The notes below the pieces were generated by a model that was given only the letters and a program-made list of their open reading frames with translations, did no database searches and was not told the origin of the DNA. Positions 1 to 64,000 of a DNA stretch of 64,000 bases are shown here, one piece after another. The position numbers were made by a program, and so were the translations under genes. Source of the DNA: Paragordius varius (lineage: Eukaryota > Animalia > Nematomorpha). The stretch is taken from the NCBI GenBank assembly GCA_964247055.1, contig OZ176050.1:3162001-3226000 (forward strand). The letters are read 5' to 3'. Within the stretch, counting starts at the first letter, position 1. The number at the start of each line of letters is the position of its first letter.

Positions 1-1146
1 TTTCCAATACCTTGCATTATATTTTATATGTTTAATTATGGTAGGATTTATTTCATTTATGTTTTGTAGTGTAAAGAACCTTTTCTTTTTAACTTTTTCG
101 ATCAAAATGCCTGTTATAAAAACATCTTCATTTTTGAGCGGTTTTGCACCATGTGACACGTTAAGGAGTTTTGAGATTATTTCAGAATCTGTTGGCAATA
201 AATAGGCTGAACCAAGACAAAAATTGGGGTAAGGACCTAGGAAGGGCCATTCCACAAATGAAACATAATTTTTATGTCTAACATCACGAATTGGGAACCA
301 ATTCTCAGCCACATCGCATATAAAAGCATTAGATTTTGAGGCAAAACCTTCTGGGACTTTTGGGAAAGTCGTTTTGGTAGTAGATGTATTGCTGACACTT
401 TGGGTTAAAATATTAATTGGTTTATTATCTAAGGGCATTTTATCGCTAAAATAATCTTTGAGTAATAAAGGTATGTTGGGGAATGTATCATCATCTATCT
501 TCAAAATTAATGGTTGGAAAACATTTTTACGCTTCTGGAAAAAGGAGACGTGTTGATTTAATTTATGAGCATACATAATACCGAGTATAGTTTTGTAAGG
601 TAAATGCTTATAATTATCATCAAAATTGGCTTGTAACATGTCATTATACATTTCATTTTCATAATCCAATTTTGTATTGTAATAATTTTGTAAATAATCA
701 TGTCTGTGTTCTGGAACCAAATTACCTACCAAGAATACATGTTTTACAGTTATTGTACATTTCATTGTTAAATTTTTACGGCTATTATTGGATGGCAAGT
801 TTATTTCATATGACTCTTTGGCTAGCCATGTACTCCTAATCAATTTTCGCCGTAAAAAATTTAAGGATTTCGACAAAATCACAATGATTAATAAGTTTTG
901 TTCACGCATTTTTTTGTATTGTTCAACGGTGTGCGTCGGTTGACGTATTATTTGAACATTGGTTAAGTTTAACAGAGTTATTGGTTTTTGGTAGGCAAAA
1001 ACATAAGTATATTGTTGGTCAGCAGCCTTATCCCTATTTTGTCCGGGCGAAGTCCTTAAGTAAATTAAGGGGATAAACCATAAATTGCTTTCATACACAT
1101 AATAGATAATTGTAAAAATCAATAACAATCCAAAATATCGAAACAT
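1..1146 (-). CDS. Beta-1,3-galactosyltransferase-family (GT31, Galactosyl_T) type II membrane glycosyltransferase; intronless, 3' end runs off the window
   Basis: Hand translation from ATG at 1146 gives 382 codons with no stop. N-terminal TM segment (FGLLLIFTIIYYVY), then GT31 motifs in order: LLIIVILSKSLNFLRRKLIRSTW, HVFLVG, DMLQANFDDNYKHLPYKTILG, LKIDDDTFPN (DxD), PYPNFCLGSAYLL, EDVFITGIL. Probably missing from the ORF track because no stop codon lies in the window. Confidence 0.92.
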   Translation of the reverse strand, partial: MFRYFGLLLIFTIIYYVYESNLWFIPLIYLRTSPGQNRDKAADQQYTYVFAYQKPITLLNLTNVQIIRQPTHTVEQYKKMREQNLLIIVILSKSLNFLRRKLIRSTWLAKESYEINLPSNNSRKNLTMKCTITVKHVFLVGNLVPEHRHDYLQNYYNTKLDYENEMYNDMLQANFDDNYKHLPYKTILGIMYAHKLNQHVSFFQKRKNVFQPLILKIDDDTFPNIPLLLKDYFSDKMPLDNKPINILTQSVSNTSTTKTTFPKVPEGFASKSNAFICDVAENWFPIRDVRHKNYVSFVEWPFLGPYPNFCLGSAYLLPTDSEIISKLLNVSHGAKPLKNEDVFITGILIEKVKKKRFFTLQNINEINPTIIKHIKYNARYWK

Positions 1147-2319
1147 TTCAATTAATTTATAGGATTAAGCCTACGTCGATATGTTTTGTAATGCTGATTC
1201 GATATAATAATAGGTATTTTATTAATAAGCTAACTGCTATCAAAAACATCCTAGTTCAATGGCCAAAAATTCGAAAAAAACAAAAAATTTGTACTCACTA
1301 ATCCAATGTCAAATTATTTTTTGGCTAAAATATCTTATTTATTGTGGTTATAACTGATATATAAAAATATTAGGTGTAAATTTTTAATCATTTACACTTT
1401 CATATGGTGTGGTAAAGTTTTATATCACTTTATTTGATACAAATAAATGAAAAGCTTATCAACAATATTTAGCAGATATAATAACATATTTTTTATCTTC
1501 AGGCTATTTCGAAAAATTGCGCGGCCATTAAGGTCAAGTAAGATGGTGACAAAGAAAAGTAATATGTGCTATATATCCGAATTTCAGGGCACAAACTTAA
1601 AAGACCTAAAAAGCAAACGTGTAGGAATAGGTGCTTCATGATAAAATCCGCTTAAAAATATATTTCCTTGTATATATGACAGTAGAATCGTGTGTTGGCT
1701 GTCTGCAGGCTAAAAAATTATCATTGTATTTCCTTATTTATGAAATATAACAGATTCGATTTAGCTAAATAATGCAATGCCCTTTTTACAACCGATTTCA
1801 TTTAGGTCAAGGCGCTCCAATATTACAATATTTAAAAAGGCAGATTTAAATATGGAAAAAAAAATAAAATGTTGTGTTTAGTTTCAGTACAGCTGTCAAG
1901 CCAAGGCTTTTAAACCACCTTCTCTGCATCATATGGTTATAATTCTATCGTTAAAAAGAATTACTGTTTCTTCTCGTTTATCCTAAAATGTTATTTTAAA
2001 AATCTATGCAATTTATATAGTAGATATGATCATATTAGTTAAATGGATGTTCTCATTATTTAGCCCATTAGGTTCTAGGAGTTGGCCACATGCATTTTAG
2101 CGCGATTCTTTGCCTAAACTTTATAAAGCATCCACCTTGATATATATAAAAAAATATGTTTTCGTTTTAACATATAAATTATGGGGGCAAAAATACAACA
2201 AGTAGATTAATATTAAATTTTATGGATATTATCGTTTTTTATTTTTTCTACAATATGGATTTTAAGGCCCACTTTCGGATTAAGAATCCAATTTTCTATT
2301 TATAAAATTAGGAATACTA

Positions 2320-2566
2320 CAGTAAAAATTAAAATTATACGAACAAAACGTAAAAATATAACGACAAATATATATTTTATTAAAAGACAGCCATACTTTT
2401 ATAATCTTGATTTCTTTAATATAACTCATTGTTTTAAACTGCAAAGTATAAAATAGAAATGTAAATTCGTAATACAAACAAAGGTTCATATAAGTATGGT
2501 TGTCTTTTGAAATAAAAAATTGCCTATTGTTTTTACATTTTGTCCGTATAATTTTCAATTTTAATG
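2320..2566. mobile_element. Tc1/mariner-type MITE (family A)
   Basis: TA|CAGTAAAAATTAAAATTATACGAACAAAA...TTTTGTCCGTATAATTTTCAATTTTAATG|TA: imperfect TIRs with TA flanks; same family at 2724, 8953, 43919, 45222 and a fragment at 50187. Confidence 0.75.
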
Positions 2567-2723
2567 TAATATAGCTAATATTTTTTCTAAAATTAGATAT
2601 TATCTAACCTTTGATGATAGATAAAAAGCACAATCTAACCCTAGAAAATATTTATCCGCTGTAATTTGTTATTATATTATAAAACTCATTGTTTGAAACC
2701 ACACCGTCTGAAATAGGGATGTA

Positions 2724-2892
2724 CAGTAAAAACTGAAATTATAAGAAAGGACAAAACGTATTCAAAACAACGAGTTAGTTTTATTGAAATAAAAGATTTA
2801 AAAAGTATGGTTTGTCTTTTGGAAAAAAACATTTGTCTTTATATTTTTGTCTTTATATTTTTGTTTTGTCCCTATAATTTCAGATTTTACTG
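2724..2892. mobile_element. Tc1/mariner-type MITE (family A), shorter copy
   Basis: TA|CAGTAAAAACTGAAATTATAAG...CTATAATTTCAGATTTTACTG|TA; TIRs and TA flanks. Confidence 0.75.
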
Positions 2893-3971
2893 TATTCTCT
2901 GAAAAAAATATATTTAACCAAATATAAGCAAATTTTGCGATTTAAATAGTACGTACCTTAGAATATGAGTCGGTCCAATAAAAAATTGAAAAAAGCTTTA
3001 AAAATATAAAAATAGATGTTTTACCAAATTTTTTTGATTAACTCATCGGTGTATATTTATAAGTAATAATTTACACAAGTGTGCTCTTAATGCACAGTAG
3101 CGTATAGCATGGAAAAAAGTTTGTCCATAATTCAACAACAAAATTAATGTGGCAATATAGGAAACAATACCAATTTTCATCCATTTATTGTTTTTAACCA
3201 TATGCTACTGGAAGAGCTTAATATATTATACCCGTATATATGGTAAAATTGTTGTATAAATGACTAATTTTCTTTAAATTTAACAGTATTTTTGAAATAA
3301 TTTGGCCAAACAGTTGAATATATTTAAGATTTCATATTTACCATAAAATTTTATTTAAAATAAGTAAAAAAAAACTCAATCTTGGGAAAACAAATGATTT
3401 TTAAATTATAATATATGCAAACACACTTGAACAAATCGGAATATTTTTGAAAAATGAAATTTTAAGACAAAACAAAAAAAGTAAAAAAAAATATTTTCTA
3501 TGAAAAACAACCATTCGTAATTATAATTATAACAATTGTATTTACAAAAGAGTGTTTAAAAAGAATGAATTTAAATTATTTTAATAGATAAATTATTTTA
3601 AAGATAATATATTAAATATACAGTTTCGAGTTTCTTCTTTTATTTTTTTTATTAAAGGGTAAACTTAAATTGTATCGGGACATGTGGAAGGCTTTAACAC
3701 TCGCCTGCCCAGAGCTGACAGTGATGATGGAAAAAATGCGTAGTTCGGGGTTCGAACTCCGGCACGCAGTGTGAGAATCCATATTATCTTGCTCTATTGG
3801 TATTATAAAAAAAATATGTTTACCGCCTGAATTTTAGAAATTCTTCAAACTATTTTATATCATTTCCATATTTTACAAAGCGACAACCAAACTTTTAGAA
3901 ATCTTGATTTCCAAAAATAATTTATTGTTTCAAATTGCGAAATAAAGAATAAACATGTTAATTATGTGTAA

Positions 3972-5396
3972 TCTATATATTTATAAAAATGGAAAATGCT
4001 GGCTTTGTGATCTGTTTTCGGAAAACCGGTAGACCCGTTCAATTCCACACATCAAAAATATAATCATTAATGAATGCCCCGACAATAGCTTCGCTCTTTT
4101 TTTGGAACAGGCTCCCAGATTGGGCCCACCCCGTGTGAAAAACGGGTTTTTTTGAAAACAGAAGTCCACAAAAATCGTGTTTTTGAGACAATTTTCCGGA
4201 GAACGTGTTGGACCATTCAATTTCAAATGATTTTTGTTTACATATTTTTGATTGCGCCTTTTTTAATTTTTGGCCCTCTTTTTACCCGCTCCACCTGTAA
4301 AATGCCATTTTTAAAACAAAGTCCACAAAAATAATTTTTTGATTCTATTTTTCGCCCAACGTATGAGACCGTAAAAATTCAATATGGATTTCACGTATCC
4401 CTGTTAAAAGGCAAAAATGTCAAGCGTTTCTTTGATGATAGCTGCAGGGAGCCCGCTTAAAACTGACCCAATATCGAAATGGCGTGCTATTGGGGCTGAA
4501 TTTCAGAAAACCTATCAGGCCAAATATAGTTCAATAGCTGCTTAAAGTATTACCCATAAAAAAATTGGATCATGTGGTTTTTAAAAATATCCGTTAGGCC
4601 CTCACGCCCTAAAAATGCGCCACCATAGAAAGATTTTTTAATTTTAAGCCAATTCCAAACACTATTAAGAGCATATGGAATCAATCATGATTCCAGGTAT
4701 TCTCCGTATAAAGGGAAAAATTTTAATCAAGCGCATTTTTTGTATCACCCTTTGGGAAGGGAGCTACCTGCCAAAAACTGCGCCACTATATAGAAAATAC
4801 GTTGTTTTGGAACTATTTTAAAGAAAACTTATGCCATATGAGCTCATTTATAGTTCGAATACCCGTAACTGGGTAAAATCAAGGTCAGGCCTTTTTTATT
4901 AGCCGTTAATTTGGGGCCTTTATGCCCTAATACGCCATCATATAACGATTATTTAGTGTTGAAGTATTTTTTCAAATAATCCATGAGACTATGGTTTCAG
5001 CGCTTTTTCCATATGGGCCTATGGGTAAGGGTCTACGGGTTTAAAACTGAGATGCCATGCAAAAATGGCGTGGCTTTGGAGATACTATTCAAAAAACTTA
5101 AGAAGCCATACGAGTTCAATTAAGGCTTTATATATTACGCATAAAAAGGTAAATATTATAGTATAGCTGTTTTTTTCCGTTAGCCGTCAATTTGGGGCCT
5201 TTACACCAGTAAATAATATATTAGTATGGATGCAACAATTAGAAAATCTTATGAAATCATAGCTATTTAATAATGTTTCGAAATAATCCCCATATATGGA
5301 TCATTTTATTGATCCCTTTTTTAAAATAGCCCACCCCCCTCCCCAGAAGTGCGAAGGACTTCCTCGGGCTGCGTAGCAGCACGAGATTTATGTTAG
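3972..5396 (+). mobile_element. Non-autonomous Helitron
   Basis: A|TCTATATATTTATAAAAATGG 5' end; GC-rich 3' hairpin CTCG-G-GCTGC-GTA-GCAGC-A-CGAG (5363-5385) followed by TTAG|T (CTAG in the copy at 24544); inserted between A and T with no TSD. Homologous copies at 9635 and 24544-26012. Confidence 0.85.
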
Positions 5397-5624
5397 TATT
5401 TAAATAAATGTTTAAATTAGAAATCTGCGGAGACCTATATATACGAACATATGTATTATAAATAAACTTGAGTTATGACTAAGTGTTTTTAGAAGAGCCA
5501 ATTTGTCCATAATTTAGAGAGTATCGCTAATGTTAGCCGCTTAGTTTTAGGTTTCAAGTATGCTGTAATAATAGTGGTACAATCAAATTTAAATAATAAA
5601 ATAAAATTTTTATAATGTAAATCA

Positions 5625-5826
5625 TATGGGAGGGAACCAGTAATTAAGGGGGTCAGAACCGGGTCGGTTCTTAAAAATTTATAGAAAGAACCGGGGTGGG
5701 GGTTCCTGAAATTTTGGAATCGGTGCCGGAGTAGTTCCCGGAGAATTGGGACCGGCGTCGATTCCATCCCAATGGAACCGGCTCTTAGTAAAATCCCAGG
5801 AACCGGGTTCCGGTTCCCCAATACTA
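5625..5826. mobile_element. GAACCGG/CCGGTTC-rich MITE-like element
   Basis: GC-rich island made of inverted GAACCGG motifs, similar in composition to the TSD-flanked element at 52290-52458; left end and TSD not resolved. Confidence 0.45.
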
Positions 5827-6030
5827 AATAAAGTTTTTACTTTAGATAGCTAAAAAAAGAAAAAAAAATTGAGAGGTGTCGAAAGATATTTACTGTCTAC
5901 ATATTTATGCTGGCCTTATTGTTGGCCCATATTGGCAACTTAGTAGTGTATGTATGGGTAAAAACAACAAATTTGTAAAATTTAACATTTTTTTTGGTTA
6001 AATAATTATGTACAAAATTTATTTTATAAA

Positions 6031-6078
<48 letters not shown>

Positions 6079-8341
6079 CTATATTTCAACAGGCAATTAT
6101 ATAACCCTTGATTATATCTTTCTATTAATTTTCTATTTGATTTTCTATTATCATTATATTACGAATTTTACAATTGTTAATTATCTATATATGTTTTTTA
6201 GTATGAGCTGGTTATATACACTAGAGCCCTAACAAAACAAATCAAACACCTCTGCACCTATATTTACTTTTAGAATTTTTTTTATATAATTAATGATTGA
6301 TATGTCTAATCATAGGAGAATCAGAAATTTTTATATGATTGTAAATAAAATTAAGAGCTAACATCATTTTAAAAGCGATTTTTATGTGTAGATGCGCAAA
6401 AATGTAACAAAATAATACAATAATATGACTTGATTTGTTGGCGTATTACTTTAATTTTATAATATCGTACATTTATAAAATTTTTCAAATCAAATATATT
6501 TGACATCTGGAAGGACTGGAACCATATTTAATTCATTATTTTCGGTCCTTTTATGTTTAGTAGTTATGACTTTGGTATTTACTGAAAACAGCCTATTTGT
6601 ATGAGTCAGGAATTATATAAACACTTATTTTGTGCCATTTTTCAACATAAGATACTATCAAAATTATGTTAACATTGTATAATTAAATAATTTAAAAAAA
6701 TATTTGGTGTTAAAACAAGAAGTTCCAGAAAAGTTTAATGGAATGAATGTGCAGTTATGACTGACATACCTGCACGAAAAATTCAATCCTGTATACTGGT
6801 TTAAACCTTTTGACTCATTGAATATTTTTATTGATATAGAGATGATTGATTGGTTATACTTATAGTTCAAAACAGCTTTTACTATATCTCTATTTAGAAA
6901 TATTTGCTAAAATTTTATAGCCTATGAATAAATTGTCTTTTGTTGTGATAGTACATGGGTAAAGTTGAAATATTTAATTAATCGAAAAATTAATATGATT
7001 GGTAAATTTATAAATTATCAAGCAAATATATAATTGAAAATCCCCGATATTTTTTAACTTTGTGCCATCTAATTATTGACCAGTTAGTTATCAATTTATA
7101 ATTGACAGATTTATCCATAGCTAATTATGATTTATTGGTATCTATTATTTTATATGCGGGTTTTTGGCCTGTGAAAAGCTATTTTAAAAAAGCTTGAATT
7201 CTCCTATATTAAACGCCTATAAAAAAACAAAAAAATATATCTAGTTATGTTTTAAAAAATTTTTGTCACCCTAAATTATATATCATAAATTATAAAATTG
7301 AATTATCTGAAATAAGGCAATTTTTATTATATATAAAATAAATGCGAAGTTACATACCTTTCTGAAGTAAGTTTGACAAAAGATTAATTGGGGAAAGCCA
7401 TTTCATTGGTATGAATGAAATGTAATGAAAAATATTTTAGAATTATCTAATTTTGTGATATTCGTAAAAAAGCTACTTATAAAATTATATGCTTACAATT
7501 GATTTGATAATGATTGAATTCTCAATAAAATTTGGCGAAATAGGGTTGATTTAACTACTTTTTATTTATTGCGCTCTCCTGCTAAATAAAAAAATATTTT
7601 TTCTAACATTTTTGTTCAATGTATTGCATAATTAATAATTACACAATTTATTTCTCATGTATTTTATGTTTACTATTCGTTGTTTTTCAGTATCTAACTT
7701 TAAAATAAGGCTGGAAAAATTATATCAGTATTTTTATATGACTTATATTAGGGTTACAAAATTTATGTTTTTAAGGTTATTTAGATCCCGGTTTCAATTC
7801 AAAAAAGGGGATTTAAAGGAAATGGTGGTGGTTTCAAACATTCTTTTTTATTAAAAACATTTTAGGTCCGCTATGTATTTTGAAAAGGTTTTAATTCAAC
7901 TTTGGCTCCAATAGTTATATTTTTTATTGGATTCACAAATACCGTAATTCTTAATATTAGCATAATGTATAAAAATTAATGAAAGCATATAACAGGCTTT
8001 TTCCGAATTTACAAAATACAGTTCAGGAAAATAATATTAATGAGCTAGTGTAATGTCATTCATTACATTTATATTTATATTCTACATGTATAACTTTATT
8101 TATTGAGAAATCTAATTTTAAATGAGGATAAGGTGACTTTTACTCCTAATTCGAATGAACATAACTTTTTGCAATAAATATGTTAAATTTATATATTATA
8201 TATAGGTTAAGCCATACACTCGGCTATTTTTAAATAAAAGTGTTGGAATTATATTTATTTGATTAATTAAATATCCCTCACAAGTAAGCCCCCAATAAAA
8301 GAATTATATAGTGTATTAAATTAAAAATCACAACACATACA

Positions 8342-8578
8342 TTATGTGTTTTTTGCAATGTAACTAACTTGACTGGAAGTTAGCGAATAACGGTTACAAT
8401 ATATAACATTGCTGGTATTGGCATCAGTATGCATAGCTTTGCACCCGATATCATCATTGCAGTAATATGGAGAGCAATCAACGTTATCGTACCCAGGGCA
8501 AGAACGAAGGGCACACGGATCGCATATCATTTTAAAACTGCGTCCCGGCCCACAACTTATGGCGTCTGAAACGTTAAA
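8342..8578 (-). CDS. Exon encoding a small 8-cysteine module (probably secreted); upstream exon not identified
   Basis: TTTTTAG|FNVSDAISCGPGRSFKMICDPCALRSCPGYDNVDCSPYYCNDDIGCKAMHTDANTSNVIYCNRY...stop. GC content is above background and the Cys spacing is regular. An alternative acceptor is at 8565. Confidence 0.55.
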   Translation of the reverse strand, partial: FNVSDAISCGPGRSFKMICDPCALRSCPGYDNVDCSPYYCNDDIGCKAMHTDANTSNVIYCNRYSLTSSQVSYIAKNT

Positions 8579-8952
8579 CTAAAAATAAATAAGATTGTGA
8601 AATGTTCCACAGTAAAAAATGAAATTTTGGAGATAAAATCTATCCTTTTATGTTGTTTAGAGGTGTAAATTAGTATATCACTTTCAATCATATATCCGAA
8701 GAAAAATAAAATAATATGGTTTGTGTGGGAAATAGCAAAGTTTAAAAAGCATGTTTTTTCAATAATAAATGTCAAGTAGTTTTTACATTTTGCTTTAGGT
8801 TTCAATTTTTAAAAATATAAAATAGTAAAATATAAATGATATGAGACCGACCTGTTTTTCAGCGGGCCTTGTGTGGCTACCATATATACTAAGAGATATC
8901 AAATAAAATTTATTTTTAACATTTAACCATTACATATAAAATTTTATATATA

Positions 8953-9200
8953 CAGTTTAAAATTATAGAGACAAACATAAAAATCAAAAGTTAAATCTAA
9001 TTTTTAAGAGACAATCATATATTTTAGACCATGTTTTTTTAAATATATAACTCATTGTTTTGTGTTGCAAAGTAGGGTATAGAGTGTTTAACTTAAAATT
9101 AGGTTATATGGGGTCATAGAAAAAAAGTGCAGCGGTCCTATGAAAAAATATATTGTCTTTATATTTTTACGTTTTTGTCTTTATAATTTCACATTTAATA
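8953..9200. mobile_element. Degraded family-A MITE
   Basis: TA|CAGTTTAAAATTATAGAGACAAA left end and TTGTCTTTATATTTTTACGTTTTTGTCTTTATAATTTC right arm; right terminus eroded. Confidence 0.55.
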
Positions 9201-9634
9201 TATAATCAATTATTAAATTACCATATAATCAGTAGGATACAAGAAATGGATAACGGTTGAGACATTATCAAAAACTTAAATTAATAGAAAAATACTAAAA
9301 ATCGGTTATAATTGGGGTTGATATTTTTACAGCAGTATATCAGTTATTATTATGGTAGGCCTTATACAAAAAATTATGAACGAAGTGTTATATCTCCCTA
9401 ATGCAACCTTTTATCAGTTCTATTCAAAAATATCGGCGATAAGTAATGAAAGATTATATTAGCTTTTAACAATATATACCTTTGATAACGTGTTTACGTC
9501 CTTTTACAACTTAAGATATTCTACGATTAGTTTGTGTGTTAATATAATGCTTCCTACTTTTTGCAGTTGTTTTCTATTTCTACTTTTAGCAATTGTTTTC
9601 TAATCGAATTATTTATGTAACGTGTTATTACAAA

Positions 9635-10012
9635 TCTATATCTATATATTTATAAAAATGGAAAATGCTGGCTTTGTGATCTGGTACAGGAAAACCGGTA
9701 GACCCAATCAAATCCAAATATCGAAAAAATATAATCGTTATTAAATGTCCCGACAATAGCTTCGCCCTTTTTTTGAAATAGGCCCCCAGTTCGGGCCCAC
9801 CCCGTATGAAAAACGGGTTTTTTTTTTGAAAACAGAAGTCCACAAAATCGTGTCTTTGAGACAATTTTCTGGAGAACGTGGTGGACCATTCAATTTCAAA
9901 TATAATTTTTGTTTACTTATTTTCGATTGCGCCGAACATAGTCGAGTCACTTTTTTGATTCAGGCCCTCTTTTTACACGCTACCCCCGTAAAATGCCATT
10001 TTTTTCAAAAAA
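9635..10012 (+). mobile_element. Helitron 5' module (3'-truncated copy)
   Basis: A|TCTATATCTATATATTTATAAAAATGGAAAATGCTGGCTTTGTGATC, closely matching 3972-4330 and the reverse complement of 24600-24964; no hairpin/CTAG end found. Confidence 0.8.
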
Positions 10013-10302
10013 ATCTTAACCTATAAATTTGAATGATAAAAATATAATTTTTTATCTGTTTTTCGCTATCACATAATAAAACATTGAGGGTAATGTAACA
10101 AATGTGTCTGTTTATTAATTAAACATAAGACTGTAAAAATACGAATAATCTTCACCGATTCGTGTTCATTTATGCTAAAATTTGTAAAGACCCGCTTAAA
10201 AATTGATAAAAAACTAGGATATATTGTAAAATTAATATTTTTGTGAATTATGGAATTTCGTATTTATTTGTTAGTTTTGATTTATCGTGGGCGAATATGA
10301 TA

Positions 10303-10512
10303 ATAAAAATATTAAATTGATTATTTGACAAATTAATTAACTTAAAAGTATATGGTTAGAATCCTACCATTCTTATCTAATCGCAAGATAAAAATATTAA
10401 ATTGATTAATGCTAAATTAATTAACCTAAAAGTATATGGTTAGAATCCTACCACACTTGCCTAATCTCAAAATAAAAATATTAAATTGATTAATGCTAAA
10501 TTGATTAACTTA
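10303..10512. repeat. Tandem repeat, ~84-85 bp unit, ~2.5 copies
   Basis: ATAAAAATATTAAATTGATT recurs at 10303, 10388 and 10472; AAAAGTATATGGTTAGAATCCTACCA occurs in the first two units. Confidence 0.85.
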
Positions 10513-12011
10513 GTATAAAAACTCTCTATGCTAGTGTCCGACTCACAAATTTAAACACGCATAAAGATTTTTTTTTTAAAAAAGGTGGTCGTCTTTCCAT
10601 ATGTTTGGATCAAGAGTAGTCCGAGTCAAGTTAATTATTATTATCATTGTATACAAATAGCTACAACAACAATAATAACCTTTCGCCTATCAAACTAATT
10701 GACTAACTTTAAGTTCTGCTTACAGATGATAGAGAACACAAGTTAATTTGGCTGAGCATAGGAACATGCTTTCAATTGATTCACCCCAACCCAACACAAA
10801 ACTCATGTGATAAGTATAACATCACTTTATATCATTACAACACACACATTGGCGGCTACTATATCATACATAAATGCATATTTCTCCGTCCATTAAAGAA
10901 GACATCTCAGAAATACGCACCTGTGGTACACAGTAAAAAGCCACAGTCATAATGATGCATGATGATGATATCAATATCAACCACAGAGAATTGTGCATGC
11001 ACATGTAAATTGGTTGGGATGAATCAAGGAACGATGTAGCGAAGACATCTGTTTGCTGGTATGTTCCCAATGCTGTACATAACACACACATGTACTCACA
11101 CAATGTTAACTGTGTGGAAATTTGTACAACTCCTTAAGCTTTTGGTCTCGGACCTTCCCGAAAATACATATTAAGCTACTAATCCTCAGTAATATCATGA
11201 GGATTTTTGCCATAAAATAATATGACTTTCATTGGCGAAACTTTGGCCCAAACATATTTAGGCGGATGGAAAGACAAGTGGTATAAAACAAAGCTGCTAT
11301 TTTTCTATATATATCCAACATTGAGTAAAATGTTCCTAATCAAAGTCGCTTAAATGGGATAATCACACAAAAGGGGCCAGAAACCAAAATAAAATGGGAA
11401 AATATACACAGGGTTTAATATTACATGTTTTTTATATAAAAATTTATTATTAAGAAATATAAGCACGTTTATATTCAAATATACGCCATCTAATTTCCGG
11501 AAAGGTTTTAAATTAATAGTGTTTGAAAACACTAGTTAATAAAGTTTTATCTATACTAACAATAATAGTTGTTAATTGTAAAAGTCGGATGCTGGAAATA
11601 GGTTTTAAAACCACTAAAACCGTTATTTTATTCAAATGGTTCAAGATACATTTGTAGCTAGTTCTATCCCTAATCTATATTTTTGAAAAAATAAGATTTT
11701 TTAGTTTTTTAAGGCCGATTTTTGGTGGTTTTAAATTCTATTTCATTATTGATGTAAATTAGTTTTATATATTTATAATATTCTACGCACTGATAGGAGT
11801 GGCGGTTTAAGCACGAGGTTTAATTCAATCTAAATTTGAGAGTTAAGACACCATATAATAACATCAAAAATAAAGGTGCTAACGCTGTAATAAGCGATGG
11901 ATAAAAAATGAATTATTTGGATTTTTTTCATCAACCAAACAATGAGGTTCTAAACGAAACAATTAAATGAGACTAACTGCACACATATACCCTGCCACAT
12001 ATAGAGTAAAT

Positions 12012-14360
12012 CAGTGGTACTCAAACCAGTGCCCGCGGGCCTCATCGGCCCTAAGAGTGCCTTAAAATGGCCCTATGACTATGTTGATTTTAATTATTTT
12101 TTATTGATAATTTTTAAAATACACATAAACGAATTTCCGGTTATTTTAATATTAATTTATTTTTTTAGATTTAATTTAAGTAATTTTTTATTTTTTACCC
12201 AATTCGAAATGTAGAAACATTTCCTTACATTAAAATAATTTCAAAATTTTGGCACACGTTGTATCTGTATTCTATTTTCTTTTCTATATTTTTATCGCAT
12301 TCCTTTTTTGTATTTAAGCACGCTTTTCACCCAAACTTGCATATATTCTTTCTATTGCTATCCTGCATCATTTTTTATATCTTATTCCCATAAAATATTT
12401 TTTAAATCAACATCATTAAATTTAGACCTGTTCTTTTATAGCATAATTCAAATTATATCCTATTTTTTAAAAAATTTACAAAATATTTAAACATAAATTT
12501 AAAAAATGACATCTTATGATAAAAAACGTAGAAAATCGCTTCTTTAAAAAAGAATGGGTAGAAAAATTCTTTGTCGTTTAAATAAAAATGTTGTTACCTG
12601 CTTTATATGTAAAGACATAATTATAAAATAATACAATATTGAAAGACATTTTATAATCCATCATTTTCATAAATTACCGAAAATCATGAGGAAGGAAAAG
12701 GAAAAGTAAAAAGATTAAGGAATTACCAGAAAAAATCTATTACCAGCTTCATATGAGAATTTGCTGTATTTAAAAAAAATATGAAACCGTTTACTGATTC
12801 CAAACTAATAAAGGAGTGTCCAATAAATGGTTGCATTTTTTTTATTTGATGAGGCAAATTAAAAAACGTGAATTTTCTAATTCAACATGTTCTCGACGCA
12901 TTGAAGATATGTCTAAATATATTTTTAACAATATATTATTATCTCTAAAAAACTACAATAATTTTAGTATTGCTATTGATTCTAGCATTGATATTAGTTC
13001 AACACCTCAATGTGCGCTCTTCGTGAGATTTTGCAACGACAACATAATCAACGAGGAATATTTAAAATTTTCACCAATGAATAATACCACGAATTTAAGT
13101 GATTTTCTCGAAATAATTAGCACTTTTTTCGATAATATGGTATATCTATGAAAAAATTGGTTTCATCTGCACAGATGGCTGTCCCACTATGATTTAAATA
13201 AACAAAAGATTTATTCCTCTTTTGAAAAACAAATATCTTTGCAAAATATTTTATCCTTTCACTGCTTTTCATCAAAAATTGGTTTCTGTGAAAGATGAAT
13301 CACTCAATTCAGTAATTAAAACGGTTGTGGATATAGTTAACCACATCCGTGGCAAAAAATTCAGCCGCCGTAAATTCAAAAACCTTCTGAAAGATATACA
13401 CAGTGAGTTTGATGATATTCTTTTGTATACGCTGTAAGATGGCTAAGTCTTAGAAAAGTATTAAATGGATTTTTTGTTAAAGACATAAAATTATATTATT
13501 TATAAAATGTGAAAGTTTGACGATCGACGTAGTGACGAATGGTCGGTTTTATTAGCCTACCTTTGCAACATTACTATTAACTTAGTATTTTTAATACAAG
13601 TCTTCAATGGAGCAAATAAATAACCCAACTTACTAAATAATATATAAATAAGATTTTATCAATAAAACACTCCTATATTTTCCAACACTTAAAACGAATT
13701 ATGAAGAAAATATGGAATTTACCGCGGAGATGAATTTAATAATAGCAATCTAACATTGTTATCTAAAATGAAATTTAGTAAATTAAAATTTGCTTAAACT
13801 CGTTGAAAATCTATGGCATATGGATATATACAATATTAAGCAACCTGAGCATTTCGGTTTTGATCAAGCGCATATCATTGAAGAATTCGTATATTTTAAA
13901 AATGATTCCAATTCGGAGGCTATATTCAAGGAGTATGTAGAGTTTTGGCAGAATGTGCCAAATAAATATGAGAATATAAAAAATGTGCTTAATTTTACTA
14001 ACTGTTTTTCCCTCACTTACACGTGTGCAACATATTCAAAGATAAAGTATGTCAAGAATACATACAGAAATCGCTAAACCGATGATCTTATGGACTATTA
14101 TGATTGGCCTGTCATGAGGCAAAACCAAATTTCAAAAATCATTGGCTATATCAAAATAAATGTTGTTATCAAAATATTTTAATTTAAACTAAATGGTGTT
14201 AAATGAGTGTTTAGCTGGATTTACATGCAATCCGCAAAAAAAAAAAAAATGTGCATATGTATCAAATAGCTATGAAATATTTGCCATTATAAGGTTCGTG
14301 GCCCTCAAAAAATATTTATATTTTATTTGGCCCGTCAAATTTTTTTGGTGAGTACCACTG
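12012..14360 (+). mobile_element. hAT DNA transposon (Charlie/SPIN/GTF2IRD2-like), full length, defective
   Basis: Perfect 12-bp TIR CAGTGGTACTCA / TGAGTACCACTG; identical 8-bp TSD GAGTAAAT (12004-12011 and 14361-14368); internal transposase remnants. Confidence 0.93.
12508..14110 (+). pseudogene. Degenerate hAT transposase (frameshifts and stops)
   Basis: Fragments FKKEWVEKFF, FSIAIDSSIDISSTPQCALFVRF, ICTDGCPTM, VIKTVVDIVNHIRG...FKNLLKDIHSEFDDILLY, EYVEFWQNVPNKYENIK are spread over ORFs 12816, 13222 and 13790 in different frames. Confidence 0.85.
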
Positions 14361-14964
14361 GAGTAAATAATTAAAATTGATGCAGATTCTTTGCTATTAT
14401 CGAAATATATACTGAAATAAATCCATTTAGTATGATAATTCTAAGCATTGTAAACATGATTAGCCTTTTAAGACGCTAACACCAATATATTAAAAAATAT
14501 AAAATGTACATTTTTATCGACCGCATAGAATCGAATATATATATATATATATATATATATTCTCATTTATTATTTTTTAAATACCATTGAAATAATAATT
14601 AATTATATATGAATATATATCCATCCTGCATCAGCAAAAGGTTATGGTTATTAAAGCTTTAAATCTAGTGATCCAATTAAATATATATAATTAAAATAAA
14701 AACTTAATTTGGTGGATGGCGCAAACATATATATTTTGTAATTTTACATAAAAATAACATTTAAAATACTTTCAAAGCCTTAAACATTAGATTAAAAAAA
14801 TTTAATATATCATAATGAATTTAATGAGTGTATGTGTTTATTATAATTGCAATTTTGTTTGGATTTTTTGTGTGAAATAGGGGTCTTTATCACAGTATTT
14901 TTTATTTTTTCAGTCGACAAGAGATTTTTATATATAATCCAAATTAGCAATTTAATCTTCAAAC

Positions 14965-15456
14965 TTATTTATTTCCATTATTTTTGATTAGGTCATTGGA
15001 TGTGGTTTTGGAAGATGTAGGGGGTGTCCTAAAATAGAGATATATGTGGTTAATTTGTAATATTTTTTAATTTTAAAATATTATTGAAGGATTAAAACGA
15101 ATCTAAAAAATTTTTTCAACCGTTTTTAAACGGGAAAGCATATAAAATAGTTATGTAAATTACTCTTGTGTGGAATTTTTAATTTGAGCCGAAGAATCAT
15201 TTATACCATTTTTTTTAATTTCATCAATCTTTTCACCAAATTTCGATGTACTCGGGTTATTTCCACCGCTATTATCATTATAATCTCTTAATTCGGTAGA
15301 TATCTTTGGTTTAAATTCATTGTGTGCTGAATCTCCAAACCATTTTTGTTTAGCGGTAAGATGTTTGCTTTGCCATGGATTTTGGCCTTAAAAATATTTT
15401 AATCAATATTAACAAAATATAAAATAGTTTATAACGAAAAACTATAAAAGTTAAGG

Positions 15457-15497
<41 letters not shown>

Positions 15498-18400
15498 GGG
15501 TGTAAAAAATGATTGATTTTAAAAATAAAAATACATATCGGGATATGTACAAAGGTAAAACTGCATAATGCGGTAAATTAGTTTTCGTCAGATTTTTTGA
15601 TAAAATAAACTTTTTTAATTAAAGTGACAAACTCAATTTATATTATATGGTAAAACCAACCCGTAGCATTAAGATTTTGTTGATGATATTGATGTCCCTG
15701 TTTGCCCTTATTATATTGCTTATTTTTGTATAGATTGTTTGAATGATTAGTATTAGGATTATGGATAGTATTTTGAGCAAAAGATGTGGATGATGTTCCA
15801 AAATTTGTGTTTAATATATGATTTTGGTTAATCAGGCTAGTACCATTATTTGTGACAACCGCATAAGACTTAGTATTTGATTCGGAATTTAAAACGCTTT
15901 GATTTTCCAAATTATTTGTTAAGTTATTATTGGCTGTGTTATTGTTACGTCTATTAGCTCGGCGGCGAGACCTACGTCCTCCCCCACTTGTTACTAAAAA
16001 TGTATTTTTTCAATTCCATTTTAAAATACCAAATTACAAGAAATTGAAAAAACTCATTTATAACTTAAAAAATATAGTCCAAAGCCGCAAAACATATGAA
16101 AATGCATGTTATTTTTAAATATAATTCGCAGAGTTTAGTCAAAAATTTAAGCATATCTAAGCCTATATTTGACATATATTTAATACATATTAATATACCG
16201 CTTTATTTGCTTTGACTACAATTTAAATTTTGGGGATTAAACAAACTTTGTTTACGCAAACATATGCTCAAACAATTATTACTTACATAGTATAAAAATG
16301 ATATTTAAGGTTATTAGCAACAATAATAAATATTTTACCATTGGTTTGTTCAAGAGCATGATTTTGATCATGACTGTAATTAACATTGGTTGATTGACCA
16401 TTATTCACATTTTGATTATTTGTAGCACCATAATTATTATTATTACTACCACCTCTAATATGTCCGCGCCCATTTCTACCACCCCGACGACCTCTGATTG
16501 CAGAATTTTGTGTGTTTAATGTATTGCCAATATTAAACCATGTATTAGGAGCATGTGAGTTTCTATTTCTATTACGATTTCGATGACCACTCTGATTTGT
16601 ATTGCCTATGCTCCTTAGGGCTTGTAAAATTTCCATTTGCGTTGCACTATCTAACGAAGTATCATTATTATCGTTAGATGATTCATAATCCTCGCCAGCT
16701 GCTCGATAAAAATAGTGTTCTGGACAAAAATAATCATACATATAATTCTCAAGATCCAATTCATAATCACTGACAGTAATGTAGCCATTTTCCTCCTCTT
16801 CAAAGCTATCGCCATTACTATCCTCAAAAACATGGGGATTGGTTGAGTTTGTTAAAGGTTGACTATTGTTAGTTATTACACTGTTTATTACAGTGCTAAT
16901 TTGATTATTTGCATTTGTCACATTTCGATTGTTTCTTTGTCGCCTCCGTGCTCTCCGTGCCCGACGTCCCCCTACACGTGCATTACCATCCAGATTTGCT
17001 TCAGTATTATGAATATTTCCTTCTGAATTGACATTAACTGTATTAGTTTGTGATTGCGTAGTAGGAGGCCGATTCAAATCATCATTTTGATTAAAAAACT
17101 CAAAAATAGCTGCTGTCTCTTCAGCAATTTGCTCATCTGTCGGATAATTTTCAGACCAAGCTTGTAAATATTCTTCATTATTGCTGACATTTTGATTATT
17201 AACATTGGAATTTTCATTGGTAGTATTTTCTCCAGTTCTACTGATATTATTATTTGATCGAGTATTATTATGGGCATCTATCGTTACAGCGCGCAAGAAA
17301 TCGTCATAATCTATGCCAAATTCACTGTGGTCACTTTCACCATTGTCGTAATAATCAGTTAGGGAGATGTCATCATCTAAACCTGAAACAAATACATGAT
17401 TTATAAAATCAAAAATTGTATATTGTGAAATGCCGTATGAAAATGGGAAAAATGAATACATTTACCTTGATTATTAAGCTAAATAATATTTTTTACATAA
17501 AACAATCTTTAAAAGGCCCCTACCTAAACTAACAAAAAATACACAAATTACATATATATACCAAATATGCGTGAAGCAAAAAAATCCCAAAGTATGACAT
17601 CGTCCAGTTGGCGCCAAGGTTCCCGATTATTTCCATTTCGAGGGCGCCGACCCCTTCGAAGCAAGTTATCAGGATTTCGAGTTGCTAAAGTCCCGTCCGG
17701 GTAAGCATGTTTATAGAAACAAATGTCATGCATGGGACATTTCTCGGCACCTTGTTTGAAGTATTTACATGGTTTTTCACTATAGAGTTAATCAAATATT
17801 GAATATAAGGTCATAATTGTTATATACCATTTACAATTCAATTTCACCCTTAAACAATTCAAATTCACCCTCGAACAATTCAAATTCACCCTCGAACAAT
17901 TCAAACCCTTAAATAAAATATATGTTTTTTAAGATTAAAAATTACCTATATTTTATATATTTTTAAAAAATAAAAATTTTGTTTTAAATTAAAATATTAC
18001 TGAAAAAATTATAAACTATACCATAAACATATATTTCATATTAATAATGAGTTATATTAGTTCAAAAACACATAATTTATTTTTAGGGTCAATTTGAATT
18101 GTTCAAAGGTGAATTTGAATTGTTCAAGGGTGAATTTGAATTGTTGGAGGGTGAATTTGAATTGTTTTAGGGTGAATTTGAACTGTAAATGGTATATTAA
18201 ATAATACAGCAAAATCTAAAATTATTGAATCTTTACGTTAAAAGTAAAAGAGCGGAAATTTATAATTGTTAAATAACATATAAAAATTTAAAAAAACTAT
18301 GATGGTAAATTTTTTGATCCTTAATCTTTCCCATATTATATAATAATTAAAAATGTAAAATATAAATTTTAAGTGTGTAACTAATTTACACATCTATTCC

Positions 18401-21400
18401 TTGTTCCTTAAGCCAGATCGATAGGCTATAATTGAAAAATATCTTAATTTTATAATTTGTTTTGATTTGAAAAAAGTTAAATGATTCTAACGAATATTAA
18501 ATAAATTTATTATTATTTCTGATGATTGCATCATATTATTTTAAAATATGGTTACGTTATCATTAATAAAACTTTTGATATATTCTTATAATATTAATTT
18601 ATATTGTAATATAGATTAATAACATTAACATAATATATTGCAGTCCGTATAATATTATGTGAAGGTACATAACTTAACTAACATTCATTTTATTTTAACA
18701 ATTTTATTAATAATAAATAGGCAGAAAAATTGATTACCTCAAAGATTTCTTGTAATCTTCAATCAATTTATCTTTTTCCATTTTGTCTTCGACCCACACT
18801 TTACTTGGTATGATGAAAAGTGATTGTATTCGGCACTCAGGACAGGATCTAAGAATTAGGCGAGTGGTTGAAATCATAATTTAAATCCAAAATTATACAT
18901 GTCATACAAGGCATTCATGGTTAATTTTTGTGCAAAAAATTCGTATATGTAGTAATGAATGCCTCAGATATCCACAAATTTTTATTTAATGCAACTGTTT
19001 AAAATATAATATAAATTTTAAAAATATATATAATAACACATAAACTAGGATGGACATATTGTGTTGTTCGCATAAAAATAACAAAACAAAGTCAAATATA
19101 ATCAAAATTATATTTGGCAAATATATTTGTGAAATTTGCTATTAATGATGTTCATGTCTAAATTTACTTAACAAAATTATATCAAAGTTTAATGTTCGGC
19201 AAAAGATTGAATTAATTTTTAAGGAAATAAAATAGACAATCAGCCGTGAAGGCATTAAATTAATATTGTATAATTCATGCTATAATTAGCATGATTGTTA
19301 TATACTTATAAAAAATATATATAATGGAAATCCGAAAGCCAACACAGAAAAATATCAAAAATACCTGACAGTCTCGCTGTCCAACGATTGATTTTTGCTT
19401 TGGCGCCAATTCATGATGCAGGAAAGGCAATAACAATGTTGGCAGTTTGGGAGAATTCCAAATCGTTTATCTCTCGATGTTGAAGCAAATGTGGAACGTT
19501 TATTATGGCCTTTAATACATAGAGTAAAATTAAAATTCTTTAAAAGAAAGACTTATTATCAAATCATTTAGTACAAGATTTTCCCATATTTCATATGTTA
19601 ACAAAATTTATATAAATTCTTAATCGACATCACATTTTTTAATTTATTCATCTTCACTTAAAAATATATACCATTAAAGGACAGGAAAAAAACTAAAGTT
19701 CAATCCATTTAACTTTAAATTGGCCATTGTTTGTCAAATTTTATTTTCGGAATACATATGATACGTGATGCCTTGAATTATATAACAATATAGTGCAAAA
19801 GCAAGCCTATTTATATTTGTAACCATATCATTCTTAGAATTATAACATGTTTCAATATATATATGGTTAAAATGCATTGATGCCATGTCTTATTCACAGA
19901 ATGATTATTATATGATAAAAATAATTACTTATTTGAAACTGTTATCATTGTCGTCATTTTTATTTAAGATTGAGATAACTTAAGAAATTTATTTAAAATT
20001 GATTGATTCCTAAGATACACTCAAATTTATATTTATATAATTAAAATATATAGGTTTATAATAATTTTATCAAAATTATACATATTCTTCGTTTTTCAAA
20101 CCTTTATCATAATATGTAATGAATATTATGTATGCAATCCTAGTATACTCAGATTTAACCTTAATTTTCAAGAAAATCACTTAAATATGTAGGGAAAAAT
20201 ATGTATCATTAATGCTAAAAATTATTTAGGTGGACAGTTTTTTTTAGAGTATAAAAGACAAACTTTTTGTGGTTGATTTCAAAGATTCGCCAAGTGGATT
20301 GACATTTTCATCGAGGGGGTTGTCGGACTCGCCGTCTTCACCCAAAACTTTTTCATAACAAATCCCACAAGTTTTTTCTGCACTCCGTTGCACGGCAAAT
20401 GAAAACTCCATTTCCATTTGAATCTCTTTCATACAAGACTGTATTAAAAGGTAAAATATATTACTTATAATTGATGATTAAATTATAATTTCGGTTTTTA
20501 TTTGTGTTTAATCGTTTAAAACATGTGGATTTATTCTGTCAAAAACTAGAACATTGCTTTATACAGGCCTTGCGATGAGGAAAAGTTTACAAATGAGGGT
20601 TCAGAAATTTTTTTTTAGTAACAAAAATTAACTGAAAAAATGATGCCCTTAAACAAAGTTTAGCAAAACTAAGTTTCGCAAAAGTATATAAAACATAAAT
20701 GACCCTAATACAGTATAATACCCAACTTACCAACAGTAAAACACTCTATTTGTTATATTTTCGCTTAAATATAAAAACTAAATTCCGCAGAAACTTAAAT
20801 AAAACTTATATACCTAATTATATATCTATATTTTGTTTCGATAAAACTATCTAACCTCATATAATATAAACCAAACATAAAATGCCCAAACAAACCATAA
20901 GAGTCATTTACATTCTTATTACAAAAATGTGGTCGTAAAAGTAATGAACTAAAGAGACAAATCATGACTCAAAAGTTAAACTAAATAAAAACAAAAACAA
21001 CCTCTTTATGCATGGCATTATAACTTTCATTGTAGGGGTGTAGGACACGCTTAAGGCACACATCACAAGCCAAGGGGTGAATATAACCACATGTGCCTGA
21101 ACTTTCATAAGGACAAATCACAACACCAGTAGACATAAGTGGTTGATTCGAAGTAACAATATTATCAAACAGTTCGCTTTCATTTTCGTCATAAAGCGTG
21201 AAAAAAGGACACAGCGGTAAAGTTGATTTATCTTCGTTTGTTTCGATGAGTGGAGCGTTAGTTTTCAGAGCCGTGGCATAAGAAAGGCCGCCCATACCCA
21301 TCGCACCTGTTGTAGAAAATATATGTATCAAGATCTTTTGGGGAAAAAAACGTAAAAACACAGAATATATTGATATCATTATATTACATTATATTTAAAA

Positions 21401-22175
21401 ATATATTAATTATTAAAAGTGATTGTGGAGAAGTTTTTAAAATAATCGTTAGGCATTTAAAATTTATTTTGTTGTTTGATAAAGATTATTTAACAGTAAA
21501 GCCTTAAAATTATAGACAACGTATACTGAAAATACTTATTAACAGCTATAAATTCGGATTTTTTCGATAACCTCAATAATTTCAATTTCAAAATTTATAT
21601 TAGGGAGATACTCATATACATCTTTTCACCATATTTAATATCCCAAAACAATAAATAATGTAAAAAAGTGGTTAGGACTGTATGATTATATACAAATTTT
21701 GTCTTTTGGATTTAAGTCTTTTTAATTTAATCATTTACGGTAAATACATTTTATTTAGTATATATTTTATTAGCATCAAACCAGGATCGTATGATACTGG
21801 GGGAATAAACTCTTTTGCGTCTGCATTTAGCGGCCGCATTGAAACTTTGACATTTGGTATTTCGGCGCCCTTTTGGTTAGTTTTAACCAATTCTAGATCT
21901 AAATTTATTTTACAAATTTACCAATTCCATTATTTGCTAAATTAGGTTTTCCCTTTTTTGGGTTGACATGGTCGTATCTGATATTATAATGCATATTTTA
22001 CCGGCATTTTTTCTCATACGGACATTTTCCTTTTAGATAAAATCGACAAATCGAGGAAGGTTGATCATCGAGAGAATGAGAAAAACGACAATTAGATCCT
22101 TGATTACAATAACCATATAAATAATATCTAAATAAATATAAATATTTACCGGCATAAAATATTCTTAGTCGACAT
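14965..22175 (-). CDS. MKRN: Makorin (CCCH zinc finger / RING E3 ligase), 13 exons, ~980 aa, with long Asn-rich C-terminal extension
   Basis: Phase-consistent exons: 22175-22150, 22127-22002, 21977-21922, 21898-21782, 21306-21002, 20438-20264, 19509-19365, 18848-18738, 17779-17562, 17382-16339, 15993-15661, 15386-15164, 15028-14965. Motifs: two CCCH fingers (CRYYLYGYCNQGSNCRFSH; CRFYLKGKCPYEKKCRYDH), PAM2-like LNADAKEFIP, Cys-His motif CDVCLKRVLHP, RING (CGIC...FGILPNCQHCYCLSCIMNWR...SCPECR), final CCCH (CKYFKQGAEKCPMHDICFYKH). The last three exons are less certain. Confidence 0.9.
17823..18196. mobile_element. Foldback-type MITE with 21-bp tandem subterminal repeats, in makorin intron 8
   Basis: TATACCATTTACA...TGTAAATGGTATA termini; arrays of AACAATTCAAATTCACCCTCG-like units on the left and their reverse complements (GGGTGAATTTGAATTGTT) on the right. 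Confidence 0.8.
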
Positions 22176-22377
22176 AAACTTTTGTTTTGTGTCCAATAAT
22201 AAATATTTCTACCTAACTGCAAAAACTACAAATCTGTTTTTATATAATATTACAGGTGGCAAAAATTTTTTAAATGAAATAAATAGGCTGTTATTTAATT
22301 CCAGTTAACTTATTTCTAAGCGCGTTATAATAACCCTAGATAAGGAGGGTAGTTTATGTAAATTACATACTGATTAA

Positions 22378-22520
22378 CACTATACAACACATTCATTTCA
22401 GTCTGTCGGTTTATTGGGGTAGTTGGATACACCAGGCCTGTTAAAATTTATTTCTTTGAAAAATATGGAAGGAATCGGAACCATGGCAAAATTTTGCACT
22501 TATAAAGTCCGTAAAAAAAT
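22378..22520. mobile_element. Left-end fragment of piggyBac-like MITE (family of 53918 and 63381)
   Basis: TTAA|CACTATACAACACATTCATT...TTGGGGTAGTTGGATACACCAGGCCTGTTAAAAT matches the TIR of the two complete copies; right end not found. Confidence 0.65.
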
Positions 22521-24050
22521 GGTTTTTATAATAAATATTGGTTTTAAAACACATTCTCGAAAACGCAGGTTCCTATTCAGTTTCTATAAAAAATTTACAA
22601 TTGCGCCGAAACTGACTAAGCACTTTTTTAAAAAATGCGTACCCGGTCAGAAAACCGTCAAATTAAATAAAAGTTGTTTTGATTTATATATCTCGGGTTA
22701 CCTGAGATGAGAAATATTATAAAATGTATTATCGATCCTATCATTACGTTATTAGTCAATTTAAAACAATACAAAAATATTAAAAACTACGTACTGATAT
22801 ATAAAAAATGTATGAAACAGGTTATACCTACTGCTTATTCCAAACATCTTGACAAGGAAATATGCTAATGTAAGGCAGAACGATCGATAGCAAAGGGAAA
22901 ATAAATTAATTTGATCCAACATTCGCCCGTAATAGCTGTTTTATTAGGGATTTTTTCTATAATTTTTTAATAGTACAGTTTTTTTGAACAAGAGAACTGT
23001 GGGTTAAAACGCCGATATATGATTATTGCATGTGGAATACGATTTTAGTGATTGATCATAGGCCTAGAAGGAGAAATGCACAAAAAGTGAATGTAACAGT
23101 ATAAAAGCGCCATTAAGTTCTTTTTAAAGGGAATGGCTCACTGTAGTCATTAATAGATAGATTTTTCTATAATTCCAAGATTGGATTTATTTAAAGATTA
23201 TAATTGAAATTATTTGGTCGATTTCGTTTACACATCCTTATAGTTATCCAAATAATTTAGTTTTGACTTCCAACATTTTCTTCCATCATCGTGTATGCAT
23301 ACCTTTATCTGCTAACATTCCTAACATAAACTATAACGTCCCTAATGACATAAGCCCAAATTTTTACAAAAATTTTATCCACAATATAATTTGCAAAACG
23401 CTAATGCTATTAATATAACCACCCGAACTCACCAAACGCGAATACCGCCCTGAAAAAGAAATAAATACGTCCCAATGTCGTTAAATACCTCCGAAATTTG
23501 AGATGCAACAAAAATTTGATTATCTGTTCATTAAGACACTGCTAAGTATGTGGCTATATAATTTTATATGTAAAATTACCAAAGTTTTTATCCATATAAG
23601 ATATTATATTAAGTACATGAGATATATTTTTGTTATATTTAAATTGTACAGAAAATTATGTAAATGTGTTTAACACTAAATTTTTATTTTATTTTCTTAA
23701 ATTATATGGTGTATTAATGAAATTTGATAAATCTTACTGCCATTTTCTAGAGTATTTTGCTTTTAAACTAATTTTATTAATTTAAATAATTTTTTTATTC
23801 CAATAATCTCCATTCATGACTGTGATCCCTTTCAAAAACTGTCTTTTATCATATTGTATATTCATCTGTAATTATCAACTCTCGTATTATGGATTAGGCT
23901 GAATCAGTATGTTTTAGAATGATATAATGTAACAGCAAATTAATAATAAATTTATTAATGAATTTTCATTAGATTCATCTAACTTATTCGGATTAACATA
24001 AAATAAAAATAAAATTAAAATAATGATACAAAATTAAATTATAAAATATT

Positions 24051-24401
24051 TTATAAAAATAAAGATGTATATGTATTTATGAAGAAATCCGTTACTGGGT
24101 TAACACGATTAATTTCTTTTTGTCTGTTAATCAATTTATCTTCCTTATTTATATAGTAACTTTCTTTTAATAATCTTCTAGTGTCATTTTTTTCGTTATC
24201 TAAAATCTCAACGTTTTCTCAATCAATTTTGTGTCTATACTTGTGTGCATGATATGCAAGTGCCGACACATTTACTTTGTTTCTTCTTTCTGCGGCTTTG
24301 TGTTCTTTTATTCGAGTATTTATACCTCTTTTTGTCTGTCCAATATAAACATCATCACAATCATTACATTTGACTTTGTAAACTACAGATTTTTCATCTT
24401 T
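24051..24401 (-). pseudogene. Penelope GIY-YIG (Uri) endonuclease C-terminal fragment, one internal stop
   Basis: KDEKSVVYKVKCNDCDDVYIGQTKRGINTRIKEHK...SALAYHAHKYRHKID*ENVEILDNEKNDTRRLLKESYYIN...LINRQ; TGA at 24219-24221 replaces the usual Trp. Confidence 0.9.
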
Positions 24402-24480
24402 TCTTCATAAATACATACACATCTTTATTTTTATAAAATATTTTATAATTTAATTTTGTATCATTAAATTTTATTTTTAT

Positions 24481-24533
24481 TTTATGTTAATCCGAAGAAG
24501 TTAGATGAATCTAACGAAAATTCATTAATAAAT
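24481..24533 (+). ncRNA. Minimal type I hammerhead ribozyme motif in the Penelope pseudo-LTR
   Basis: UUAAU-CCGAAGAA-GUUAG(AUGAAU)CUAAC-GAAA-A-UUC-AUUAA: stem I, core (U4C variant), 5-bp stem II, palindromic AAUU minimal stem III, UUC triplet. A second, more mutated copy is on the - strand at ~23950-24001. Confidence 0.7.
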
Positions 24534-24543
24534 TTATTATTAA

Positions 24544-26012
24544 CTAGCGTAAATCTCGTGCTGCTACGCAGCCCGAGGAAGTCCTTCGGACTTCTGGGGG
24601 GAGGGGGGAATGGCATTTTACGGGGGGAGCGGGTAAAAAGAGGGCCTAAATCAAAAAAGTGACTCGACTATGTTCGGCGCAATCGAAAATAAGTAAACAA
24701 AAATCATATTTGAAATTGAATGGTCCAACACGTTCTCCGGAAAATTGTCTCAAAAACACGATTTTGTGGACTTCTGTTTTCAAAAAAACCCGTTTTTCAT
24801 ACGGGGTAGGCCCCAACTGGGGGCCTATTTCAGAAAAGGGCGAAGCTATTGTCGGGACATTTATTAATGATTATATTTTTTCGATATTTGGATTTGATTG
24901 GGTCTACCGGTTTTCGTGTACCAGATCACAAAGCCAGCATTTTCCATTTTTATAAATATATAGATTACCATAAATAATGTATTAATATCCATATATCTTT
25001 TAACATGCTATCCATATGATAGATACTCCTTACTCAGCATCTATCATCAAAGAAACGCTTGACTAAAATTTTTGCCTTTTAACAGGCAATACGAAAAATC
25101 TTTCTCGAATTTTTACAGTCTCATACCGTGGGCAAAAAAAACTATCAAAAAAATATTTTTGTGGACTTTGTTTTTTTGAAAAAAATGGCATTTTACGGGG
25201 GTAGCGGGTAAAAAGAGGGCCTAAATCAAAAAAGTGACTCGACTATGTTCAGCGCGATCAAAAATAAGTAAACAAAATTCATATTTGAAATTGAATGGTC
25301 CAACACGTTCTCCGAAAAATTGACTTAACCCATTTTTCACACGGGGTGGGCCCGAACTGGGGACCTAATTCCAAAAAAGGGCGAAGCTATTGTCGGCGCA
25401 TTCATTAATGATTATACTTTTTCGATATTTGGATTTGATTGGGTTCACCGGTTTTCCGGAAACAGATCACAAAGTTATATGAAAAATCAGTTTTTAGCGT
25501 AGCTCCTTACCCAGCAGCTATTATCAAATAAACGGTGGACTAAAATTTTTGCCTTTTAACAGGGAATACGTGGAATTTTTATTGAATTTTTACGGTCTCA
25601 TACCTAGGGAGAAAAATCGATTTAGAAAATTATTTTTGTGGACTTTGTTTTTTGAAAAAAATGGCATTTTACGGGGGGAGCGGGTAAAAAGAGGGCCTAA
25701 ATCAAAAAAGTGACTCGAATATGTTCGGCGCAATCGAAAATAAGTAAACTAAAATCATATTTGAAATTGAATGGTCCAACACGTTCTCCGGAAAATTGTC
25801 TCAAAAACACGATTTTGTGGACTTCTGTTTTCAAAAAAAACCGTTTTTCATACGGGGTGGGCCCGAACTGGGGGCCTATTTCAAAAAAAGGGCGAAGCTA
25901 TTGTCGGAACATTTATTAATGATTTTTTTCGATATTTGGATTTGATTGGGTCTACCGGTTTTCCTGTACCAGATCACAAAGCCAGCATTTTCCATTTTTA
26001 TAAATATATAGA
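24544..26012 (-). mobile_element. Composite non-autonomous Helitron with three tandem 5' modules and one 3' end
   Basis: 5' A|TC at 26012, internal TC-type terminus at 24964, hairpin plus CTAG|T at 24544; repeated module (anchor AATGGCATTTTACGGGG at 24609, 25184, 25660). Confidence 0.88.
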
Positions 26013-26144
26013 TTTGCTGATATTACATTATATCATTCTAAAACTCTCGTATTTATCATCGAATATATGAATTTGCATTTGAGGTATTTTTGACTGATTT
26101 TGACTGCATTCCTACGTAGTCAATGATATTACATTTTAACCGGT

Positions 26145-27649
26145 TGTTATGCAAATCTGAAAGATATACTTTATTTTTATATCATATTTTTCTGTGTTAT
26201 ATGCAAATGTGAAATACATACCTTGGTTATATATCATAACTTTACCGTTATTTGAATTGTATTATTTTTTATATTTTTTGTGTTATATGTAGATATATAA
26301 CCTTTGTTACTTGAAACTTTATTGATATAATGCAAATCATGGACAATCAAAATTGCTATATAAACACCCTAAAAAACCAAATAAATTCAGTTCATTCCAC
26401 ATTTCTTATATTATCTCCTCATCTTTAAAAGATAACAACTGGTGGCAATTCGAGGAGCGAACTAATCTAACAACTAATCTAACACAACAGTGGAACCTCC
26501 GGGTTCCAAACTCGGATGGGGAGTTAGAGTCCAAAGTTCCACAACCATGACAATGTCAATTGCCAATATTACCAGCATGTCCAGTAAAAAATTTAATGAT
26601 AATACCAATTAGAACAATGGTAATAATTTTTCGATCACAACAATCAACCTCTGACACATTCGCGCAAGGGTTATGGGAGTGTTCATGGGCCAAACAAATG
26701 TCCCGCCTGCAACCGCAATTGCAAATGCGGAAAACCCAACCACTTCGCTAATGTAGATCAAACTGCCAAAAAAATGTTCAACCGCCATTGCACTGAAAGC
26801 GAACGGGCTAATAATCTATAGCAACTTTGAAATCATTATCAACAAATGGCTGGGGAGGACTCCCACATCATTCAACAATTGATGGATGGGTAAGTAAGAT
26901 TGGCGCGGACAAACTTGTAATAAGATTGATCGGTAAGACGCCTACCTCCCCAGGCCGAGTTAAAGCTACACCTCGACGATTTCAACAATAAGAGGATGTG
27001 TCAGTTACAAAAGGACACTGTTTAGATTCGTTACAGCGCCCATAGTATATCAGTGCGCCTGGACCAGTTTCAAAGGAATGGTCTAGGGTGGCAGGCAGAG
27101 ATCAAATGAAACACGTCGACACACATAACATAGAATGTTATCTTTCAAACTAAGATTCGTCGACACACCCACGATACCGGTCACTCAAACAATAGTAATG
27201 ATAGTGATCACGACAATAACACTAATATTAATGGTAACATTATTGATAATAATAACATAATAGCAATAATGACAATATCAATGAAAATCCGCACGAGCGT
27301 CGTTACCCCGAGAGAATTCGGCGGAAGCCGGTCGGGTTCTCTTAAGGGGGAAGTGATGTTATGCAAATCTGAAAGATATACTTTATTTTTATATCATATT
27401 TTTCTGTGTTATATGCAAATGTGAAATACATACCTTGGTTATATATCATAACTTTCACCGTTATTTGAATTGTATTATTTTTTATATTTTTTGTGTTATA
27501 TGTAGATATATAACCTTTGTTACTTGAAACTTTATTGATATAATGCAAATCATGGACAATCAAAATTGCTATATAAACACCCTAAAAAACCAAATAAATT
27601 CAGTTCATTTCACATTTATTATATTATCCCTTTATCTTAAAAGATAACA
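26145..27649 (+). mobile_element. Internally deleted Gypsy-derived LTR retrotransposon (TRIM-like), both LTRs intact
   Basis: 293-bp LTRs 26145-26437 and 27357-27649 (TGTTAT...ATAACA, ~7 differences); 5-bp TSD CCGGT; PBS-like TGGTGGCA at 26440; PPT AAGGGGGAAGTGA at 27344-27356; internal gag knuckle remnant GSVHGPNKCPACNRNCKCGKPNHFANV and faint RT-like fragments. Confidence 0.93.
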
Positions 27650-28932
27650 CCGGTCAAACAATCAACTCTAGGCATTATCATTGATTTGGCCTATTTTATA
27701 CAAACCAAAAAAAAACAAATGCGATTGTGTATATTAGGAGCTAGCACGTTGCGACTCCGCTTTCTCATAGATAAGCGTTTCCCATATTAAATGATCATGA
27801 GACTCCTAAATTATTTGAATGGTTTAGGTTTGTAACTGATTTAAGGATATTAAACCACCGCTTTTTGGGGCAGCCTTTATTGCAGATATCATCGATCAGT
27901 TCAAAAGTAATGTTTTGTCCACTGAAGCAGATCGTAGAATATGACCAAATATTTTAGACTGAACATTATTAGATCAATTGTAAATAAAATAGTTAATTAT
28001 GGCGGCAAAATACGGGCCGAAAGAAATATTTTTTGAGCAAGGGGCGTACATTATATAACATTTATCAATATTGCAGACACACGTGTTTATATGTTAATAA
28101 TCTAAATCAATATACCAAAGTGCGATCGCATACAAATCGCACTTAAAAAAATAAACCATACCAAAACTACTGAAAAATTAGTTAGTTGAAGCTTGCTTTA
28201 ATGCCAACAATGTCACACCTCCACAAAAATGCACATTAGAAAACTTTATAAACAACAGACTCAATTATTTGGGCTGGGAGCGATGAAAATTTTCGTTGGA
28301 ACCAACCACTAAGAAAGCCCGACGCACACCTGAAACGACAGCATTAAACATAACAAAAGAACACTAAACCTAACCAAATGTTTAGAAAAAGCTGAATGGA
28401 ATAAGGTAATTTGTTGCAAACTTTGAACATAAATATAATAAAAAAATACAGTGATTCAAAATTACAAAGACCAAGCATACAAATACACTTAAAATTTTTA
28501 ATTAAAACAATGTTTTTCAATCCTCAATTTTGTCTATGATAATTTGTAGATAACTCTTGGTTTTACCAAACACTGTTTAATTACTTAGACAGGTCATCAT
28601 TTTAGTGAAGGGTAGACTGGTAATATTATATAACTCCGATAAACGGGATTTGCAATTTAACACATGGCTCATTTCTATTTATACTGCATAAATCGTTATT
28701 AAATATCATAATCCACATGCTTTAGTAACTATTATTACCACTGTGTGCAGTTATAAATAAATACTTAAAAATCGATTTTTATTTGACAAATATTGTTAAA
28801 AAACATTTAAAAATATAACATTGGAATGGATTGGGTGGTTTTTAAACGCAAAAGTAAATATGCATATCACTATCATTAATAAAAAATTGTTTACATTATT
28901 TTTGTTATTCAAATTGTTTAATTACAATAATA

Positions 28933-31900
28933 ATGAAGCTTGAATGGGCCTTTTTGTATATAATATTCGCCCTGTTTTTGGCGAAAAGCTTTGGCGCTTA
29001 TGTGGTAAATATTTTAATTTAAAATATAAGCCTATGCCAACTATTGTTCCTGCCCCAGATGCTGACCCACAAAAAGATGCTATGCTATTGAGGAAAGCTT
29101 TAGCTGGATTCGGTATGTAAACCTATTCACTATATTTAAAAAATAATTATTATTATTATTATTAAATATTGCTAAACTTTTAAAATTGGGGGTATTATTT
29201 TTTAAATATCTACTTCTGAATGGTATGAGTTGGCAAAAGTCTTACTACATCAGTATTATATATCATATCACACTTGGTTGAATCTCTATATCAGCACTGA
29301 AATCCGGTCAAAAAATAATTTTTTTGTATTAATCCGCATGACTAGTCGTCTCTCTAAGAAACTACAAGTCTGTGAAATACATTTGTTGAATTCTTTGTAA
29401 TGTTTCTTCCGTATCCATTATGTATCAAGGCTCGTTTAAATGGATTACATATTCAAAATCTCCCAAAATCACAAATTATAAACTCACATGTCTCCGGCTT
29501 AAAAATTTGTTTCAATGCTAAAATCATGGATTTTGACACCATTATATGTTTTATTTTCTAAAATAGCACGACAACTTACAAATCAAGTAGGTATCCTATG
29601 AATGTTTCAAAGTGTTCTTAGATCTATCCATAAAATTTGGTTAAACAATTTTTTAAATTAAATTATGTTATAATTCATCTACAATTATAAAAATAGCCTT
29701 AATAATACGCATATCAAATTTTATTTATAATTCGAATATAAAATTTATTTATTTGCTTTTATGAATAAATAGACTAGTTTCGGAACTCCAAATGGTGTTC
29801 CGTTGAGAAATTTTAAAACATAATTAAAAATTGAGTCTAGGTGTTTCACTTGTAAAATCTAATTAAAACGTGCTTTTCCAATTGGGCTAATTGTACCCAT
29901 CCTCTTGATGAAAGTAAGCGGAGTGCCGCTTCATAATAATTACACATTCTCGAAATGCATTAGTTTATTAAAATTGTTATGGGATGTTATTACCGAAATT
30001 TATGTAATAATACAAATAAGTGACTTGTGCTGACTTTTATCATTTATTTTTAAAATTATTAATATTAAAGCAATATATTAGTATTTTTGCACCTTCATCG
30101 CTTTGAATTTTTTATAAAAAAGGCTGCTTGCGAAGATTAAAGTTTGACCACTATAGTGACTCAAGAAAATATCAAACAATAAGATTTATCATGTTACATC
30201 ACAAAAATTAACTATATAAAATTTGCGATGTTTAAATATTATTTGTGCTGTTTAAACCAAGGTAAAATAACGTGTTCATGCTCAATACAAAAGTGATACA
30301 ATAGTTTAATTCAAATACTAGATTTGTCTATAAAAGATAACAATAGTTTAATTCAAATACTAGATTTGTCTATAAAAGATAATCTACATATTTCCTTATC
30401 CGAAGTTTTCTGGTTCTTTCTCTATTGTCTTTTCAGCCATTTCGACCTTGGAAAGTTTATCGTTCTCCTTTCCTTTGTTATGTTACCCCCTCTTCCCGAT
30501 TATTGGTTGCAATATTAAACTCATCAGTTTGGTTTATCGTTGGACCAAAATCATACCCCGCTTCATTCTTCGCGACGCCGGCGTGATTAATCCTCATGTT
30601 TTCAAAGCGTTTGTATGCCATCTTTTACCGGCGAGAGCCCCTGTTCTCTCCAAAATTGAACCTTTTCTATACCCCGTATTGATTTCATTCTTTATGTACA
30701 CCTCTTCGTCCGGTGTGAAAATTTAATTAAGTATGATGTCTTCATCTAATTGTTGCAAGGGTGTTTTTTAACCCAGGATAAAGGGGTAGCGAAAGATTCC
30801 CAGCTCGAGATAGAAAGGGAAATGACAATAGAAAAAGAAACAGAAAGAAGATATTTGCTCGGGGGAAAAGCACTGGATCGGCTTGATTCAGATAAGGGGA
30901 TATGATAGATTTGAACACATCATTTAAAACTTGGTATGGACAAATTTAAATGTCAGATTTAAATATATTTATAACTGATAATTTGTTGAAATATCGTGGG
31001 CAGAAGAAGTTATTAATGGAAGTCTCCTAAATTGGAAAAGATTCGTATGCGAAGTAGACGTGAGTAAATTTGATAATCATGGTGGATGGAGATTTGCTAG
31101 TAGGCCTCTTTAAGATTCAGGGTAGTAAAATTTTCTCTGCCCAACTGATCAAAGTTGGACAATGATCGACTGAAACCAAACATGGGTTAAATGTAACTCA
31201 AAAATCCCCACATATGCGATCATTTTTTCTTAACTATCACCAACGGAGTTACCCAGTCGATTCGCGTTTTCGAGGAGGTAATGGCTTCAATGATACCCAG
31301 ACTCTCGAGCCTTTTTAATTCAGCGATGGGCACCCTACGTGCAAATGTTTTTGGGATGCTACCCTTTTTCAAAACAACTTGATGGGTGGTCCTGTATAAC
31401 ACCCAATACCCTCACCAAACAAATATTTTAATATCTTCATCCACACAATAAACTTTTCACATAGACTATCCGGGAATCTACATTAGAAACTTTTTTTTTC
31501 CATAGTAACCCAATGTTACCCCAATCCTCATTTTAACAACACACTATAGCTGATTGGCCATTTGTTACTTTCACATCTACCACGCTTTTCCCCATCATTT
31601 CCACGCCTTGAGGATTGATCCCCACTATTGGACCCGCAGGTGTTAAAGTCGGCCTCCCAATCTCCTGCCAGGTGCTTTTCCCTCATATTTGAGCTCCGGT
31701 ATCATACACCATCCTCACCCAATGGCCATTCAGAATTGCTTGCGTGTGGGCCTCATTATTATTATTGTTACCATTCGCTATATTAAATCGCCGGCAACAC
31801 CTGCCAAAGGACCTCGTCCTTTGCATCGGTATTTCTTGAAGCGGACCAGTTGATCGCATGGACATACCCGCATTTTCCGCACTTCTTTTTTATCATCATC

Positions 31901-33001
31901 TCCTGCCTATTATCGGAACCCTTCAATCAAACAACTATCCCCCCACATACGCCATCGCCATTTCCACCACCATTTCCAACGTGACCGTTTACCGTCAAAC
32001 ATTGCAACCGGAAATTTCGTAAACAGAACCATCTCTGATTCTTAACATTGCATCTTCCCCAGAGTTGCACCTGGCCGCACATTCCTTTACCCGAATCAAA
32101 TAATCTATCACTGATTCCGTGGCTTCCCTGCCTATGTGTAACTTAGAATATTGCTGCGAACACATTGTATGTGGGCGCGAATATTTTTTTTCCAGCTGCC
32201 ATCAAAGCATCTACTTCACTTCCTCTAATTGTACAGAAAACAAACTATTTAACTTTGTAATATGGTTAAGACCAATGGCCAATAACAAATTTTTCTTATA
32301 TCATCGTTTGCTTCCATCAATTTGACTTTTAACATTATATTTACATAATCGATATAGTCAAAGCTAGTTGCGAGATTATATTCTTTCCCCATTTAATATT
32401 TCCATGCACGAATGTAGTGTAATAAAGAAAACCACGCCAAATATGGTGACTCGAGAAATTATAAAAAATAAAATTTAATAAGACCACCTTAATTTATTGA
32501 TACATGCATATAGCGTTTTTATGATGTATCTTTATCATGTGCGCACAATTATATATTTTTAATAATAATATTTAACATTCTTTCAGGCACCAACATTGAT
32601 TCATTGGTTAAAATTATTGGGAGTCGGACCAATTTTCAGCGAATACAAGCTGGCGAAGTATACAAACAAAAATACGGACGGGTACGAAAACTTATTATAT
32701 TTGTTTTTGGATATTTCGATTTTTTATATATCATGTTAATTATAAATTATTTATAATTACGGGTATTCACTCATTATTTTGATATAATATAAACTAAAAT
32801 AATTTTGTTATTAAATATACCACATTACAGGATCTATTGAAGCACATTAAAAGTGATACAAATAGAAAATTTGAGAAGATGATGGTGGCTTTGATTACAC
32901 CTGCAGCTGAGTATGATGCAGATCTTGTGCGCGAATCTGTCAAAGTATTTTACAAAATGTTTAGTTAACCTTAAATTTAATTCTAAACGATAGATAATAA
33001 T

Positions 33002-33055
<54 letters not shown>

Positions 33056-34822
33056 ATATTAAGGGCTTTGGAACAGATCTTGATACGTTGATGGAAATTT
33101 TATTTACTAGAAGTCCTCGACAACTTAAAGCCATGGCTGCCGCTTACCAACGAAGTATAACAACGATATACGATAAAATATATATTTTTTATTATTCAAT
33201 TATAGTAAAATTTAAATTATGAAGACAAACCTTAAAAAGTAAAATGATTGTTTTTATTTCTAATCATTACAAAAATATAAAATTGAGTATGCTATCATCT
33301 AATTATTTTCTTAATGCATTATTTGTTATACACAAAAGGTTATAAAAATATGTTTTTTTCATGAAATTTACTTTCACGTTTTGTATTTTAAATTTCAATT
33401 TTAATCTTGTTAACATAAACATTTTGCATTTATTTTGACATACAGAATACAGGAGAGATATGATACGTGATATTAAAAGAGACACGAGCGGTAAAGTTGA
33501 AGATTTATTGGCTGAGATTGCAAAAGTAATTTTATATTTATATATCATCAATATAAACTCTTAATCTCCTAAATTTATTATAATTTTTTAAGGGAAATAG
33601 AGATCCATCGGATACATTGGATCCCAACGCAGCCGCCGCAGCTGCCAAAGTATATTTTTCATATGTTGTCTCAACTTTTAACAATATTTTTAAGTATAGA
33701 AGATTTTTCCAACTTTATTATTCGGAAAATTGATCCCATATGTATTTTCCTGAAGTTTTAAATTTTATTTTTTGACTAGAGCATTGGTTCCCAACCTTTT
33801 TTTGTCCACGCCTTACCAAACTGAAAAAAATATTCCTAGGTCCGCCCCCTTCTTCTCCCCAAAAAACAAAGATAAAAATGCAAAATTATATATAATATTA
33901 TAAACATCTTAACCAAGATCATTGTATATGTTTCCATATCGGGGATTCTGATAATTAGTATCTGAAACCCTCATTAACCAATTTTTTGCTTCCTCCTCCC
34001 CCCTCCCCTAGTATCTTCGCCCCCCTTTTGGTATACTGGACTAGAGGATTAGTTACGAATTATTTTCTACATGATTTTCCATTTATATATTTGACAGAAA
34101 TTGAGCAGTGGAGTCATATCAAATTATTTGGGTGCTTATAATGCGGATCTTATTAAAATACTTACAACCTGGAATTATAATCAACTACGGTTATTTTTTG
34201 AACAGTATCAACGGGTTAATCGTCGAAGTTTAGAACAAGATATTCTCAAGTACAGTCATGGCGAGACAAAAAAAGCTCTCCTTGCATATGGTATATAAAT
34301 TATTGCGGACGAAAATATATCTAACCATTTGAAAAAAAAATATTTTTTAAATAGCCATTAAATATTATTAGGTTCAAATTATTTTTATTAGCGATATATA
34401 CTCATTTTTTAGTATAATTTTAAACATTCGCCAAAAACAATTTTGACTTTATTAGTGAAATGTGTTCAAAATCCTGCCTTATTTTTTGCTGAACGTATTC
34501 ACCACGCAATCAAAGGATTCGGTACAAAGGATAAAGATTTGATCAGAATTTTCGCAACACGTACTGAAGTGGATATGGGAACTATTAAATCTGAATACTT
34601 CAACAAATACAATAAGCCAATGGAAAAAGAGATTAGAGTAAATATCTTATCTTTGAATTACTAAATAATTAAGAATATCTAATATATTTAATATTTGCAA
34701 CCTTCATATTTTATATTTTTTAGGGTGACGTGTCTGGTAAATTTCAAAAGATTTTGTTAGCCCTTTTGTGGGGAAATCTTCGTCCAATTACAGCTCAAGA
34801 CTTAAGATATCAACAACCATAA
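28933..34822 (+). CDS. Annexin (paralog 1), 10 exons, 354 aa, with predicted N-terminal signal peptide
   Basis: Exons 28933-29004, 29031-29112, 32587-32681, 32831-32944, 33064-33154, 33446-33525, 33593-33649, 34098-34290, 34456-34637, 34724-34822, all GT..AG and phase-consistent. Four annexin repeats; GxGT...D sites in repeats 1, 2 and 4 (LAGFGTN, VKGFGTD, IKGFGTK; SDTN, RDTSG, GDVSG). Leader MKLEWAFLYIIFALFLAKSFGAYV is less certain than the core. Confidence 0.92.
30230..32450 (-). mobile_element. Degenerate Gypsy (Mag-like) LTR retrotransposon in annexin intron 2
   Basis: Minus-strand remnants in gag-pro-RT-IN order: ESVIDYLIRVKECAARCNSG, CGKCGYVH knuckle, VYDTGAQI protease, ARRVPIAELKRLESLGIIEAI...WVTPLVIVKK RT, FTPDEEVYIKN...RWHTNALK post-integrase. 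Many frameshifts; 5' LTR not found and boundaries approximate. Confidence 0.8.
30292..30380. repeat. Short tandem duplication (~39 bp x2)
   Basis: ACAATAGTTTAATTCAAATACTAGATTTGTCTATAAAAGATA occurs twice head to tail. Confidence 0.8.
33004..33052. repeat. (TA)n microsatellite (others near 6030-6075, 14536-14561, 15460-15493, 40372-40394, 41073-41098, 43135-43162)
   Basis: Long TA dinucleotide run directly visible. Confidence 0.9.
33782..34038. mobile_element. hAT-type MITE in annexin intron 7
   Basis: CATTGGTTCCCAACC...TTGGTATACTG termini with identical 8-bp TSD GACTAGAG (33774-33781 and 34039-34046). Confidence 0.85.
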
Positions 34823-37800
34823 ATGTTCTTTTTGCGATGCATTGCAAATTTTGTAAATCACAAATTTATATATAAATTGGTTATTTTAAAATTAAAACTT
34901 TATTAGATCAAACAATAGTCAATTTAAATCAATAAATATAACTTGAATCACATATATTTTATATATAACCATGTAAAATACGATCCCAGGCAATCATTCA
35001 ATATTTATGTAAATTGTTTAGATGAACGCGATAATATTATAACAAATAATACAAAAAATGTTTATCATGGTGTCTGAATAATGGCTGCTAATGTAATATC
35101 AACCAACTAAATATAGATATTGTAAATTTATCATAGAATTTCACTTATTTTTTCTTTAACATTTTATGCTTCTGCAGGGCCTACAAAATTATGTCATTGT
35201 AAAACTATAGAAGCGACAGAAACGTGTACATTTAACAAACCAACTAAGATTACAAGAAAATCCGTAAAAGTATTATGAGTACGGTTGTGCTGATATGACC
35301 AGGTCAATGACTATTTATTTTTGGACCACGGTCATTAAAAAAACAGCTGTTTTTTGTGTTGGTAAATTTTTTTGGAAGAGAAATAGTAAGATTTTATTGT
35401 TTTTTAATATATTTTTAAAAAAATTTTAATTAAATATTTAATATGCTTATTTAATAATATAAAAATGTTAAACATGCATCGTTATAAGATTAGCATTTAT
35501 GCATATAAAAAATCAAGCACTTTGCAAAATAAGCAATTATTCCATAGAACCAATAAAATAAAAAAACATTTTATAATTGGAAATTACAATGATGAAAGAA
35601 AGTGTAAAACAAACTTGAAAATTTTATTTGCAATATCCAGTATTAAAAGCTGTGTATTTGAAGGTTTAGAAAGCCACAAACATGTGGCAAAATTCATTTG
35701 AAAACAAAAGTCTTTTAAATTTGATTGAAAATATTTGTAAATAATTACAAAAAAAAATGTATAATATAAGAAAAACATGACATTAGTGAAATAATGCCGT
35801 AAGAACATTATTTTCACATGATATTTACTTAAGTAAAAAGTGGTCACGACCATGGTCTGACTGGGTCTGATTGGACTTTTTTGAAAATGCAGTTAAATGC
35901 ACAACCCTAATTGTGAGGCAATGCACGAAATCGGAAGAGGGGATTAAAAAATATAATAAAACACATCATAAATAAAATCAAGATTTTATGTTACTTTTAG
36001 TTTTGTGCTTATTATTTAAGAAATATTACGCTTGCCTGCTGATTGCCTCCTATTGAAAAATACTAATATTAATGCACACTGTGAATAAAAAAAATTTGTT
36101 GATATTCATTAGCCACATTTAAAAATTAAAGCTACAATATATACATTAAATTTTCATTTTTTTAGATCAGAGCTCCGAAAGTCCCAAATATTTTGACCTT
36201 TGAAATAAATTTATTTTGAATCAAAATGCTGACGCGCTAAAAAATTTAAATGAATATTTTGCTATAAGCGTTTTGACGATTAATTAAAAGCATGATGGAA
36301 AAGGTGTATAATAACACTGTTAGGTAATATAAAAGCATTTTTGTATATTGATTATTCTATAAAATTTAATCATCTCAGATTTTTGATTTGTGTTTAACGC
36401 AAAAAATAAATTAGGACCACCGCCTTTTCCCGCAACGCTCGCTTTATAGTCCATGATCCTGACATTGTTTCCATGATGTTTAATATTTAAAGAGCCTCAT
36501 CATTGTAGGAAAGTTTGAAACAATATATGAACGCATCGCGATGCTAAATCTAAAATATTATACAGATTATAAATTGATTATTTTTCTTTAAAAGATTAAC
36601 TTTTAAGTTACAAGTATATAATATGTAACATTTTATTGCTTATAAAAATAACAAAGGTATTATTTATATATATAATTGGAATTTTGGCAAAATAGCGTTG
36701 GGCTCTTAAAAGTCAGACAGCAGGAAAATATTTTCACCCAATAAATTGTATTGAATCATTATTTGCATAAATTATCATTTTTTAGTGATGGGTTTTTTTC
36801 CATTTTAAATGATAGTTGTTTGGATATTTATTTATGAAAACGCTTTTAGGTCTCTTGGGTATCATATTTTTATCCTTTATTATTTTATATATTAATGGTT
36901 TAAATTAATACTTGTAGTATCATTTTAATTAATTTTTATGTTCGTTTTTTGAAACTCAGATATATATATCAAAATGTGTACAGTACAGATATTAAACAGA
37001 ATCATTACCAAGCAAAGATATAATATTGATTGATACTTGTAAAAAAAATGATTAAACACTATTGTAAGGATGATGTCTGAAGAGGCCCACAGATCATTAA
37101 TTTTGTAATAAAACGCAAATATTTATTTTATATAATCAAATTATTTATACATCTACAACATAGTAAGCTAGCTATACACTAAATCATTCAAAAAAAAGTA
37201 TTATAAATGAAAAATGGTTAATTTATAGCTGACTCTTTTTGTTAGCTTTCAAGAAGCTTACATAAATATATTCGCATATAAAACATGAAATTTCCATAAT
37301 TCCACAATATTCCCTTGGGGACGGGTGCCTGAAAGAGGGCAAAATTTAGCGTGTGTCTTCGTAAGTTGTTGTTTTTATTTCTTAAGCTACTAAATGTTAG
37401 CGTGGCGTCTATGCTTAATACCATTATTATTAATAAAATATTCTATCAGTTTTTTTATATTTAGGGAATATTTATATTCCACACTACTTTATATTTCATG
37501 TGACTTTATTCACTATTGTTTCAAAACCAAATTCATACACGAGTGATATTTAAGGATAATTATTTAGAGAATTTGAAATCAGTTATTTAGAATTATAAAC
37601 TTATCCATATGTTTTAAACATATTTTAAGCCTTTCGTTTCGCAAAGTAAATATTTAAATTTTGAATAATTTACGATGTTAAAAAATATAGCATGTACTAA
37701 CCTGAAGGTAATCTATAATATCACTTCAGTTAAAAAACACATTATAAAAAATATTATTTTGATAATGATACTAATCAGAATGAAAGTTATGGGCTTTTAT

Positions 37801-40366
37801 GGGTTTTTTATTATTTTTTATTACACACTTGAAACTCTTGTTAATGTACATAATCTCATTATTAGGAATTAATAAAAAAGATCTCAATAAAAAACCATTC
37901 AAAATTCTTTTGTAGAGATTAGACTTGTATTAATAATAATACTATAGTGTTTATTTCATATGGGAATGTACTTTTACTTAAAATACAATAAAATAATGTA
38001 TTCAAAAATCGGAATTGTTGTGCGGCTTTCTATTAATCTTGTTAAAGGAAATATTAATATTTACATTATGGCTACGCCATTTAAATATATGTTTTTTTTT
38101 CTTTTTACCATTGACTAATTTGTCGCGCACTGTGCCTGTCGATTTTATATGCATATATTTTCTCTAAACGCTATATGAGTATTATATGATTTACATTTTT
38201 GAATGGTGATTAGCCCCTAAATGTAATAGGTAATGGTTTTGATTTTATGCTAAAAATATTTTAGAAATGATATTTATTTAGCTGTTTAGCGGAGTTTGAT
38301 TTAAAATTTATATATGGAAATGACTCCTTGTTCCATGTAGTTTTGATTTTTAATTAATGATTTTCAGATCTGGTAGAAAATGATATTATTATCTTTAATA
38401 TCCATCGTGGCTGTAATAATGATCATTTATTGTGATACAAGTTTCTTATCTTACATCGGAATTTCGATAAAATGATTCTTTTCTAAGTAAAATACAATTA
38501 AAAAAAATTATAAAATTTATCTAATAATAAGCGCATTTTATCATGTTTTATGGATCATTAAACACTAGTATATATATATATGGAATAATTTTTAAAATAT
38601 TTATTGATCATTGGGATTGGGTTTAATTGCATAATTTTTTTAGTTTAATATTAACATTATTTTAGAATTATAAAAGTGACTAAATAAGTGAGTAGTATTT
38701 ATGTCTGAGTGTTTTATCGGTGATTATATAAAATACTAAAAAAAATTCATAGCAAAAAAATGACAAATGGTGGTTGGTTGATTCTTTATTGGTATTACTT
38801 TTTCTTATCTTATGTATGTATATTAAAGGGTTTTTTTACATTTTTTATGAACTTACATTACATTAAATACATAAAATTTATTGTAATGGGATGAAGTAAT
38901 TAGTAAAGGGATATACAAATAATATTTTGGTTGCTTCAAAAAAATTTAATTTTTGGGGAAAATATCTATCTATCTATCTATCCTTCTATATAATTTAAAT
39001 TTGTCCAAATATTTATAAAAACATTCTATCTATATTATATGTTATTCCTCCACCATTCCAAAATCCATAAAAAATTTTATTTTACGCAATATGATTTTGT
39101 TTTTTATAAAATAAGAACTAATTTTGTTTTTTAAAGAAAATGTTTAGTATTGTAGCAAACACCTATATTCTTTATCAAAGGTATACAATTCAAGTTTTTA
39201 AAACAAAAAATACTTCTTTTTATGTGTAAATTTAACAAAATTTCACACTCACATTGTTTTTCATATTAGAGTTTTTGAACTACAGAGAAAATCAATCAGT
39301 ATGAGTTAACTGTTTATAATTTGTGTTGTAATAAAACAAAAAATAAAATTACATTAGCACATATATTTTAATTTTGCATAATTTCCATCTACCTGTCTGT
39401 TTTACCATAGCATTTTTTTAAAAATAATATATTATAGTTGTAAAAAACGGAGTATATGCATGGAATAAATCATATTATAACTTTTACTAATTACCATTTA
39501 TTTATAATATATTATTAAAATATTCAAGTACAACAAATATTATTATCAGTTTGTAATTATAGTTTATAATATCTTATGAATTGTATGATGATGATTTTTT
39601 ATGTTATCAAAAAATTAATATAATAATGATTTGATTAATTTAATAAATAAATCAAACTAAATGTTTAAAAATCATGTAATTTCAAAATCCAAAATTTAAT
39701 ATACCACCTTAACTTTCAATATATATAACATTTTCTTAGATTATTGATATTCTGCGGAGAGGGCTTTATTAATATTTAATCCAAAAAATTGTTATCATTC
39801 TTGAATCCATTGCGCTAATTCACAGGATAAATGCCAAAAAACATGGGTAAAATATTTATTTATATTTTATTAACAAACATTATGATAATTATATAATAAT
39901 TAGGTTTTACAGGGAAAAAATTAAAGTAAATAAATTTTAAATATATTAAGGTATTATGGTTTAAAATTACTGACCCAAAAAATGATACCATTATACTTGG
40001 CCGATAAATAAGGAAAAAATTTGTAAACGAATTGCTTTTTGTCCCTTTAAAATTTAAGAACGATTTAATAAGCAACAATTCTTAAAATTAACAATTGATG
40101 GCATAAATATATTTAATAGCCCAATATTTTGCTTTTATGCTCAAACTCAAACCCTTAATAAACACAAAAATGATCCATAGAAATTTAAACTTAAGACAAT
40201 CAACATTTTTTGATAAGATATACCCCAAGACAACCCAGTAGCTACACTAATTTAAATTCATTAATTATTCAATTTAATATTGATAATCCATCCGTGTTTA
40301 AATATAAAATCTGCAGGTTTTTAACTTATAAATAATTAATATCATTTGGGTATCTATGGTCAAGTC

Positions 40367-40397
<31 letters not shown>

Positions 40398-40562
40398 AAA
40401 CCCAATTTGTTATATTTGCATTTTTAACATGGGATTTAAAAATTTAAATTTAATATATTTATCATTTTAATTTTACATCGGATCTAAAGGCAAAATTTTC
40501 CTATTTGTACCTGTAAAATTTTTTGTTAATATTTAGGTTGCTTTTTCCGAACAATCCTACTT

Positions 40563-43120
40563 ATGCTTTTACCTTGGTTTCTTTTTGTCCTACTGCGTAT
40601 TCAAAAGTGTGATGCAATTACCATCATTTATCCATTTGAAAATATAACACTTGTACAAGGTGACTCAATCTACCTAACATGTAATTCAACACTCGAATCT
40701 GCCAGCATCAGATGGCTCCATGATGGAAAATTAATGTTAAAACAAGGTTAGAAAAAAAAATAGAATTTATAATCTATAAAAATGAACAATATCTTTAAAA
40801 GCACCATCATCAAATTTATATGTTGTAATTTTATGTTGATGCCTTAATTTAGCGTTAAATTACAAATTATGTGTGTAATTATGTGATTAAATTTTATTAG
40901 TCTATTCTTTAATCATAATAATAATAATACAAAAAAATAGCAGTTTCCATAACTATTTGGTTTCTAGGTAAAAAATGCACATTTGTAAAAAAAATGTGTA
41001 AAATAATTATATATGGTATATGCAATACAATTTTTACGAGTGTGTTTCATTTGGTTCATATATATGACCTGTATATATATATATATATATATATATATTT
41101 CTCTTGAGAAGGTTCGAATAACTTTTTTAGTATTTTATATTTTTTTCATACTTTTTTTTGGTATGACAGCGCATTGTTTTCAATATTTATTTATATTGTT
41201 TTGTTCTTAGGCCCCCCTCCAAAATATAAGAATGAATACAAGTATTGTCAAAAATATTTTTAAATGATGTTGTTGACTTTATGCTTTATTTTATCGAAAA
41301 ATTCTTTTAAAAATTTATTCATGGCTAAATTAATTTTTTTACTTAAAGTTTCATATGTATCAAAATGACAAACCACTCATTTTCGGTTCATTTGTCGCGC
41401 ACTTGCGAATTTTTCTTTAATACTAATCCAATACCAGTATAAAATTTCTGCTACATTTTTTAAATTATTACATTTATAGTGTACTTTTTTGTGGAAATAA
41501 AACTTAATTACAGTGTCTACTATTGTATCCTTGGTTTTGCCAGAAAACTCATTCTTAACAACCTATAAAAAAATAAAATATCCAAATATCCTCTCGTTAT
41601 TATATTACGTTTCAAATTTCTAATTTAGTGGTTTGATTACAAATATGTAATTAAAAATGTTTTTTTCTCTAAGATATATGAGGAGATATCTCTAAGTTAA
41701 AACAAAAAAATAAGGCATAAAGAGGATAAAGTTTTGACATTTTAATCCTCCCCTCACATATAATATTGAGTTCATTCATAAAGAATTAACTGGAAAAACA
41801 ACAATTTTTAACATAATATTTATGGTTATCATTAATCCTTTAACTGTTTTTATTACCGTTTTCTAAATAATAAATTCCATTTTGGCAGGAAAGAGATAAG
41901 TTGTGGATTAAGTTTAAACTTTCGATTTAAAAGATAAATTCCCCTAATGTTACGAGAAGCATTCTTATAGGCAAAAATTAGGACAAAATGATTTTGAGAA
42001 AGATATCATAAATAGGAAAAATAGAAATTTAAAATATAGGGGTTGAATAAGGTAAGAACGCAATAGGTTTGTATTATATAATTAAAAAATTGCCATATAT
42101 TTATCTGCTATATCATTTATCAAACTGAATTCCATTGCGCCAAAATAAATATATCAACTATGACAATAATTGAAAAGTATAAAAGTTATATTTGCAGTTA
42201 ATTATAAATATTATAATTTTACAATGAATTTGATGTTAAGCCCTAGGATCTCTCAAATATTATTTCAAGATTTTTAGTGATATAAAAATTTTAAATTAAT
42301 AATATATTTAGTGTTAAAAACCAAAGTACCTTTTTTCAAGAGGAGTTATGGTAAAAATAATAAGCTCACCCGTTGTATTATATTCTTTAATATTAACAAA
42401 TATTTTCCGATTGGACTTTAAGCTAAGAAAATCATATAAGGAATAAAACAATATTTAGCCTTATAGTCAGGATGGTTTCTATAATTTCTTAACATTTGAT
42501 CTATATTATATAGGATCAATTCTCCACTAGTTTAACAGGTGGAAAAAAATTTAAATGGAAATAAAAATGCCCTACGAAGTGATAAGTGTTAAATATTTTT
42601 TGACCCGATGTAACGGAGTTTGTGAGCTTTTCATAACCATATATATTTAATGAATTATTTTTACAAATTTAAATTTTGTACGTTCACACTTTAATGTTAT
42701 TTTGAATTTTATTTAACTTCTAACGATGGTTTTGCGCGATATCTTAAAGTTTTTGTTTAAATTATCTCAAGGACTCTTTCGACAACTTCTATAACCTTGG
42801 TCGCTACCCAATTTCATTTTCATTCATTGTATGTGACCTAAAATTTTAAAATACTGAGATTTCTTTATTTGCTATTTTATTTAACTCCATAATTAACCGA
42901 TCTATGGAGGTTACAATTATTATTACATACATTATCACCTGTAACAAGAAAAACTCAATTACTTTATTGAGTGTAAAATATATTATAATTACAAATCATG
43001 TAATTAATGAATTATAATATTTTTATCTACAAATAAGTATTTTTTAATTCATAAAAAATCGATTTTATCTTCAAATTAACATAATAATTATTTATGTTTC
43101 ATACAAATGACAAGTCACAT

Positions 43121-43164
<44 letters not shown>

Positions 43165-46100
43165 CACAGGTAACATAAAATATAATAATCTATCAATATT
43201 AATCCAACCTAACAGATTTTTAGGGGCTTGTTTTTGACTGAATTATTTATATTTTTATTTGAAAGTTTACGAGTTTTAAGTAAATACTTTAGAAAAAATA
43301 AAAATATTGAATGATTTTTATAATGCTAAAACAATAATTCCAATTTAATATGTTATGAGAATAGTTTTAAGTTTACTTAACATTCATTTCAAGTAATTTT
43401 GATCTGATTTTAGGTAAACTAATATAATGGAAGATGGATTAATTTTGATAATATTTCAATTTTATTAATTCTATTTTCTTGTGTTAAAATAAAATGGATC
43501 TGGTATAAACAATAAGCATACCCCACAATGAACACATTAACTTACACAACTAATATTATTATCATATAAATTGAATTTTTCTGTGAAATTTCTTTTTTTA
43601 GCCTGATCAAAATTTTATTGGTGTTCAAAACAACAAAAATTTTTAAATTATTAATTCCAAATTTATTATTTATTTGTTTGTTAAAATATGGCATGCCCCT
43701 TTTGTCAACATGGAAGTTTTAGCTCGCGCATTTTAATTAAATTTTTTGTTCTTTTGCCATAGGACTCAATCACATCATATCTGCCACTGGTCATTTATAC
43801 ATGAGGGACATAAGAAACGGTCACTCAGGTCATTACAATTGCTTAGCGGTCAATGAAACTGCCAAAGAATTATCCCCAGCCATTAGTGTACACGTTCAAG
43901 GTTTAAAAAATTATTTTACAGTAAAAATTGAAAATATACGGACAAAACGTAAAATTTTAAAGACAAATATTTTTTTTTGAAGGACAACCATACTTTTAAA
44001 TTTTGATTTATTTTAAATATACCTCATGGTTTCAAAATGCAAAGTGTCCGAAATAGAGATATATATTGCTAACACAAACAATTTTATTTTTTTTAATGTA
44101 ATAAAAAGCTAATATGTGAAAAAATTAAGGTTTCCAAAAGATGGTTGTTTTTTTAATAAAAACATTTGTCTTTATATTTTTACGTTTTGTTCGTATAATT
44201 TCAATTTTTACTGTAAATTATAAAAATTTCTACAATTTTATTTTTCTGCATATGAAATGTAGATTTATAATTATAAAATACGACTATATATTAATATTTT
44301 CTCAATATGCCCCTCAAAATTTTACAGGATATATATAAAATTGTCTGAATATGGATAACACTAGTATGATTATGCCCCGTTGAATGGTTTAAAACCCTAG
44401 CAATTGCATAATATTTCTATAATCACTGTCCCGTGTCCCTTTTCAAAATTAAAATCTTTACCCTTTTATAAGAAAAAAAGCATTTCCTACGGGAAAAAAA
44501 TCAAATCTATACAAATTAAGACACATGTTAAATATATATTTATAATATATGACTAGTATGTTCTATTTCAAATGAGATTATATTTATGAAAATAAATAGT
44601 TTTTACGCGAATTTTCGCTATTCAATGTTTTTTCCGATCATATTAGTTCCAGTGGAAATAATTGAAGGACCAGAAAGTCGGAATGTATCTTTCGGGCACA
44701 CAATCACTACATATTGTGTTGCTAGTGGCGATCCCCCACCCTCCCTCACCTGGATTCGTAATGGACAAATCGTAATAGATATCTATATAAATTTTATATT
44801 TTTTTTGGTATTTTTAACAAAAATTTAGGGTAAAATTTTCTGGTTAACCAGATAATTTTAAATTAAAATTATTCCGTTTATATTAATTTTTTTGATTTGT
44901 AATATATGGATTGTGTCAATTTTGATTTAAGTTAGTCATGGGCAAAAAAATATTTTTATAAGATTAATAAAAAAAATTAATATCAATTGCTAAACAACCA
45001 TTCTATATTTAAGAATTATATATATATTTAATTCTCTTTAGCCATCAATTAAAGTTATTTTATATGTATTTGGAATTTATTTGGTTATCGATATTTTTAT
45101 GTTCGTTGTACCGCCACCCAGTGCAACGTATATTTTTTAGTTTTTTATTCTATAATCATAAAGCTATTCCCGATAGTTAAATATGCGAAATACTTTGCGT
45201 TTTATGCAATTTACCAATTTACAGTAAAAACTGATACGGACAAAAAGTAAAAATATAAAGGCAAATATTTTTTTTAAAAGTTTTATAAACCTTAATTTTT
45301 CTCACATAAAACAATGAGTTTTTAAAAATCAAGTTTAAAAAGTATGGTTGTTTTAGAAAAAAACATTTGTCTTTATATTTTTAGATTTTGTCCGTATGAT
45401 TTCAATTTTCACTGTAATGACAACAGGAAAATTAACGCTATTTTGCAGGCTTAAATCTCACGGCTAATTTAAAATGCATGCATAGTAATTGAATTCCATG
45501 TCCGTAATTAACATAAAATGTGATACAACATAATTATTAATAAATAATTAATTCTTAATAAATAATTAATTCTTAATTTGTAGATTTATGATAATTTGAC
45601 TCAGACACCGTATGCCCAACCAAAATTAATGCTAAACGTTACAGAAAATATAGAAATATCTTGCCACGCCTACAATACCCTAGTCGATGGTGTTCATAAA
45701 GCATTACGTTCGGCCCGGCTATTTTCCATCAACGCGATCGAAAGAGCCAAAGATGGTACATTTTTTTTAAAACATTATTCTGTTTTCATATTTCATTTTC
45801 ATATTTCTATTTATCATTATTAGATACAATTTTAGATTTTCCAACCATACCTAATTTTGACCCAAGTTTGAGCCATATTTTCACCAAGAAGGGTAAATTT
45901 TTATCTTCACATTTTTTTATTAAGTCGACCAGCTTATATGTTAAACTTGCAATCCTATATGCTTATAGAAACGTCCTTAAATGAAACCTCAATCACATCA
46001 GAAGGAATTCGAGCTGATTCAAAACCGTATAAAAAATTTAATTTACACGGTGAATATTTTCCATCGCTCAGTGATATCATCATATGGACGGGTGTACCTT

Positions 46101-48091
46101 TGGTCTTGATTTGTACAGCCCTAAGTCTATTTATAGTTTGTAAACGTTGGGTCATCCACAAAATGAACCCATTCGCTTTGCATGATTCGAGCGGGAAAAC
46201 GAGTCATTCCAACAAATCCAGCAGTAGTATGATAACGCAAGATTCATTGCGAATTTTTATATCGGATTTGCCATCAACCGACACGTATTACAATAAAATT
46301 CACAATAATACCATAAGCATAACGAACCAATTGTTTGACAGGATACCGAATTGTGCTTTAAGTGCCGATAGTAATAGATTAAGTTGGATGTCCAAACTTT
46401 TCTTATGGACGCCACGTAAATATAGTCTGGGGAGACAACAGCATACCATAGTTGAGGAGTTGAATCAAAATTATTCAGCATCATCATCACATAACACGTC
46501 GTTATGCACACCCAATAGTGGTGATAGTTTTGCCCTGTTTACCGAATACCCCCGGAATAATCTTATTTACGTAAAAGATTTGGGCCAAGGAGCGTACGGT
46601 CGGGTATTTCAAGCCAGAGCTCCCAATTTGTATCGGAGAGAACCGTGGACTATGGTAGCCGTTAAAATGGTTAAAACACAAGCAGACCTTGAAAAACTTT
46701 TGAATGTTGGTACTTCCAACTTTCCAATCCTAAATCTACAAGATTTGGAAGAGGATTTTTTGCGAGAAGCCAAACTCATGGCTGTACTTCATCATCCCAA
46801 CATCATAAAATTATTAGCTGTATGCTCGATCGGGAAACCGTTATGTCTACTTCTTGAACATATGTGCTATGGAGATTTAAATGCCTTTCTAAAAATGTAT
46901 AATCCATATGGAGAAACACACATACAAATGATCCGAAATGTTGCAGGAGAAGGTGATGCCCAAGACCTGATGAATAAATCGTCAGTGTATGATCCAACCT
47001 TTGCCCGAGATTTGATTCAATCACAAGATCATTTTATACCCTATGAAGTTACACTGAAACGAGGAAACAGTCGTTTACGGCGTAAGAAAAGCCATCGGGG
47101 TTCTATTAGTACAGCTCCTCAATTAAATATTTTTTTCTTAAAACAACAACATAATTATAGCAACAGAAATCTAATGCCAGACATTAATAATAACACCACC
47201 TTTTTACCAGACACTCTAACATTAAATCAAGATTTAGCACCACCACTCAGTATAACGACACTTGATTTATTGTATATGAGTCGGCAAATAGCATCAGGTA
47301 TGCTATACCTTTCTACGAAACAGTACATTCATCGTGATTTAGCCACCAGAAACTGTTTAGTTGGACCAAACTTAACTATAAAAATTTCAGATTTTGGCCT
47401 TTGTAGAAAAATTGATCCAATTTCATGTGCCATGAAGCATGCTCTTACACAGTCTAACCGATTAAATGAAAAAAATGATACTCAGCAGCAACAGTATCAT
47501 TTCAAACGAAACCATAGGAATAATAACTCTAATATCAATACCAATGTTGAAAATAATTGTTTTGTCAATGGTAATAAATCCTTGTTTGATGGTGACACCA
47601 TGCGTAAAGGAAACCGAAATTCATACTTTAATTATTTGGGTGATTTTAGGACCAAAGTAACTCATTCCCGTATGTTCCAAAGTTTTAGTCACAACCACAA
47701 CGTTTCCGACAATGATCCGCTCTACTCCAGTCCGGCCAGTGAATTCGATTACTATCGAACCATGAGGATTCGTGCAATGGCCATACCGGTGCGCTGGATG
47801 CCACCCGAAGCAATCGCTCAAAGTCGGTTTAGCACGGCATCTGATGTTTGGTCTTTGGGTGTTGTACTTTGGGAAATTTTCAGCTTTTCCATCCAACCCT
47901 ACGCTTGGCTCAGGAATAAAACTGAAATCTTAAGCTATTTGCAAACGGGTAATCGCCTGCCACAACCTACTGTTATGCCATTAGCCATGTATAAAAGTAT
48001 CCTACTTCGGTGCTGGAAACATGATCCTCAACAACGCCCATCGTTTAAACAAATCTTAGATATGTTAAATAAATTGGAGACACAATTTTAA
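40563..48091 (+). CDS. MUSK: MuSK/Nrk-family receptor tyrosine kinase (signal peptide, 2 Ig domains, TM, kinase with large inserts), 6 exons, ~948 aa
   Basis: Exons 40563-40746, 43763-43900, 44647-44771, 45584-45755, 45824-45892, 45933-48091, phase-consistent. Ig motifs LTCNS..IRWL / GHYNCLAVN and YCVASGDPPPSLTWIRNG; TM IIIWTGVPLVLICTALSLFIVC; kinase start EYPRNNLIYVKDLGQGAYGRVFQARAPNL...TMVAVKM is MuSK-like; HRDLATRN, DFG, DYY, IPVRWMPPE present. Confidence 0.88.
43919..44213. mobile_element. Family-A Tc1/mariner-type MITE in RTK intron 2
   Basis: TA|CAGTAAAAATTGAAAATATACGGACAAAACG...CGTTTTGTTCGTATAATTTCAATTTTTACTG|TA. Confidence 0.85.
45222..45414. mobile_element. Family-A Tc1/mariner-type MITE in RTK intron 3
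   Basis: TA|CAGTAAAAACTGATACGGACAAAA...TTTTGTCCGTATGATTTCAATTTTCACTG|TA. Confidence 0.8.
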
Positions 48092-48295
48092 AAACAATAA
48101 TATACTCTATTTATATTTGTATGGTTATGTATTTAATTACAAGTTTGCAGCAGAGCTATTAGAAGATTGTGTTTTGTTACATGTCTGCAATCATTAATAT
48201 GTAATGAAAAAAATATTTTATATCGCAATAAATTATTTATATTGAAACATCATATTAAAATATATTTATGTTGGCTATTTATTATATTCCGAAAA

Positions 48296-51200
48296 TCAAA
48301 GGGGTGAATTTATATCTTTGTTTCCTTGGACAATTTTTTCTATTAACGACTGAAACTTTCCTGAGGTATCACCCTATTATTTTAAATATAAATGAATAAT
48401 TGAAATTAAAAAAGTTAAATTAAATTATTAAGTGATTTAAATAATTATCATGTATATTTTAAACGATTTAAAATTAAAAATACTGTTAAAGCTTTGGTCA
48501 AAGATTTTTTGTATTTATCAAAATAGGCATTTTTGATAGTTTCCAAATCAACTTCGCTTCTTGTTGTTAATATTCGAATCAAATTATCTGTATTGGTACC
48601 AAAACCCTATATAGATAAAATTTATATGTCATTTAAATTTAAACGCCCTTAACTTATTAACAGCCTAAAATAATTGTATAATATAAGCAGAAGAGGCCAG
48701 TTCCGTTGTCGGCTAGTTCACAACAACCTTAAAATCAACCCATCAAATTTTAAAATAATTCGTTCTTTGATTAATTTTAAGATTTAATGCCTATTATTAA
48801 TTAATATAATTTGTCAGTTTTTGGCTTACCACTAGTCGCATAATTCCTTATTCAAACAGTACCAGGCACAACCTATAATTTTAAAGGTTAAGTCAAATGT
48901 ATATCAAATAAGGTTAGATAGCCAATGTTCAAAGATTTTATACCTATTTTTACAACTTGTAAATGAATTGATATGATTTAAGTGAAAATAAATTCTTTAT
49001 ATACATACAAATACATCATCGAATAAAAGCTCAACATGACCTTATTCAAAGTAGCTTATATGATAGCATAAATAATTTCAAAAAAATGAAATTTTTGGTG
49101 AAGCCGTAAAAGATAGTTTATAAACAAATTTGATGGCGTTTTTGAAATGTGTAAATAACTAGAGAAATAAGTCAAGATCTTACTGGTAATTATATTAATA
49201 TTTAGAATTTCATAACTCAAATGAAATCCATGATTTACCGGCAAAATACTATTGTGAGAAAATATATTTAATCAAAATGTATCCTACATATTTTCCAATT
49301 AAGCTCGTTAAACAGCGCCTGATGAAGTTCTGAAATGTTTTTGCTATAATAAATATAACTTATATAAATAATCACTGCATACACACGACAGTGTAAAACT
49401 ATTAATATTATGGATATCTTATTCGTAATAGTAAAAATTTCATAGCAATGCATTTTCACGTGGCGAGTTTAATTTTGTCGAAATAAAATGATTAAATCTT
49501 GCTATAAGACATTTTAGAAAAGATGTTTTCATCCAAACGCAACACTTAGCAAACAACATTTTTTCAAGCAAAAACAACTGAATAAATGTTGCGTTTGCTT
49601 ACAAAAGTGTTGAATTTAAATAAAAAATGCTGCTGCTTGAAAAAATGTTGTGTCTGATTCAAATGTTGCGTTTGGTTGAAAAAATGTTTCGTTTGGTTGG
49701 AAAAATGTTGATTTTGACTGAAAAATATGGCTTTAAAAACTTAACGGTCATGACCTTTAACGCAAAGTAAAACTATGTTAACCCTGAATTTCACTTTTTC
49801 GACATAACAAACATTGTCCCTTTCCGCTATAATAAAATGAAAAATTACCTTAACACTGTCATAGAGCTTTTCAGCAAAATAGCTAGGAGTATTACGAATG
49901 ATCCGAACTAAAATTTAAAATAAAAATTATTATTTATGAAAAATTTTTTTACATGCAAATAATATAATGAACATACTAAAGGTTAATAATAATGTTTGGA
50001 ATTTCCCAAAAGTCCTAAGCCTGATTTCATCTTCAATAGATTTTTTTGATAAAATCTGAAATTTGTCAAATATAAGACGCAACTGTGCCGGATTATTTGA
50101 TGTAAAAATATTGATCAGATCATTTTTTGATCCAAAAAGACTGTAAATCCGTGAAACATTAGCCAATGTCTGAATATCAAATTATACATTAAAAATTGAA
50201 ATTATACAAAATTTTATATAAAACAACCATATTATTTAAAATTTGATATTTTTAATATGAGTTACCGTTTTGTTTCGCAAATTAAGAAATCAAATTGTTT
50301 ATATCAGGGGTATCCAACTCGCGGGCCACATGCGGCCGTCTGAGACCTTATGTGCGGCCTGCGAAAATTTTCGAATATAATTCACGAAGATACGCTTAAT
50401 TCTATCCAATCGACAAGAACTAGAAATGAATGTTAGATTGTGTTTTCATTTTGCAATCTTATGCTGAAATCTAATAATTATTTATCAATCTAATGTATTT
50501 CATATGTGGCCCGCCGAAATTTTTTGGGTTGAAATGCTGCCCGCGAAGCCATTTGTAATGGACACCTCGGGTTTATACACTAAACTATATAGTTAAAAAT
50601 TGTTATTAAATAGTTTATGTGGGACAAATTAATGTTTAAAAATGCATAGGGGTCTTTGAAAAATCAAATTTATCTTATGTTTTTACTTATCTCTGCATAA
50701 TATCAAATTTTATTGCAAATGATTAAATTGATAATTTATCACCCGATAATACTTACACTGGCCGCATCGATTGCAGAGTTTTCATTAACATTCATATCCA
50801 ACGTTCTGTTGTCCTAAAATATTTTGTTAATAAAAAATATAAAAAACTTGCAAAAGTGCATCCACAAATGTTTCGATTTTTCCAACTATACCGCGGTTCA
50901 AAGTGTTAACCAAATTTTTCTTGTATTCTATATATTCAAAAAATAATTGTAAAAGTAATTTTAAATTATTCCCATTTTTTTATTGATATATTTAAAAGAT
51001 TGGAAACTTGATTCATATAAAGCTTTCGTAGCTTTCAATTGAACGGGGGAACGCGTAAGCAAGACTTCAGTCAACAAATCCATATCACTTGAAAATCCAG
51101 CAAACTAAATCCGAAAAAATTAATGCTCAAAAAAATTTTAAAAAATAGTTTGAGAATAACCTTATAAAAAATTTTCAATAGATATACAGAAGTTTTTTTT

Positions 51201-52941
51201 AAACAAAAAAATTGATTTTTTTAATATATAAAATTATTATAATTTATAGTATTTTACGCTCAATGCCGAATTTATAATATCGGCATCATATTCAGCTGCC
51301 GGGGTCATAAGGGTAGTCAAAAATTGCTTGACTTTGCGATTCGTGTCTCCTTGCAGATCTTTCACTAAGTTCTAAAAAATAATATAATAAAACGTAACAT
51401 TTTGCATGGTTTAATTACATTTATTATATAGATTTGATAAATTCATTTTAGTAAATTGAGTTTTCTATATTTTTTATCCATTATGATTATGAATGTTTGT
51501 TATGCGATATATGAAAGAAACCCTATTGTAATCAACAAAATCGGTACAAGTAAGCCATATTATTGTTCGAACCCTTTTTAAGGATTTTTTTTATCATATA
51601 TTCATTTTTAACAAAACATTTGTCCTAATGATCTTTAATTGCCAAAATTTACACATTTTTGTTTTAATGGATAGGAGTGTAACCTTAATATTCGCGCACT
51701 AGTGGGAAATATGGGATGCAACAGTTGTTCAAACAGTTGCAATTAAACGTAAATGCACGTGAAACGTAATTTCCAATTTTCGACTTAATAAATTAACTTG
51801 GGTTAAAATAATATTGAGGTGACAATTATTTATTAAGCATATAAAAAGGCTAGTGTATATATTTATGGTATCGGTTAAGTAAATAAAAAAAATATATTGA
51901 TGTTTTTTATGGCTGCTATTATGCGATTAAAAAAAGTTGTTTGACACAAGCAGGATATTGGTCGAAATTATGTTTTTTTAAATAAATACCAAAAATAAAC
52001 ACAAAATAAATTGTAAAAACTTCAAAATATAAAATATGAAAACCCGGTTAAATAGCTTTTGATAGGCTTCTTTTATTTGTTGTCGTTGGTAATTGTTGCG
52101 CCCACCAATGATCTGAAAAACAGTCTTAACATCTGTCCCTTTACAAATTAGCGATTAAAGATAAAAATGTCAATATTAAAACCATATTAATACCATAAAA
52201 TAGTAAATACATATTTTATTAAATTCTAGTGTGATTAAAATACTATGCCTAAGTTGCACCATTTGGTACATAACTTACCTTATTTTTATCAGGGTTTCGA
52301 ACCGGAAATCGGTTCGTGAGAATTCAGCAGGAACCGACCGCATCCATCGGTTGAAACCAACCAGATTTCATTTTTACATTTTTAGGAACCAGTTCGGTTT
52401 CAACCGTCTTGGTACTGCCCCGGTTCCGGTCTACTTTTTAAACCGGTTTGAAGCCCTTATTTTTATTAATTTGGGTTCACAAATATTGTAAATCATATTT
52501 TATATCAGCGTGGTCCAACACAAATATCTTCGGGTAAAATTTTGTTTTTTTCAATTTATTTTGAGCCCAATTTTGGATGATAGACCTTAACAAATTAAAA
52601 AATTTTGATTAGATTCTATAATTTTTTTAACATTTTTTAGCTTTGCATGAGCAACCAAAGACAGCAGAAATTTCAATTTTCTATAAAATATAATTTACAA
52701 CTCAAAATGTTTTTTGGTTTGCAAAATTCTATGTAAAAATCAATTACCCACGCCCTTTAAAGCTTTTCTTAGGCCTTCGGCATCTTGGTTAGCATTGAAA
52801 TTTGGATATGGAACTATAGTAGGCTATCTATATATATTTATCTTATACGTTTTTGTCATATGGGGGTGGTGACTGCAGAATATATTTTCTAACGAGTAGG
52901 GAGAATGTAATGATTATCAAATATTTTGCAAATATCGTCAT
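48296..52941 (-). CDS. Annexin (paralog 2), 11 exons, 354 aa, with hydrophobic N-terminal leader
   Basis: Exons 52941-52849, 52823-52748, 52138-52044, 51371-51258, 51104-51008, 50927-50848, 50813-50757, 50169-49977, 49907-49849, 48606-48484, 48373-48296. Five internal exons have the same sizes as in paralog 1 (95, 114, 80, 57, 193 nt). Motifs [62 protein letters not shown]. Confidence 0.92.
49500..49720. repeat. Foldback-like minisatellite in annexin 2 intron 9
   Basis: AAACGCAACA(C/T)TT units on the left and AAATGTTGCGTTTGG units on the right, in inverted orientation. Confidence 0.6.
50305..50570. mobile_element. hAT-type MITE in annexin 2 intron 7
   Basis: CAGGGGTATCCAA...TGGACACCTCGG termini, GCGGCC(C) subterminal motifs, flanks GTTTATAT / GTTTATAC (7/8 TSD). 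Confidence 0.8.
52290..52458. mobile_element. GAACCGG-rich MITE with 8-bp TSD (hAT-like) in annexin 2 intron 2
   Basis: CAGGGTTTCGAACCGG...CCGGTTTGAAGCCCTT flanked by ATTTTTAT on both sides. Confidence 0.75.
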
Positions 52942-53917
52942 ATTATCTACATGTATGATAAAATATAAAAATTATTCACCAAAATATTTTTTATTATAAT
53001 AAAAATTAATCTGCGATATGGATTCATTGCCAACCAAATTATGGCAATTTGATTGATTAAGTAAATAAATGTTGTGCACATAAAACATAACCTATAAACA
53101 CCTTTTGCAAGCATGAATTTTAAATCATCCATATTTCACCAAATTATTTTAAATTGTTTGAAGGATTTTGACGACAAAATAAAATCAATTGTAATTTACA
53201 CCAAAAAATTGTTTTGAGAAAACCATTAAGTTAAATTTTATGATATTATCACCTCGAAATTTTCTTAAAATAAACTTGGAAGTATACATATACAATTATA
53301 AATATTTACATTAATAACCATAATAATAAATGGTGGGTCATGAGTAATCGCATCTTAAAGCTTTTTACAGAGTTGCTGGCCCATCTAAAAATAATTGTTT
53401 ATTAAATCATTTCGAATTTTTTAAACTACATTTATTTTATACAATAAAACAATTATTTTTTAAATATGTCGTTTTATTTTCTGAAAAGATCGTGAATGAA
53501 ATACATAACATTAATTCTGACAGAAAAAGAGATATATATATATATATTTTCACAAAAATTTGAATTTTTTAAAAATATGATAACTATTCTGGTTGTTTTT
53601 TTGCAAGTTTTAACCGTATTTAAGCAAAAGTACAAAGAATGACCAAAAATTACAACTTTTAGGCATTAATAAATCTCACATTTTTAGACCGTCGCTCATT
53701 GTAAAAGCAAATGTGCCGAGGCGAGAAAATTTTTAATTATGCTAGGTATAACATGAAATTTACCATTTTTTTGGATAGATGCATACTTTGCTCTTTTCAA
53801 ATACTTATTGGTATTTCGAAATATGGTAAAAAGGTTATCCAAACAGATATATATGTTAAAATTTCTCTAAACTTGTTACAAATTGTCTAACTTTCCAAAA
53901 GAACTGGATTTCTTCAA

Positions 53918-54608
53918 CACTTGGATACAACACATTCATTTCCGTCCGTCAATTCTAATTGGGGTATTTGGATACCCCAGGTCTGTTTAAAATTAAATAA
54001 TTCGAAAAATATGGAATGAATTGAAACCATAGCAAAAGCTTTTACATTTATAACATTAACACTGCTATTTAAATTCGGGTATCTAAATACCCCAGACTAT
54101 AAAATTGAAATTTTTAAAAATCTATTATAAGAAACGGTCCCGATTTAAATTTATCCTTCTATCCTAATAAAAATTATATAAATAAGCCGAAATATCTAAA
54201 CAAAATTTGGTATTGAAAAAACCATATCAAACTACTTCGACGCCATTTTTATTTTACAATATTTTTGCAAATATCGTGTTAATTTGATTTTAAAGCTAAA
54301 ATGAAAGTAATTTTTCATTCAAATTACATCTAACATTGAATGAAACAGAAAAAGTGGTTTATTTTGTTTTATTTTTAAATTTACTAATGCACACATGTCA
54401 TATTGACTTATTTTTTTACCATGTACCTAAAAATAAGTAATATCAAGTATTTTTGGATAAATTTTTTTATATATTTTATATTAATATAAAAAGGCAAATC
54501 TTTGCCATATCTTCAATCCATTCCATAATTTTTAATTATTTAATTTTAAACAGGCTTGGTGTATCAAACTACATGCAAAGGACTGATATGAATGTGTTGT
54601 ATCAAGTG
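53918..54608. mobile_element. piggyBac-like MITE
   Basis: TCAA|CACTTGGATACAACACATTCAT...ATGAATGTGTTGTATCAAGTG|TTAA; long TIRs with GGGGTA..GGATACCCC motifs; homologous to 63381-63959. An inverted partial copy of its interior follows at ~54660-54910. Confidence 0.75.
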
Positions 54609-54997
54609 TTAAGAACCGAAATATATAAAAATAATTATTCAAAATACTTGATATATTAATTTTTGGGTAAAACATCAAGGTAAGAAGATCTCAACATAAC
54701 ATGTATGCATTACAAAATACAAAAGAAACCACTTTTTCTGTTTCTATCAATGTTAGATGTGAGAATAAAAAATTAGCTTTTATTTTAGCCTTAAAATCAA
54801 ATAAACAAGATATTTTGCAAAAATGTTGTAAAATAAAAATGGGATCGAAGTAGTTTGATATGAAGATATTTTTTCAAAACCAAATTATATTTAGATTTTC
54901 TGCTTATCAGACGATTAATTGTGGAATATGAAAAATTTTATCATATTCATTTATCGAAATTATAATTTTAACATCTGAAACTCTTTTTACCTTCAAT

Positions 54998-55661
54998 ATG
55001 ATCGTTGCAAAAATTGCCTTAGCAATTTTCATTGTATGTCAAATTAAAACAATTCACTCTATAGACGGCAATCGGAAATGTTATGCTTGTGGAACAGTTC
55101 TCACTAATGAAATCTCATCTCAAGCAGCCGTCCTAAGTTGTCCTGAACCCTTTGACAATAATGCTCCTAAGCAACAATCTTCTTGCGTAGGACGATGCAA
55201 AGTAATTTTTCTATACCTAATTTCGTTTTAATCAACATACTATAAAATTGGTTTTATTTTTTGAGAATATCTTGTTAATTCCTTATATTTTGCATCTAGC
55301 CATACGTATTATATTTTGTATATTTTTATTAGAAAACTATTTATAAACGAGGAGATCAAACAATTACTGCCAGAAGTTGTAGTCCTGTATGTTATCCTGA
55401 GGACACCCCTGGTAATATATCTTATTTTGTGTTTTAACATTTTTATCTACTAATTTGTAGTGTAAACTTGTTTATATTAATGGCTATTCAAGGTTAATTT
55501 TCTAATATATATATAGAATTTAACATCATGCTTCCAATTTTTTAGATGTGAAAACATTCTGTTGTGAATCGGATCTTTGTAACGGTGTTCCCAAACTGCA
55601 CGGAACTGTCATTATATTTGCGGTTGCTTTTGTATTTTCAGCCATTTCCTTCTTATTGTAG
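54998..55661 (+). CDS. Ly6/uPAR three-finger (LU domain) protein, GPI-anchored type, 3 exons
   Basis: Exons 54998-55201, 55333-55411, 55546-55661. Signal peptide MIVAKIALAIFIVCQIKTIHS, CYAC start, 10 Cys, CCESDLCN terminal motif, hydrophobic C-terminal tail. Confidence 0.9.
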
Positions 55662-58600
55662 ACCCTAGATGATAGAATTCCTATTTGCAATTAAATACAA
55701 CCTATCATTCATTATCTCTAAAGTAATTTTCCATCCATATTACATTATTTTTATTAAAATATTTATAATATCCTTATTATATTTATAATTATTATATAAC
55801 CATTTTTTACCTGCAATCATGACTCGGCATTAAACCTGATTATTACCTTGTACTAAAAAATATTTATTAGACGTATAATAATTAATATAAAAAAATCAAC
55901 ACAAAGCTTTTTATCTATCATTATCTCCTTCTATCATTATTAAATTTCCCATTTTATGCTGTGCAATTCTTATCATCAATATATAGTTTTACCTGTGCGG
56001 AGCGACGCATTGACTGCATAATATATTATTTTTATATATATATCGTATCTCTCTTTTTTTACAAATCTAAAATTAAAATTTATTATTATTATTATTATTA
56101 AATTGTTAAAAAATGCACATCCCTCCATCACACTCATTATATATTAGTCATTTTACAACAGATATCTTCTAAATAAATTCATATTGTATAGAAATATATC
56201 ATATTTTTGTATAAAGTTATAATCATGTGTTAATTCAATTATTAATTTTTGAAAAAAATATTTGTTTTCCAATATTTACCAATATAAAGGATAATAAAAA
56301 AATTTTTAGTTAAATTATGAAAAAAATGTGTATTGTAGTTTGTATTCATAAATTGATTGATTTCTCACACACTTTGAAGCCAATAACATATATATGTTTT
56401 ATTTTTTATCACAATTATTACTATTGTATTATTACATCTATTTTCGTGATAACTAACTCTTCTCTTAGTTATAAGTGCATAAAGAATATATTGTTCATAG
56501 ATGGTAACACCCCATCTTTTGGGGAAATTTAATAGCCCAGAAGGAATCCTTATTTAAATATCCTAAAAATTATTAAAGATATGAGGCCAAATTTAAAAAT
56601 TTTCTGTTTTCAACTTTTTAAGCGCATGCTCTAAAAAATCTATAATTGTGTAAAATTCCCGCAACTTATTTCCTGTCAATTTTTCTTTCTTTGAATCTCT
56701 TTTTATCGCTAATAAAAACAAGCAAATAAATGTAATCAACGTTTGAAGGCTTTCAGAAGGGCAAATTGATATTTATTAATTTTAGGGTCAGTTGTTTATT
56801 TTAATCGGGCTTTAAAGGTAAGCCAATTTCGGACTCTAAATATTGGAAAACAGATAAAATTATAAAACTCTTAATCAAATACAGGCGAACAATGTTTGAT
56901 AATATATTTAAGCCAAAGCAACTTTCAAAACAATAGCTTATTTACATGTTTCTCTGGGGTATAAAATTACCTTATTAATCGTCTACAAATAAAAAAGGCA
57001 ATCAAGCGTCAACCCAAATTAAGTATCCTTATTTTTGCCTGTTTATATATCGGTCAAGATTAATTTAAAAAAACCTATTAGATAACATTTTATCAAATAA
57101 TTTTCAAGTATCAGGTCCTATCTTTTAAAATGCACAAACCAGCATTGTAAAAAACTCCTCCATAAAAAACCTTGTTTGAAGGTTTAGAAATAGATTTAAA
57201 TTTTGGAAAACTATCTCTCAGATCTATAAGCTTACGAAATATTACTATTTTTAGCTAGAGCTGTTTAAAAAAGGGTTCAAGTTTGTCGGTTTAAAACACT
57301 AAGGTAACAATTACACATTTGAAACGACTATTTTTGTGTTTTAATATTGTAACCGCGAAATTCACTCCCAAATAACTTGCAGAAGATAGGACTAAATTCG
57401 ATTTCGGTTTTACCCATATATTGCAATTTCCTACACGATTTGCCGCTAAAAGTTTTTCTTTTTTGTTAAAAGAAAACCCTAATACCCAAATTCACTTTAT
57501 TAAAATTGAATAAAGTTTTTTTTGGCTTTGCTATTTAAGTGTAACATGGAAAAAGAATAATTTTATATCCTTTAGTTCTCATGACCTATGAGATAGGGAT
57601 ATCTATCTAGTCCCCTTATAATTTCTTGTTTTAGGAGTTTATATGTCTGATTAATATACGTTTTTTATCGGTAAATTAATAACAGTAATGTCCAAACACG
57701 CTTTATTTAGTACGCAAAAAGGCTCTAAAAAATGTTAAAAAAATAAAAAGTTCGATTCAATCAAAAATTTACGATTATTAGAAGATATATCATCCACAAT
57801 TGAATTAAAATAAAAAAAACCCAAATATCAAAGCAACCGCAAAAATATGGATACCCCTGGTTTATAGTATGCAGTTTTAGAAGGATGAAGTTAGTATATA
57901 ATACTACAGTAATTTTCAGATAACATTAAAAAAACACAATATATTCAGAGAATTACTGTAATCCTTAGAATGGACTATTTAATTAATTTTTACCCAAATA
58001 CTAAAATATATTGTTATTTTAAACCATCATTATTATGTTTGAAATGTAGTCATAAACAATTGTAAAAAATCATTTCTTAAAAATAACAAAATGTATAGGA
58101 CGATATAATTATTGAAATCCTAACAGATATACTTTCGTTTTTCTATGGTCAAGGTTGTTAGTTTTTGAATATATTAAAAATTATAAGATACATATAATAA
58201 CTAAAAAGGTATATAAAGAATTAATTACACCTTTATCGTATAGTCTTTTAAAATTGTTGATATATTCAAATAAAAGTTTAAAACAAGGACGGATGCACTC
58301 TAAATCTCTAGCTAGTTGTAATTAATACATTATAACTAATTAAATATTTTGTTTTCAAATTCATAAGTTTAATAAAAAGTATTTATGTAAAAAACAGGTC
58401 ACATAACCAATTCCATTGAAAAGGTAATTTTATGATACGTCTTTTTCGTGAGAAGCATACGCTATTGCAGACCACCATAGTCACTAATATAAAAACAATA
58501 TCATATCTTATCACATACCTATTGTATTTTATCTTATTTTAAAGTGAGAATGGAGAAAAAAAATAATATTATAATAATGATGTTGGCAATTAAAATGCGC

Positions 58601-58729
58601 ACATTCAAATAATTATGCACACGCATGTATATCACCTATTTGACTTATATTATTTCAAATGTAAACTAGATTATCTGAGCGCTATGCCAAAAATCTTTTA
58701 TAGATTAATTTTCCCAAATAAATAGCCAC

Positions 58730-61700
58730 ATGAGGTGTGCATTCCATAAAATTTTGGGTGGAGATGGAAAACCCATTCCGCAATTTAGCTTACAGAGTTT
58801 ACGGGTTGCCCGTGTACTGATATTTGGGGCTTTGTTCGTGTCATGCTTTTATTTGGGTTTAAATTTTGGATTTTGGTATTGGATGCATTGGAAAATGTTG
58901 TCATCACACAATTTCCCAAATGGTAAGCTATCATCGATGTCGTCAATGAACTATTTAACGCTTACAGCCAGAATGACGGCCCCTTTAAGAAGTCAATCAA
59001 AAGTGGGTCTGCAACCATTCCAAAATATATTTAGTCCTCCCAACATTCTCCTTGGTATCATGACAAATCAACTAAATATTCGGGAGCGCGCTGTACCCAT
59101 TTTAGAAACGTGGGGAAAATCATGTCAAATGTCATCCCCGAAAGGTTTGCAACAATATCACAATACCCAAAACATTGCTTTAAAATTCTTTGCAGAATCC
59201 TCCTATGATCCGTCCCAACAATTTTGTCTTCATGATTCGACCATTTTGGCAAATCAACCTCATAACTATTTGCCCCTTTTAACTCCATCCGAGGTGTTTA
59301 ACCGTTTGACTATGCGTATATTATCTTTGGGTTTATTGATTCCAGGATCCCCTAGAAAATCAGAAATGCATCCCACACATATTGAATCCAGTAACTGTAC
59401 ACACCATGCAAAACGTGAATGTTTCATCCCATTAGCTAAAATCACACAAATCGTAGAATATCCACCTATGCGCAAAGCATTTTACATGTTTGAACACATG
59501 TATCAAACATACATTAACACCACGAATCCAAAGTATGAACCGAATGCCTTCCAATGGTTCATACGAGTTGATGATGATGCGTATGTGAATGTTCCCAAGT
59601 TAACACGTCTTTTGGGTCGATTAGATGGACGAAATCTATACTACTTGGGTCAGACTGGAATGGGTCGGCAAACGGATAATTTGACGCGAAGTTTTTACCG
59701 AAATTCTCGGGTTAGGAAAGAGCCCAAAAATTTTTGCATGGGAGGAACGGGTATTATTATGAGCCGTCCTGTATTGGCTCTCATGGGACCACATATAGCT
59801 AAATGTTTAATGGAAACTGTCACACCCCATGATGATGTTGAAATTGGTCGGTGCATATATCATTATGCCAAAAACGTGGAATGTATATGGACCTATGAGG
59901 TAGATTTTTACAAATATACAGTCAAAATTTAATCAAATTAGTTTGTTGTATTTAGTATAAATAATCATATAAACTATAATTTTCAAAGTTTTTGCCTTCA
60001 AAGTATTTATAAAACATTTAACAATATTCACCTTTATGAATGAATGTAGTTGATCCTTGTATTTTTAAAAATTAACACTATTAAGATTATAAAGCCTATT
60101 TTAATCCGCTCAATTACTATTTATACAAAATAATGTTATGGAACAAGTACACCAATTAATTCACGGAAAATAACGAATTTATAATTGATAGGTGGTGTAA
60201 AACTATAAAACCTATATATTTTTAACAAATTATGTCTTTTAAATTTTAACAAACCTATTTATTAATTCAGGGGTGTCCAAAATGCGGCCCACTGAGACTG
60301 CATGTGCCAATTGCGAATAAAAGAAATCCATAATTTTCCAAAATAAGCTGGTTAAATAGATTCAAATAAGTTTACCCGATAAAAAAAGTGAAAATTATTG
60401 CTATATTGGCTCTCGTTTTACAGTCCTATGTTTGAAATTTAATAAATTTATAAATGCCCATTATAATTCATATGCGGCCCGCCGTATTTTTTCGTTTAAA
60501 ATACGGCCTGCGAAGTCTTTTGTGTTGGACACTCTTGCATTAATGTATAAGATAATGAACTGCATTTTCAAATATATTAAAATAGACCCTATCAATCTTT
60601 TTCAACAAGTACAAACCAACAATGAATCCAGATCTAAATAGGGCCATTATCATACATCCATTTAAAGAACCTACCAAAGTTTACGAAATGCACAAATCAA
60701 TTTTAATACATCAATTAAACTTTATACGGGCCGCTTGGGTTAGGTTATCTACTATCGTCAAGAGTTACAAGAGCCAAAAAAGCGGACAAAATGAGTTAGT
60801 TCACCCTGTTAGGAAACCAAATATTCCAATCTTTTCGAGTATCAGTAAATTAGGACAGGTGTTACATTCACCTTCGGTGCATAACCCACACATTTTTATT
60901 CCTTACTTTTTAAAAGCCTTTTATCAGGATAAAATACAGGTGTCTAAAACAGCGGATCCTGCGTACGCCAAAAAAATGTATCAAACATTTGGGGGAAGCG
61001 AAAGGTCCCTTATTCAGTTACAATGGCAACCGATAGAAACTAAACCTTTTGATATCTTTATACATCATTTTCACGGTAAGGCGATAAAATCCTTCGTAAC
61101 AGGTCAGAGTCAAAATAGTTATTACACGACTAAATTAACTTACAATTTTGATTCAAGCTATTTCCGTGAAATGCCTGAGCATGAGTTTCGTTCGAAAACT
61201 AAATCCGAAGGTTATAAGAAAAAAATTATAAATATAATTGTACCTTTTAGTAAACGTTATGATACTCTTAAACGATTTCTAAACTTTTATGAGCAAATAT
61301 GTTTGAAAAAGGACAGTGATCCCAATCATAAAACTAACATAGAAACAACCCTATCTATCATTGGATTTGTCAGTAACAAAAAGTTTGAAACATTACCAAA
61401 CAACACAAAGCACAAAACCTTACTAAAGAAGATTGAAAGATTGAACAAACATTATTCCAGACCTAAAAGAGAGCTTAAAACAAAACACACAAACAATAAC
61501 ATGATGCAAGAGGTAAACGAAATTGTAAAATTTTATTTGATTCGTGGGCAATTTTCTCGAGCCTTGGCTTTAGAGTATGGTGCTTCTCTGCTTAGTGGGG
61601 ATAGACTTTTACTTTTCCTGGATGTTGATATGTGGTTCAATCGAGAATTTCTACGTCGTTTACATTTTCTGGTTCATCGCAATAGGAGCGTCTACTTTCC

Positions 61701-62232
61701 CATAGTTTTTAGTCAATATAAAACGGATGAATATCGTACAATTTCATTGAATAATCTAAATTCAACATTAAAATCCCCTTACCCCTTGCCCCTTATAAAT
61801 GGTAGTTCTTGGCGATATCAACACAACGCCCTTAAATTCACCAATTATTTCTCAGACGGGTTTTGGAACATATACGGGTACGGTATGGTAGCCATGTATA
61901 AATCCGATTTTATTAAAACTGGTGGCTTCAATATGGATATCCGTGGTTGGGGCAAAGAGGATGTGGATCTTTTCACCAAAATTATAACACATACTAATTT
62001 AACGATCTATCGCGCTCCTGAACCCGGTCTAATTCATTTGTATCACAAACGCGGTTGCTCAACTAATCTGCCAAACGCTCAATATAAAATGTGCTTGGAT
62101 TCGATGTCTTCTTACGAAGCCAATCACCGTAGTCTAGCAGCTTCCGTTCTTAATATATTAAGCAAAGAGCCGACAACTATTGTACACAAGATGTACGTAT
62201 CCAAAGATAAGAATAGTATCTCCACATCCTAA
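58730..62232 (+). CDS. CHSY1: Chondroitin sulfate synthase (CHSY1/3-like; GT31-like plus GT7-like domains), 2 exons, 938 aa
   Basis: Exons 58730-59899 and 60586-62232 (phase 0, CIWTYE|TLSIFF). TM near the N-terminus; YPPMRKAFYM, WFIRVDDDAYV, YLGQTG, FCMGGTG, HDDVEIGRC, AIIIHPFK, INIIVP, FSRALAL, FLDVDM, YFPIVFSQY, GWGKEDVDLF, LIHLYH. Confidence 0.93.
60268..60537. mobile_element. hAT-type MITE in the CHSY intron (same family as 50305)
   Basis: CAGGGGTGTCCAA...TTGGACACTCTTG; flanks TATTAATT / CATTAATG (6/8). Confidence 0.8.
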
Positions 62233-63380
62233 ATTACTCGTGTATCAGTCAACTACAAAATTTCTATATTTCTTTAATTATTCTTTTCATAAATTTTTCA
62301 TTATATGTGATAAATAGTTAAAATAAATGAATTGTTAATATCATAACAATTTTTTACAGTAACGACAGGGCTACTATATATGAAGCGGTTATACATGTCG
62401 GGTTGTACAGGTTTGGTTATTTTGTGTAAGGATTATGATAATACTTTTTGTTAACTTGTTCTATAATAAATATATTTAATATTTATGTAAAGATGTTAGA
62501 AAGCAATTTTCAAGAAATTATTGATCTAATTAATAAAATAGTTAGTATCTTTAAAGCCATTTTCCGGACAACGTGAAGTGGGTATCTAAATTCAGTAATA
62601 GCCAATCGTATATCTTTTTTAATGTGTCGATTGTTGTTTAGTCATTTATTAAACTAGCTTTTGTGTTTAGTGCCCCTTTGTATTAGCGATTTTGCATAAG
62701 GCTTCGAACATATGAGACCATATTAATCCAATCCCGATGGTTAGGGTTACTCTTATAAAGGCAAACATTATAATCAAGCGCCTTTTTAGTTCAGATTCTC
62801 CACGAGGGTCGAAAGCTTTTTATAATTATCAGCCGCGGGTAGCGATATTAATTTAAAAATGTCTTTGCTTAAAATAATGATTTTAAGGAGTACATAAAGA
62901 AAGATCTAAACATTTGAATTTGATATAAAAGTTCTCTGATTGATATAGGTTATTAAAATAAAATACCAATTCAATAATAGCTATAAATTAGAAAAATCAT
63001 TGTATACAGCGGTGTTAATCACCAAAAAAAGATTTAAAGGGCTAAAAAATATTTTTCTCATCTTAAAGGCCATAATATCGATCAAAATTTTAAGTTGTTG
63101 TGACACATCAGCAAATATTAATATTTCAAATAAGTACACCCAAAAATTAAATATAAATCCAGGGCCATAAAATTTTGAGGGCCGCATGTCACCTGTTGGT
63201 CCAGATTTGAGCATCCCTGGGAGAGTAAATTAAACACTGCCTTTGTGAAGATGAAATATCTTAGTTTATTATATGCTTTATTTACATCAGATTTTATCAT
63301 TTTTAATACTTAAAAAAATATTTTATTATCGATATCGTTTCTATAAACTCCCCGAATATTTTTAAAATTTCCTTGCTTAA

Positions 63381-63959
63381 CACTTCGATTCAAATTGGGG
63401 TATCCAAATACCCCAGACTAAATTTGAGTGAGAATTTTTAAAAAACTACTGATGGAAACGGTCCCAATTTAAATTTATGCTCTTATCGTAATAGATATTA
63501 TATAAATATGCCAAAATATCTATATAAAATTTTGTTTTGACAAAAAAGTTTCATGTCAAACTACTTCGACGCCATTTTTATTTTACAAAAATTTTGAAAA
63601 TATCATCTTCATTTAATTTTAAGGGTAAAACTAAAGCTTATTTTTCATATAAATTACATCTAACATTGATAGAAATAGAAAAAGCGGTTTATTTTCTATT
63701 ATTTTTTAATTTTACAATTTGACACATGTCGTTGACAAAATTTTTACCTTTCAGTTTTAGCTCAAAATAAGTAATATCAAGTATTTTTGAATAAAATTTT
63801 TTATATATTTCGGTTTATTAATGTTATATAAGTGCAAAATTTTGCCATGGTTTCGATTGCTTCCATACTTTGTTAAGTATTTGATTTTAAACAGGCCTGG
63901 GGTATCCAACTACCCCAATTTGAATCGAAGGACTAAAATGAGTGTGTTGTATCTAAGTG
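63381..63959. mobile_element. piggyBac-like MITE with TTAA TSD
   Basis: TTAA|CACTT...AAGTG|TTAA; interior collinear with 53918-54608; the left TIR is internally deleted. Confidence 0.8.
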
Positions 63960-64000
63960 TTAACATCATTTTCGTCATTAACATCTTCAAATGTATAAAT

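Follow-up and report, generated by a model that had tools for sequence, protein, structure and literature searches.

In the 64-kb window analysed here (64,000 nt of the Paragordius varius contig OZ176050.1, positions 3,162,001 to 3,226,000), the 5' region of a makorin gene on the minus strand is interrupted by three segments of 22, 24, and 23 nt. These are very probably genuine U2-type GT-AG introns of a functional makorin, old introns that would have shrunk to 22-24 nt. On the comparisons given below, we hold introns 1 and 2 to be real with high confidence and intron 3 to be probable, and we infer that all three segments are removed from the RNA.

Sequence and reading frame of the putative introns

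Intron 1 (22128 to 22149, minus strand, 22 nt, GTAAAT...TTTAG, phase 2, GC 9%), intron 2 (21978 to 22001, minus strand, 24 nt, GTAAAA...ATCAG, phase 2, GC 21%), and intron 3 (21899 to 21921, minus strand, 23 nt, GTAAAT...TTTAG, phase 1, GC 13%) all start with GTAAA, end with YAG (TAG or CAG), and thus have the GT-AG ends of U2-type introns. They are the three GT..AG segments proposed in a sequence-only reading of the window, recovered on the minus strand with the same sequences and coordinates. U12-type features are absent: the donors are GTAAAT or GTAAAA as opposed to (A/G)TATCCTT, and the TCCTTAAC branch motif was not found. The makorin exons have a GC content of 32-44%, the long introns 20-25%, and the tiny introns 9-21%.

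Starting at the ATG at 22175 and with intron 1 retained, the frame meets a stop right behind MSTKNILCR (nine residues). When intron 1 is taken out and intron 2 retained, a TAA inside intron 2 follows ...KKCR; when introns 1 and 2 are out and intron 3 is retained, the product ends in ...NNGIGKFVK-stop, eight codons past the intron 3 donor. With the 69 nt of all three segments removed, 108 residues can be read in a single open frame, MSTKNILCR|YYLYGYC...KKCR|YDHVNP...NNGI|DLELV...LNADAKEFIPPVSYDP, with two CCCH fingers and the PAM2-like motif LNADAKEFIP. The claims made earlier about this frame held up in the translations: removal of the first segment joins MSTKNILCR to YYLYGYC and gives finger 1 the spacing C-x7-C-x5-C-x3-H, the second segment places its TAA ahead of the finger 2 His when retained and yields CRYDH when removed, and removal of the third keeps the frame into LNADAKEFIP.

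A second acceptor of intron 3, ATCTAG|, lies 6 nt downstream and would extend the intron to 21893 (29 nt); it likewise keeps the frame into the PAM2-like motif. Acceptor choice usually follows the first-AG rule, by which the 23-nt form would be more likely than the 29-nt form. An internal donor in intron 3, with which 15 or 21 nt would be removed, was considered and dropped, as it breaks the frame before the PAM2 motif.

Makorin homology across the junctions

Exon 2 alone matches Pfam zf-CCCH (E 1.3e-8). Searched against 1.8 billion protein representatives, it matched a protein of 672 aa with 61% identity over all 41 residues; this ortholog comes from the horsehair worm Gordionus sp. m RMFG-2023 and is named makorin-1-like by its source. 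The Gordionus makorin starts with MSTKKIQCRYFLYGYC... and later reads ...KRCRYDHVKP, so that across junctions 1 and 2 it agrees with the spliced product of the window. In a tblastn comparison of the Gordionus protein with the raw window, intron 2 appears as an 8-codon insertion containing a stop. The spliced N-terminus aligns ungapped at LCR|Y and CR|YDH with 14 makorins (Gordionus and 13 more, from sponge to sharks). Residues flanking junction 3 are poorly conserved, and the frame still runs into the PAM2 motif.

Most of the other matches to exon 2 (41 aa) among the protein representatives were multi-CCCH repeat proteins, with few makorins, and the search of solved structures returned generic CCCH proteins only (e.g., CPSF4 and MBNL1). 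The 74-aa raw ORF around exon 2, used as a query for other hairworm assemblies, found nothing, and an exact-sequence look-up of P0060 and of the Acropora protein P0159 yielded no gene on record with exactly that product.

The order of domains in the makorin family (two CCCH fingers, PAM2, CCCH, C3HC4 RING, CCCH) is found throughout the four-species alignment described below, and the top homologs are named makorin. Like the makorin (MKRN1/2) E3 ubiquitin ligases, the window protein has two N-terminal CCCH fingers, PAM2, a third CCCH finger followed by CDVC...LHP, a C3HC4 RING, and a last CCCH finger. It differs from them in its degenerate third finger and its long, Asn-rich tail (as in Gordionus).

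Intron positions in four species

We rebuilt the Gordionus gene model from its DNA, which reproduced the annotated protein exactly, and likewise rebuilt models for a chiton (Liolophura) and a millipede (Chamberlinius); all were aligned with the window. Exons 1 and 2 of Gordionus measure 26 and 126 nt, lengths identical to those in the window, and its first two introns interrupt the Arg codons that are interrupted in the window, likewise in phase 2. In the alignment, introns 1 and 2 fall at columns 20 and 63, in phase 2, in all four species. Conservation of the CR|Y position in other makorins had been suggested as a check, and column and phase are indeed the same in Gordionus, the millipede, and the chiton. 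Four later intron positions are also common to the species compared.

The lengths of these introns differ widely. Intron 1 has 22 nt in the window, 221 nt in Gordionus, 312 nt in the millipede, and 4892 nt in the chiton, and intron 2 has 24, 43, 57, and 297 nt, respectively. Because positions and phases are common to the four species, introns 1 and 2 are best read as old introns that would have shrunk in the hairworm-like lineage. The short introns of Gordionus (43 nt) and the millipede (57 nt) are similar to those of the window in gene, position, and phase, but the latter are ~20-35 nt shorter and fall under the ~30 nt usually assumed as the intron floor for animals.

Intron 3 lies within 2 alignment columns of a phase-1 intron of the millipede (57 nt), which is followed by the 102-nt PAM2 exon of that species. 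Its site is in a fast-evolving linker between finger 2 and PAM2 that is unalignable with Gordionus, where the linker has ~150 extra residues and two phase-1 introns; the chiton is intronless there. The PAM2 exon measures 117 nt in the window, 111 nt in Gordionus (LNVNAKEFYP), and 102 nt in the millipede, and in the window and Gordionus it has phase 1 on both sides.

These positions bear on the possibility that the gene is a decaying pseudogene in which the segments are small insertions that resemble introns by chance. Retention of the segments breaks the frame and the third zinc finger is degenerate, as might be expected of such a gene. Two of the three segments, however, lie exactly at intron positions and phases common to three other species, all three start with GTAAA and end with YAG (for a segment with fixed ends, a chance of ~4.5e-5 each), and open frames with conserved motifs make up the remaining seven exons. 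We therefore regard decay as very improbable and a functional makorin with genuine introns as the better account.

Chance controls in the window

On both strands of the 64-kb window, we looked for open frames joined by GT..AG segments of 16-60 nt and, as controls, by segments bounded by five other dinucleotide pairs. In this ORF-joining scan, GT..AG segments were no commoner than the controls and had no peak at 22-26 nt, and a histogram of GTAAA-to-YAG spacing over the same 64 kb was flat. Frame restoration alone is no evidence in this AT-rich window. Because neither scan shows an excess over controls, the case for introns rests on homology.

Independent DNA and RNA reads

The segments were also found in independent reads. 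In run X1, which carries the same species label (~190-fold depth per haplotype), a single 188-nt contig covers 21772-21959 (exon 4, intron 3, and part of exon 3) and runs ungapped through intron 3. In run X3, which is labelled as another organism and has a depth of ~6, a 228-nt contig is identical to 21986-22213 and includes intron 1 and 16 of the 24 nt of intron 2. Contigs omitting any of the three segments were absent from the X1 and X3 DNA runs.

The X3 contig must be DNA of the same species, and the use of X3 as a related species for comparison was dropped, the contig being identical to the window. Parts of the makorin locus are contained in runs X3, X5, X7, and X8, labelled as four other organisms, and this looks like carry-over of the species' DNA between samples, not like relatives.

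The X1 contig differs from the window at one place, 21919, where it has A for T on the plus strand; the intron 3 donor GTAAAT thereby becomes GTTAAT (+3). Polymorphism or a consensus difference accounts for it; donors with U at +3 are rare.

Assembly or consensus artefacts, which had been named as a possible refutation, could be suspected from this base difference at 21919 and from a hole in X1 at 21971-22072, although holes are no evidence of absence. Against this stand the ungapped matches of the X1 contig (21772-21959) and the X3 contig (21986-22213) to the window and the lack of any contig that omits a segment. An assembly artefact is highly unlikely because the independent short-read contigs, from DNA of the same species, contain introns 1 and 3 and part of intron 2.

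The same contigs bear on programmed elimination of the segments at the DNA level, in the manner of the internal eliminated sequences (IES) of ciliates. The shortest ciliate IES have a similar size range, and their boundaries are of TA type. Here the segments are bounded by GT/AG instead of TA and lie where other animals have ordinary spliceosomal introns; in the DNA contigs they are present at full depth, and a deleted form was not seen. Such elimination is highly improbable.

Two RNA runs of the species (X9 and X11) gave no contig on 20900-22400 and next to none of the words of the gene.

In intron 4 (21535-21801), 20 substitutions and 3 indels separate the two X1 haplotypes over 267 nt (~7.5%). 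Non-coding heterozygosity is very high.

Proposed splicing of tiny and ordinary introns in one transcript

The donors of the three tiny introns (G|GTAAAT, G|GTAAAA, and G|GTAAAT) are more uniform than those of the long makorin introns (GTTTGA, GTTGTT, GTATTT, GTAATC, and GTATAT), whose acceptors are CAACAG, ATACAG, TCTTAG, CTATAG, and TTTCAG. All three tiny introns have, as judged by eye, an A ~5-7 nt upstream of the 3' YAG that could be the branch point, and none has room for a pyrimidine tract. Uniform donors, an A near the 3' end, and the lack of a pyrimidine tract are consistent with an intron recognised as a whole, its branch point lying very near the 3' site. The tiny introns would thus probably be recognised as whole units across the intron, and the transcript would lose six ordinary introns of 179-958 nt as well. 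Many genomes have both a short and a long intron class, so the oddity would lie in how short the short class is. The "unusually flexible spliceosome" suggested in the sequence-only reading is at most an inference, and none of these features points to an altered spliceosome.

The acceptors of the Gordionus makorin are A-rich and not pyrimidine-rich: of the eight, five have AAAG (AAAAG or TAAAG) and a further two CAAG at their ends. Hairworm 3' splice sites in general may lack the normal pyrimidine tract, judging by these sequences.

The introns may also be real but removed inefficiently or conditionally, in which case retention would act as an on/off control of makorin output. Any retention truncates makorin at once, the GTT variant at +3 may weaken the intron 3 donor, and PMC13644364 cites a median of ~25% for the efficiency with which very short introns of microsporidia are spliced. 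Outside these segments, however, the gene is intact and conserved, and it must therefore be spliced productively. We consider such control unlikely, if less so than the other alternatives, and prefer genuine introns of a functional gene.

Comparison with known tiny introns

Animal introns below ~30 nt have long been taken as annotation errors. In 51 animal genomes, introns of <30 nt were found only in Myxobolidae and Dicyema japonicum, according to PMC13644364 (Mol Biol Evol, September 2026), whose text names no nematomorph; this agrees with the rarity of such introns claimed in the sequence-only reading. At 22, 24, and 23 nt, the makorin introns fall within the size range (<30 nt) of the Dicyemida/Myxobolidae-type ultra-short introns. 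As described in that study, the introns of Dicyema japonicum and the myxobolids (Henneguya, Thelohanellus, and Myxobolus) are similar to those of the window in having GT-AG ends and ~20-27 nt in a parasitic animal, conserved positions between conserved exons, no room for a pyrimidine tract, and an A few bases before the AG. Whole-unit recognition with a branch point near the 3' site is suggested there for the dicyemid and myxobolid introns.

There are also differences. Dicyemids and myxobolids have a median intron of 22-27 nt and compact genomes with almost exclusively tiny introns, whereas in the makorin gene of the window three of nine introns are tiny and the rest have 179-958 nt, some with repeats, so that a median of <30 nt, as in compact genomes of the Dicyemida/Myxobolidae type, does not apply within this gene. 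The 5' site is a fuller GTAAA in the window as against only 'GTa' in dicyemids and myxobolids (PMC13644364).

Outside animals, the tiny makorin introns resemble those of ciliates and nucleomorphs in size class, AT-richness, and canonical GT-AG ends. Introns have ~25 nt in Paramecium and 15-16 nt in Stentor, and nucleomorph introns are tiny. Unlike the window species, these are unicellular, are not animals, and have nearly all of their introns tiny.

Neither the Gordionus genome preprint nor a comparative preprint on four hairworm genomes mentions introns, and the full-text literature on hairworms combined with introns or with ultra-short, micro-, or tiny introns held no report for Nematomorpha. 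Within the literature searched, tiny introns in Nematomorpha are unreported.

If splicing removes all three, a nematomorph would join dicyemids and myxobolids as a third animal lineage of this kind, with 22-nt and ~1-kb introns in one transcript. We lean, with moderate confidence, to the wider proposal that the lineage may have a discrete class of introns of 22-28 nt, concentrated toward the 5' ends of its genes, derived from ancestral introns of ~40-60 nt and standing beside kilobase repeat-bearing introns in a non-compact genome. Sub-30-nt introns would then have arisen independently in animals for a third time, and for the first time a single spliceosome would process both extremes within single transcripts. 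If true, the lineage would be a natural system in which to ask how small animal introns can be.

The minimum intron length set in gene finders and RNA mappers is usually 20-30 nt or more. Such standard minima could truncate or split genes of this kind, the first coding exon of makorin having only 26 nt, and truncated or split genes could lower the apparent gene completeness of such genomes.

Candidate micro-introns were also seen in two annexin genes of the window. In one gene, the candidate lies at 29005-29030 (plus strand, 26 nt, GTAAAT...ATAAG), and in the other at 52824-52848 (minus strand, 25 nt, GTATAA...GATAG). Each candidate comes immediately after a first coding exon that is short and hydrophobic, and in both genes it precedes the first annexin repeat at the same place. 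All five candidates of the window (three in makorin and two in the annexins) are among the first three introns of their genes, a pattern that the way of finding them may bias.

Structure of the whole makorin gene

Guided by the Gordionus protein, we modelled the makorin gene as 10 exons from 22175 to 16283 on the minus strand, encoding 770 aa with all makorin motifs and no internal stop. Exon 1 (coding part 22150 to 22175, 26 nt) starts at the ATG at 22175 and encodes MSTKNILC plus 2 nt of an Arg codon; exon 2 (22002 to 22127, 126 nt) encodes the remainder of CCCH finger 1 and the greater part of finger 2; exon 3 (21922 to 21977, 56 nt) encodes YDHVNPKKGKPNLANNGI; and exon 4 (21782 to 21898, 117 nt) contains the PAM2-like LNADAKEFIP. 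Intron 4 (21307 to 21781, 475 nt, GTTTGA...CAACAG, phase 1) includes, to judge by its depth spikes and loose ends, a repeated stretch at ~21360-21510, and is followed by exon 5 (21002 to 21306), which holds the degenerate third CCCH finger and the CDVC...LHP motif.

In this third finger (~21075-21215), ~7 residues including one Cys are missing compared with Gordionus, the millipede, and the chiton, leaving C-x7-C-x3-H, and the region has ~17 extra residues upstream compared with the same species. A hidden in-frame micro-intron behind the odd finger was considered and dropped, none being visible in the DNA.

Intron 5 (20439 to 21001, 563 nt, phase 0) is at a position common to all four species. 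Exon 6 (20291 to 20438) contains the start of the RING (CGICYEKV) and has an uncertain 3' end: homology scoring favours a GC donor, and with a GT donor the end would be at 20329 or 20260. Intron 6 (19471 to 20290, ~820 nt), with a tentative junction, leads to exon 7 (19365 to 19470), the middle of the RING (DKRFGILPNCQHCYC...). Intron 7 (18849 to 19364, 516 nt, phase 2) is again at a position common to the four species, as is the length of exon 8 (18738 to 18848, 111 nt, RSCPECRIQS...). Intron 8 (17780 to 18737, 958 nt, phase 2) contains repeats. Exon 9 (17562 to 17779) encodes the last CCCH finger (CKYF...CFYKHAYPDG), intron 9 (17383 to 17561, 179 nt, GTATAT...TTTCAG, phase 1) was placed by the frame, and exon 10 (16283 to 17382) encodes the Asn-rich C-terminal tail to the stop; all on the minus strand. 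Introns 6 (~820 nt) and 9 (179 nt) are present in the window and absent from Gordionus, the millipede, and the chiton, and are possible intron gains, with junctions drawn from frame and homology.

The intron lengths are, in order, 22, 24, 23, 475, 563, 820, 516, 958, and 179 nt. The earlier description of "~1-kb TE-containing introns" in this gene is roughly right for the repeat-bearing introns 4 and 8, but the six long introns range from 179 to 958 nt and are not uniformly ~1 kb. Within intron 8, a stretch at ~18440-18549 is 74-77% identical to 23909-24022 and 24468-24542, upstream of the gene, and two 21-nt tandem arrays lie in opposite orientation at 17833-17905 and 18085-18186.

Follow-up and report, generated by a model that had tools for sequence, protein, structure and literature searches.

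Annexins are the textbook case of proteins that carry no signal peptide and are exported, if at all, by unconventional routes. A locus of the horsehair worm Paragordius varius, within the 64,000 nt stretch that we analysed (the window; contig OZ176050.1, positions 3,162,001 to 3,226,000), raises the question of where the coding sequence of one of its annexin genes, annexin 2, begins, and whether a hydrophobic leader encoded just upstream of the annexin core belongs to the protein. We consider it likely that annexin 2 is an intact gene with a leader exon of its own, in which translation would start at ATG 52941; a very short phase-0 intron of 25 nt would link this exon to the annexin core, and the leader, inherited from an ancestral gene, would form a hydrophobic, ER-targeting N-terminus. 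With such a leader annexin 2 would enter the classical secretory pathway, unlike the cytosolic ordinary annexins.

The annexin 2 gene and its putative first intron

The gene model of annexin 2 comprises 11 exons on the minus strand with consistent phases and encodes 354 aa (Table 1), and the ten exons after the leader are intact and bounded by GT-AG sites. Its identity as an annexin is given by PF00191 matches on four separate exons (exons 3, 5, 8 and 10), which make up a four-repeat core. Type II Ca-binding loops, read from the sequence as G-x-G-T with an acidic residue some 38 positions later, are kept in repeat 1 (GVGT..QGD) and repeat 4 (GFGT..GDTSG) and are degenerate in repeat 2 (AGFSSD) and repeat 3 (LFGSKND). 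With the conventional annexins (vertebrate ANXA and invertebrate ANXB), annexin 2 has in common its four PF00191 repeats and conserved intron positions, KG.G|TD among them, and the N-terminus M-x-TI(V/K)..NF..DA..LRKA is common to conventional and hairworm annexins; conventional annexins, however, have no signal peptide, whereas the annexins of the window have an extra coding leader exon before the ancestral start position. The block of higher GC content in intron 2 of annexin 2, whose donor is GTAATT, was scanned for tRNAs with ARAGORN and none was found there.

Table 1. Positions in the window of the exons of annexin 2 and of the 5' part of its paralog annexin 1
Feature	Position	Strand	Remarks
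Annexin 2 exon 1, leader, 31 codons	52849..52941	-	ATG at 52941-52939
Annexin 2 putative intron 1, 25 nt, GT..AG, phase 0	52824..52848	-	GTATAAG...GATAG; splicing predicted
Annexin 2 exon 2, start of annexin repeat 1	52748..52823	-	CCT ACT ATA GTT..., PTIVPYPNF
Annexin 2 exon 3, repeat 1, ..GTDVKTVFQIIGGRNNYQRQQIKEAYQKLFNR	52044..52138	-	Pfam Annexin E=1e-7
Annexin 2 exon 4, first in-frame Met 3' of leader (TTLMTP)	51258..51371	-	
Annexin 2 exon 5, repeat 2, degenerate Ca loop AGFSSD	51008..51104	-	Pfam Annexin E=0.002
Annexin 2 exon 6	50848..50927	-	
Annexin 2 exon 7, preceded by 34-nt intron (50814-50847)	50757..50813	-	
Annexin 2 exon 8, repeat 3	49977..50169	-	Pfam Annexin E=2e-9
Annexin 2 exon 9	49849..49907	-	
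Annexin 2 exon 10, repeat 4, Ca loop GFGTNTD intact	48484..48606	-	Pfam Annexin E=3e-13
Annexin 2 exon 11, with stop codon	48296..48373	-	
Annexin 1 leader exon, MKLEWAFLYIIFALFLAKSFGAYV	28933..29004	+	homologous leader exon in Gordionus ortholog P0165
Annexin 1 intron 1, 26 nt, phase 0	29005..29030	+	orthologous to 71-nt annotated Gordionus intron
Annexin 1 exon 2, PMPTIVPAPDADPQKDAMLLRKALAGFG	29031..29113	+	AG|CCT ATG CCA ACT = PMPTIVPAP

A sequence-only reading of this locus had proposed a leader ORF, a 25-nt GT..AG segment and an annexin exon 2, and each element lies on the minus strand where it had been placed. It had also held that no in-frame Met occurs between the acceptor at 52823 and exon 4, and this is the case: Met is absent from exons 2 and 3 and first appears in exon 4. 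The 25 nt between the leader ORF and exon 2 are GTATAAGATAAATATATATAGATAG. With these nucleotides left in place, the leader frame runs straight into a stop (GTA TAA) and a TAG stands directly 5' of CCT in the annexin frame, so that the two ORFs can be joined only by phase-0 removal of the 25 nt. The absence of Met from exons 2 and 3, together with the TAG just 5' of exon 2, means that a coding exon upstream is required. ATG 52941 has A at -3.

Introns of this size are real in the Paragordius varius genome. A makorin gene in the window has verified introns of 22, 24 and 23 nt, and excising those of 22 and 24 nt restores two complete CCCH zinc fingers. Intron 1 of annexin 2 is likewise a GT..AG segment of 21–31 nt, AT-rich and frame-breaking if retained; the makorin donors read G|GTAAA(T/A), whereas that of annexin 2 reads C|GTATAA in phase 0, and exon 5 of annexin 1 likewise ends at a GTATAA donor. 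The other short introns of annexin 2 are of 34, 69 and 80 nt, the first of them lying between exons supported by homology. Removal of the 25 nt from RNA is predicted here from genomic sequence; the sequencing runs found to contain this sequence were all DNA-like, and three possibly-RNA runs deposited under the species label, compared with positions 48200-54100, gave only chance matches of about 20 nt.

Predicted leader exons in annexin 1 and in Gordionus

The paralog on the plus strand, annexin 1, has its leader intron at the same position and in the same phase as annexin 2, as had been claimed for the two genes, with the acceptor AG|CCT and phase 0 in each. Annexin 2 merely lacks the codons ATG CCA that follow in annexin 1, so that between the leader intron and TIVP there is one codon in annexin 2 and three in annexin 1. 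The in-frame ATG 29034 of annexin 1 is the site where ordinary invertebrate annexins start.

In another hairworm, Gordionus sp. m RMFG-2023, each of the four annexin genes whose 5' ends were mapped opens with a leader exon that precedes a phase-0 intron; these models are computational annotations. The ortholog of annexin 1, P0165 (CAK9296342.1/XP_065314739.1, 'annexin A4-like'), is 70% identical to it exon by exon; GenBank and RefSeq agree in placing its leader, MKYILWIAVLYLSGYFYKIMAYQ, on a separate exon, which a phase-0 intron of 71 nt divides from PLPTIVPAR, the acceptor AG|CC being at the same nucleotide position as in annexin 1. Because TTG replaces the internal ATG of annexin 1, P0165 depends on its leader. 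In P0008 (CAK9296931.1; mapped via the overlapping model P0151) and in two tandem genes of L001 (inside XP_065315500.1), the leader is again on its own exon and is followed by a phase-0 intron lying 3–6 codons before TI[VE]P. A signal-peptide-like N-terminus is also found in P0054 (CAK9296371.1/XP_065314954.1, 'annexin A13-like'), for which, as for P0008 and the protein P0281, no contig record was found, and P0282 (CAK9305071.1), a protein whose sequence looks chimeric, may be a further signal-peptide annexin. Gordionus thus has at least five annexin genes with a signal-peptide-like leader, possibly a sixth (P0282), and these have four repeats behind the leader, as do the annexins of the window. 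Among 352 annexin proteins surveyed, signal-peptide-like N-termini were found in nine, five of them from Gordionus.

The leader of annexin 2 has the same length as three 31-codon leaders of Gordionus and aligns with them without gaps at 5–7 identities (shuffle p=0.0016; 0.02 with the n/h/c layout preserved), an agreement that is suggestive only, because signal peptides are of low complexity. Leader exon and intron are common to annexin 1 and a Gordionus annexin clade, and on this ground we take them to predate the duplications; the earlier proposal of an ancestral leader exon older than the duplication, in a family of signal-peptide annexins, is supported by the Gordionus leader exons. The leader introns of the four mapped Gordionus genes are of 71, 237, 335 and 6,728 nt, as against 25 and 26 nt in Paragordius varius, where the intron has probably shrunk to the mini-intron size of the genome.

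The gene order is kept in Gordionus, with annexin 1, the intervening genes and a convergent annexin 2-like gene. Of this syntenic annexin 2 ortholog, P0015, the annotation covers only a fragment that corresponds to exons 6–8 (exon 8 is 56% identical), and neither exons 2–5 nor a leader were found within 10 kb upstream of it. A profile search with N-terminal halves and single exons of the window yielded only an alternative model of P0165, together with P0282.

Other readings of the 5' end

Whether the leader would act as a cleaved signal peptide depends on its composition. It begins with the n-region MTIFAK, which is followed by an uncharged h-region of 11 residues with a mean Kyte-Doolittle hydropathy of 2.65, and it thus fits the pattern of a signal peptide taken as a positively charged n-region plus an uncharged hydrophobic h-region of 7–15 residues. 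The h-region is only 11 residues long because R18-K19 cut into it at a place where the Gordionus leaders have uncharged Q-S, H-S or Q-N. By homology to ..LLNG|QEA of Gordionus, the putative cleavage site is ..ILQS|PPP, in which Ser at -1 and Leu at -3 would be tolerated and Pro at +1 is unfavourable for signal peptidase. As a signal peptide, the leader of annexin 1 comes closer to the canonical form than the leader of annexin 2.

These features favour a reading that accepts the proposed splicing and translation of the leader but makes it either an uncleaved signal anchor, holding the annexin at the membrane, or a decaying signal in a fast-evolving paralog that no longer directs the protein to the ER. 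Besides the broken core and the Pro after the predicted cleavage site, annexin 2 has diverged further than the other family members (38–45% identity to the three full-length Gordionus proteins compared, against 70% between annexin 1 and its ortholog), and only two of the four Ca-binding loops keep the motif. The uncharged core is nevertheless within the normal range of h-regions in length and hydropathy, and it resembles the leader of the neighbouring gene (MIVAKIALAIFIVCQIKTIHS), in which a basic residue likewise follows the core. Since the ten downstream exons are intact with their GT-AG sites, the gene is not decaying overall. We regard an anchor or a decaying signal as unlikely, and ER targeting, cleavage or secretion of annexin 2 stays a prediction from its sequence.

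The hydrophobic ORF might, alternatively, have arisen by chance in an AT-rich promoter or UTR, with the true first exon elsewhere upstream and annexin 2 an ordinary cytosolic protein. AT-rich sequence easily encodes I, F, L and K, and the 2.1 kb of upstream sequence that reach to the neighbouring gene contain 37 other phase-0 ATG..GT candidates for a first exon, 11 of them with a GTA-type donor; they include a 51-codon ORF at 53132-52980 with a 156-nt intron and a very short ATG exon at 53321-53310. The earlier argument that the leader cannot be a chance ORF since an upstream exon is needed was therefore right as to the need for an exon, and by itself insufficient to single out this one. None of the other candidates has a hydrophobic N-terminus. 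As a null test we took the AG sites in the window (about 4,800) and asked whether an ATG..GT ORF with 20 or more codons lies 21–31 nt upstream in phase 0. Such an ORF, hydrophobicity aside, precedes 4% of the sites; when a hydrophobic 11-residue core is added, the proportion falls to 0.3–0.65% in the window and to 0.09% in Markov-simulated sequence. At a given acceptor a hydrophobic leader is thus expected by chance in at most 0.65% of cases, yet annexin 1 and annexin 2 both pass, with a joint chance of about 1e-5, and the earlier view that the leader is more than a chance ORF is supported by this evidence. A hydrophobic leader exon is moreover present in every annexin of the clade with a mapped 5' end.

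Comparison with a relative of about 4% divergence (a contig of run X3) points in the same direction. Among the differences listed, leader, intron and exon 2 have only an in-frame 3-nt insertion (Lys after Thr2), and the 150 nt upstream of the leader have seven substitutions and a 1-nt deletion; this argument from conservation is weak because variation in run X3 is patchy. The ORF at 53132-52980 is broken in the relative by a 1-nt deletion (53001), whereas the ORF from 52941 stays in frame, although one unlisted gap letter in the contig could compensate the deletion. In view of these results, a chance ORF with a first exon elsewhere appears quite unlikely.

A further reading keeps the same ATG and leader and ends the exon after Leu16 (52894), followed by a 70-nt phase-0 intron (52893-52824) with the donor GTTAGA. 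This junction is in phase and open, and a length of 70 nt fits both the 69- and 80-nt introns of annexin 2 and the 71-nt intron of the Gordionus ortholog of annexin 1. The donor, however, has T at +3, which is a minority form (3 of 22 donors read by eye), while GTATAA has the usual A; a leader of 16 residues would have no c-region, and it is the 31-codon version that matches three Gordionus leaders in length and polar tail. We judge the 70-nt intron improbable.

Trans-spliced leaders that donate an AUG are known from the biology of flatworms; in the hairworm lineage we found no sign of them. The acceptor at 52823 sits exactly at the ATG-CCA position of annexin 1, so that M-PTIVP, as at the start of an ordinary invertebrate annexin, would arise again from a leader whose last codon is AUG, but annexin 1 and all mapped Gordionus genes join this acceptor to a leader exon in cis, and with cis leader exons throughout the family we have set this most improbable reading aside.

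Hairworm annexins as candidate secreted proteins

One precedent has been published for an annexin with a signal peptide. The 4F01 proteins of Heterodera (Hs4F01/Hg4F01), annexin-like effectors that are made in a secretory gland and delivered into the host, combine four annexin domains with an N-terminal signal peptide predicted to be cleavable (PMC2791119). Among nematode annexins a signal peptide was found only in Heterodera (PMC2791119), which makes an independent origin of the hairworm and Heterodera signal peptides likely. Both are annexins of ecdysozoan parasites; in Heterodera, which belongs to another phylum, a single gene is concerned, whereas in hairworms it is a family. Our literature search found no paper linking Gordionus or Nematomorpha to annexins, and the cyst-nematode effector lineage was the sole published exception found. 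Annexins with a signal peptide are rare, and the Gordionus models are public but unnamed.

With ATG 52941 and the 25-nt intron as the preferred 5' end of annexin 2, the annexin sequences of both genera indicate that hairworms probably make classically secreted annexins. More tentatively, horsehair worms may have turned a whole annexin branch into classically secreted proteins, a non-coding 5' exon having become a signal peptide, with tandem expansion afterwards. In this scheme the ancestral start codon would be still in frame in annexin 1 (ATG 29034), changed to TTG in Gordionus and deleted in annexin 2, and annexin 1 might yield secreted and cytosolic forms by using one start codon or the other. 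It is speculation that annexin 2 acts outside the cell, for example by binding phospholipid of the host in a Ca-dependent way in the insect haemocoel; the tandem-expanded secreted annexins might act on the insect host by masking phosphatidylserine or by blocking haemocyte or clotting responses. If the proposal is true, this would be the second case of signal-peptide annexins, family-wide and in at least two genera, in a parasite bathed in insect haemolymph, and the hairworm leader annexins would become candidate host-interaction factors.

The locus also bears on genome annotation. Gene finders that bar introns shorter than about 30–40 nt would miss the leaders here, call annexin 2 truncated and start annexin 1 at its internal ATG, and secreted proteins would be mislabelled as cytosolic. 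Separately, we observed that a single RefSeq model of Gordionus, 'annexin A6-like', merges several tandem genes and has signal peptides in its interior.

Structure and proposed splicing of annexin 2

The evidence best supports a start of annexin 2, the minus-strand gene, at 52941, with a leader exon for a hydrophobic N-terminus that would be spliced over a 25-nt intron; translation would begin at this ATG, and removal of the intron would join the leader to the annexin part. The sequence-only reading had proposed this layout of ATG, 31-codon ORF, phase-0 GT..AG segment and exon 2, and direct reading bore out every detail. When the 25 nt are kept in, the leader frame meets an immediate stop (GTA TAA), and directly 5' of the CCT of exon 2 stands TAG in the annexin frame; only removal of the 25 nt, in phase 0, can therefore bring the ORFs together. 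On the basis of stop-to-stop ORFs and splice-site reading, we assigned 11 exons (52941..48296) encoding 354 aa, with GT-AG at all junctions, consistent phases and introns of 25, 609, 672, 153, 80, 34, 587, 69, 1242 and 110 nt in order; four separate exons match Pfam Annexin. The first in-frame Met past the acceptor (52823) is in exon 4, in agreement with the claim that none precedes this exon.

Positions of annexin leader features and neighbouring elements in the window
Feature	Position	Strand	Description
Annexin 2 leader ORF	52941-52849	minus	opens at ATG 52941, 31 codons
Annexin 2 putative 25-nt intron	52848-52824	minus	GT..AG segment, phase 0
Annexin 2 exon 2	52823-52748	minus	starts CCT, after the 25-nt segment
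Annexin 2 exon 6/7 intron	50814-50847	minus	another very short intron, 34 nt, GTTTTT..TTTTAG
Annexin 1 leader MKLEWAFLYIIFALFLAKSFGAYV	28933-29004	plus	followed by 26-nt GT..AG segment
Block in annexin 2 intron 2	52290-52470		GC-richer, repeated accggaacc / ggttcgaaacc motifs, SINE- or tRNA-derived look
Head-to-head neighbour	54998-55228	plus	2.06 kb from annexin 2 ATG
Receptor-kinase-like ORF	45872-48088	plus	long, ends about 200 nt from annexin 2 stop codon

One rival keeps the same ATG and removes a 70-nt intron instead. As for the shorter excision, removing 22-, 24- and 23-nt GT..AG segments from the makorin gene of the window yields one ORF and restores two complete CCCH fingers (CRYYLYGYCNQGSNCRFSH and CRFYLKGKCPYEKKCRYDH), each spanning a mini-intron, and annexin 2's own 34-nt intron separates homology-supported exons. 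The donor hexamer GTATAA is found both in the 25-nt segment and at annexin 1 exon 5. Among runs recorded as RNA, none was found to contain the stretch, and contigs of three possibly-RNA runs under the same species label gave only chance matches of about 20 nt over 48200-54100.

A second rival supplies annexin 2 with a different upstream first exon. The 2.1 kb up to the head-to-head neighbour contains 37 phase-0 ATG..GT candidates, 11 with GTA-type donors, so that the earlier argument, which picks the 52941 ORF because annexin 2 requires an upstream exon, is too weak alone. One such rival ORF (53132-52980) is, however, frameshifted by a 1-nt deletion (53001) in a contig (52769-53090) from X3, a DNA sequencing run of a relative diverged by about 4%. 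This deletion and seven listed substitutions are all upstream of the annexin 2 ATG, and the sole listed change in the leader is an in-frame 3-nt insertion that puts an extra Lys behind Thr2. The pattern fits a coding leader, but because variation is unevenly spread in this run, and because the list omits two substitutions and one gap letter of the contig, we count it as weak support. We also examined all AG sites of the window, plus and minus strand alike, asking whether a GT 21-31 nt upstream ends a phase-0 ORF that runs from an ATG for 20 codons or more, and 4% of sites satisfied this; adding a hydrophobic criterion (11-residue window with Kyte-Doolittle at least 2.5, within the first 25 residues) left 0.3-0.65%, and in second-order Markov simulations 0.09% passed both. 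Both annexin acceptors, set beforehand by homology, pass both criteria. For another rival, a trans-spliced leader on annexin 2, there is no evidence.

Leader exons in annexin 1 and Gordionus

The annexin 2 leader is best explained as an inherited ER-targeting sequence common to a hairworm annexin clade, which would direct the protein to the ER. A tblastn of exons against the window placed annexin 1 at 29031..34819 of the plus strand, in convergent orientation to annexin 2. Past its 26-nt segment it reads AG|CCT ATG CCA ACT... (PMPTIVPAP); the acceptor AG|CCT is common to both genes, annexin 2 being without the two codons ATG CCA, and the claim of one intron position and phase for both leaders thus holds. 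Remaining intron positions and phases are also shared, except that annexin 1 is without the exon 9/10 intron.

Queries were single exons, retrieved proteins or alignments giving each exon a row of its own. With a profile built on exon 8 of the two paralogs and run against a set of 1.8 billion representatives, the top matches included two proteins of Gordionus sp. m RMFG-2023 (Nematomorpha). The model of the annexin 1 ortholog (P0165; CAK9296342.1 / XP_065314739.1; 70% identity, exon by exon) begins MKYILWIAVLYLSGYFYKIMAYQ on its own exon (locus L003:3001-3069), followed by a 71-nt phase-0 intron and PLPTIVPAR, and in the DNA alignment its acceptor, AG|CC, coincides to the nucleotide with that of annexin 1. 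In the Gordionus annexin P0008, a 22-codon leader MNTSGLLMLAILLLQLKSYLVK is 6.7 kb upstream of AGGTIEPIPNF, and in locus L001 the leaders of two tandem neighbours, MTINRSNLILLFFVCIQSLILLNGQEATRSR and MATIRSNLFILIFICIHSLILLNGQEAPRFG, are 31 codons long and precede introns of 335 and 237 nt. All mapped leader introns are in phase 0, 1-6 codons ahead of TI[VE]P. With P0165 and these other leader exons, the proposal of an annexin family whose leader predates the duplication is the best-supported one. P0054 and P0282, protein models not placed on DNA, also have signal-peptide-like N-termini, P0282 seeming chimeric; by a crude rule such N-termini occur in only 9 of the 352 annexin-family proteins retrieved, five of them from Gordionus.

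The annexin 2 leader has 31 codons as in three Gordionus leaders, aligning gaplessly with 5-7 identities and a mean BLOSUM62 score of +9.3, versus -20.6 ± 9.7 in shuffled controls (p=0.0016) and, when core and tail were shuffled separately, -8.0 ± 8.3 (p=0.02). It differs in having R18-K19, which limits its uncharged core to 11 residues, where those leaders have Q-S, H-S or Q-N, and in having Pro right after the homologous cleavage site. A further rival is that the leader is spliced yet uncleaved or non-functional.

Exact look-up located three Gordionus proteins (P0015, P0151, P0165), all from a single chromosome. There P0165 lies about 55 kb from P0015 (CAK9296345.1), an annexin 2-like fragment, and the two are convergent, an orientation that annexin 1 and annexin 2 also have. 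The neighbourhood of annexin 1, intervening gene(s) and convergent annexin 2-like gene is kept between window 28933-52941 and Gordionus OX940784.2 33.96-34.07 Mb. Annexin 1 spans 5.9 kb versus 34 kb for its ortholog, indicating far more compact introns in Paragordius varius. In the syntenic annexin 2 ortholog exons 6-8 alone are annotated, and the 10 kb upstream has nothing like exons 2-5.

RefSeq XP_065315500.1 ('annexin A6-like', 1179 aa; L001:6001-59065, OX940784.2) seems to merge three or four single-tetrad annexin genes of a tandem array, with signal-peptide-like segments MTINRSNLILLFF.. and MNTSGLLMLAILLL.. internal to the protein; L001 has four exon 2-like exons (8875, 15577, 29084, 51228). 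In the firefly Ignelater luminosus, two models with annexin domains from one contig (KAF2897866.1 and KAF2897859.1) likewise have predicted signal-peptide-like starts.

Initiation, known relatives and neighbourhood

The ancestral start appears to be the ATG retained in annexin 1 at 29034-29036, just past the acceptor (P-M-P-TIVP), at the start site of ordinary invertebrate annexins (M-A/P-T-I-V..), which in the same match list start directly with M-A/P-T-I-V/K... Its equivalent is deleted in annexin 2 and is TTG in Gordionus (L003:3144-3146), so the P0165 gene cannot start internally. These three states suggest that a 5' exon became coding and captured initiation. Annexin 1 might use two starts, giving secreted and cytosolic forms. 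If unspliced, a further ATG (28944) reads through into its annexin frame as well.

Signal-peptide annexins have been published as the 4F01 effectors of Heterodera, reported to be the only genus with a signal peptide among nematode annexins (PMC2791119), and annexin 2 is predicted to resemble them in this respect. We found no paper on the public but unnamed Gordionus proteins; with these and 4F01, annexin 2 belongs to a rare but already known kind, and hairworm annexins may have an extracellular or host-directed role. The distinctive local trait of annexin 2 is the shrinkage of its leader intron to 25 nt, which will escape standard gene finders.

ARAGORN found no tRNA in the intron 2 block, which is identical in X3. 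The head-to-head neighbour begins MIVAKIALAIFIVCQIKTIHS.. (signal-peptide-like), followed by a Cys-rich stretch, and the receptor-kinase-like gene is convergent with annexin 2 across a very short spacer. X3 contig depth is very high at 53913-54100 (thousands) and 49579-49775 (hundreds) versus about 5 elsewhere, pointing to high-copy repeats.
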